A program made the position numbers and the translations under genes. The notes beneath the pieces are model-generated. The model made no database searches and was not told where the DNA came from. It saw only the letters and a list, made by a program, of their open reading frames with translations. Positions 1-44,812 of a stretch of 44,812 bases of DNA are shown piece after piece (position 1 is the stretch's first letter; every line of letters starts with the position of its first letter). The DNA is taken from contig JAJYRZ010000001.1 in the NCBI GenBank assembly GCA_021793835.1, positions 1-44,812 of the forward strand, read 5' to 3'. The DNA is from Actinomycetes bacterium (GTDB taxonomy: Bacteria > Actinomycetota > Actinomycetes > Mycobacteriales > Mycobacteriaceae).

Positions 1-288
1 GCGACGCATATCGCACCGGGTCCCGTTTTCGATCATCGGTGTCCTCCCCGGAAAGGGGAGCCGCCGTGGCACAGAAACCGCGACCGCGACCGCGATGGGG
101 GACATTCCCCCTCGACTGTGGTTAACTACGAGGCGGTCGCCGTGTTTCGTGTTTGTGTTTCCACGCTCGGACATAGTGCAGGGGCGTGATGGATTCCTCT
201 TTCAGAGCCGTCGATCGTCCCTGTGTGACACCGGCCCTGATCTCCGACCGACGGAGAGCAGTCGTGGACGCTGTATGAGGAGTAAGAC

Positions 289-492
289 ATGGCAGAAGGC
301 ACCGTGAAGTGGTTCAACGCTGAGAAGGGGTTCGGCTTCATCGCGCCGGACGACGGCAGCGCTGATGTGTTCGTCCACTACTCGGAGATCCAGACCAGCG
401 GTTTCCGCAGCCTGGATGAGAACCAGCGGGTGAGCTTCGAGGTCGGCCAGGGTCAGAAGGGCCCGCAGGCCACCGGCGTCACGCCGCTCTGA
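289..492 (+). CDS. cspA: Cold-shock protein (CSD family)
   Basis: 67 aa with [15 protein letters not shown] (RNP1) and VFVHYS (RNP2). GAGGAG RBS upstream. Confidence 0.95.
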
Positions 493-539
493 GACCTTAG
501 GTAGACCCGGGCACTACAGCGCCCAGGGTCACCGCTAGC

Positions 540-583
540 ACCGAGGCCGCAGCCGATCCCCACGGATCGCCTGCGGCCTCGGT
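540..583. terminator. GC-rich hairpin between convergent cspA and sulfatase genes
   Basis: accgaggccgcag / ctgcggcctcggt arms plus an inner cgatcc/ggatcg stem. Confidence 0.75.
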
Positions 584-618
584 CTATCTCTGCTGCGTGT
601 GTCCCTCCCGGGGCGGGG

Positions 619-2934
619 TCATTGCGTGGCCATCCCCATGGTGCGGAAACGGTCGACCATGGCCGCCGGGGCGTCCGGTGCGTACGGGCCGGGCCGATAG
701 ACGACCTTCGTCAGTTCCCCCGAATAACGGAAGACACCGCGACGCCGGGACAGCTCCCACGACACCGGTGCCCGCCGCTGGGCACCGGTGTGCAGGCCGG
801 AGAACGGCACGAGCCAGGACAGCTCGGGCACGGCGAAGCCCTCGGTGACGGTCACACCGTCGATCGCGATCGCGCACAGCCAGCGCGCCCCGCCCGGAGA
901 ATGCACGTCGACGGTGATCTCACGGGCGCCGACCGGCACCTCGGCCGGCACGGACTCGGTGTAGCGGCCCCACGCGTTGTGCCCGAGCCGGACCGCCCCG
1001 TCCTCGATGTAGAGCAGATATCCGCTCTCCTGACCCCCGTGCGCGACCAGCACACCGGCATCTCCCGCGCGATATCCGGCCAGGTGGGCGGTGAAGGAGA
1101 AGGAACGCCCGTCGATCAGTCGGCTCGCCCGGAACCGCTCGAGCGACCCGGCCTCCGGCAGGATCGTCACCTCCCGGGCCAGGCGCAGCTCGGCCGGATC
1201 GCGCTGGATCCAGTGCAGCGGGGTGTGGTCGGCGAGCGGGAAGACCTGGTTCCGCTCGGCCGCGTCCTGCCAGGCCTGCTGCAGCCGGGCGAGCACCGCC
1301 GGTTCCCGGGCGGCCAGATCCGTCAGCTGCGTCGGATCGGTGTCCGGCGCGAACAGTTCCCAGCGATCGCCGTCGGGGCCGGCCTGCGGATCGCGGGAGG
1401 CCACCGCCTCGTAGTCCCCGGCGTAGTAGGCGCGTTCGCCCAGGCACTCGTAGTACTGATCGCCGTGCAGACTCGGCGCGGCCGGATCACGCAGGGCCGC
1501 CGCCATCGAGGTGCCGTCGAGCGGACGGGCGGGAAGACCGTGTCGGGTGGCCGCGGCGGGCACGCCGATCAACTCGTACAGTGTCGGCGCCACATCCGTG
1601 ACGTGGGCGTATTGGTGCCGGATCCCGCCGGCGACCTCTCCGAGGCCGGCGGGCCAGGACACCAGACAGCTCACCTGGTGGCCGCCGCGGTAGGTGCTGA
1701 ACTTGTGCCGACGGAACGGGGTGTTGGCGACCGTCGCCCACGCGGTGGCGTACTGCGGCCAGCTGGTCGGCCCGCCGATCTGATCGATCCGCGGCAGATC
1801 CTCGGCCAGGCGCAGTGCGGTGGTGCGGGTGCGTGAGCGGTCCAGGTTCTCCAGATGGTTGAACACACCCAGGTCGTGGCCGCCCCCACCGGATGCGCCG
1901 TTGTCGGAGAAGAACAGGAAGATCGTGTTCTCCAGTTCACCGAGCCTGCCCAGCACCTCTCGGATCCGGCCGACACTGTCGTCGATGGTGGTGACCATCG
2001 CGGCGTAGTTCTCCATGTGCCGGGCGGCCAGTCGGCGGGCGCCGGGCTCCAGGTCGGCCCAGTCGGGGGTCTGCGCGGTGCCGAACTCCGGATCGTCGTC
2101 GCGTGGGGCCGCCTCGGCGTCCGGGCCGACCACGCCGAGCTCCTGCTGACGGGCGAACCGCTGCGCACGGATCTCGTCCCAGCCGGCGTCGTAGCGCCCG
2201 CGGAAAGCGGCACGGTCGTCCGGCTTGGTGTGCATCGGGGCGTGCACGGCGGCGTGTGCGAAGTACATCGCCAGGGGCTTGTCCGGTTCGGCGGCCCGGG
2301 TCTCGGCGATCATGCGCACCGCGCGCTCGGTCAGATCGTCGGTCAGGTAGTAGCCCTCGGGATACTCCTCGACGTCGACGGGGCTGTTGTCCTCGTAGAG
2401 CTGGTGCGGATAGAACAGGCTGGTCTGCGCCTCGAGGAAACCGTAGAACCTGTCGAAGCCGCGCTGCAGCGGCCAGGAGTGTCGGTCACCGGCGGCATGC
2501 ATGTCCTGTTCGCGGCACAGATGCCATTTACCCACCGCCATCGTGGCGTAGCCGTGGCCGCGCAGGGTCTCGGCGAAGGTCGGCGCATCGGCGGCGAGTT
2601 CGGCGGCATACCCGGGGAAGCCGTGGTCGACGTTGGCGACCGCGCCCATGCCGACGGCGTGTGCGTTGCAGCCGGTCAGCAGGGCCGCGCGGGTGGGCGA
2701 GCAGGTGGGGGTGACGTGGAAGTCGGTCAACCGCACACCCTCGTCCGCGACCGCGTCCAGATGCGGAGTCGGGATCTCGGAGCCGAACGGCCCGATGTCC
2801 GAGTAGCCCATGTCGTCGACCAGCATCACGACCACGTTCGGCGCCCCGGCCGGCGGTGCGGGACGCTCCGGCCAGGCCGGTGTCGAGTCCGCGACCGTGT
2901 TGCCGATCCGCTGCGTGTCCTCATCGTCGACCAT
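619..2934 (-). CDS. Arylsulfatase (Cys-type, formylglycine-dependent) with C-terminal extension
   Basis: PNVVVMLVDDMG, CSPTRAALLTG (CxPxR), GKWHL, GFDRFYG and SDNG motifs. Confidence 0.92.
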   Translation of the reverse strand: MVDDEDTQRIGNTVADSTPAWPERPAPPAGAPNVVVMLVDDMGYSDIGPFGSEIPTPHLDAVADEGVRLTDFHVTPTCSPTRAALLTGCNAHAVGMGAVANVDHGFPGYAAELAADAPTFAETLRGHGYATMAVGKWHLCREQDMHAAGDRHSWPLQRGFDRFYGFLEAQTSLFYPHQLYEDNSPVDVEEYPEGYYLTDDLTERAVRMIAETRAAEPDKPLAMYFAHAAVHAPMHTKPDDRAAFRGRYDAGWDEIRAQRFARQQELGVVGPDAEAAPRDDDPEFGTAQTPDWADLEPGARRLAARHMENYAAMVTTIDDSVGRIREVLGRLGELENTIFLFFSDNGASGGGGHDLGVFNHLENLDRSRTRTTALRLAEDLPRIDQIGGPTSWPQYATAWATVANTPFRRHKFSTYRGGHQVSCLVSWPAGLGEVAGGIRHQYAHVTDVAPTLYELIGVPAAATRHGLPARPLDGTSMAAALRDPAAPSLHGDQYYECLGERAYYAGDYEAVASRDPQAGPDGDRWELFAPDTDPTQLTDLAAREPAVLARLQQAWQDAAERNQVFPLADHTPLHWIQRDPAELRLAREVTILPEAGSLERFRASRLIDGRSFSFTAHLAGYRAGDAGVLVAHGGQESGYLLYIEDGAVRLGHNAWGRYTESVPAEVPVGAREITVDVHSPGGARWLCAIAIDGVTVTEGFAVPELSWLVPFSGLHTGAQRRAPVSWELSRRRGVFRYSGELTKVVYRPGPYAPDAPAAMVDRFRTMGMATQ

Positions 2935-2996
2935 GGAATCGACTGTATGGCGCAGGTCTCCTCCGGCAGGTGACCCGTCCCGTCGTCCGGAAAAGG

Positions 2997-3034
2997 CCGG
3001 TGCCGGGGCCCGCAGCTGCGGGCCCCGGCACCGG
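2997..3034 (-). terminator. Perfect 38-bp palindrome, likely terminator of the transporter operon
   Basis: ccggtgccggggcccgcag|ctgcgggccccggcaccgg, followed on the minus strand by CCTTTT. Confidence 0.8.
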
Positions 3035-3055
3035 GGACGTTCTACGACGGCCCTG

Positions 3056-3187
3056 CTAGACCATCATCTCGTCGTTGTCCTTCGACTCGCGATAGTCGCG
3101 GTAGACGCCGACCGACAGGATCGCCAGCACCACCGCGGCCATCACGGGCCACATGAGGATGTACACGGTCATCCAGAAAACGGTCAT
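3056..3187 (-). CDS. Putative transporter small subunit (43 aa, single TM)
   Basis: MTVFWMTVYILMWPVMAAVVLAILSVGVYRDYRESKDNDEMMV. ATGA overlap with the SSS stop codon and a GGGAGAG RBS. Confidence 0.8.
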   Translation of the reverse strand: MTVFWMTVYILMWPVMAAVVLAILSVGVYRDYRESKDNDEMMV

Positions 3188-5046
3188 TCCCGCTCTCCCT
3201 TCTGTCCCGAGTCGCTGCCGGGTTCGTCCTTGTCGTCGATCACCGCGGTGGTCGTGCCCCCGCCCGTGCCCGCTGCGGGCCGGTCGGTGCCGCCGCCGCT
3301 CGCCTTGCGCGCGTCCTTCGCGGTCTTGCGCTCGGTCTTGCGCTGCGCGGTCACGGTGGCCGCGTCGACCTGGCGCTTCTGGAACTCCAGCACCCGCTCG
3401 TCGATGACGGCGAAGTCGAAGTCCTCGTTCTTCGTCAGGCTGATCAGGATGCACAGCAGGGCGCTGACGCCGTAGGCGACCAGCGAGCCCATGAGCACGT
3501 GGTAGTCACGCAGGAAGCCGACCACCAGCGGAACCATCGCCACGAACGAGACCGCTGCGCCGATGATGCCGGCCAGGCGTCCGAGGAAGCCGAAGGCCAG
3601 CAGCCCGACCGCGGTCGCGATGCCCAGGGCGGCGAAGACCTCCAGCAGCACGCCGATCACACCGGTGAACGGGATCCACTCGAAGCGCACCAGGATGAAG
3701 ATCGCCAGTGCGACCACGACCGAGACCGAGAACGCGACGTTGGTGATCCGGCCCCAGTAGAAGCTCGCGATGACCGGGAACACCAGCGCACCCCACAGGG
3801 CACCGACGAACACGAGCAGATCGAGGATGTCGAAGCTCGAGAACGCGAACGCCACACCGGCCGCCGAAGCGCCCACCATGGTCATCCGGCCGATCAGCAG
3901 CATCGTCTGCGGGTTGATCCTCCCGCGGGCCAGGTTCTTGCCGTAGAAGTCGGTCATCGTGATCGACGCCATCGCCGACAGGTCCGAGTCGGCCGTGGAG
4001 GCCAGCGAACCGATCACCATGATGAACAGCAGCGCGATCGCACCGGCGGGCAGGTACTCCACCGCCATCTGCGGGATGATGTTGTTCGCATCGCCGTCCA
4101 GCGGCTCGAAGCCCTGCATGGCCATGATGACGCCGAGCATGCCCAGGCCGATCACCGTGCCGGCGTAGCCGAAGCTCGCGGTGACGAAGGTCGACCTGAT
4201 CTTGTCCTTGCGCACGGCGAACAGACGCTGCGCGATGGTCTGGTTACCGATCGCGTAGGCCAGCACCGCCGCCATGTAGGGCGCACCCTGGTTCAGGAAG
4301 GCGTCCATCGAGAAGAAGTCTGCCTTCTGCCCGTCGCCCTCACTGCGCAGCACGTCCATCCCGCCGCTGAGCATGTCGGTGCCGCCGGCGGCGAAGAACA
4401 CCCACGGGATGATGATCGCGGCCGCACCCATCAGGGCGACCAGCTGCACGAAGTCGGTGAGCACCGCGGCACGGAAACCCGACCAGATCGTGTAGGCCAG
4501 CACGCCGACCGCGACGATCAGCACACCGGTCTTGAAGTTGTACGGGGTCAGGACGTACACCAGGGCGCCCGCCGCGGTGAAGTTCGCGGTCAGGCTGATG
4601 ATGCTGCCGACGATGTTCGATCCGGCCAGCAGCAGCTGACTGGAGCTGCCGTGCCGGGCCTGGATGACCTCCGCCAGGGTGCGCGCGTTCGGGGCGACCT
4701 CGCGGAAACGCTTACCGAACGGGTAGATGCACAGAATCATCAGCGCACCCCACAGCCCGTAGTGCACGGGGCCGGAGATGCCGTAGGTGAATCCGGCGGT
4801 GGCGGCGGCATAGAAGGACGCCGCCCAGATCCAGGTCGCGGTCATCGAGGAGGAGGACAGGCCGAAACCGACCGATCCGCTCGAGACCATGAACCCGTCG
4901 ACGTTCTCCTTGCGCTCACGGATGGTGAGGGTCAGCAGGAATGTGCCGCCGAAGAAGATGACGAGTAGAATGATCGTCGTCAGGCCGCTGAATTGAAACT
5001 TTTCAATCGCGTCGCCGACTGCTGCATTTATCTGCAAGCCGTCCAA
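3184..5046 (-). CDS. Sodium:solute symporter family (SSS; DUR3/PutP-like) transporter
   Basis: Many hydrophobic helices and the motifs ATWIWAAS, TDFVQ, QTIAQR, STADSDL. TTG start at 5046 chosen for its AGGAG RBS; the ORF extends to 5097. Confidence 0.88.
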   Translation of the reverse strand: MDGLQINAAVGDAIEKFQFSGLTTIILLVIFFGGTFLLTLTIRERKENVDGFMVSSGSVGFGLSSSSMTATWIWAASFYAAATAGFTYGISGPVHYGLWGALMILCIYPFGKRFREVAPNARTLAEVIQARHGSSSQLLLAGSNIVGSIISLTANFTAAGALVYVLTPYNFKTGVLIVAVGVLAYTIWSGFRAAVLTDFVQLVALMGAAAIIIPWVFFAAGGTDMLSGGMDVLRSEGDGQKADFFSMDAFLNQGAPYMAAVLAYAIGNQTIAQRLFAVRKDKIRSTFVTASFGYAGTVIGLGMLGVIMAMQGFEPLDGDANNIIPQMAVEYLPAGAIALLFIMVIGSLASTADSDLSAMASITMTDFYGKNLARGRINPQTMLLIGRMTMVGASAAGVAFAFSSFDILDLLVFVGALWGALVFPVIASFYWGRITNVAFSVSVVVALAIFILVRFEWIPFTGVIGVLLEVFAALGIATAVGLLAFGFLGRLAGIIGAAVSFVAMVPLVVGFLRDYHVLMGSLVAYGVSALLCILISLTKNEDFDFAVIDERVLEFQKRQVDAATVTAQRKTERKTAKDARKASGGGTDRPAAGTGGGTTTAVIDDKDEPGSDSGQKGERE

Positions 5047-5438
5047 GGTGTTCTCCTGTGGGGCACCGAAATGGAGACTCCGCACAGGTTCGAACATGTC
5101 GAGACATGCCGAACTATTATTCGGTTCCCGTTGGTTACGTGGTCATCGGTTTTCGCTGCGGGTCTCCAGGCACGGTGTCTCACGTTAGCAAGGCTCAGAT
5201 AACGATTCGGTATACCGGCGGCTATCTTTTGCGCCAAGCCGGTGGGCCGTCTAAAGTAAGAAGTTTTCCTGTTTCGGCCAGCCCCCGGTGAACCGGCAGG
5301 ACCGTGGGGTGTTCGTGGCCCGGGCGCGGCTCGGAAGCGACCCGGCGGTAATGTGCCGGAAGTCACGTGCGGTTCGGTCGCGGCAGCCTCCGAACCTCTG
5401 TGCCCTGGGTGTTCGCGGCGACGGTAGGGAGTGCGGAG

Positions 5439-6224
5439 ATGTCGGATCAGGTGGCCGGGGTGTCGGCGGGTGGCACAGCGGCGTCGCGCACGGCCGTGGT
5501 GATCGGCGGGACCGGCGGTATCGGCCGGGCGGTGTGCCGAGCCTTCGTCGCCGCCGGCGTATCTGTGCGATTCACCTATCGGTCGAATGTCGAGTCCGCT
5601 CGCATTCTGGAATCCGAGACGGACGGAGACGCTGTCGGAGAAATTCTCGACGTGCGTGATTCCGCTGCGATAGCAGACTACTTCCGAAGAATGGAATCCG
5701 CAGGATTCGAGATAGGAACATTGGTGTACGCCGCGGGCCCACTCGTGCGGCAGCGGCATCTGAGCGCGATCTCACCTGCGGAGATGTCGGCCGTCCTGGA
5801 ATCCGATTCATCGGCATTTTATGCCGCGGTGCATTCCGCCCTGCCCGCATTGCGGCGTGCCGGCGGCAGCGTGGTGGCGGTGACGACCGCGGCGACCCGT
5901 CGTTACGCCGTGCGCGACGGGATGTCGATCGTGCCCAAGGCCTCGGTGGAGGCGATCGTGCGCGGCATCGCCGTCGAGGAGGGGCGCTACGGGGTGCGGG
6001 CCAACAGCGTCGGGCCGGGGATGCTGTCCGACGGGATGGCCGCGCGATTGATCGAGGCCGGGGATCTCGACGACAATGCGCTGGAACAGGCTCGGAGGAA
6101 CACGCCGCTGCGGCGGTTCGGCACGACCGCGGACGTCGCTGCGGCCGTGGTGTTCCTGGCTTCGGACGAGGCGAATTTCATCACCGGGCAGAAACTGGAT
6201 GTGGATGGAGGCTACGGTGCGTGA
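5439..6224 (+). CDS. Short-chain dehydrogenase/reductase (atypical active site)
   Basis: GGTGGIG, GVRANSVGPG, PLRRFG, ITGQKLDVDGG motifs. ATG at 5439 follows AGGGAG. Confidence 0.88.
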   Translation: MSDQVAGVSAGGTAASRTAVVIGGTGGIGRAVCRAFVAAGVSVRFTYRSNVESARILESETDGDAVGEILDVRDSAAIADYFRRMESAGFEIGTLVYAAGPLVRQRHLSAISPAEMSAVLESDSSAFYAAVHSALPALRRAGGSVVAVTTAATRRYAVRDGMSIVPKASVEAIVRGIAVEEGRYGVRANSVGPGMLSDGMAARLIEAGDLDDNALEQARRNTPLRRFGTTADVAAAVVFLASDEANFITGQKLDVDGGYGA

Positions 6225-6663
6225 CTCGTCGACACCGGGTGTGGATCCGACGCTGCGCGACCAGGTGCTGGATGTGCTGGCACGGCTCGCGCTGACTGCG
6301 GACACCGGTGAGGTGGAGGAGTACCTGGCGTTGATCGCCGAGGACGCGGTCTGGGAGTTCCCGGACAACCCCATCCTGGGTACGCCGGCGCAGCGGCTGA
6401 CGGGCAAGGCGGAGATCGAAGAGGGCGTCCGCTCCCGGCGCGCCCGCGGGGTGCAGGGGCCGGGGTCGTATACCCAGCACGTCGTCACGAGTGTGGTCGT
6501 CGAGCAGCTGGGCGAGGATTCGGCGCGCGCCCGCGCGGCCTGGATGTTTCTGGCGGACACCATCGGTACACCGCGGATCTCCGGGGTGGGGCACTACGAC
6601 GATCTGCTGCGCCTGGTCGACGGCCGCTGGATGATGGCCCACCGGCAGGTGTCCTTCGGCTGA
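6217..6663 (+). CDS. SnoaL-like / NTF2-fold protein
   Basis: D..D..EDAVW, HVVTS and GHYDD...GRW pattern. GTG overlaps the SDR stop, with a GGAGG RBS. Confidence 0.8.
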   Translation: MRDSSTPGVDPTLRDQVLDVLARLALTADTGEVEEYLALIAEDAVWEFPDNPILGTPAQRLTGKAEIEEGVRSRRARGVQGPGSYTQHVVTSVVVEQLGEDSARARAAWMFLADTIGTPRISGVGHYDDLLRLVDGRWMMAHRQVSFG

Positions 6664-6695
6664 CCGGCAGCGGAGCTCACCCACGGCCGGCGGGG

Positions 6696-8564
6696 TCAGA
6701 ACGGAGGTGGGGCGTCGTCCGGGATGGCCGGCGGGGCCGGGGAGGTCGGCGGAGTGAACCCGCCCCGTCGTCCGCTCGGGAGTGTCACCGACTGGTCACC
6801 GTCGTCGTGGGACCACCACTGGGCCCCGCCGGCGAGCATGTGCACCCGGGAGTAGCCGGCTGTCTTGAGTCGGTGATGCAGTCGGCACAGGCACTGCAGG
6901 TTGGCCTCGATCGTCCAGCCGCCGCGGCGAGGACCCCGGTGGTCGAACGGGACCACGTGGTCGATGTCGCAGCGGTCTGCGACCACTGCGCAGCCGGGAT
7001 GCCGGCAGTGACCGTCGCGGAGCCGGACGGCCGTGCGCAGCGCCGTACCGGGTCGGTAGATCAGTGCCCCGGCCGGCGGTTCGTCGAATCCGCCGTGACC
7101 GTCATCGCTCAGACCCGCCCGTAGTGCGGGGTCGCGGACGAGACGATCGATGATGCGGGACCGCAACACTTCGTCGCCGCTGACCGGGCCGCGCACAGAT
7201 GTCCGTGGCACGGCGTCGACCTGCGGGATCGGTGGTGCCGGTCGGGCGCGTCCGAACACGGCACCCGGTTTCATCGGTGGTGGTGTGTGGCAGATCCGGC
7301 GGGTCTCGTCCCGCGCGGCTTGTCGTGCGCGACGCTGTTTCTCGTAGGCCGCGAGAAGGAAGTCCTCGTAATCCGGATCCAGCGGAGGTCCGACCTCGAT
7401 GTCCGGGTAGGAGACGGTCGACTCGTCCTCTGCCGCGGCACGGTCCGCGGTCGCGGCGGCGTCGGGTCCGCCGCCGGTGGCAGGTGGGGCGGGCAGGGCG
7501 GCGGGAGTGCCGAACGGTGAGCGTCGCGCGGGCGACCCGGTGGTGTCCCCTTCGCGGGGTCGGCAGGCGTCCGTAGCGTAGCGCCGGCCATCGTTGGCGG
7601 CGTGCCAGTGTTGCGCCAGCGTGCGGCCTTCGGTAATGAACAGTTGCCAGGTGGCGTTCATGGCCAGTAGCCGCGCGTATTCCGGTGCGACGGGGCCGTA
7701 GCCGGCGAGGACCGCCGGGTCGTCGGCGAGCCGGATGAGCGTCGCCAGGTCTATATGGACGAACACGTGCGCAGGTCGCTTCCGGGGAGTCTCCGCAGCC
7801 GACTTGTAGCGACAGTCGCGGTGCGGGCATCGGCAGGCCAGCCTGTCACCGCCTTCGGCCAGGACGACCAGCGCGTCGGCGCGGAGCCGGCCCCGGTTCC
7901 GGGGGTCGTCTCGGCACACCGTCGCGGCGATGTCGGTCAGAGCGCCCTGGACGCGTTGGGCTTCGTCGGCGGCCAGGAACGCGTGGAACACCGCCATCCC
8001 GTAGGAGCGAGGGAACACCGCGGTGCGGCGTTGCGACTCGGCGACCCGGCGACCGGCTTCGGCGGCCGCCGGGTCGGCGAGCAGGATCAGTCGTTCCACC
8101 TCGCGCTCAAGGGGCCCGGGCGTCAGCTCCCTGGCCGCGGCCAGCACCGCCTCCTCTATCAGGCCGACGACCTCGCCGACGGTATGTCGCAGGGCCCTTT
8201 CGATCGCCGCCACCCGACGATGATCGACCTCGCCGGACAGGAATGCCGCCCGGATCTTCGGGGTGTGGTCGACGAGCATCGCGCCGATGCCGATGTAGGT
8301 CTCGGCGACCTGCTGTGAACAGGTCAGGGCGCGGGCCACCTCGGACGCGGCCATCGCGTGGACCAGATCGGAGTGGTGGCCGGCGGCGCGCAGCTCGGCC
8401 GCGCGGGCCCGGGCGGTGCGTGCGCAGTCCACCAGTTTGCGGGCCGCGGCGGCGTTCTCGTCACGGGCGAGTGCGCACAGGGCGGTGCGCCTGTCTCGAG
8501 GCATCTGCGACCGCGGACGCCGCCGGGTGGGGCGTTCGGTGAAGTCCTGCGGTGCATCGATCAT
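6696..8564 (-). CDS. DUF222/13E12-repeat family HNH endonuclease
   Basis: RDGHCRHPGC, CDIDHVVPF and NLQCLCRLHH HNH motifs. N-terminal DUF222-like region includes CRDDPR..RADAL..CRC and LAGYGP. Confidence 0.88.
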   Translation of the reverse strand: MIDAPQDFTERPTRRRPRSQMPRDRRTALCALARDENAAAARKLVDCARTARARAAELRAAGHHSDLVHAMAASEVARALTCSQQVAETYIGIGAMLVDHTPKIRAAFLSGEVDHRRVAAIERALRHTVGEVVGLIEEAVLAAARELTPGPLEREVERLILLADPAAAEAGRRVAESQRRTAVFPRSYGMAVFHAFLAADEAQRVQGALTDIAATVCRDDPRNRGRLRADALVVLAEGGDRLACRCPHRDCRYKSAAETPRKRPAHVFVHIDLATLIRLADDPAVLAGYGPVAPEYARLLAMNATWQLFITEGRTLAQHWHAANDGRRYATDACRPREGDTTGSPARRSPFGTPAALPAPPATGGGPDAAATADRAAAEDESTVSYPDIEVGPPLDPDYEDFLLAAYEKQRRARQAARDETRRICHTPPPMKPGAVFGRARPAPPIPQVDAVPRTSVRGPVSGDEVLRSRIIDRLVRDPALRAGLSDDGHGGFDEPPAGALIYRPGTALRTAVRLRDGHCRHPGCAVVADRCDIDHVVPFDHRGPRRGGWTIEANLQCLCRLHHRLKTAGYSRVHMLAGGAQWWSHDDGDQSVTLPSGRRGGFTPPTSPAPPAIPDDAPPPF

Positions 8565-8577
8565 ATGTTCGATTCTA
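8557..8577 (-). promoter_or_regulatory. LexA (SOS) box overlapping the -10 and start codon of the leaderless HNH gene
   Basis: Minus strand TCGAAC-ATAT-GATCGA at 8572-8557, one mismatch to TCGAAC-N4-GTTCGA. TAGAAT lies 7 nt before the ATG. Confidence 0.8.
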
Positions 8578-8646
8578 CCGGCTGGTGATGTGGTTCACAA
8601 CGGCGTTTCCGGAGGTTGTGGAAAGCCGTGGCCTGCGGATCCCCGG

Positions 8647-8668
8647 TGTGGGCGGCGACCGGTACCCT
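8647..8668 (+). promoter_or_regulatory. Leaderless dnaX promoter resembling the PafBC/RecA-NDp motif
   Basis: TGTGGG-N10-TACCCT versus consensus TGTCGG-N10-TANNNT. GTG start is 7 nt downstream. Confidence 0.5.
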
Positions 8669-8675
8669 TCGATGC

Positions 8676-11186
8676 GTGGCCCTGTATCGGAAGTATCGAC
8701 CCGCGACCTTTGCCGAGGTAGTCGGGCAGGAGCACGTGACCGAGCCGTTGAGTCGAGCGTTGGACTCCGGCCGGATCAACCACGCCTACCTGTTCTCCGG
8801 TCCGCGAGGCTGTGGGAAGACCTCGTCGGCCCGCATCCTGGCGCGGTCCCTCAACTGCCTGCACGGCCCGACCGCGAGTCCGTGCGGGCAGTGCCCGTCG
8901 TGCATCGCCCTCGGCCCCGGCGGGGCGGGCAGTCTCGACGTCATCGAGCTGGACGCGGCCAGCCACGGCGGCGTCGACGACACCCGGGATCTACGGGACA
9001 AGGCCTTCTACGCGCCGGTGGAGTCCCGGTACCGGGTGTTCATCATCGATGAGGCCCACATGGTCAGCCCGGCCGGCTTCAACGCGCTGCTCAAGATCGT
9101 CGAGGAGCCGCCCGAGCACCTGATCTTCATCTTCGCCACGACCGAGCCGGAGAAGGTGCTGCCGACGATCCGGTCGCGCACCCACCACTATCCGTTCCGT
9201 CTGCTGCCGCCGCCGGTGATGCGTGGTCTGCTCGAGCGGATCTGTGCCGAAGAGCAGGTGCAGATCGAAGACGCGGTCTATCCGCTGGTGATCCGGGCCG
9301 GTGGCGGATCGCCACGAGACTCGCTGTCGGTGCTCGACCAGCTCCTGGCCGGTGCGGGGCCGGACGGCATCACCTACCAGCGGGCACTGATGCTGCTCGG
9401 TGCGACCGATATCGCGTTGATCGACGACGCGGTCGACGCGCTGGCCGCCGACGACGGCGCGGCGCTGTACGAGACCGTGCACCGGGTGATCGAGGCCGGT
9501 CACGATCCGCGCCGCTTCGCCGGGGACCTGCTGGATCGGATCCGTGACCTGATCCTCCTGCAGGCCGTTCCCGACGGTGGTGAACGCGGCCTGATCGACG
9601 CCCCGGCCGATGTGTTGGCCCGGATGCAGGACGAGGTGGACCGCATCGGTGCGGCCACGCTCACCCGCTACGCGGAGATCATCCACGACGGACTCGGTCA
9701 GATGCGTGGAGCGACGGCGCCGCGACTGCTGCTCGAGGTGATGTGCGCCCGGATGCTGCTGCCGGAGATCGGCCAGGACCAGGCGGCGCTCCTTCAGCGG
9801 CTGGAACGGTTGGAGAGCGGATCGGCGCCGGCCGGTGGGGCCCCCGCGGCCTCCGCGCCGCGCCCGTCCGCACCCGAGGAGACGGATACGGCTGCCGCAC
9901 CCGGGGGAGGGGGAGACGGCGGCGCGCCCCGGTTCGTCCGGCCCTCGCAGCGAGCACGTATCGAGGCGGAGCAGGCCCGCCAGGCGGAACAGGCGGATTC
10001 CGCTGCACAGCAGTCGGCCGCGCCCGCACCGGCTGCCGCTCCGGAACCGCCGGCACCGGCGGCGCAGCGCCCGGAGACCGAGGCACCGGCACAGGAGCAG
10101 CCCACCGACTCCACTCCGCCTCCCGCAGAGCGGGAGATGCCGGAGGCGAGTGCAGGCGCGGACTCGACGGCAGCCCCGTCGGAACCGGCGGAGCCTCAGC
10201 CCGCCGCGACCGCGACGCCGCCCACCCCGGCCGCTCCTGTCGAACGCGCAGCGCCTGTGGCGCCGGCGGAGGCTCCCTTACCGCCGGCCGCACCTACTGC
10301 CCCGACGGAGCGGGCGGATCAGGTCGCGCCGCCGACACAGACTCCGGAACCGGCCGACGAGCCGGATGCATCCGCACCGACGACACCTGCTCCCGCCGCA
10401 GCGGAAGCGGCGCCCCCGGCGCCCCCGGAACCGGTCGCGCCTGCCGCAGCGGAGGAGCCCGCGGTCGCGGGACCGGACGCGGTGGCCGTGCGGGCCGCCT
10501 GGTCCGAGGTGCGGGCCAGAGTCCGGGAGATCAGCCGCACCCTGGAGGTCATGCTCTCGGGCGCGACGGTGCGCCGGGCGGAGGACCACGTGCTCGGGCT
10601 CAGCCATCCTGCGGCGCCGCTGGCGGCCCGCCTCGGAGAAGAGCACCACAGCAGGGCCATCGCCGAGGCGATGGGCGCAGTGTTCGGAGGCACCTGGCGC
10701 GTGGTCATGGAATCCGATTCGGGGCCAGCGCCGGCCGGTGGGGCGCCCTCGGCCCCCGCTCCCGAGCGCAGTGAGCAACCACGTGCCCAGTTCGTCCGGC
10801 CCAGCCAGAGCGGTGGCGCGGCGCGCCCCGCAGACGGTGGGGGCCAGGGCCCGTCACACGGCCAGACGGCAGCACCGGCACAGCAGGACGGTGCGCCTCG
10901 CCAATGGGAGCGGCCGAGCGGAGGGCCGTTGGACACCGGCGGCGATTCGTCGGCGCCCTCGGACGATCCGGGGCTGCCACCGGAGCCGGACCCGTACGAC
11001 GACCCCTATGCCGATCAGTACCCGCCGCAGACGGCGGCCGCACCGGCGGATCAGACCGAAGACGAGATGATGGCCGAGGCCGCCGCCGGGCCGGGCACCC
11101 CGGACACGGCGGCACGCCGGGACCCGGAGGAGGTCGCGATCGAGCTGCTGGAGAGCGAGCTCGGCGCGCAGCGGATCGACGGCTGA
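8676..11186 (+). CDS. dnaX: DNA polymerase III subunit gamma/tau
   Basis: ALYRKYRP, GPRGCGKT, Zn-binding CxxCxxC, IIDEAH and TIRSR motifs, followed by a long Pro/Ala linker. Confidence 0.96.
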   Translation: MALYRKYRPATFAEVVGQEHVTEPLSRALDSGRINHAYLFSGPRGCGKTSSARILARSLNCLHGPTASPCGQCPSCIALGPGGAGSLDVIELDAASHGGVDDTRDLRDKAFYAPVESRYRVFIIDEAHMVSPAGFNALLKIVEEPPEHLIFIFATTEPEKVLPTIRSRTHHYPFRLLPPPVMRGLLERICAEEQVQIEDAVYPLVIRAGGGSPRDSLSVLDQLLAGAGPDGITYQRALMLLGATDIALIDDAVDALAADDGAALYETVHRVIEAGHDPRRFAGDLLDRIRDLILLQAVPDGGERGLIDAPADVLARMQDEVDRIGAATLTRYAEIIHDGLGQMRGATAPRLLLEVMCARMLLPEIGQDQAALLQRLERLESGSAPAGGAPAASAPRPSAPEETDTAAAPGGGGDGGAPRFVRPSQRARIEAEQARQAEQADSAAQQSAAPAPAAAPEPPAPAAQRPETEAPAQEQPTDSTPPPAEREMPEASAGADSTAAPSEPAEPQPAATATPPTPAAPVERAAPVAPAEAPLPPAAPTAPTERADQVAPPTQTPEPADEPDASAPTTPAPAAAEAAPPAPPEPVAPAAAEEPAVAGPDAVAVRAAWSEVRARVREISRTLEVMLSGATVRRAEDHVLGLSHPAAPLAARLGEEHHSRAIAEAMGAVFGGTWRVVMESDSGPAPAGGAPSAPAPERSEQPRAQFVRPSQSGGAARPADGGGQGPSHGQTAAPAQQDGAPRQWERPSGGPLDTGGDSSAPSDDPGLPPEPDPYDDPYADQYPPQTAAAPADQTEDEMMAEAAAGPGTPDTAARRDPEEVAIELLESELGAQRIDG

Positions 11187-11271
11187 GCCGGTCGACCACC
11201 GAGACGATCGGCGCCGCGGCGGACGGGCCTCGGCCTGAGCCGGGCCCGATACCGCGGCGGCGCCGTCCGGG

Positions 11272-12579
11272 TCAGCTCCAGTCCCACCAGGGCTGCAGTG
11301 GAAGGCCAGTCGAACCGTCGGCCAACGGCTTGACCGCGAGCACCTGATGCAGCTGCACCACGTTGGTCTCGAACCCGAGCCGTGAACCGGCCATGTACAG
11401 GCCCCACAGCCGGGCGGTGCCCTCACCGACCTCGCCCACGCAGAAGTCCCAGTTGTCGACCAGGTTGCGGCACCAGTCGCGCAGGGTCAGCGCATAGTGC
11501 TCGCGCAGGTTCTCCTCGTGCCGGACGTCGAAGCCGGTGTCCTGCATGACCGAGATGATGGTGCCCGAACCGGTCAGCTCACCGTCCGGGAAGACGTACC
11601 GGTCGATGAACGCGCCGGCCTTGACCCCGGTGTTGTTCTCCGGGCGGGTGATGCAGTGGTTGAGCAGGAGCCCGCCCGGTGCCAGCTTGTCGAACAGGGC
11701 CCGGAAGTACGGGGGATAGTTGCGCACGCCGATGTGCTCGGTGATGCCGATCGAGGAGATCCGGTCGAAGCCGGTCTCGGGTACGTCGCGGTAGTCCATG
11801 AACCGCACCTCGGCCAGATCCGACAGTCCCTCGCGGGCGATGGCCTCGTTGGCCCAGGCCGCCTGCTCGCGCGACAGCGTCACCCCGAGGGCCTTCACCC
11901 CGCGGCGTGCGGCGAACCGCACCATCCCGCCCCAGCCGCAGCCGACGTCGAGCAGCCGCATGCCCGGCTCGAGCCGCAGCTTGTCGAAGACCAGGCGGTA
12001 CTTGTCCTCCTGGGCCTGCTCCAGGGTGTCGTCCGCCGACCGGTAGGTGGCGCAGGTGTAGGTCATCGACGGGCCGAGCACCTTCTCGTAGAAGGCGTTG
12101 GACACGTCGTAGTGGTGGCTGATCGCCTCGGCGTCGCGGCTGCGCGAATGACGCAGCCCCTCGGCCACCCGGCGCCAGCGCGGCAGGGTCTCCTGCGGGG
12201 GCGGCGGCAGGATCCGCAGCCGGTCCCGGCCCAGCGACCTGGCGATGGCGGCCACGTCCTTGAGCGGCGGGCGGCGCATCTCGATCTGCGTGGACAGGAG
12301 CTTGAAGACCTCGTAGGGGTCTCCCGGATGGGCGCCGACCAGGTCGAGATCGCCGCTGACGTAGGCCCGCGCCATGCCCAGATCGCCGGGTGCGGTGGCG
12401 ATGTAGTTGGCGCCGCGCGGGGTACGCAGCGTCAACCCGAACTCGGCGTCCTCCGGCCCCGTGGCACTGCCGTCGTAGGCGGTGAAACGCAGAGGCAGGG
12501 CATCGGTGGAGACCATCTCCAGCATGCGGGCCAGCGACAGCGTGTCGGCGCCGGAGGCGTGGTCGTCGGTGGTGTTCAT
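11272..12579 (-). CDS. cfa: SAM-dependent fatty-acyl methyltransferase (Cfa/TmsB/BfaB type; 10-methyl fatty acid synthesis)
   Basis: ISHHYDVSN, SMTYTCA, LLDVGCGWG, YVFPDGEL and HYALTL motifs. Paired with an FAD oxidoreductase as in Rv3719-Rv3720. Confidence 0.88.
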   Translation of the reverse strand: MNTTDDHASGADTLSLARMLEMVSTDALPLRFTAYDGSATGPEDAEFGLTLRTPRGANYIATAPGDLGMARAYVSGDLDLVGAHPGDPYEVFKLLSTQIEMRRPPLKDVAAIARSLGRDRLRILPPPPQETLPRWRRVAEGLRHSRSRDAEAISHHYDVSNAFYEKVLGPSMTYTCATYRSADDTLEQAQEDKYRLVFDKLRLEPGMRLLDVGCGWGGMVRFAARRGVKALGVTLSREQAAWANEAIAREGLSDLAEVRFMDYRDVPETGFDRISSIGITEHIGVRNYPPYFRALFDKLAPGGLLLNHCITRPENNTGVKAGAFIDRYVFPDGELTGSGTIISVMQDTGFDVRHEENLREHYALTLRDWCRNLVDNWDFCVGEVGEGTARLWGLYMAGSRLGFETNVVQLHQVLAVKPLADGSTGLPLQPWWDWS

Positions 12580-12599
12580 GGGGGCTCCCTTGAACGAGG

Positions 12600-14105
12600 T
12601 CACTTCTCTTTAACCGCCTTTTCGTAGAGTCCGAGCAGTCGAGCATCCGGGTCGTACCGGCGCTTGATCCGGTCGTAATCGTCACCGCCGTACATGGCGG
12701 CGAAGTCTTCGGGGGAGTAGAAGGACTCCGAGTACAGCGACTTGTGTCCGTCGAGCGCGGCCACCTCGGCCTCGATGCGGCGGTTCATCGCCCCGACCGG
12801 CTCACCCGGCACGATCGGGACCGAGGACCAGAAGCCGATGTTGACGTAGGAGCGGTCCGACTCGAGCGGATAGAGCGTCCACGGGTGCAGGGCCGGGCCG
12901 GTCTGGTCCTTACGCGCCTCGACCGAGGGGCCGGTCTCGCGCAGTCGCAGCGGGCACAGCCACACCGGTTCGATGCCGGTCGTGGGCAGGAACCAGGCCA
13001 CGAACTCCGCGGTGCGCTCGATGGGCACCTCGATGTCCTGGACCACCCGCTCCCGCGGCGGCAGCCCCTTGCGGGCCTCGAGCCGATCGCCGATGTCGTA
13101 CTTCTTGTCCAGACCGATCAGCTTCCAGTAGAAGCTCGACCGCAGCCAGCGCTTCGGCCAGAAGCGGCGGATGCGCGGATTCTGCGTACCGAAGGCCCGC
13201 GAGCACCAGAACCAGTCGGTGTCCCAGCGCCACAGGTAGTCGCGGATCGTCAGCAGATCCTCCTTCGGCGTCTGCGCCTCCGGATGCTGGATCGACCGGT
13301 AGTAGATGTGCTGATCGGTGTAGTCGGACACCGGGCCCGCCTCGGCGGTCTGCTCGCCGAGCACGATGTACGACTCGGTCTCGGTGAACACCACCGCGTC
13401 GACGTAGTCCACCCGGACCCCGTCGTAGACCCGATCGACGGTGATCTCGGCGAGGGTGTCCTGCAGCGCGGTCAGATCGGTGAACCGGACGTGGCGGAGC
13501 CGGACGTAGGGCTCGACGGGCTCGAGTTCGATGCGCAGACGGGTCGCGTAGCCGAGCGTGCCGTAGGAGTTCGGGAAGGCCCGGAACAGCTCTGCGGTCT
13601 CCGGGTCGTCCAGGCGCGCGGTGACGATCTCCCCGGTGGGCACCAGAACGTCCATCTCCAGCACGGATTCATGCGGCAACCCGTTGCGGAAGGACGTCGA
13701 TTCGATGCCCAGACCGGTGACCGCGCCGCCGAGCGTGATCGTCTTGAGTTGCGGGACGACCATCGGCGCCAGGCCGAAGGGCAGCGTCGCGTCGACCAGA
13801 TCCTCATAGGTGCACATGCCCTGCACATCGGCGGTGCGGCCCTGCGGATCGACCGAGATGACCCCCGACAGGCCGGAGACGTCCAGGCCGGGGGCGTCGG
13901 TGGCGGCGCGGGAACGGAACAGGTTCGAGGTCTTCTTGGCCAGCCGCACCGGGGCGCCGGCCGGGATGGCCCGGAAGCTCTCGAGCAGCCGCTCGACGCC
14001 GACCTCGTGGTTGCGGACCCCGACCAGCGTGGCCGGCGGCGGCACCTGGTCGCGGCCGGGTCGGCCGCCGATCACAGGCAGCGGAAGATCACGGAAAAAC
14101 TGCAC
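12600..14105 (-). CDS. FAD-binding oxidoreductase (TmsA/BfaA/Rv3719 type)
   Basis: RLAKKTSNLFR, VVPQLKTITLGGAVTG, PNSYGTLGY and GHKSLYS motifs. Exact start uncertain. Confidence 0.88.
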   Translation of the reverse strand: MQFFRDLPLPVIGGRPGRDQVPPPATLVGVRNHEVGVERLLESFRAIPAGAPVRLAKKTSNLFRSRAATDAPGLDVSGLSGVISVDPQGRTADVQGMCTYEDLVDATLPFGLAPMVVPQLKTITLGGAVTGLGIESTSFRNGLPHESVLEMDVLVPTGEIVTARLDDPETAELFRAFPNSYGTLGYATRLRIELEPVEPYVRLRHVRFTDLTALQDTLAEITVDRVYDGVRVDYVDAVVFTETESYIVLGEQTAEAGPVSDYTDQHIYYRSIQHPEAQTPKEDLLTIRDYLWRWDTDWFWCSRAFGTQNPRIRRFWPKRWLRSSFYWKLIGLDKKYDIGDRLEARKGLPPRERVVQDIEVPIERTAEFVAWFLPTTGIEPVWLCPLRLRETGPSVEARKDQTGPALHPWTLYPLESDRSYVNIGFWSSVPIVPGEPVGAMNRRIEAEVAALDGHKSLYSESFYSPEDFAAMYGGDDYDRIKRRYDPDARLLGLYEKAVKEK

Positions 14106-14138
14106 GGCGATCGTGCACCTCCCATCGTCGAGACGAGT

Positions 14139-15047
14139 CTAGTCGGGCGTGGAGTCGCCTGATTCGGCGCCGACCGGATCCTGGGACTCCGCGTCCGGGG
14201 CGGGCTCGGCCGCGGCCGCGGGTTCGGCGGTCAGGACCGCCACGACACCGTCGCGCAGCGCGCGGGCGTAGCCGGAACGGACCGTGGGGTCGGGCAGCAG
14301 CGCGCCCTCGATGGTGTTGGCAGGATTGGCCAGCTGCACGAGCACGGTGGGCACCCCGGCCAGGTTCAGTTCGGCGGCCTCCGCGGTGGCCAGCACGCCG
14401 TCCTGCCCGGTGTAGGACGACGGGGTCAGCTGCCGGTCGGCCAGTGCGTCCCGGATCGCCCAGGCCGCGTCCACATCGGCGGCGTCGTCGGCGGGCGGAT
14501 CGGCGTGGGCGACGTGGAAGCCGAAGCCGGCCTCCGGGCCGGCGTCGGCGTGCAGCACCACGGCCAGGTCGGCGCCGGACTCGGCCGCCGCCTCGGCCCG
14601 GCCGTGCAGGCACGGTCCCGCGTGTGGATCCTCACGGGAGAGCACGACCGTCGCGCCGAGCTCGCGCAGGTGTCCGGCCAGGATGCGGGCGGTCTCGTAG
14701 ACGAACTCGTCCTCGCCGTAACCGGCCTCGGTGGCCGAGGCGTCGACCGCACACGGCACGGTCCCGCCGTGGCCGTCGGGCACCTCGACCTCGGATTCCA
14801 GGCCGTCCGGCGCGCCGTGCGCCGGATCGAGGAAGACGGTCTTGCCCACCAGCGGCCGCTCGGCGGTGGGCACCTCCTCCGCCGGCTCCTCGGCGGCCGA
14901 CGGGTCGACCTGTTCCTCGGTGGCCGACGCCGACGGCGGGTCGTCTCCGGTGGGGATGGTGCAGGCGCCGAGCAACAGGGCCAGCGCTGCGAGACCGGCG
15001 GCGGCCGGGCGACGATCCCGGCCGAGGGCAGAACGCAGGATGGGCAT
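14139..15047 (-). CDS. N-acetylmuramoyl-L-alanine amidase (Amidase_3, Rv3717/Ami1-like) lipoprotein, possibly inactive
   Basis: Lipobox LGAC, FLDPAHG, LSRE, LHADA, and a Cys pair. VLVQLAN stands where VLVELGN is expected. Confidence 0.85.
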   Translation of the reverse strand: MPILRSALGRDRRPAAAGLAALALLLGACTIPTGDDPPSASATEEQVDPSAAEEPAEEVPTAERPLVGKTVFLDPAHGAPDGLESEVEVPDGHGGTVPCAVDASATEAGYGEDEFVYETARILAGHLRELGATVVLSREDPHAGPCLHGRAEAAAESGADLAVVLHADAGPEAGFGFHVAHADPPADDAADVDAAWAIRDALADRQLTPSSYTGQDGVLATAEAAELNLAGVPTVLVQLANPANTIEGALLPDPTVRSGYARALRDGVVAVLTAEPAAAAEPAPDAESQDPVGAESGDSTPD

Positions 15048-15135
15048 CCGCTCAGCCTAACGGTCGGGCGACTACGCTGGGCGGGGTCCGGTCGCCACGT
15101 GGCGACCGGCGGACGCGACGAGAGGAATCCCCGCG

Positions 15136-15474
15136 ATGCAGCCCGGTGGTCAGCCCGACATGGGCCAGTTGATGGCGCAGGCCCAGCAGATGCAGCAGCA
15201 GATCATGGCCGCACAGGTCGAGCTCGAGCAGGCACAGGTCACCGGCCAGGCCGGCGGCGGGCTCGTGCGGGCGACCGTGCGCGGCTCGGGTGAGCTGATG
15301 GCCCTGGAGATCGATCCGAAGGTGGTCGACCCGGAGGACGTGGAGACCCTGCAGGACCTGGTGGTCGGGGCGGTGCAGGACGCGGCGGCGGCCGCGCAGA
15401 AGATGGCCTCCGAACGGCTCGGGCCCCTGGCCGGCGGTCTCGGCGGCGGCGGGCTCGGCCTGCCCGGCTTCTGA
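15136..15474 (+). CDS. ybaB: YbaB/EbfC nucleoid-associated protein
   Basis: [15 protein letters not shown] and [15 protein letters not shown] motifs, directly upstream of recR. Confidence 0.92.
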
Positions 15475-15490
15475 GTCCGGCGGGTAAGGG

Positions 15491-16099
15491 ATGTACGAAG
15501 GTCCGGTCCAAGACCTGATCGACGAACTGGGTCGGCTGCCCGGCATCGGGCCCAAGAGCGCCCAGCGGATCGCCTTCCATCTGCTGACGGTGGAGCCGGC
15601 CGACATCGATCGGCTCACCTCGGCGCTGGGGCGGGTGCGTGACGGCGTCACCTACTGCGAGGAATGCGGCACGGTCTCCGATGCCGATCGGTGCCGGATC
15701 TGCAGTGATCCCCGCCGCGACCGCACGCGCATCTGCGTGGTCGAAGAACCCAAGGACGTGCCGGCCGTCGAGCGCACCCGCGAGTACAAGGGGCTCTACC
15801 ACGTGCTCGGCGGGGCGCTGAACCCGATCGCCGGCGTCGGCCCGGACCATCTGCGCATCCGGGAGCTGCTCGCCCGCATCGGCGGCGGATCCGAAGACGA
15901 GGAGGTCGCCGAGGTCATCATCGCGACCGACCCGAACACCGAGGGGGAGGCCACGGCGACCTATCTGGTGCGCATGCTGCGCGACTTCCCCGGGCTGGCG
16001 GTCTCGCGGCTGGCCTCCGGCCTGCCCATGGGCTCGGATATCGAGTACGCGGACGAGATGACCCTGGGCCGCGCACTGTCGGGGCGACGCACGCTCTGA
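15491..16099 (+). CDS. recR: Recombination mediator RecR
   Basis: [12 protein letters not shown]4 zinc finger and Toprim [12 protein letters not shown]. Confidence 0.97.
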
Positions 16100-16117
16100 C
16101 GTCCTGCCCGGGGCGGC

Positions 16118-16852
16118 TCAGGCGCGCAGACGCTCGGTGCGCAGCCGCTGCACCGACGGCATCGGCAGCGGCTGCAGATCGGCGGCACGCACCCCGAGCG
16201 CCGCGGCCAGGACCAGATCGGCCAGCTCCGGGTTGCGTGCGAGCACCGGGCCCTGCAGCCCGGTCGCCACGATCGGGCCCTGCACGGCCCCCTCGCCCCC
16301 GTGGTCGGCCGCGTCGCGGCGCGGGTCGTTGCCGACCCCGCGGGTGACCCGGCCCAGCGGGCGGGCTGCGCCGCCGAGGGTGATCACACCGGTGCGGTTG
16401 GCGAAGCCGGACAGCGGCGCGCGCAGCCCCGTGGCCGGGGCGGGGTCGACGACCGTCTCCCCGGTGCCGCGTTCGGCGGTGTAGACGGTGTCCAGATCCA
16501 GCAGTCCCGGGCCGTCGGCGGTGCGACCCTCGGCGGTGGTCAACCGGTGACCGAGCACCGAGATCCCGCCGCCCGCGGCCAGAACGGGGATCCCGCGCTC
16601 GACCGCGCGGGCCAGCCCGGGGTCGCGGCGCAGATGTTCCGCGGCGGGCAGCTGCGCCCGATCCTCGGCGCCGCCGAGCAGGTACAGGTCCAGAGATTCG
16701 GGCACCGCGGTGTCCAGGCCCGCTTCGACGAGCTCGACCGTGTGGCCGCGGGCGCGCAGGCGGTGGGCGAGCACGAGGACGTTGCCGCGGTCCCCGCCGA
16801 CGGCGAGGAGTTCGGGCAGCAGCACCCCGATGCGCAGTGCGGAGGAGGTCAT
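16118..16852 (-). CDS. gatD: GatD/CobQ-like type-1 glutamine amidotransferase homolog lacking catalytic residues
   Basis: GDRGN, LGGAED and GPVLARNPELAD scaffold. ATGA overlap with murT. Catalytic Cys and His are absent. Confidence 0.85.
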   Translation of the reverse strand: MTSSALRIGVLLPELLAVGGDRGNVLVLAHRLRARGHTVELVEAGLDTAVPESLDLYLLGGAEDRAQLPAAEHLRRDPGLARAVERGIPVLAAGGGISVLGHRLTTAEGRTADGPGLLDLDTVYTAERGTGETVVDPAPATGLRAPLSGFANRTGVITLGGAARPLGRVTRGVGNDPRRDAADHGGEGAVQGPIVATGLQGPVLARNPELADLVLAAALGVRAADLQPLPMPSVQRLRTERLRA

Positions 16853-18141
16853 CGGGCGTCCTTCCCGCCGCGTGCGGTCTCTGCGTCCACCGCACGCATC
16901 AGATCGGTCATGGCCGTGTAGTTGGCGAGCACCTCGACCGGGCCGGGCGGGCAGGCGTCGATCGCGGCCAGGGCGTCGGGGGCCTCGCGGTAGACGACGC
17001 CGGCGTAGTCCAGGCGCACCGCCAGATCGGCGGCGCGCTCACCGGTGACGGTCACCGTGCGGCCGGCGAACCGTTCGAACGGCACGTCCCACAGCCAGGA
17101 CAGGTCGTATCCGTCGCCCATCCGGGCGTTGACGGTGATCACGACGGCGGCGTCCGGGTCGGCCATGGCCAGCGACTCGCGCCAGCCGGCCGGGTTCTTC
17201 GCCAGCAGGGTGCGGGCCAGGTGCCCGCCGCGCTCGATGGTCCGGTAGCGGCCGGAGACCTCGCTGATCGACTCGGCGGCCCGGGCCGCGGTCTCCACGT
17301 CGACACCCAGCAGTGCGGCCGCCGCGATCGACTGGGCCGCATTGCCGAGATTGACCTCACCGGGCAGGGCCAGATCCAGGGTCCGGACCGCGCCGTCGGG
17401 GGCGTGCAGGTCGGCGCCGTCGAGCCGCCAGGTCGGTGTGGGACGGGCCAGGTCGCAGGAGGTGCAGCGCCAGTCCAGCGGGGCCTCCGCGCCGCCGCGG
17501 GCGAGGGCGCCGCCGCAGCGCGGGCAGGACTCGATGTCGGCGGATCCGGGGCGGCCCACCGACACCCACACGGTGGCGGGGTTGTCCCGGGCGATCGAGG
17601 TGATGAGCACGTCGTCGCAGTTGGCGACGGGCACGCAGTCCGGGTGTCGGGCCAGTCCGGCGCGCAGGCGGGCCTCGATGCCGGCGACCGAACCGACCCG
17701 GTCGGCCTGGTCGCTGGACAGGTTGAGCAGCACCGCCGCGGAGGGCCGCACGGCGTCGGCCACGTGCGGGACGTGCAGTTCATCGACCTCCAGGCAGGCC
17801 CGCGGGGCGGTCGGCGCCGCGGCCAGCGCCGCGACCAGACCGGCGTCCATGTTCGCCCCGTCGGCGTTGGTGGCCAGGGGGCCGAGGCAGTCCAGGGCGG
17901 CGGCGAGCATCCGGTTGGTGGTCGACTTGCCGTTGGTGCCGGTGATCAGCACCGTGCTGCGCCCGGCGGCGAGCTGGGACATCAGGTCGGGGGCGACCTT
18001 CAGGGCGACGAGCCCGCCGATCATCGAGCCGCCGCCCCGACCGGTGCGCCGCGAGGCCCAGGTCGCGGCCGCGGCCAGGCGCAGGGCCAGGCGGCCGCGG
18101 GCGGTGATGCGGCGCGCGGGCGCCGGGGCGGGGGAGGACAT
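16849..18141 (-). CDS. murT: MurT ligase (lipid II isoglutaminyl synthase subunit)
   Basis: GTNGKSTT, GANM, EVDE, CPRC..CTSC, LAKNPAG, DGYDLSWLWD and ANYTA motifs. Confidence 0.9.
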   Translation of the reverse strand: MSSPAPAPARRITARGRLALRLAAAATWASRRTGRGGGSMIGGLVALKVAPDLMSQLAAGRSTVLITGTNGKSTTNRMLAAALDCLGPLATNADGANMDAGLVAALAAAPTAPRACLEVDELHVPHVADAVRPSAAVLLNLSSDQADRVGSVAGIEARLRAGLARHPDCVPVANCDDVLITSIARDNPATVWVSVGRPGSADIESCPRCGGALARGGAEAPLDWRCTSCDLARPTPTWRLDGADLHAPDGAVRTLDLALPGEVNLGNAAQSIAAAALLGVDVETAARAAESISEVSGRYRTIERGGHLARTLLAKNPAGWRESLAMADPDAAVVITVNARMGDGYDLSWLWDVPFERFAGRTVTVTGERAADLAVRLDYAGVVYREAPDALAAIDACPPGPVEVLANYTAMTDLMRAVDAETARGGKDAR

Positions 18142-18209
18142 GGGGGAAGTCTGGCACACGGGCCGACCCGCCTGGAGCAGACGTGTCGGCCCGTGTGACG
18201 ACGGTCGGA

Positions 18210-20161
<1,952 letters not shown>

Positions 20162-20203
20162 TCAGACCCCGCCGCGGCAACCAAGGAGGAGGTCACGCCG
20201 CAT
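20162..20203 (-). CDS. leuA leader peptide [13 protein letters not shown]
   Basis: ATG CGG CGT GAC CTC CTC CTT ... TGA, with three tandem Leu codons. TACACT -10 lies 7 nt upstream (leaderless). Confidence 0.8.
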
Positions 20204-20292
20204 GCCCTGGAGTGTACGCCCCTGGGCGCGGTGGGGCGGCAGTGGGGTGCCCGACCTGCATGATCACAAAAGGCAATGAGTGTTTAAATCCG

Positions 20293-20309
20293 AATAGTGT
20301 GACACTATT
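20293..20309. promoter_or_regulatory. Perfect 8-1-8 AT-rich operator upstream of catalase
   Basis: AATAGTGT-G-ACACTATT within an AT-rich patch. Confidence 0.65.
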
Positions 20310-20376
20310 GGTCCTGTGCGGCCCCGGGAGTGCTTCCCGGGTGCCACGATCGACTACAGATCGAAAGGGGACGGAC

Positions 20377-21846
20377 ATGACCGACAAGAACACTCCGCAG
20401 CAGGATCCGACGCGACTGACCACCGCGGTGGGGGCGCCGGTGCCCGACAACCAGGACGTGCTCACCGCCGGGCCGCGTGGCCCGCAGCTGCTGCAGGACG
20501 TGTGGTTCCTGGAGAAGCTGGCGCACTTCGACCGCGAGGTCATCCCCGAGCGCCGCATGCACGCCAAGGGGTCGGGCGCGCACGGCACCTTCACCGTCAC
20601 GAACGACATCACGCAGTACACCCGGGCGAAGATCTTCTCCGAGGTGGGCAAGAAGACCGAGATGTTCGCGCGCTTCTCCACCGTCGCCGGTGAGCGCGGC
20701 GCGGCCGACGCCGAGCGCGACATCCGCGGTTTCGCGCTGAAGTTCTACACCGAGGAGGGCAACTGGGACCTCGTCGGCAACAACACCCCGGTGTTCTTCT
20801 TCCGCGATCCGCTCAAGTTCCCGGACCTGAACCACGCGGTCAAGCGCGATCCGCGCACCAACATGCGCGACGCCGACAACAACTGGGACTTCTGGACCCG
20901 GCTGCCCGAGGCCTTCCACCAGGTCACGATCGTGATGAGCGACCGCGGCATCCCGGCCGGCTACCGGCACATGCACGGCTTCGGCTCGCACACCTTCAGC
21001 TTCTGGAACGAGGCCGGCGAGCGGCACTGGGTGAAGTTCCACTTCCGCACCCAGCAGGGCATCGAGAACCTCACCGACGCCGAGGCCGAGGCCCTGGTCG
21101 GCAAGGACCGCGAGTCCAGCCAGCGCGACCTGTACGAGGCGATCGAGCGCGGCGACTTCCCCAAGTGGAAGATGTACGTGCAGGTCATGCCGGAGGCGGA
21201 TGCGGCGAAGGTGCCGTACCACCCGTTCGACCTGACCAAGGTCTGGCCCAAGGGCGACTACCCGCTGATCGAGGTCGGTGAGTTCGAGCTCAACCGCAAC
21301 CCGGACAACTACTTCGCGGACGTCGAGCAGGCCGCCTTCAACCCCGCACACGTCGTGCCGGGCATCGGCTTCTCGCCGGACCGGATGCTGCAGGGCCGGC
21401 TGTTCTCCTACGGTGACGCGCAGCGCTACCGCCTGGGCGTGAACAACTACCAGATCCCGGTCAACTCGGCGCGCGTCCCGGTGGGCAACTACCACCGCGA
21501 CGGCGCGATGCGGGTGGACGGCAACGTCGGCTCGACCAAGCACTACGAGCCCAACCGGCACGGACTGTGGCAGCAGCAGGACGCCTTCCGCGAGCCGGCG
21601 CTCGGCGTGGGGCAGACGGCCGACCACTTCGACTACCGCGCGGACGACGACGACTACTTCTCGCAGCCGCGCGCGCTGTTCGAGCTGATGAACGACGAGC
21701 AGCGCCAAGCGCTGTTCGACAACACCGCCCGCGACATCGCGCCGGCGTCGCAGGAGGTCATCGACCGGCACCTGGCCAACTGCGAGGCCTGCCACCCGGA
21801 CTACGCCGCCGGTGTGCGCAGCGCACTGGCCAAGGTCCGCGGCTGA
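20377..21846 (+). CDS. katA: Monofunctional small-subunit heme catalase
   Basis: [21 protein letters not shown] and [12 protein letters not shown] motifs. GAAAGGGG RBS. Confidence 0.96.
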
Positions 21847-21927
21847 CCGCGACCCCGTCCCTCCCCCCGGTGGGGAGAGGTTCGGCGGCCCCGCCCGCAC
21901 CCGGTGTGCAGGCGGGGCCGCCGCATG

Positions 21928-22581
21928 TCACGGGGTCGTGCGGGGCGCGGCGGCCGGCAGCGGAGTGCCCCAGGAACCGGTGAACACCGTCGCGGCCAGA
22001 TCCGGCCTGGGCCGCGGGGTGCGATCCCGTGCGGCGATCTCCGGATCGGGATGCTCGCCCGCCCGCAGCCGGCCCAGGGCCACGACCACCACCGGGGTGA
22101 ACCCGTCCGGTACGGCGAACGCGGCGCGGGCCGCCTCGGGGGCGAAACCGGACATCGGATGGGAGACCAGGCCCTCGGCGACGGCCTGCAGCGACAGCTG
22201 CGCCACGGCCAGCCCCGCATCGAACAGCGCATAGGGCATCTCGCCCTTGGCGTTCGTGGTCTGGGCGGCGACCAGCAGCAGGGCGCCGGCCTCGGTCGCC
22301 CAGGCGTTGCCGTCGTCGAGCACCGCGGACAGCGCGGTGTGCGTGGGGTCGCCGCGCAGACCGGCCAGGAATCGGACCGGGAAGGTGCCGCCCCAGGAGG
22401 CGGCGACCCGGGCCGCCTCGACCACGGCCAGCAGCTCGGCCGAGGTCACCTCGGCGGCCGGATCGAGGTTGCGCGGACTCCAGCGCGCGGCGATCAGCGG
22501 ATGGACCCGCACTCCGGTGTCGCCGGTGCGGTCGGTGTGCGGATGCGGCGGAAAATCGGCGGCGGCGTCGGTGGCGGACAT
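21928..22581 (-). CDS. Nitroreductase family protein
   Basis: HPLIAARWSPR, FDAGLAVAQLSLQA, HPMSGF and R.PR tail. Confidence 0.85.
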   Translation of the reverse strand: MSATDAAADFPPHPHTDRTGDTGVRVHPLIAARWSPRNLDPAAEVTSAELLAVVEAARVAASWGGTFPVRFLAGLRGDPTHTALSAVLDDGNAWATEAGALLLVAAQTTNAKGEMPYALFDAGLAVAQLSLQAVAEGLVSHPMSGFAPEAARAAFAVPDGFTPVVVVALGRLRAGEHPDPEIAARDRTPRPRPDLAATVFTGSWGTPLPAAAPRTTP

Positions 22582-22761
22582 GGTCGCCGATGATAGCCGC
22601 GCCGGCCTGCACGGCCGCCGGCCGTGAACGGGCGGAGCGGACCGGCCTGTGCGGCGCCCGCCGGCGGACGGTACCGTTGAACGTCGGCCGAGCCGGGATG
22701 CACCGGGCCCGACCCGCGGGTCGGTGTCGGCACGGCAACACGAATATGGAGGTACCCGACC

Positions 22762-25069
<2,308 letters not shown>

Positions 25070-25093
25070 CCGGCGCCGGTCGCTATCGCGCCT

Positions 25094-25131
25094 GTGCGGC
25101 CCGGACCCCGGATGCGGGGGCCGGGCCGCAC
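25094..25131. terminator. Hairpin between convergent asd and asparaginase genes
   Basis: gtgcggcccgg...ccgggccgcac stem. Confidence 0.7.
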
Positions 25132-25157
25132 CGGTCTTCTCCGGGGCGCGGGCGTCC

Positions 25158-26141
25158 TCAGGGCTCGGTGAGCACGCGGGCGATCGCGTCGCGGCCGAGC
25201 CCGTGGGCCAGCAGCGCGGCGAGAAGCACCCGGGTCTGCTGGGTGCGCAGCCAGGGCGATATCACGGCGCCGGCCGCCACCAGGTCGGCGCCGCCGCCCC
25301 CGCCGCCGTAGTCGGCGAAGGCGGGCCCGTGGGCGACCTCGGTGCACACCACGATCGGCACCCCGGCGGCCGTCGCCTCGGCGACCGCGCGGGCGATCGC
25401 CGGATTCGCGTTGCCCGCACCCATGGCGGCCAGCACGATCGCGCGCGCCCCGGCCCTACGCGCCGCGACGATCGCCGCCGCGTCCACCCCCGGATACAGC
25501 AGCACCGCATCCACCCGCGGCCAGGGGCCGGGCGTGCGTCCGGTCATCGCGGCCAGGGCGCGGTCGCGGGTCGCGGCCAGCCCGGCGGTCACCGGATCGG
25601 CTGCGGCGCCGGCCGCGGCGAAACCGTCGGGATCGGTGGTGTGCACCTTGGCCGCGCCCCACACCGGCAGCGTCTGCCCGGCGAAGACGACGGCCGCACC
25701 CGGGCACGGAGTGTCGGCGGCGGCCGCGGCGAGCGCCGTCGCCAGATTCGCCGGACCGTCGGGGCGCGGATGATCTGCCGGGCGCTGGGCGCCGGTGTAG
25801 AGCACCGGACGCGGATCGGTGCGCAGCGCCGGATGCAGATCGGCGACCAGAGCGGATTCGGTAAGGGTGTCGGTGCCGTGCAGCACGACGACCCCGTCGG
25901 CCCCGCCTGCGAGCGCGTCCGCAGCGGCATCCGCGATCCGGCCCATGTCATCGAGCGAGAGCGCCGCGCTGTCCACGGCCATCACCTCGCGGGCCGACAC
26001 GGCGACGTGGCCGGGCACCGGGACCCCGGACAGCAGGTCGGCGGGCACGGTGGCCGGGGCCAGCACTCCGGCGGCGTCGCTGCGCGCGGCGACGGTGCCG
26101 CCGGTGCCCAGCACCGTGATCCGGCGGGTCGGGGCGGTCAT
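25158..26141 (-). CDS. L-asparaginase/glutaminase family protein
   Basis: GTGGTVA, HGTDT, TGAQRP, DGPANL and KVHT motifs. ATGA overlap with pirin. Confidence 0.9.
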   Translation of the reverse strand: MTAPTRRITVLGTGGTVAARSDAAGVLAPATVPADLLSGVPVPGHVAVSAREVMAVDSAALSLDDMGRIADAAADALAGGADGVVVLHGTDTLTESALVADLHPALRTDPRPVLYTGAQRPADHPRPDGPANLATALAAAAADTPCPGAAVVFAGQTLPVWGAAKVHTTDPDGFAAAGAAADPVTAGLAATRDRALAAMTGRTPGPWPRVDAVLLYPGVDAAAIVAARRAGARAIVLAAMGAGNANPAIARAVAEATAAGVPIVVCTEVAHGPAFADYGGGGGGADLVAAGAVISPWLRTQQTRVLLAALLAHGLGRDAIARVLTEP

Positions 26142-27133
26142 CCCTGCGGGCCGGGCTCCGGGTTGCCGCGCGGGGCCAGCCGGGCGTTGGGCAGCACCGG
26201 GGCGGGCAGCCGGTCGACCTCGCCGGTGTAGCCGGCGACCGCGCCGAAACGGTCGGACCCGGCCTCCCACTCCGCGCGCGCCTCGGCCACCTCCTCGTGG
26301 GTGCGGGCGACGAAGTTCCACCACATGATGATCCGTTCGCGGAACGGCTCCCCGCCCAGCAGCAGGATCCGTGCGCCCTCGGCGCCGGCGACGATCTCGA
26401 TCCGGTCCCGGCCCGCCGGGGCGAAACCGAGTTCGGCCCGATCCAGGTCCGTGCCGCACAGGGTCGCCGCACCGGTGTCGACGAGCACCCCGTGCTCGAA
26501 GGCCGGATCGACGTCGAGTGCGAGCTCCGTGCCCGGGTCCAGGATGATCTCGGCGCCCAGCAGCGGGGTGAAGGTGGGCACGGGGGAGACCTCACCGGCC
26601 AGGGAACCGAGGAACACCCGCAGCTCGGCGCCGTCGCGGCGGACCGGTTCGGGCACGTGGTGCCGGAAGTCCCGCGGCGCCTGCCGGTGTTCTTCGGGCA
26701 GCGCCACCCACAGCTGCACCCCGTGCAGCACGGTGGTCGCAGGCGTGGAGACCTCCGAGTGGCAGATGCCGCGGCCACCGGTCATCAGGTTGACCTCGCC
26801 GGGCCGGACCATCGCGTGCTTTCCGAGGCTGTCGCGGTGCTCGATCTCGCCGGTGAACAGCCAGCTGACGGTCTGCAGCCCGGTGTGCGGGTGCGGGGCC
26901 ACGTCCATCCCGCCGGTCACCGACACGTCGTCGGGACCGTAGTGGTCGACGAAGCACCAGGCGCCGATCATGGTGCGGGCACGCTGGGGCAGGGTGCGGC
27001 GCACCGTCATCGCGCGCGGACCGCCGAGGGGCACCTCCCGGGAGGTGAGCACCTCGACGGGGCCGGCCGGCACCGCATCGGGGTCCAGGCCCGTGCACTC
27101 GACCTCGGCGGGACGGGGATCGACGTCGCTCAT
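26138..27133 (-). CDS. Pirin family protein
   Basis: GAWCFVDH, PHPHTGLQTV, ICHSE and WWNFV motifs. GAGGAG RBS. Confidence 0.92.
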   Translation of the reverse strand: MSDVDPRPAEVECTGLDPDAVPAGPVEVLTSREVPLGGPRAMTVRRTLPQRARTMIGAWCFVDHYGPDDVSVTGGMDVAPHPHTGLQTVSWLFTGEIEHRDSLGKHAMVRPGEVNLMTGGRGICHSEVSTPATTVLHGVQLWVALPEEHRQAPRDFRHHVPEPVRRDGAELRVFLGSLAGEVSPVPTFTPLLGAEIILDPGTELALDVDPAFEHGVLVDTGAATLCGTDLDRAELGFAPAGRDRIEIVAGAEGARILLLGGEPFRERIIMWWNFVARTHEEVAEARAEWEAGSDRFGAVAGYTGEVDRLPAPVLPNARLAPRGNPEPGPQG

Positions 27134-27272
27134 CTTCTCGTACTCCTCGGGTTCGTCCGATGCGTCGCCGACAGGGGTCGCGACGCCCGCCGTCGACTTT
27201 CCCACAGTCCGAGCGTCCACGTCGCGGGCGTGCGCGTAGCGTGGTCTCCAGTAGTGAGAGGAGGCGGTCCCC

Positions 27273-27479
27273 ATGACCGGCAACGTCTACCGCATCACCG
27301 AGGTCGTCGGCTCTTCGCCCGACGGCGTCGACGCGGCCATCCGGAACGCGATCACCCGCGCCAGCGAGACCGTGCGCAACATCAGCTGGTTCGAGGTCGT
27401 CGAGACCCGCGGCTACGTGCAGAACGACGCCGTCGCCTATGTGCAGGTGACGCTGAAGATCGGTTTCCGCCTGGAGTGA
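27273..27479 (+). CDS. Dodecin (flavin-binding)
   Basis: YRITEVVGSS, WFEVVETRG and QVTLKIGF motifs. AGGAGG RBS. Confidence 0.93.
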   Translation: MTGNVYRITEVVGSSPDGVDAAIRNAITRASETVRNISWFEVVETRGYVQNDAVAYVQVTLKIGFRLE

Positions 27480-27543
27480 GACGGCGGATCGGATGCGCAG
27501 GCGGGCCCGGACCGATGTCCGGGCCCGCCTGTCGATCGTCTGC

Positions 27544-28785
27544 TCAGTCGGGCAGCAGGGTGTCGCCGAGTCGGCCGCCCTCGTCGATGCCGGGCAGTAC
27601 CGCGTAGACGGCCGAACCGATCGGCACCGTCCAGATGTTCAGCGCGTCCTGCTCGGCCAGGCGTTCCTGCACGGGCAGGAACTGCCGGGTCACGTCCCGC
27701 TGGTAGGTCACGAACAGCAGGCCCGACTCCGAGGTCCGCCCCGGCGCGGGTGCCTCGTCGTAGTTGTAGGCGCGCCGGTAGAAGCGCTCGTGCGGAGCGC
27801 GGGGGCGGGCGCGGGCGATGTGCGAGGTCGGCGGGATCACCGGGATGCCGTAGCGGTCGGTGGCGTCGAAATCCGCCTCGTCGAACTCCTCGGTGCCGGT
27901 CAGCGGGGCGCCCGAGCCCTGGAACCGGCCCATCGACAGATCCCGCATCGGCGGATCGGCCTCCTCCCAGGTGTCCATGTCGATGCGGATCCGCCGCAGC
28001 ACCATCGCGGTGCCGCCCGCCAGCCACGGCTGAGCGGCGCCGTCGTCCCAGACCACCTCGGCGAAGTCGTCCGTGCCCGGCACGGGGTTGACGGTGCCGT
28101 CACGCTGGCCCATCAGGTTGCGCATCGTGGCGCCCTCGGGGCGGGTGCCGTGGGCCTCGCGGAAGCCGCGCTGGACCCAGCGCACCGTCGCCTGGGCGCG
28201 CACCGACCGGCTCAGCGTGCGCACCGCGTGGGCCAGGGTCACCGGATCGCCGGCCGCGACGGCCGCGATCAGGTCGGTCTGCCCCCAGGCCGGATCCAGC
28301 CGGTCGATCGGCAGATCCGGCAGCGGGGCCAGCCATTCGGGCCGGGCGTCGGCCCGGCCGATCCGGTCGAACACCTCCGGCCCGAGCCCGACGGTGACGG
28401 TCAGCTCGGCCGGCTGTTCGGCCAGCTCCGGTTCGGGATCGGCCAGGGCCGGCTCGCCGGCGGTCAGCCGCGCGGCGTCGTCGGTCCACAGGCGCAGTAC
28501 CCGCCGCAGCTCGGCCGCGCCCGCGCCGGGGCGCAGGTCGAGTCCGATGAAGGCCGCGAACGGCGGAGGCACGGCGGGGGTCTCGATACCGGCCTGGTGC
28601 ACGCCGTGGAACGACACGGTGCGGGCCCCGTGGGCGCCCGTCGGTTCCGATCGCCCGGCGGTGGCCGACCAGGCCAGCGCGCCGCCGGAGGCCGAGGCGA
28701 CCGACAGCGCTGCGGCCCCCAGCGCGCCGCGCCCGAGCAGGGCGCGGCGCGACAGGCCCGATCGCGCGGATCGGTCAGTGCTCAT
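27544..28785 (-). CDS. Tat-exported DyP-type peroxidase (EfeB-like)
   Basis: Tat signal SRRALL, FHGVHQAGI, MGQRDGT (GxxDG), SHIARA and RRAYNY motifs. Confidence 0.92.
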   Translation of the reverse strand: MSTDRSARSGLSRRALLGRGALGAAALSVASASGGALAWSATAGRSEPTGAHGARTVSFHGVHQAGIETPAVPPPFAAFIGLDLRPGAGAAELRRVLRLWTDDAARLTAGEPALADPEPELAEQPAELTVTVGLGPEVFDRIGRADARPEWLAPLPDLPIDRLDPAWGQTDLIAAVAAGDPVTLAHAVRTLSRSVRAQATVRWVQRGFREAHGTRPEGATMRNLMGQRDGTVNPVPGTDDFAEVVWDDGAAQPWLAGGTAMVLRRIRIDMDTWEEADPPMRDLSMGRFQGSGAPLTGTEEFDEADFDATDRYGIPVIPPTSHIARARPRAPHERFYRRAYNYDEAPAPGRTSESGLLFVTYQRDVTRQFLPVQERLAEQDALNIWTVPIGSAVYAVLPGIDEGGRLGDTLLPD

Positions 28786-29347
28786 CGTGCATCGACTCCT
28801 CGTGGTCGGCCAGATCGCCGTAGTCCTCCTGGGCGCCGGCGAAATCCCGGATCGGGGCACTGAACCGCAGCGTCGAACCGTCGTCGAAGGTCAGGGTCAT
28901 CGGCACGTCGTCACCGGGCTCGAGCGGTTCGATCAGATCCATCAGCATCAGATGGTCGCCGCCGGGCTCGAGCAGATAGGAGGAGTCGGCGCCCACGACG
29001 AAGCCGCCGTCCTTCTCCTGCATGCCGGCGACCCCGGCGTTCAGGACCACCTCGTGCAGCTCGGTGGTCTCGGAGACCGGTGAGGAGGCGGCCACGATCG
29101 TCACCTCGTCACCTGAATCGTTGATCATTTCGGCGAACACACTGGTCATGCCGTCCTCGGCGGCCTTGGCCCACGGTTCGGCGACGGTGACGGCGTCTGC
29201 CTGGTCGGCGGGCGTGTCGGCGGAGGAACAGGCGGTGAGGCCGGCGAGTGCGGCCGCGGCCAGCACCGCGGTCGCCGCCCACCGCGGCTTCCGGCGGCCG
29301 CCGGCGGGCGGGTGCTGCGGGTAGGACGGGGTAGGGATGGAAGACAT
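28775..29347 (-). CDS. Copper chaperone PCu(A)C lipoprotein
   Basis: Lipobox LTAC, H-x10-M...HLM copper motif, and an acidic His/Met tail DHEESMHDEH. Confidence 0.9.
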   Translation of the reverse strand: MSSIPTPSYPQHPPAGGRRKPRWAATAVLAAAALAGLTACSSADTPADQADAVTVAEPWAKAAEDGMTSVFAEMINDSGDEVTIVAASSPVSETTELHEVVLNAGVAGMQEKDGGFVVGADSSYLLEPGGDHLMLMDLIEPLEPGDDVPMTLTFDDGSTLRFSAPIRDFAGAQEDYGDLADHEESMHDEH

Positions 29348-29416
29348 GGTCGATCGCTCCTGATCAGGCAGGGAAGGGGGCCGGGCCGGTGGGCCCGGGC
29401 TGTGAGTGGTCGAGGG

Positions 29417-30004
29417 TCAGACTGGGAGCGGGGGTGCGCGGCAGCCGCCTGCACTGACGCCGTGCAGCGCCCGCGCGGGCCTGTCGGCGGCCGAGGCCGG
29501 CAGGCACAGGGCGGGAGCGGTGACGGTCGGTGGGACCAGTGCGGCCCGCACGGCCGCGCGTACGGTCGCCGCCCCGGCCGCGGCCGCCTCGGCGGACAGG
29601 ATCACGGCGGCGCCGGCCAGCACGGCCGCGCCGTGCCACAGCAGCATCGCGGCCGACGGCATCAGCGGATGCCCGGTCTCGGCTGCGCCGACGGACAGGG
29701 CCAGATGACCGGCGATCTGGCCGGCGATCAGCAGCCCGGCCAGGGCGACCGGGCCCGTCCGGCGGCGGGTGGTGCGCACCACCAGCAGCCCGAGCAACCA
29801 CGCCGCGAGCAGCAGGGCGCCGATCGCGGCCGCGTCGGGGGCGCCGGAGTGGGTGGCTGCGGGGTCGTGGTGACCGTGTCCGGCCGGGTGTGACCGGTGC
29901 AGTGCGCTGCCGTGTGCGGCGAGGGAGATCACGACCGACAGCGCGCCGACCAGGGCGCCACGCAACTGTGCGGGCACCCTGGTCGGCGGGATCATGACCC
30001 ACAT
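29417..30004 (-). CDS. His-rich membrane protein with C-terminal RAPP motif
   Basis: Several TM segments, AAHGSALHRSHPAGHGHHD, GQIAGH, MLLWH, and the ending CRAPPLPV. Start at 30004 or 29995; each has a -10 hexamer 7 nt upstream. Confidence 0.75.
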   Translation of the reverse strand: MWVMIPPTRVPAQLRGALVGALSVVISLAAHGSALHRSHPAGHGHHDPAATHSGAPDAAAIGALLLAAWLLGLLVVRTTRRRTGPVALAGLLIAGQIAGHLALSVGAAETGHPLMPSAAMLLWHGAAVLAGAAVILSAEAAAAGAATVRAAVRAALVPPTVTAPALCLPASAADRPARALHGVSAGGCRAPPLPV

Positions 30005-30072
30005 ACTACCGACTGTAGGAGGTGGGTGCGGGGATCGTGCGCGGGCGCCTGCGGGGCGCCCATGCACGCCGG

Positions 30073-30537
30073 TCAGGCGGGCCGGGGCGCCTGGAGCAGC
30101 GCGCCGAACCGGGCGGGTGCGGACCGCGCGATGAGTGCGTCCGCGCTGATCTGGCCGGCGCCGACCCCGGCCAGGGCCAGGGCGCCGGCGCCCAGGGCCA
30201 GCACCAGCTCGTAGCCGCCCTCGTCGATCCACAGGCCGTTGCCGGCGTGTCCGATCACCCAGGCGCCGATCATGTCGGCGACCAGGATCAGGCCCACCAG
30301 CGGGGTGAGCACGCCCAGGATCAGGGCGGCGCCGCCCAGGATCTCCACCCAGGTGGCCAGGGCGGCGGTGAATCCCGGTGCGGGTGCGCCCATGGCCTCG
30401 AAGCCGGCCTTGGTGCCGGCGTGGCCCCAGTCGTTGAGCTTCTGTAGGCCGTGGGCGAGGAAGATCGCGCCGATCCCGATGCGGGCGAGCAGGAGGGCGA
30501 GGTCGGCCGTCAGGCGGCGGGTGGCGAGCAGGTTCAC
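30073..30537 (-). CDS. DoxX family membrane protein
   Basis: LARIGIGAIFLAHGLQK, EILGG, GGYE and GAGQISAD motifs. Confidence 0.9.
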   Translation of the reverse strand: MNLLATRRLTADLALLLARIGIGAIFLAHGLQKLNDWGHAGTKAGFEAMGAPAPGFTAALATWVEILGGAALILGVLTPLVGLILVADMIGAWVIGHAGNGLWIDEGGYELVLALGAGALALAGVGAGQISADALIARSAPARFGALLQAPRPA

Positions 30538-30578
30538 GAAGTGCCCTTTCGTCGGTGCGTCGCGGCGGCATGCCGGGA

Positions 30579-30645
30579 CTTACTTGAAACTTCAGGTAAG
30601 ACGGACGGGGTCGACGCTAGCCCCAGGTTGTTGAGCTGTCAAGCA
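30579..30645. promoter_or_regulatory. Two TTGA-N4-TCA(A/G) operators between doxX and marR
   Basis: cttacttgaaacttcaggtaag (30579-30600) and ttgttgagctgtcaagca (30628-30645). Confidence 0.7.
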
Positions 30646-30670
30646 GTTGGTGCGGCGTAAGCTGTCCGTC

Positions 30671-31171
30671 ATGGTCGGTGTGCATGGGCAGGGGGCCGGG
30701 CCTCGCTGGCTCGATCCCGTCGAACTCGAGGCCTGGATCCAGGTGGCGGTGATGATGGCGAACCTGCCGCCGGCGCTCGACGCGCAGCTCCAGCGCGATT
30801 CGGGGCTCTCGCATTTCGAGTACGAGGTGCTCTCGGTGCTCTCCGACTCGCGCGGGATGCGGCTGCGGATGAGCGAGCTGGCCGCGCTGGCCGGAGGGTC
30901 GGTGTCCCGGCTCTCGCACGTGGTCACCCGGCTCGAACGCCGCGGCCTGGTCGAGCGGTACCCGTGCCCCGACGATGCGCGGTCGATCCTGGCGCTCCTG
31001 ACCGGCGACGGGCACCGGGCGGTGGTGCAGGCCGCGCCCGGCTACGTCGAGAACGTCCGCCGGCTGGTGATCGACCGACTCGGCCGGGAGCAGATCGAGA
31101 AGCTGGCGGAGATCGGGGCCGCGATCAACGACGAGGTGCCCCGCATCGCACGCGACAACGCGCAGCGGTAG
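30671..31171 (+). CDS. MarR family transcriptional regulator (RosR-like)
   Basis: LDAQLQRDSGLSHFEY, RMSELA, SRLSHVVTRLE and PCPDDAR motifs. Start approximate. Confidence 0.88.
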   Translation: MVGVHGQGAGPRWLDPVELEAWIQVAVMMANLPPALDAQLQRDSGLSHFEYEVLSVLSDSRGMRLRMSELAALAGGSVSRLSHVVTRLERRGLVERYPCPDDARSILALLTGDGHRAVVQAAPGYVENVRRLVIDRLGREQIEKLAEIGAAINDEVPRIARDNAQR

Positions 31172-31243
31172 GGCGGCGCGCACTCCACAGGCGGGACCTC
31201 GGCGCCCCGGGTGCTCGCCGGGCCTGTGGGCCGGTGTGCGGAA

Positions 31244-31288
31244 AGACGCAGGGCGCCTCCCGGCTCTGCCGGAAGACGCCCTGCGTCT
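31244..31288. terminator. Hairpin downstream of tRNA-Pro and marR
   Basis: agacgcagggcg / cgccctgcgtct arms. Confidence 0.7.
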
Positions 31289-31305
31289 GCTGTCTCAACT
31301 TAGCG

Positions 31306-31379
<74 letters not shown>

Positions 31380-31442
31380 GTCGGCGGCACGAGGCCGCCG
31401 GTCCGCGTGTTCCGTTCCCGGTCCGCGCGAACCTCGATCACC

Positions 31443-32405
31443 TTAGCGCACTCGAGTGGCAAAAGGCGAAACGGCGCCCTCGGTGCGCGGTACCGAGGCG
31501 GTCTGCGGCGCCGGGACCAGCGTCAACAGTGAGGCCTCGGGCGGGCAGAAGAACCGTGCGGGGGCGTACGGAGAGGTGCCCAGGCCGGCCGAGACGTGCA
31601 GGTGCATGTGCGCGCCCCACCGCGAGGGCCCCTTGACCCGGGAACGATCGATCCCGCAGTTGGTGACCAGCGCGCCGAACCCGGGCAGGCACAGCTGTCC
31701 GCCGTGGGTGTGCCCGGCCAGGGCCAGGTCGTAGCCGTCCTCGGCGAACCGGTCGAGCACCCGCGGCTCGGGCGAGTGGGTCAGCGCCAGGCGCAGGTCG
31801 GCGTCCGGGTCGGCCTCACCGGCGATCGTGCCGTAGCGGTCGCGGTCGATGTGCGGATCGTCCACTCCGGCCGCGGCGATGCGCACGTCACCCACGCGCA
31901 GGGCGCGCCGGGTGTGGGTGGCGTCGAGCCAGCCGTGCTCGGTGAACACCGCGCGCAGATCCTGCCAGGGCAGCGGCGGGCCGTAGACCCGCTCGTGGTC
32001 GCGGTCGAAGTACTTGAGCGGATTCTTCGGCTGTGGGCCGAAGTAGTCGTTCGAGCCGAAGACGAACAGCCCCGGGCGGGCCAGCAGGGGGCCGAGGGCC
32101 TGGGCGACCGCGGGCACCGCGCGCGGGTGGGCGAGGTTGTCGCCGGTGTTGATCACCAGATCCGGTTCGAGGCCGTCGAGCTCGCGGACCCAGTGTTGCT
32201 TCAGGCGCTGATTCGGGGTCATGTGCAGATCGGAGATGTGGAGGATGCGCAGCGTGGCGGTGCCGGGGGCGAGGACCGGGAGGGTCTGCTCGCGCAGAGT
32301 GAAGGCGTTGCGCTCGATCACGCTCGCGTAGGCCAGGGCCGCGGCCCCGGTTCCGATGGTCGCCAATGCGGCGGTGAACAGAGGATTGCGCGAAGATTTC
32401 AGCAC
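31443..32405 (-). CDS. Calcineurin-like metallophosphoesterase (Rv3683-like)
   Basis: HISDLH, TGDN, GSND and AGHTHGGQ motifs. GTG is 7 nt after TATCCT. Confidence 0.88.
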   Translation of the reverse strand: MLKSSRNPLFTAALATIGTGAAALAYASVIERNAFTLREQTLPVLAPGTATLRILHISDLHMTPNQRLKQHWVRELDGLEPDLVINTGDNLAHPRAVPAVAQALGPLLARPGLFVFGSNDYFGPQPKNPLKYFDRDHERVYGPPLPWQDLRAVFTEHGWLDATHTRRALRVGDVRIAAAGVDDPHIDRDRYGTIAGEADPDADLRLALTHSPEPRVLDRFAEDGYDLALAGHTHGGQLCLPGFGALVTNCGIDRSRVKGPSRWGAHMHLHVSAGLGTSPYAPARFFCPPEASLLTLVPAPQTASVPRTEGAVSPFATRVR

Positions 32406-32484
32406 GTCACCGAGGATACGCCATGCGTGCAGGGGTGTCCGGAGCCCGACGCGGCCCACGTCGTCGCGCGTAGAATCGGCTGTC

Positions 32485-32955
32485 ATGAGCGATCTGAAAG
32501 CCACAGTGGAGAAGGATCTGGCCGCGGCCATGAAGGCCCGGGACACCGCGCGGGTGGGCACGCTGCGGATGATCGTCGCGGCGATCCGCGCCGAGGAGGT
32601 GGCCGGCAAGTCCGCCCGCGACCTGGACGACCAGGAGGTCATCGCGGTGCTCGCCCGCGAGGTGAAGAAGCGCGGCGAGGCCGCCGAGATCTACCGGTCC
32701 AACGATCGCCCCGAACTGGCGGACAAGGAGCGGGCCGAGCAGGCGATCATCGAGGAGTACCTGCCCGCCCAGTTGGACGAGGAGGCCCTGACCGCGCTGG
32801 TCGACGACGCGATCGCGCAGGTGCGCACCGAGACCGGTGCGGAGCCGGGCATGCGGCAGATGGGCCAGGTGATGAAGGTCGCCACCGCGGCCGCCGCCGG
32901 CGGGGTGGACGGCAAGCGTCTGTCGACCGCGGTGCGGGGGCGACTGGCCGGCGGA
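32485..32955 (+). CDS. GatB/YqeY domain protein (recognisable part only; frame stays open to 34137)
   Basis: AAMKARD, EVKKR.EAAEIY, YLPAQL, MGQVMK and DGK motifs. TAGAAT -10 upstream. No stop at the usual end. Confidence 0.85.
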
Positions 32956-32980
32956 GGCGGTCGGGGACGGCACGCACGCG

Positions 32981-33023
32981 ACCGGCCCCCGGCCTCGCCA
33001 CAGTGGCGGGGCCGGGGGCCGGT
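32981..33023. terminator. Long hairpin between yqeY and the convergent peroxiredoxin
   Basis: accggcccccggcctcgcca-cag-tggcggggccgggggccggt (20-bp stem with one GU pair). Confidence 0.8.
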
Positions 33024-33033
33024 GCACGTCGGA

Positions 33034-33699
33034 CTAGAGCTTCTTGGTGGAGAAGTACCAGGTCTTGACGTCGTACGGCTCGTCCATGCGGGCGCGTGCG
33101 GCGTCCATCGTGGTCGGCGGCGGCACGACGACCGGGTCGCCCGGGGTCCAGTCCGCCGGCATGGCGACGGACTCCGCGTCGGCGGTCTGCAGCGCGGTGA
33201 CCAGCCGGACGATCTCGTCCATGTTCCGCCCGACGTTGAGCGGGTAGTAGATCATCGCGCGCATCGTCTGCTCCGGGTCGATGACGAACACGGCGCGGAC
33301 CGCGGCGGTGGCCGACTCGCCCGGGTGCAGCATCCCGTAGGCCTTGGCGACCTTCATGTCCAGGTCGGCGATGATCGGGAACGGGATCTCCTGACCCCAG
33401 TTCTCCTCGATGTCGCGGGCCCAGGCGATGTGCGAGTGCACCGAGTCGATCGACAGCCCGATCAGCTGGGTGTTGAGCGCATCGAACTCCTCGACCCGCC
33501 GGGCGAAGCCGACGAACTCGGTGGTGCACACCGGGGTGAAGTCGGCCGGGTGACTGAACAGCACGACCCACTTGCCGGCGTAGTCCGACAGCGACTTCTC
33601 GCCGTGGGTGGTGACCTGGGTCCACTGCGGCGCCGGATCGTTGATCCGGACCAGTGCCTGGGGCGTGGGGGCGGGGGCGGTGGGCTGTTCGGTGCTCAT
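33034..33699 (-). CDS. Peroxiredoxin (Prx6 / 1-Cys type)
   Basis: FSHPADFTPVCTTE and YYPLNVGRN motifs. Confidence 0.93.
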   Translation of the reverse strand: MSTEQPTAPAPTPQALVRINDPAPQWTQVTTHGEKSLSDYAGKWVVLFSHPADFTPVCTTEFVGFARRVEEFDALNTQLIGLSIDSVHSHIAWARDIEENWGQEIPFPIIADLDMKVAKAYGMLHPGESATAAVRAVFVIDPEQTMRAMIYYPLNVGRNMDEIVRLVTALQTADAESVAMPADWTPGDPVVVPPPTTMDAARARMDEPYDVKTWYFSTKKL

Positions 33700-33830
33700 C
33701 GCACGTCCTCTCGTCGGGGGAAGCGGGCCGTCTCGGTTCGGCGGCCTTCACCCCGTATAACCAATACCGGCGGGGGTATATTCCCGGGGGTGCGGGAACC
33801 CCTTCCGGTGCGGGCGGGGTGCGGCCCGGT

Positions 33831-36095
33831 TCAGTCGCCGTCGGAGACGCGCACGATGACCGTGGAACCGGGCAGGGCGGTCTCCTGCGGGACCGTGTCG
33901 ATCACGGTGCCGCGGCGGGCCGGATCGGGGACCCGCTCGACCTGGACCTCGAAGCCGGCGCCCTCGAGCCGGGCGCGGGCCGAGGACTCGGTCCGGCCGA
34001 CCACCGCGGGCAGGTCGACCCCGCCCGAGCCGGCCTCGAAACGCTCGTCGACCGGGGGCAGCTCCGGGGGCGGGAAGTCCCCGACCACGTCGCTGATCGC
34101 CCGGAACCAGATGCGCGCGGGCTCGATGCCGCCGTAGATGTCGCCGCGGCCGCAGGACCGCAGTGGGCTGGTGCAGATCGGGCCCGGCCGGGTGCCGTCG
34201 TTGTAGATGTAGGACGCGGCCGACAGCGAGTCGGTGAAGCCGAGGAAGGCGGCCGAACGGAAGGCCTCGGTGGTGCCGGTCTTGGCCGACACCGGAGCCG
34301 TCCAGCCGCTGGCCGCCGCACTGCCGGCCGCGGTGCCCGAGCCCAGGGCGTCCTCGCCCATCCCGGCGCTGAGCGCGTGCGCCAGGGCCGGTTCGATGAC
34401 CTGCTCACAGGGCTGCTGGGTGATCGTCACCGGCTCGCCGTGTCGATCGATCACGCTGTCGATCGGGCTCGGCGGGCACCACATCCCGTCCGAGGCCAGG
34501 GTCGCCCCGACGTTGGCGAGCTCCAGGGCGTTGACCGGGGTGGGGCCGAGCACGAACGAACCGCTGTTCTCATCGGTGATCACCTGCGCCAGGCTGCGCT
34601 CGTCGAGCCCCGAGCTGCCCGGGTCGGCGTAGGAGCGCAGCCCCAGCTTGACCGCCATGTCCACCGAGGGGGCCACGCCCACGTCCTGGATCATCTTGAC
34701 GAACGTGGTGTTCGGCGACTGGGCGAGCGCCTGGGTCAGCGTCAGCGTCGGCGGGTAGTCGCCGACGTTGCGCACGCAGTAGGAGTCGGCCGGGCAGCCG
34801 ACCGCGCCGCCGTGGCCCATGCCCTGGGCGGCGAAGAAGTTCGGCACGTCCAGCACGTCGTCGAGTCCGAGGCCCTGGTCGAGGGCGACCGCGGTGGTGA
34901 AGATCTTGAACACCGATCCGGCGCCGTCGCCGACCATGGAGAACGGCTGCGGCTGGACGGTCTGCTCGTGGCCGGCGTCGAGTCCGTACTCCCGGCTCGA
35001 GCCCATGGCCAGCACGCGGTGCTGCTCGTGGCCCGGGGCGACGACGTTCATCACCCCGGCGATGCCCGGCAGATCGGCCGGGGCCTCGGCGGCCAGCGCC
35101 TCCCCGGTGGCCCGCTGCACGCGCGGGTCCAGCGTGGTGCGGATCTCGTAGCCGCCGCGGTTGAGCTGCTCGGAGCTGAAGCCGGCGTCGGAGAGGTACT
35201 TGACCACGTAGTCGCAGAAGAACCCGCGGTCGCCTGCGGCGATGCAGCCGCGCGGCAGGGTCTGCGGCTCGTCGAGCAGGCCGAGCGGCTCCTCCTTCGC
35301 GTCGGCGGCCTCGTCGGCGGTCACCGCACCCGCGGTCACCATCGAGTCGAGCACCACGTTGCGTCGGGCGGTGACCTCCTCGGGGTTGGTGTACGGGTTC
35401 AGGTGCGAGGGGGACTGCACGATGCCGGCCAGCATCGCCGACTGCGGAAGGTTCAGCTCCTTGGCGTCGATCCCGAAGTAGGTCTGGGCGGCGTCCTGCA
35501 CGCCGTAGCTGCCGTTGCCGAAGGGCACCAGGTTCAGATACCGGGTGAGGATCTCGTCCTTGGACAGGGTCTTGTCCAGGGTCAGGGCCATCCGGATCTC
35601 GCGCATCTTGCGCGCCGCGGTGGTCTCCACCGCCGCCCGGCGCTCCGCGTCGGTCTGCGCGACCACGAACAGCTGGTAGTTCTTGATGTACTGCTGGTCG
35701 ATCGTCGAGGCGCCCTGCTGGATCTCACCGCTGGAGGTGTTGGTCAGAAAGGCGCGCAGCGTGCCCTGCCAGTCCACGCCGCGGTGACTGGTGAATCGGC
35801 GGTCCTCGATCGAGACCTGGGCGAGCTTCATGGTCTCGGAGATGTCCTGACTGGGGACCTCGAACCGGCGCTGGTCGTACAGCCAGGCGATCGGCTCGCC
35901 CTCGACGTCCAGGATCGTGGTCACCGCCGGCGCCTCGCCCTCGAGCAGTTCGGAGGAGGTCGAGTCGACCGCATCCGATGCGCGGTTGATCAACACGCCC
36001 GCGCCGCCGAAGACCGGGAACAGGATTCCGGCCAGCACGGCGCCGGCCAGGATGCAGACGCCGACGAGGCGCGCCAGTGACTTAGCGGTGATCAC
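33831..36095 (-). CDS. ponA2: Class A penicillin-binding protein (transglycosylase/transpeptidase, PASTA domain)
   Basis: EDRRF..H.GVD, GASTIDQQ, SVFK, SPN and KTGT motifs. GTG is 7 nt after TACCCT. Confidence 0.92.
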   Translation of the reverse strand: MITAKSLARLVGVCILAGAVLAGILFPVFGGAGVLINRASDAVDSTSSELLEGEAPAVTTILDVEGEPIAWLYDQRRFEVPSQDISETMKLAQVSIEDRRFTSHRGVDWQGTLRAFLTNTSSGEIQQGASTIDQQYIKNYQLFVVAQTDAERRAAVETTAARKMREIRMALTLDKTLSKDEILTRYLNLVPFGNGSYGVQDAAQTYFGIDAKELNLPQSAMLAGIVQSPSHLNPYTNPEEVTARRNVVLDSMVTAGAVTADEAADAKEEPLGLLDEPQTLPRGCIAAGDRGFFCDYVVKYLSDAGFSSEQLNRGGYEIRTTLDPRVQRATGEALAAEAPADLPGIAGVMNVVAPGHEQHRVLAMGSSREYGLDAGHEQTVQPQPFSMVGDGAGSVFKIFTTAVALDQGLGLDDVLDVPNFFAAQGMGHGGAVGCPADSYCVRNVGDYPPTLTLTQALAQSPNTTFVKMIQDVGVAPSVDMAVKLGLRSYADPGSSGLDERSLAQVITDENSGSFVLGPTPVNALELANVGATLASDGMWCPPSPIDSVIDRHGEPVTITQQPCEQVIEPALAHALSAGMGEDALGSGTAAGSAAASGWTAPVSAKTGTTEAFRSAAFLGFTDSLSAASYIYNDGTRPGPICTSPLRSCGRGDIYGGIEPARIWFRAISDVVGDFPPPELPPVDERFEAGSGGVDLPAVVGRTESSARARLEGAGFEVQVERVPDPARRGTVIDTVPQETALPGSTVIVRVSDGD

Positions 36096-36223
36096 GCTGC
36101 ACAGGGTACGCAGTACGGCCCCCGTCCGGGGGCAGGCGGGCGCGCGGCGTCGCCACCGATGCGGGCGACGGGGCGGGCGCGCCCCCGCCGGCGGCCCTTT
36201 CCGTGCCACCGGGACGGGGGGTC

Positions 36224-36275
36224 TTGCGACCTACTGCACGGTCACCTAAGTTGAGGGTGTGTGATTCAGATAACA
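36224..36275 (+). promoter_or_regulatory. whiB4 promoter with a downstream CRP/GlxR-like site
   Basis: TTGCGA-17nt-TAAGTT, then TGTGA-N6-TAACA at 36260-36275. Confidence 0.6.
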
Positions 36276-36371
36276 GATGGTCGGTCGAGTGGCGCGGACT
36301 GCAGAACTGTGGTTCACGCCCGGCGCCGGCGGGGCCCGGGGTGGGGCCACGATGCGAGAGGACGTAGGCGG

Positions 36372-36752
36372 ATGTCTGCACCGGTCCGGAATACGACGAG
36401 CGGTCGGGGGGTGCCGCGCACGCGGCACACGGGTTTCGAGGCCTTCTCGGTGGATGCCAGCGAAGAGCGGTTGGAGTGGGTCTCTCAGGCGGCGTGTCGG
36501 GACACCGACCCGGACGAGCTGTTCGTCCGCGGCGCCGCGCAGCGCAAGGCCACCACGATCTGCCGGCACTGCCCGGTGATGTACGAATGCCTGGCCGACG
36601 CACTCGACAACCGTGTCGAGTTCGGGGTGTGGGGCGGGATGACCGAGCGGCAGCGCCGGGCCCTGCTCAAACAGAATCCACACGTGACCTCGTGGGCCGA
36701 CTTCTTCCGCGCCCACCGGCGCCGCCAGGAGCGCGAGCAGCAGGCCGGCTGA
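36372..36752 (+). CDS. whiB4: WhiB family Fe-S regulator
   Basis: Four Cys, DPDELFVRGAAQR and GVWGG motifs. Divergent from ponA2. Confidence 0.92.
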   Translation: MSAPVRNTTSGRGVPRTRHTGFEAFSVDASEERLEWVSQAACRDTDPDELFVRGAAQRKATTICRHCPVMYECLADALDNRVEFGVWGGMTERQRRALLKQNPHVTSWADFFRAHRRRQEREQQAG

Positions 36753-36767
36753 GCCGGCTGCGGCGAC

Positions 36768-36803
36768 AGACCCGGACCTCCGCGGTGAGCGGGGGCCGGG
36801 TCT
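36768..36803. terminator. Hairpin between whiB4 and the ArsA genes
   Basis: agacccgg...ccgggtct stem. Confidence 0.6.
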
Positions 36804-36804
36804 T

Positions 36805-37923
36805 CTACTCCTGCGGGGTCAACTGATCACCGATGGCGCGCAGCGCCTCCAGGTCGGAGACCTCGAACGGCAGTGCGGGCACTCCGCGCACCGGCACCGC
36901 CGTGTGCCCGGCGCGGAACTCGTTGAGCAGCGCCACCTCGCGGGTCGCGGTGGCGTCCCGGTCGGCGTGGACGTTCAGCACCCCGGCGGCCAGACGGGCG
37001 GCGGGGGTGTCGTGGCCTGCGAGCTCCTCGGCCGCGGTCAGGGCGCGCTCGGCGGGCAGATCGGCGAGCATCGGATGGGTGCGGTTGAGCACCAGCCCGG
37101 CCAGGGGCATGTCCTCGGTGCTGAGCCGGTCGACGAAGTAGGCGGCCTCGCGCAGCGCATCCGGCTCGGCGGCCGCGACCACCACGAACCGGGTGCCCTC
37201 GCGGCGCAGCAGCGCGTAGGTCGCCTCCGCGCGCTCCCGGAAACCGCCGAACATCTCCTCGAAGGCCTGCACGAAGGCCGAGGCGTCGGCCAGCAGGGCC
37301 GAGCCGACGATCGTCGACACCGCCTTCATCGCCAGGCCGAGTGCGCCGGTGACGATCTTGCGCAGCCCCCGACCGGGCGCGAGGAACAGCCGGATCATCC
37401 GGCCGTCGAGGAAGGAGCCGAGCCGCTGCGGGGCGTCGAGGAAGTCCAGCGCGTTCCGCGACGGCGGGGTGTCGACCACGATCAGGTCCCACTCGTCGGC
37501 GGCGACCAGATGGCCGAGCTTCTCCATCGCCATGTACTCCTGCGTGCCGGCGAAGTTCGTGGCCACGGTCTGATAGAAGGGGTTGTCCAGGATCTCCCGG
37601 GCCCGCTCCGGGGCGGCGTATTCCAGCACCATCTCGTCGAAGGTGCTGCGCATGTCCAGCATCATCGCGTGCAGGCGCCCGCCCGAATTGTTACCCGGCA
37701 GCGGCACCTCCTGCGGGGTGTTGCCCAGTTCGGCGACCCCGAGCGACTGGGCCAGCCGGCGGGCCGGATCGATCGTGAGCACCACGACCTGACGGCCGAG
37801 CTCGGCCGCCCGCAGCGCCAGCGCCGCCGAGACGGTGGTCTTGCCGACCCCGCCCGCCCCGGTGCAGACCACCACCCGGGTCTGCGGGTCGGTGACCATG
37901 GCGTGCACGTCCATCAGGCTCAT
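36805..37923 (-). CDS. ArsA/Get3 family ATPase (Rv3680-like)
   Basis: [29 protein letters not shown] and VDTPP motifs. Confidence 0.92.
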
Positions 37924-38960
37924 CGGACCCCCTGCTCGGTCAGGTGTTCGGCCAGCGCGTACAGCCCGCCCAGGTCGACGCCGTCGACCAGCCGCGGCAG
38001 CACCAGCCGGGCGGCGTCGAGCCCGTCGAGCTCGGCGGTGCTGTCCTGCTGGATCACCGCACGCCCGGCGTATTCGACCGTCTCGGTGATCAGCCCGGCC
38101 AGTTCGGCGTCGGACAGCGTGAGCCCCACCCGCGCCAGTTCTGCGGCCAGCGCGGCCGCGTCCACGTCCCCGCGGGCGGCCGCGGCGACGGTGTCGGCGG
38201 GCAGATACGCCGGCTCGGACCGGTTGGCGATCACCGCGCCCACGTTCAGATCCAGATCCCGCAGCTCGGCGATCGCATCGGCGGTCTCCTGCACCGGCAT
38301 CGCCTCGAGCAGCGTCACCAGGTGGATCACGGTGGCGGGCGAGTGCAACAGCTCGACCACGCCCTCGGCCTGGCCGCGGATCGGCCCGCCGCCGGCCAGA
38401 TCGGCCATCGCCTTGGTCACGTCCAGGAAGGTGCCGATGCGCCCGGTCGGCGGGGAGTCGACCACCACCGCGTCGTAGACCGGGCGATCCGCGCCGCCGA
38501 CCTTCTCGGTGCGGGTGGCGATCTCCTTGACCTTGCCCGTGAGCAGCACGTCGCGCAGCCCCGGCGCGAGGGTGGTCGCGAACTCCACCGCGCCCACCCG
38601 CCGCATCGCCTTACCGGCGAAGCCGAGGTTGTAGAACATGTCGAGGTACTCCAGGAACGCGGCCTCGACGTCCACGGCCAGGGCGTGCACGGTGCCGCCG
38701 CCGTCGGCGACCGCGATCTTGGTCTCGACGTACGGCAGGGGCGGCAGGTCGAACAGCTGGGCGATGGCCTGCCGTTCCTCGACCTCGACCAGCAGCACCT
38801 TGCGGCCGCCGCGCGCGAGCGCCAGCGCCAGCGTGGCCGCGACCGTGGACTTGCCGGTGCCGCCCTTGCCGGTCACGAAATGCAGTCGCGCGGCCTCGGC
38901 GGCCGCCGGCCAGGCCGCGGCCGCAGGATCGACGGGAGAGCCCGAAGGGGTGGAAGACAC
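37920..38960 (-). CDS. ArsA/Get3 family ATPase (Rv3679-like)
   Basis: [21 protein letters not shown] and DSPPTG motifs. Confidence 0.92.
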
Positions 38961-39048
38961 CCCCGCAGCCTATAAGGCGGACGCGCCCCGCGGGTGTGGA
39001 CGGGCCCGGCACGCGTGCCGGGCTGGACACGGGCGATAGGCTCGCCCC

Positions 39049-39225
39049 ATGAGTGATGATGCGAACCAGACCAATGCCCAGTGGGAGTACTTCGTCGCGC
39101 CCCTGCTGATCCACAACCCGAAGGCGATCCTCGACAACTTCGGGACCGACGGTTGGGAACTGGTGGCGGTGCTGCCCGGACCCACCGGTGAACAGCACGT
39201 CGCGTACCTCAAGCGGCGCAAGTGA
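39049..39225 (+). CDS. DUF4177-type small protein (58 aa; not in the ORF track)
   Basis: WEY..PLLIH....ILDNFG.DGWELV...AYLKR. GTGA overlap with ridA. Confidence 0.85.
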   Translation: MSDDANQTNAQWEYFVAPLLIHNPKAILDNFGTDGWELVAVLPGPTGEQHVAYLKRRK

Positions 39226-39689
39226 GCGTCGGCGCCGACGCCCGGGCACGCCTGGCCGCACTCGGCCTGACGCTGCCGCCCGTGGCCGCGCCGGTGGCCT
39301 CCTATGTGCCCGCGGTGCGCATTGGCGACACCGTGCAGACCTCCGGGCAGCTGCCCACGGTCGGCGGTGAACTGGTCCACACCGGCCGGGTCGGCGCCGA
39401 GGTCACCGTGGAGCAGGGCGCCGAGGCGGCCCGCGTGGCGATCCTCAACGCCCTGGCCGCGGTCGACGCGCTCATCGGGCTCGAGGGGATCGGCCAGGTG
39501 GCCAAGGTGACCGGTTTCGTGGCCTCGGCACCCGGATTCCACGGCCAGCCCGCGGTGATCAACGGGGCCTCCGACCTGCTCGGTGAGCTGTTCGGCGAGG
39601 CCGGCCGGCACGCCCGCAGCGCCGTGGGGGTGCCGGATCTGCCCGTGAACGCCCCGGTGGAGATCGAACTGCTGGTCACGGTGGCCTGA
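39222..39689 (+). CDS. RidA/YjgF family protein
   Basis: SGQLP, NGAS, HARSAVGV and PVEIE motifs. Confidence 0.92.
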   Translation: MSVGADARARLAALGLTLPPVAAPVASYVPAVRIGDTVQTSGQLPTVGGELVHTGRVGAEVTVEQGAEAARVAILNALAAVDALIGLEGIGQVAKVTGFVASAPGFHGQPAVINGASDLLGELFGEAGRHARSAVGVPDLPVNAPVEIELLVTVA

Positions 39690-39712
39690 CGACTCCGAGG
39701 GGAGGCGCGAAG

Positions 39713-40537
39713 ATGACCGATCCGAGCGACGTGGGCCGGGCCCATCCCGCATACGGCCGACTGCGGCAGGTGACCGCGACCGCGGCCGTGCTGCTGTGCG
39801 ACAACCCGGGCCAGATGACGCTGGACGGCACCAACACCTGGATCCTGCGGGCTCCGGGCAGCGATGAGCTGGTGGTGCTCGATCCCGGACCGGACGATCC
39901 GGAGCATCTGGCGCGTATCGCCGCGCTCGGGAAGGTGGCGCTCACGCTCGTCTCGCACCGGCACGGCGACCACACCGACGGACTCGAGCGCCACCGGGAA
40001 CTGACCGGCAGTCCGGTCTACGCCGTGGACCCGGCCTTCCGCACCGCAGACGGCGGGGGACTGGCCCACGGGCAGGAGTTCTCCGTCGCCGGGGTCGAAC
40101 TCGAGGTGCTGGCCACCCCCGGACACACCGCCGACTCGGTCAGCGTGCTGCTCCGCGGCACCGGCGCGGACGATCCCGGTGCGGTGCTCACCGCCGACAC
40201 GGTGCTCGGCCGCGGCACCACCGTGCTCGATCCGCAGGACGGCGATCTGGGCGACTACCTGGACTCGCTCGACCTGCTCATCGACCGCGGGGCGGGGCGG
40301 ATGTGCCTGCCCGGGCACGGGCCCGAACTGCCCGACACCGCGGCCGTGGCGACCCACTACCGTGCGCATCGCCGGGAGCGGTTGGACCAGGTGCGCGCGG
40401 CCCTGGACACCCTCGGCGCCGACGCCGACGTCGCCGACGTGGTCGCCGACGTCTATCGGGACGTCGACCCGTCGCTGTGGGGTGCGGCCCGGTGGTCGGT
40501 CGAGGTGCAGCTGCGGTATCTGCGCGAGCGGGGCTGA
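39713..40537 (+). CDS. MBL-fold metallo-hydrolase
   Basis: GTNTW, HRHGDH, TPGHT and PGHG motifs. Confidence 0.92.
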   Translation: MTDPSDVGRAHPAYGRLRQVTATAAVLLCDNPGQMTLDGTNTWILRAPGSDELVVLDPGPDDPEHLARIAALGKVALTLVSHRHGDHTDGLERHRELTGSPVYAVDPAFRTADGGGLAHGQEFSVAGVELEVLATPGHTADSVSVLLRGTGADDPGAVLTADTVLGRGTTVLDPQDGDLGDYLDSLDLLIDRGAGRMCLPGHGPELPDTAAVATHYRAHRRERLDQVRAALDTLGADADVADVVADVYRDVDPSLWGAARWSVEVQLRYLRERG

Positions 40538-40575
40538 GCAGGCCCGGACGGGCCCGGGGCCGCGACCGGACGACA

Positions 40576-40629
40576 AGCCGACGAGGGCGGGGCACTCACC
40601 TGGAAGTGAGTGCCCCGCCCTCGTCGGCT
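40576..40629. terminator. Perfect 24-bp hairpin between convergent MBL and crp genes
   Basis: agccgacgagggcggggcactcac-ctggaa-gtgagtgccccgccctcgtcggct. Confidence 0.85.
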
Positions 40630-40652
40630 GTGGTGCGGTGCGGGTGTCCGGT

Positions 40653-41327
40653 CTAGCGGGCGCGGCGGGCCAGCCGCTCGGAGTCGATGATCAGCACCGA
40701 CTTGCCCTCCAGGCGCAGCCAGCCGCGCTGCGCGAAGTCGGCCAGCGCCTTGTTCACGGTCTCGCGGGAGGCGCCGACCAGCTGGGCGATCTCCTCCTGC
40801 GTCAGGTCGTGGGTGACCCGTAGGGCGCCGGCCTCCTGGGTGCCGAAGCGCTGCGCGAGCTGCAGCAGCGCCTTGGCCACCCGGCCCGGGACGTCGGTGA
40901 AGATCAGGTCGGCCAGCGAGTTGTTGGTCCGGCGCAGGCGACGGGCGAGCACCCGCAGCAGCTGCTCGGCGATCTCCGGACGCTGGGCGATCCAGGTCTT
41001 GAGCGCCTCGCGGTCCATCGACACGGCCTTGACCTCGGTGACCGTGATGGCCGACGAGGTGCGCGGACCCGGGTCGAAGATCGACAGTTCACCGAACATG
41101 TCGGAAGGACCCATGATGGTCAGCAGGTTCTCGCGGCCGTCCGGGGAGCGTCGGCCGATCTTGATCTTGCCGGAGGCGATGATGTAGAGCCGATCACCGG
41201 GCTCGCCTTCGTGGAAGATCACGTGCCCGCGGGGGAATTCGACCGGCTGAAGCTGCTTGATCAGCGCGGCGACCGCCGACGGCTCGACTCCCTGGAAGAT
41301 TCCTGCTCTGGCCAGGACTTCGTCCAC
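40653..41327 (-). CDS. crp: cAMP receptor protein (Crp/GlxR)
   Basis: [15 protein letters not shown] cAMP site and [23 protein letters not shown]. Confidence 0.96.
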
Positions 41328-41584
41328 GTGGGCTCCTCATATCGTCGTCTGTCTCGTCGAGGCGTCGACGAGACCATGCTCGGGTGGCGCACGCCAACCG
41401 CTGGCGTGCGGTGCGGTAGAACCGCCCGTTTGCCGCCGTGGTCGCGGCGGTACGGCACCGATGGCACACCGGTGTCCCGCACCCGAGAGTTCTGCCTGTG
41501 ACAAAGACTACAAGCTAACCAGGGGTGCTGTCGCGCGATGTCCGGATACCGGACGGGGCGAGCACCCGTGGGCGCGTCGTGTCG

Positions 41585-41788
41585 TCAGCTCCGCGAGGCG
41601 GGAGCGGGCGCATCGAGCGGGTCGGGCACCGGCGGGGCCAGCGGGTCCTCGGGGGCATGGGTGTCGATGAAGTCCTGCACCTCGTCCTGCTGGAGGGTCA
41701 GCTTGCGCAGGTGCGCCTCGACGCGCTCCATGCCGAGGGCGAACAAGACCAGCACCACCGGTGCGAGCACCACGAGTAGTCCTTGCAT
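41585..41788 (-). CDS. Small membrane protein (Rv3675-like, 67 aa)
   Basis: MQGLLVVLAPVVLVLFALGMERVE. Expected position between crp and nth. Confidence 0.7.
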   Translation of the reverse strand: MQGLLVVLAPVVLVLFALGMERVEAHLRKLTLQQDEVQDFIDTHAPEDPLAPPVPDPLDAPAPASRS

Positions 41789-41881
41789 ACCGACCAGTAA
41801 ACACCCTCGAGGTCTCGAAACGGACACGCGCCCGGGACGGTCGGCCGACTCGTGGCGCCCTGCGCCCGTAGGCTGGCCGTC

Positions 41882-42673
41882 GTGAGCGACGAAGCGCTTG
41901 ATGCGGGGACGGGAGCCGCACAGCAGGAGAGCAGACTGGCACTGGTGCGCCGGGCCCGCCGGATGAACCGGACGTTGGCGACCGCGTTCCCGCACGTGTT
42001 CGCCGAACTCGACTTCACCAATCCGCTGGAGTTGACCGTCGCGACCATCCTGTCCGCCCAGTGCACCGACAAGCGGGTCAACGAGGTCACCCCGGCGCTG
42101 TTCGCGCGCTACCGCACGGCCGCCGACTACGCCGGCGCCCGGCGCGACGAGCTCGAGGAGCTGATCCGGCCCACCGGCTTCTACCGCAACAAGGCCACCT
42201 CGCTGATCGGACTCGGCCAGGCGCTGGTCGAAAAGCACGACGGCCGGGTGCCCGGCACCCTGGCCGAACTGGTCGAACTGCCCGGGATCGGCCGCAAGAC
42301 CGCCAACGTGGTGCTCGGCAACGCCTTCGACGTCCCCGGCATCACCGTCGACACCCACTTCCTGCGTCTGGTGGCGCGGTGGCGCTGGACCGACGAGACC
42401 GATCCGGTGAAGGTCGAGCACGCGGTCGGCGCGCTGATCGAACGCAAGGAGTGGACGCTGCTGTCGCACCGGGTGATCTTCCACGGCCGACGGGTCTGCC
42501 ACGCCCGCCGCCCGGCCTGCGGGGTCTGCCTGATCGCACGCGACTGCCCCTCCTACGGGATCGGCCCCACCGACCCGGAGGCCGCGGCCGCACTGGTGCG
42601 CGGGCCCGAGACCGACCATCTGCTGGCGCTGGCCCCGACTCGGGCCCGGCCCCGACCGAGGAGACGACGATGA
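41882..42673 (+). CDS. nth: Endonuclease III
   Basis: [20 protein letters not shown] and C-x6-CxxC-x5-C motifs. TAGGCT is 7 nt before the GTG. Confidence 0.96.
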
Positions 42674-43320
42674 CGACCGCCGGACGGATCAGCCTGGGGC
42701 TGCTGGTGGCGGTGCTCGCCCTGATCGGGGTGGTCACGTTCTACACGCTCAACAGTGATGACCCGGCACCCGCGCCGACCGGGCCGCCGCAGGCGATGCC
42801 GGCCGGCGGCGGGTCCGACGAGGAGGAGCCCGTACGGGTCGACGATCCGGAGCTCTGGGCACGCTGCCCGGTCGAGGGCGACGACGGCGGGGACGGGCCG
42901 CTGGCCGGGGTGACCCTGGCCTGCCTGGACGGATCCGACGACGTCGACCTCGGCGCGGTCGTCACCGGCCGGCCGACCGTGGTCAACCTGTGGGCGTACT
43001 GGTGCGCGCCGTGCCGCAAGGAGCTGCCGGCGATGGCCGAGTTCGCCGAACTGGCCGACGGGCAGGTCGACGTGCTGACCGTGCACATCGAAGACGGTGC
43101 CGCATCCGGGGTGGAACTGCTCGAGTCCCTCGGGGTCAGCCTGCCGGCGGTCGCCGACGCAGACCGTCTCACCGTGGCGGCCCTCGGCGCGCCGCGAGTG
43201 GTGCCGGTGACCGTGCTGCTGGACGCCGACGGTGAGATCGTCGAGACCCTGGTGGTGCCGTTCGAGACCTCCGCGGAGATCGCGGACGCGGTGCGCGAGC
43301 ATTTGGGGGTGGACCTGTGA
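42670..43320 (+). CDS. Membrane-anchored TlpA-family thioredoxin
   Basis: N-terminal TM helix and [13 protein letters not shown]. Confidence 0.9.
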
Positions 43321-44090
43321 CCACGGTCCCCGGCTCCGTCGATCCGGCGTCCGCGGCCGGCCACCCCCCGCCGTGGCTGGCCGGGCTGGCCGAGCGCATG
43401 CGTGACCTGCGGGAGGACGCCGTGCCGGAGGCACTGCGCGACCGGGTGCCCGGCCCCGGCGAGGCCACGCGCCGGGCCTCGGTGCTCATGCTCTTCGGCG
43501 AGCGCGCCGACGCCGTCGACGCGGCCGCCGATCTCGCCGCGCCCGGACCGGCCACCGGCGGTCCGCCGCCGGCCGACGTGCTGCTGCTGCAGCGCTCGGC
43601 CGACCTGCGCCACCACGGTGGCCAGGTCGCCTTCCCCGGCGGGGCGGCCGACCCCGGTGACGGCGGGCCGATCGGCACCGCGCTGCGCGAGGCGCAGGAG
43701 GAGACGGGACTGGATCCGGACGGGGTCGCCCCGCTGGTGGTCATGCCCGAGCTGTACATCCCGCCGTCGGGCTTCTCGGTCTCCCCGGTGCTGGCCTACT
43801 GGCGCCGACCCAGCCCGGTGCGCGCGGTCGATCAGGGCGAGACGGCCCGGGTGGCGCGCATCCCGCTGGCGGACCTGGTCGACCCGGTCAACCGCTTCCA
43901 GGTCGGCATGGCCGGCCAGTACAAGGGCCCGGCGTTCATGGTCGACGGGATGCTCGTGTGGGGCTTCACGGCCGGACTGCTGTCCACCCTGATCGGGGCG
44001 GCCGGCTGGGAGCAGCCGTGGGATCAGGACGACGTGCGGGAGCTGTCGACCACCCTGGCGGGCCTGGACGAGCAGGCCGGTCCGCGGTGA
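43317..44090 (+). CDS. Nudix CoA pyrophosphatase
   Basis: LRHHGGQVAFPGG, ALREAQEETG and VWGFTA motifs. Confidence 0.92.
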   Translation: MTTVPGSVDPASAAGHPPPWLAGLAERMRDLREDAVPEALRDRVPGPGEATRRASVLMLFGERADAVDAAADLAAPGPATGGPPPADVLLLQRSADLRHHGGQVAFPGGAADPGDGGPIGTALREAQEETGLDPDGVAPLVVMPELYIPPSGFSVSPVLAYWRRPSPVRAVDQGETARVARIPLADLVDPVNRFQVGMAGQYKGPAFMVDGMLVWGFTAGLLSTLIGAAGWEQPWDQDDVRELSTTLAGLDEQAGPR

Positions 44091-44812
44091 CCGCCTCGAT
44101 CTGGCTCGACGTGGTGATCGCCGCCGTCGCGGCGCTCGCGGCGCTGGCCGGGTGGCGTCAGGGCGCCACCGCCTCGTCGATCGCGATCCTCGGGGTGCTC
44201 GGCGGCGCGGTGGTCGGAGTGGCGATCGTGCCCCCGATGGTCGGCGGCATCGACGACTTCCGGCTGCGGGTGTTCATCGCGGTGCTGACGATCACGCTGC
44301 TGGTGGTGACCGGTCAGGCGGCCGGGATGTGGCTGGGCCGATCGTTGCGCGCGGCACTGACCGGTGCGCGCACCCGCACGGTCGACCAGACCGCGGGCGC
44401 GGTGCTGCAGATCTTCGTGGTGCTCGCCCTGGCCTGGCTGGTGGCGGTGCCGATGGCCAGCGTCCAGTCCCCGGCGGCGGCCGCGGTCCGCGGCTCGTGG
44501 GTGCTGGCCGGGGTGGACCGGGTGGCCCCCGACTGGGCGCGCACCCTGCCGGCCCGGATGGCGTTGACCCTCGACGAGTCGGGCCTGCCGGAGGTGCTCG
44601 GCCCCTTCCAGCGCACCCCGGTCGCCGGGGTGGACCCGCCGGATCCGACGCTGATCGATCGGCCGGGCGTGCAGACCGCGCTGGACTCCACCGTGGAGGT
44701 GCTCGGTTCGGCCTCGCGGTGCGAACGCGGGCTGGAGGGCAGCGGTTTCGTCATCGCCCCGTCCCGGGTGATGACCAACGCCCACGTGGTGGCCGGCACC
44801 GATCGGGTGGTG
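44087..44812 (+). CDS. marP: MarP family membrane serine protease (5' part; runs off the window)
   Basis: GTGA-coupled start, TM helices with GWRQG, and protease motifs EGSGFV and VMTNAHVVAG. Confidence 0.9.
   Translation, partial: MTASIWLDVVIAAVAALAALAGWRQGATASSIAILGVLGGAVVGVAIVPPMVGGIDDFRLRVFIAVLTITLLVVTGQAAGMWLGRSLRAALTGARTRTVDQTAGAVLQIFVVLALAWLVAVPMASVQSPAAAAVRGSWVLAGVDRVAPDWARTLPARMALTLDESGLPEVLGPFQRTPVAGVDPPDPTLIDRPGVQTALDSTVEVLGSASRCERGLEGSGFVIAPSRVMTNAHVVAGTDRVV

Follow-up and report, generated by a model that had tools for sequence, protein, structure and literature searches.

The window analysed here, a stretch of 44,812 nucleotides, is contig C10 of a MAG (G000) of 2.98 Mb (81.3% complete, 0.22% contaminated, 270 contigs), whose estimated full genome size of about 3.7 Mb is like that of its congeners. 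Six genomes share its genus, and two of them encode MurT stretches identical to Tomitella-named proteins, so we call the organism Tomitella-like. The window carries murT and gatD between leuA and recR (table 1). The gene order leuA-murT-gatD-recR-ybaB is the same as in a congener, which indicates that this is the ancestral copy. No second murT/gatD, a search for which the first-pass annotation of this DNA had proposed, was found in the 81%-complete MAG, which holds one MurT_C match and one GatD. The class I glutaminase fold of GatD (CobB/CobQ-like, PF07685) and the middle and MurT_C domains of MurT (PF08245, PF08353) all scored over their cut-offs; the NCBIfam MurT and GatD equivalog cut-offs were not reached by this pair.

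Table 1. Coordinates of the features discussed in the text. Positions without a prefix are those of the window; other prefixes denote contigs of the same MAG, except L224.
Feature	Position	Strand	Description and basis
Rv3717/Ami1-like amidase	14139-15047	(-)	peptidoglycan amidase
recR	15491-16099	(+)	flank; neighbourhood as in a congener
gatD	16118-16852	(-)	predicted glutaminase-dead GatD, 244 aa; PF07685 66.9 bits, cut-off 27; homologue alignment
GatD Gly198-Leu-Gln200	16253-16261	(-)	replaces Tyr-x-His, catalytic His lost; codon 200 is CAG (16253-16255); codon, alignment
GatD Ala151-Asn-Arg153	16394-16402	(-)	replaces Glu-Asn-His; homologue alignment
GatD Gly94	16571-16573	(-)	GGC at nucleophile Cys position; codon, alignment, metagenome contigs
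GatD Ala17-Val18-Gly19	16796-16804	(-)	replaces Gly-Thr-Tyr; by alignment, the Asn28-Thr29-Tyr30 plug of the ammonia passage in S. pneumoniae
murT/gatD overlap	16849-16852		4 bases (ATGA)
murT	16849-18141	(-)	430 aa; PF08245, PF08353 over cut-off; alignment
MurT loop facing GatD	17689-17715	(-)	S. pneumoniae 135-143; Arg→Ser143, Leu→Ala146, Glu→Ser151; alignment
leuA	18210-20015	(-)	flank; neighbourhood as in a congener
CarA	C92:4375-5553		Cys→Gly (codon C92:4738-4740); HPE→LPA, His also lost
PurQ	C76:24845-25525		Cys→Gly (codon C76:25103-25105); His→Ala
CobQ	C158:114-1619		Cys→Gly (codon C158:1143-1145)
CobB	C158:12757-15501		Cys→Gly (codon C158:14230-14232); P-loop Lys also lost
amtB missing	C38:5779-5946		between ftsY and glnB in two congeners; gap of 167 bases here
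gltBD missing (about 6 kb)	C126:8147-9035		about 0.9 kb instead
pdxT missing	C242:9011-9161		pdxS retained
glmS missing	C173:18799-18904		between its upstream gene and nnr
trpG missing	C44:35920-37730		IS1634 transposase in its site; trpE retained
NagB (L184)	C73:9734-10531		362 bits, cut-off 326
GlsA	C86:81-1634		stand-alone glutaminase
FMN-domain-only glutamate synthase proteins	C249:10448-12097; C169:2-1606		
PurF	C82:339-1031		Cys1 retained, glutamine loop altered
HisH	C170:1445-2050		HS→HG
MurT-GatD fusion, Brevibacterium yomogidense DSM 24850	L224:4001-6334		Cys→Arg, His→Gln

MurT retains its catalytic machinery: the P-loop Lys72, Asn97, Glu118/Asp120/Glu121, Asp144/Asp147/Arg148, the four zinc-ribbon Cys, Arg298, KNP, Asp346, Trp351 and Asp352. 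All the S. pneumoniae MurT residues described as important in PMC6085368 (K59, N85, D112/E113, D136, R140, the four Cys, D355 and W360) are present by alignment. The positions of R135 and E143 are replaced here; an E143A substitution is reported to leave activity unaffected (PMC6085368). Changes at near-invariant positions gave Ser143, Ala146 and Ser151, which lie in the loop suggested as the route for ammonia and are shared by the sister protein P0122, as well as Gly199, and 24 of 191 conserved MurT columns differ in this MurT or its sister. These changes fit a changed donor and slow decay equally well. Modelling of the MurT/GatD complex gave a score of 0.88 against 0.00 for the best control, with run agreement of at least 88% of contacts and a partner pLDDT of at least 86; the mark for this score is reached by 116/157 solved pairs and 2/215 mismatched pairs, and the prediction is a sign of likeness to solved MurT/GatD complexes, not of binding. 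Two RNA runs with small shares (0.19 and 0.05) say nothing either way on expression.

Elsewhere in the window, the Rv3717/Ami1-like amidase (NCBIfam 173 bits, cut-off 335; a second, distant copy lies on C248) reads VLVQLAN where the solved homologue 7agl reads VLVELGN, the Glu of which is presumably catalytic.

Loss of the glutamine site in GatD and its spread among relatives

The gatD ORF is open across all 244 aa, with 0 stops and 0 frameshifts. Alignment to S. aureus GatD (5n9m) places Gly94 on Cys94 and Gln200 on His189, leaving GatD with neither the nucleophile Cys nor the catalytic His of a glutamine-hydrolysing enzyme. Replacing the equivalents of these two S. aureus residues is reported to abolish glutamine-dependent activity (PMC6085368; PMC6113224). 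Gln98, Tyr198, Glu151, His153 and the Gly-Thr-Tyr plug are lost as well, while Asp21, the GG oxyanion loop, Arg128, Gly23 and Pro202 are retained. A third acidic residue, defined as the counterpart of S. pneumoniae GatD Asp32 or MurT Asp349/355, and the substrate-capture Arg are thus both present (GatD Asp21, GatD Arg128, MurT Asp346). As read from its sequence, this is a MurT/GatD orthologue that lacks the two residues on which glutamine hydrolysis depends, and glutamine-dependent lipid II amidation by the pair is predicted to be absent.

The first-pass annotation, drawn up from the letters alone, had described an intact frame with the motifs AVGGDRGN, VLAAGGGIS, GFANR and ATGLQGP, the codons GGC (16571-16573) and CAG (16253-16255), and at least seven active-site changes. 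Frame, motifs and codons were all read as described in the ORF translation, and the changes are real but were undercounted, as this GatD (P0001) departs from the consensus at 26 of the 124 columns with conservation of 90% or more. Retention of conserved positions is uneven: 11/12 at the predicted interface with MurT, 80/95 elsewhere and 8/20 in the glutamine site and plug, the list of these 20 having been drawn up with the alignment already in view. The GC3 of gatD is 0.91, equal to the genome median (0.91). Conserved interface, eroded glutamine site, intact frame and GC3 together support the annotation's suggestion that GatD would serve as a non-catalytic scaffold.

Among 120 GatD homologues listed, the Cys is absent only in P0001, P0002 (87% identical to this GatD) and P0003 (62%, with the His kept); the remaining 117/117 hold both Cys and His. 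Three further members of the P0002 cluster show the same active site, and the frames are open in P0001-P0003 and in P0523-P0525. Both codons were spanned without difference in contigs of 4/4 metagenome runs from four studies, which, together with the Cys-less relatives, rules out sequencing or assembly error, as the annotation had argued for a single sequencing error. It had also raised fixation in related genomes: the Cys loss is fixed in the clade P0001-P0003, and each of the six congeners has one gatD locus with the Cys (6/6), the His being present in the 5/6 in which it was read. In a quick tree, to be read with long-branch caveats, the three dead GatDs fall together as a single clade (SH-aLRT 100) within a Tomitella group (99). 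As P0003 retains His200 and Gln98, this suggests that the Cys, the Tyr plug and Glu151/His153 were lost before His200 and Gln98. Run X2 contains a second Tomitella strain, with 23 differences over 289 bases. Scanning the genome collection with P0003 as query revealed no further loci of the dead clade, and a metagenome scan gave at least seven loci of 48-51% identity, with no clade member among the matches listed.

Cys-less GatD is not confined to this clade: of 147 cluster representatives that cover the site, 14 have no Cys there, in a search that favoured such proteins. Other natural Cys-less GatD-like proteins are P0283, P0289, P0291, P0297, P0310, P0323, P0353, P0356, P0376, P0378, P0380, P0385 and P0388, one of which is named from an Actinomycetaceae MAG. 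We further noticed a MurT-GatD fusion in Brevibacterium yomogidense, a species which we take to have been isolated from a poultry-manure product. Its MurT is degenerate (EVDE→ETRE), it sits inside a polysaccharide locus and it groups with the Tomitella GatDs. We considered B. yomogidense as a convergent whole-genome case and rejected it, given this setting of the dead fusion and the degenerate MurT; Cys and HPE are intact in 5/8 of its PF00117 matches plus a PurQ-type match, and two loci gave no motif readout.

Amidotransferases and nitrogen genes in the same genome

The other amidotransferases encoded in the MAG were compared with their congener counterparts. CarA, PurQ, CobQ and CobB each carry Gly in place of a Cys that is invariant in the congener copies (5/5, 4/4, 6/6 and 4/4, respectively). 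Over columns invariant in four congeners, the erosion is concentrated in the glutaminase parts: 54% of columns are retained in the CarA glutaminase domain against 93% in CarB, 58% in PurQ against 84% in PurL, and 58% in the glutaminase half of CobQ against 85% in its synthase half. In CobB, where the P-loop Lys is gone too, the loss may be plain decay. The Gly is found in 8/8 members of the CarA cluster (91-100% identical), and Cys and HPE are retained in 117/119 other CarA homologues. One of the two exceptions, the database protein P0431, is another dead CarA (Cys→Gly, His→Gln) with less erosion; in a quick tree it stands beside this CarA, and it may come from the P0003 lineage. A general loss of Cys was rejected as an explanation: among 64 further Cys that are invariant in the congeners, 12 are gone and only one of these became Gly, against 5/5 of the nucleophiles.

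The remaining amidotransferases are intact at their catalytic residues. GuaA, PyrG and HisH retain Cys and HPE, LtsA and PurF their N-terminal Cys, and GatA its serine-amidase motifs, and the glutaminase parts of the intact enzymes keep 81-84% of invariant columns. The MAG also holds an NADP-GDH, two glutamine synthetases and a GlnE motif. With six amidotransferases, both glutamine synthetases and the GlnE motif retained, any shift away from glutamine is partial. The glutamine loop of PurF is altered (YSTTG→YASGD, NGN→NGA, DS→DA) and HisH carries one change (table 1); both could mark the onset of the same loss. In the MAG, as in the congeners examined, NadE has the short form.

Five genes or operons, amtB, gltBD, pdxT, glmS and trpG, are missing at sites where both flanks join on one contig. 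At the glmS site, C173 and C53 overlap within nnr over 126 identical bases. In the rest of the MAG, family searches gave no match for glmS, gltB or amt, and among near-complete genomes of the family glmS was present in 120/120 and amt in 57/60, the three misses being genomes of 1.6-2.1 Mb from one genus. The MAG encodes a NagB that is found in 0/6 congeners and adjoins genes that have 74-78% DNA matches in all six; it is a candidate ammonia-driven replacement for GlmS. Two FMN-domain-only glutamate synthase proteins persist despite the loss of gltBD, and the stand-alone glutaminase GlsA is a possible internal source of free ammonia.

Proposed explanations for the dead GatD: free ammonia and its rivals

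The locus was found in 17 DNA runs from 10 studies, the possible source left out. Manure, farm, fertilizer, wastewater or digester labels apply to 13 runs and 6/10 studies, and the other four studies cover soil, food, dust and one organism. Manure-type habitats are ammonia-rich and often alkaline. We consider it probable that MurT is fed by ammonia on a dead GatD scaffold, and that this belongs to an incomplete, genome-wide replacement of glutamine by ammonia, which likely mirrors a habitat rich in ammonia. GatD, with its MurT-contact surface intact and without the Cys and His for splitting glutamine, would act as the scaffold. MurT would phosphorylate the D-Glu alpha-carboxylate of lipid II using ATP, and free NH3, supplied by diffusion or by GlsA, would arrive there by a passage that Tyr19→Gly and the smaller residues of the MurT loop have opened. 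This would yield D-isoglutamine, and GatD would be retained because MurT depends on it for folding or closure.

This model has a precedent in S. aureus, where GatD-C94G/MurT is reported to lose glutamine-dependent activity with NH3-dependent activity unchanged at pH 8.5, and where MurT alone and GatD alone are inactive (PMC3266927). Without GatD, MurT is degraded by trypsin (PMC6085368). The same S. aureus account places ammonia use at pH 8.5 only, with none at neutral pH (PMC3266927); the model therefore presupposes a cytoplasmic ammonia pool that is very high or alkaline, or an improved affinity for NH3. Across the genome, glutaminase subunits needed by their partner would be kept dead and freely dissociable ones deleted. 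The synthases CarB, PurL, PdxS and TrpE can take ammonia, which is what would allow dead subunits to be kept where needed and dissociable ones to go. For CarB, ammonia use is stated in PMC6245113.

The first-pass annotation had proposed free ammonia or a different amine as donor. Of these, ammonia is favoured by the genome context, because the same Cys loss occurs in CarA, PurQ, CobQ and CobB and glutamine-dependent genes are deleted. It is unlikely that MurT was instead re-tuned to couple a larger amine (glycine, or a diamine such as putrescine or cadaverine) to the D-Glu alpha-carboxyl, GatD then being a scaffold or the subunit that binds the amine. Smaller residues do stand at four near-invariant MurT positions here, of which three lie in the loop that faces GatD; the loop changes are common to P0122, P0526 and P0527, with all four changes read in P0122, and polyamines on the D-Glu alpha-carboxyl are described in Negativicutes (PMC10628300). 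A larger amine would, however, leave the losses in CarA, PurQ and CobQ unexplained, as their products need plain NH3. The 13/26 GatD replacement residues that are identical at the 62% level of divergence could point to a new selected site, but this share is near the 15/36 at variable columns and gives no clear sign of one. In M. smegmatis, moreover, D-Glu amidation is reported to be essential for cross-linking (PMC10484409). The annotation's new peptidoglycan modification route accordingly narrows: the predicted product would be ordinary D-isoglutamine, and the nitrogen route would be what is new.

Improbable, too, is a decaying pair in which D-Glu amidation has been abandoned, the other dead or lost genes reflecting life in a rich medium from which amino sugars, nucleotides and B12 are salvaged. 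GatD and MurT retain 64% and 75% of congener-invariant columns, against about 80-90% for typical housekeeping proteins, CobB has lost its P-loop Lys, and Akkermansia, which is without GlmS, is reported to be an amino-sugar auxotroph whose NagB cannot replace GlmS and has a Km for NH4 of 41 mM (PMC5902328). Decay is difficult to square with open frames, unchanged GC3 and MurT catalytic residues kept in two species (GatD about 87% identical), with a GatD frame open in a third lineage (62%), with the 93% and 84% of invariant columns kept in CarB and PurL, or with a congener-like full genome size. The dead GatD and its MurT are also equally diverged from those of the sister species (86.9% and 87.0% identity), as in intact congener pairs, which, as a protein-level proxy, counts against decay. 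Nor did salvage of amino sugars find support, as no NagA exceeded the cut-off in the MAG, and a motif scan gave no PTS EI, HPr, EIIB or MurQ, a weak test given that such scans missed some expected genes (gatB, purD and glmU). A redundant copy, with an intact murT-gatD (and carA, purQ and glmS) in the unassembled 19% of the genome, would agree with the incomplete, 270-contig assembly. We regard it as very improbable, since the dead pair occupies the ancestral leuA-murT-gatD-recR site as the one MurT_C match and one GatD of the MAG, 6/6 congeners have a single gatD locus, and about ten separate intact copies would all need to have escaped assembly.

The wider form of the ammonia-fed model seems to us evenly balanced. 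It holds that a manure-adapted Tomitella clade is giving up glutamine genome-wide, and that free ammonia feeds wall amidation, B12 amidation, the purine FGAM step and the synthesis of carbamoyl phosphate, PLP and anthranilate. Dead glutaminases would stay as scaffolds wherever the synthase depends on them and otherwise be deleted, and GlmS would be replaced by an acquired, aminating NagB. The organism would then be an obligate high-ammonia specialist; if true, this could be why it is uncultured, and a culture route with high ammonium and alkaline pH is suggested.

Comparison with known systems

Glutamine is regarded as the amide donor that cells use, and where amidotransferases take ammonia this is for the most part seen as a side reaction of the test tube. 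Five glutaminases inactivated alike, together with the dropped glmS, gltBD, amtB, pdxT and trpG, would amount to a natural experiment on which steps can run on ammonia in the cell. Other cases of dead GatD gain a testable donor, and the scaffold role of GatD would be separated from its catalytic role in an essential wall enzyme that is a drug target. In the main text of open-access papers, our search turned up no account of a GatD that naturally lacks the Cys, nor of genome-wide glutaminase loss.

The pair shares with MurT/GatD of S. aureus (6gs2, 5n9m), S. pneumoniae (6fqb) and mycobacteria the operon, the folds, the MurT catalytic residues and zinc ribbon, the Trp-Gly interface pair, and GatD Arg128, Asp21 and the GG oxyanion loop. 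It differs from them in the replaced Cys, His, Gln98, Tyr plug and Glu151/His153, and in a slimmer MurT loop. The closest parallel is the engineered S. aureus GatD-C94G/MurT, which carries the same substitution at the same aligned position; in the account of PMC3266927, amidation with NH3 survives there and GatD is still required. Here, in contrast, the substitution arose in nature, is fixed in a whole clade and comes with about 25 further changes.

That an amidotransferase synthase can use ammonia in the living cell is described for the ammonia-type NadE (PMC3376133), and in a related actinobacterium, C. glutamicum, HisH is dispensable, a result that PMC3896937 cites as unpublished. Each of these concerns one pathway, and no dead subunit is retained there. 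The ureotelic carbamoyl phosphate synthetase CPS1 uses free ammonia and keeps its glutaminase domain as an inactive scaffold (Cys→Ser), according to PMC4655335. CPS1 is a single specialised eukaryotic enzyme, whereas five enzymes of one bacterium are affected here; the known parallels are all single enzymes, and the open-access literature searched gave no genome-wide case.
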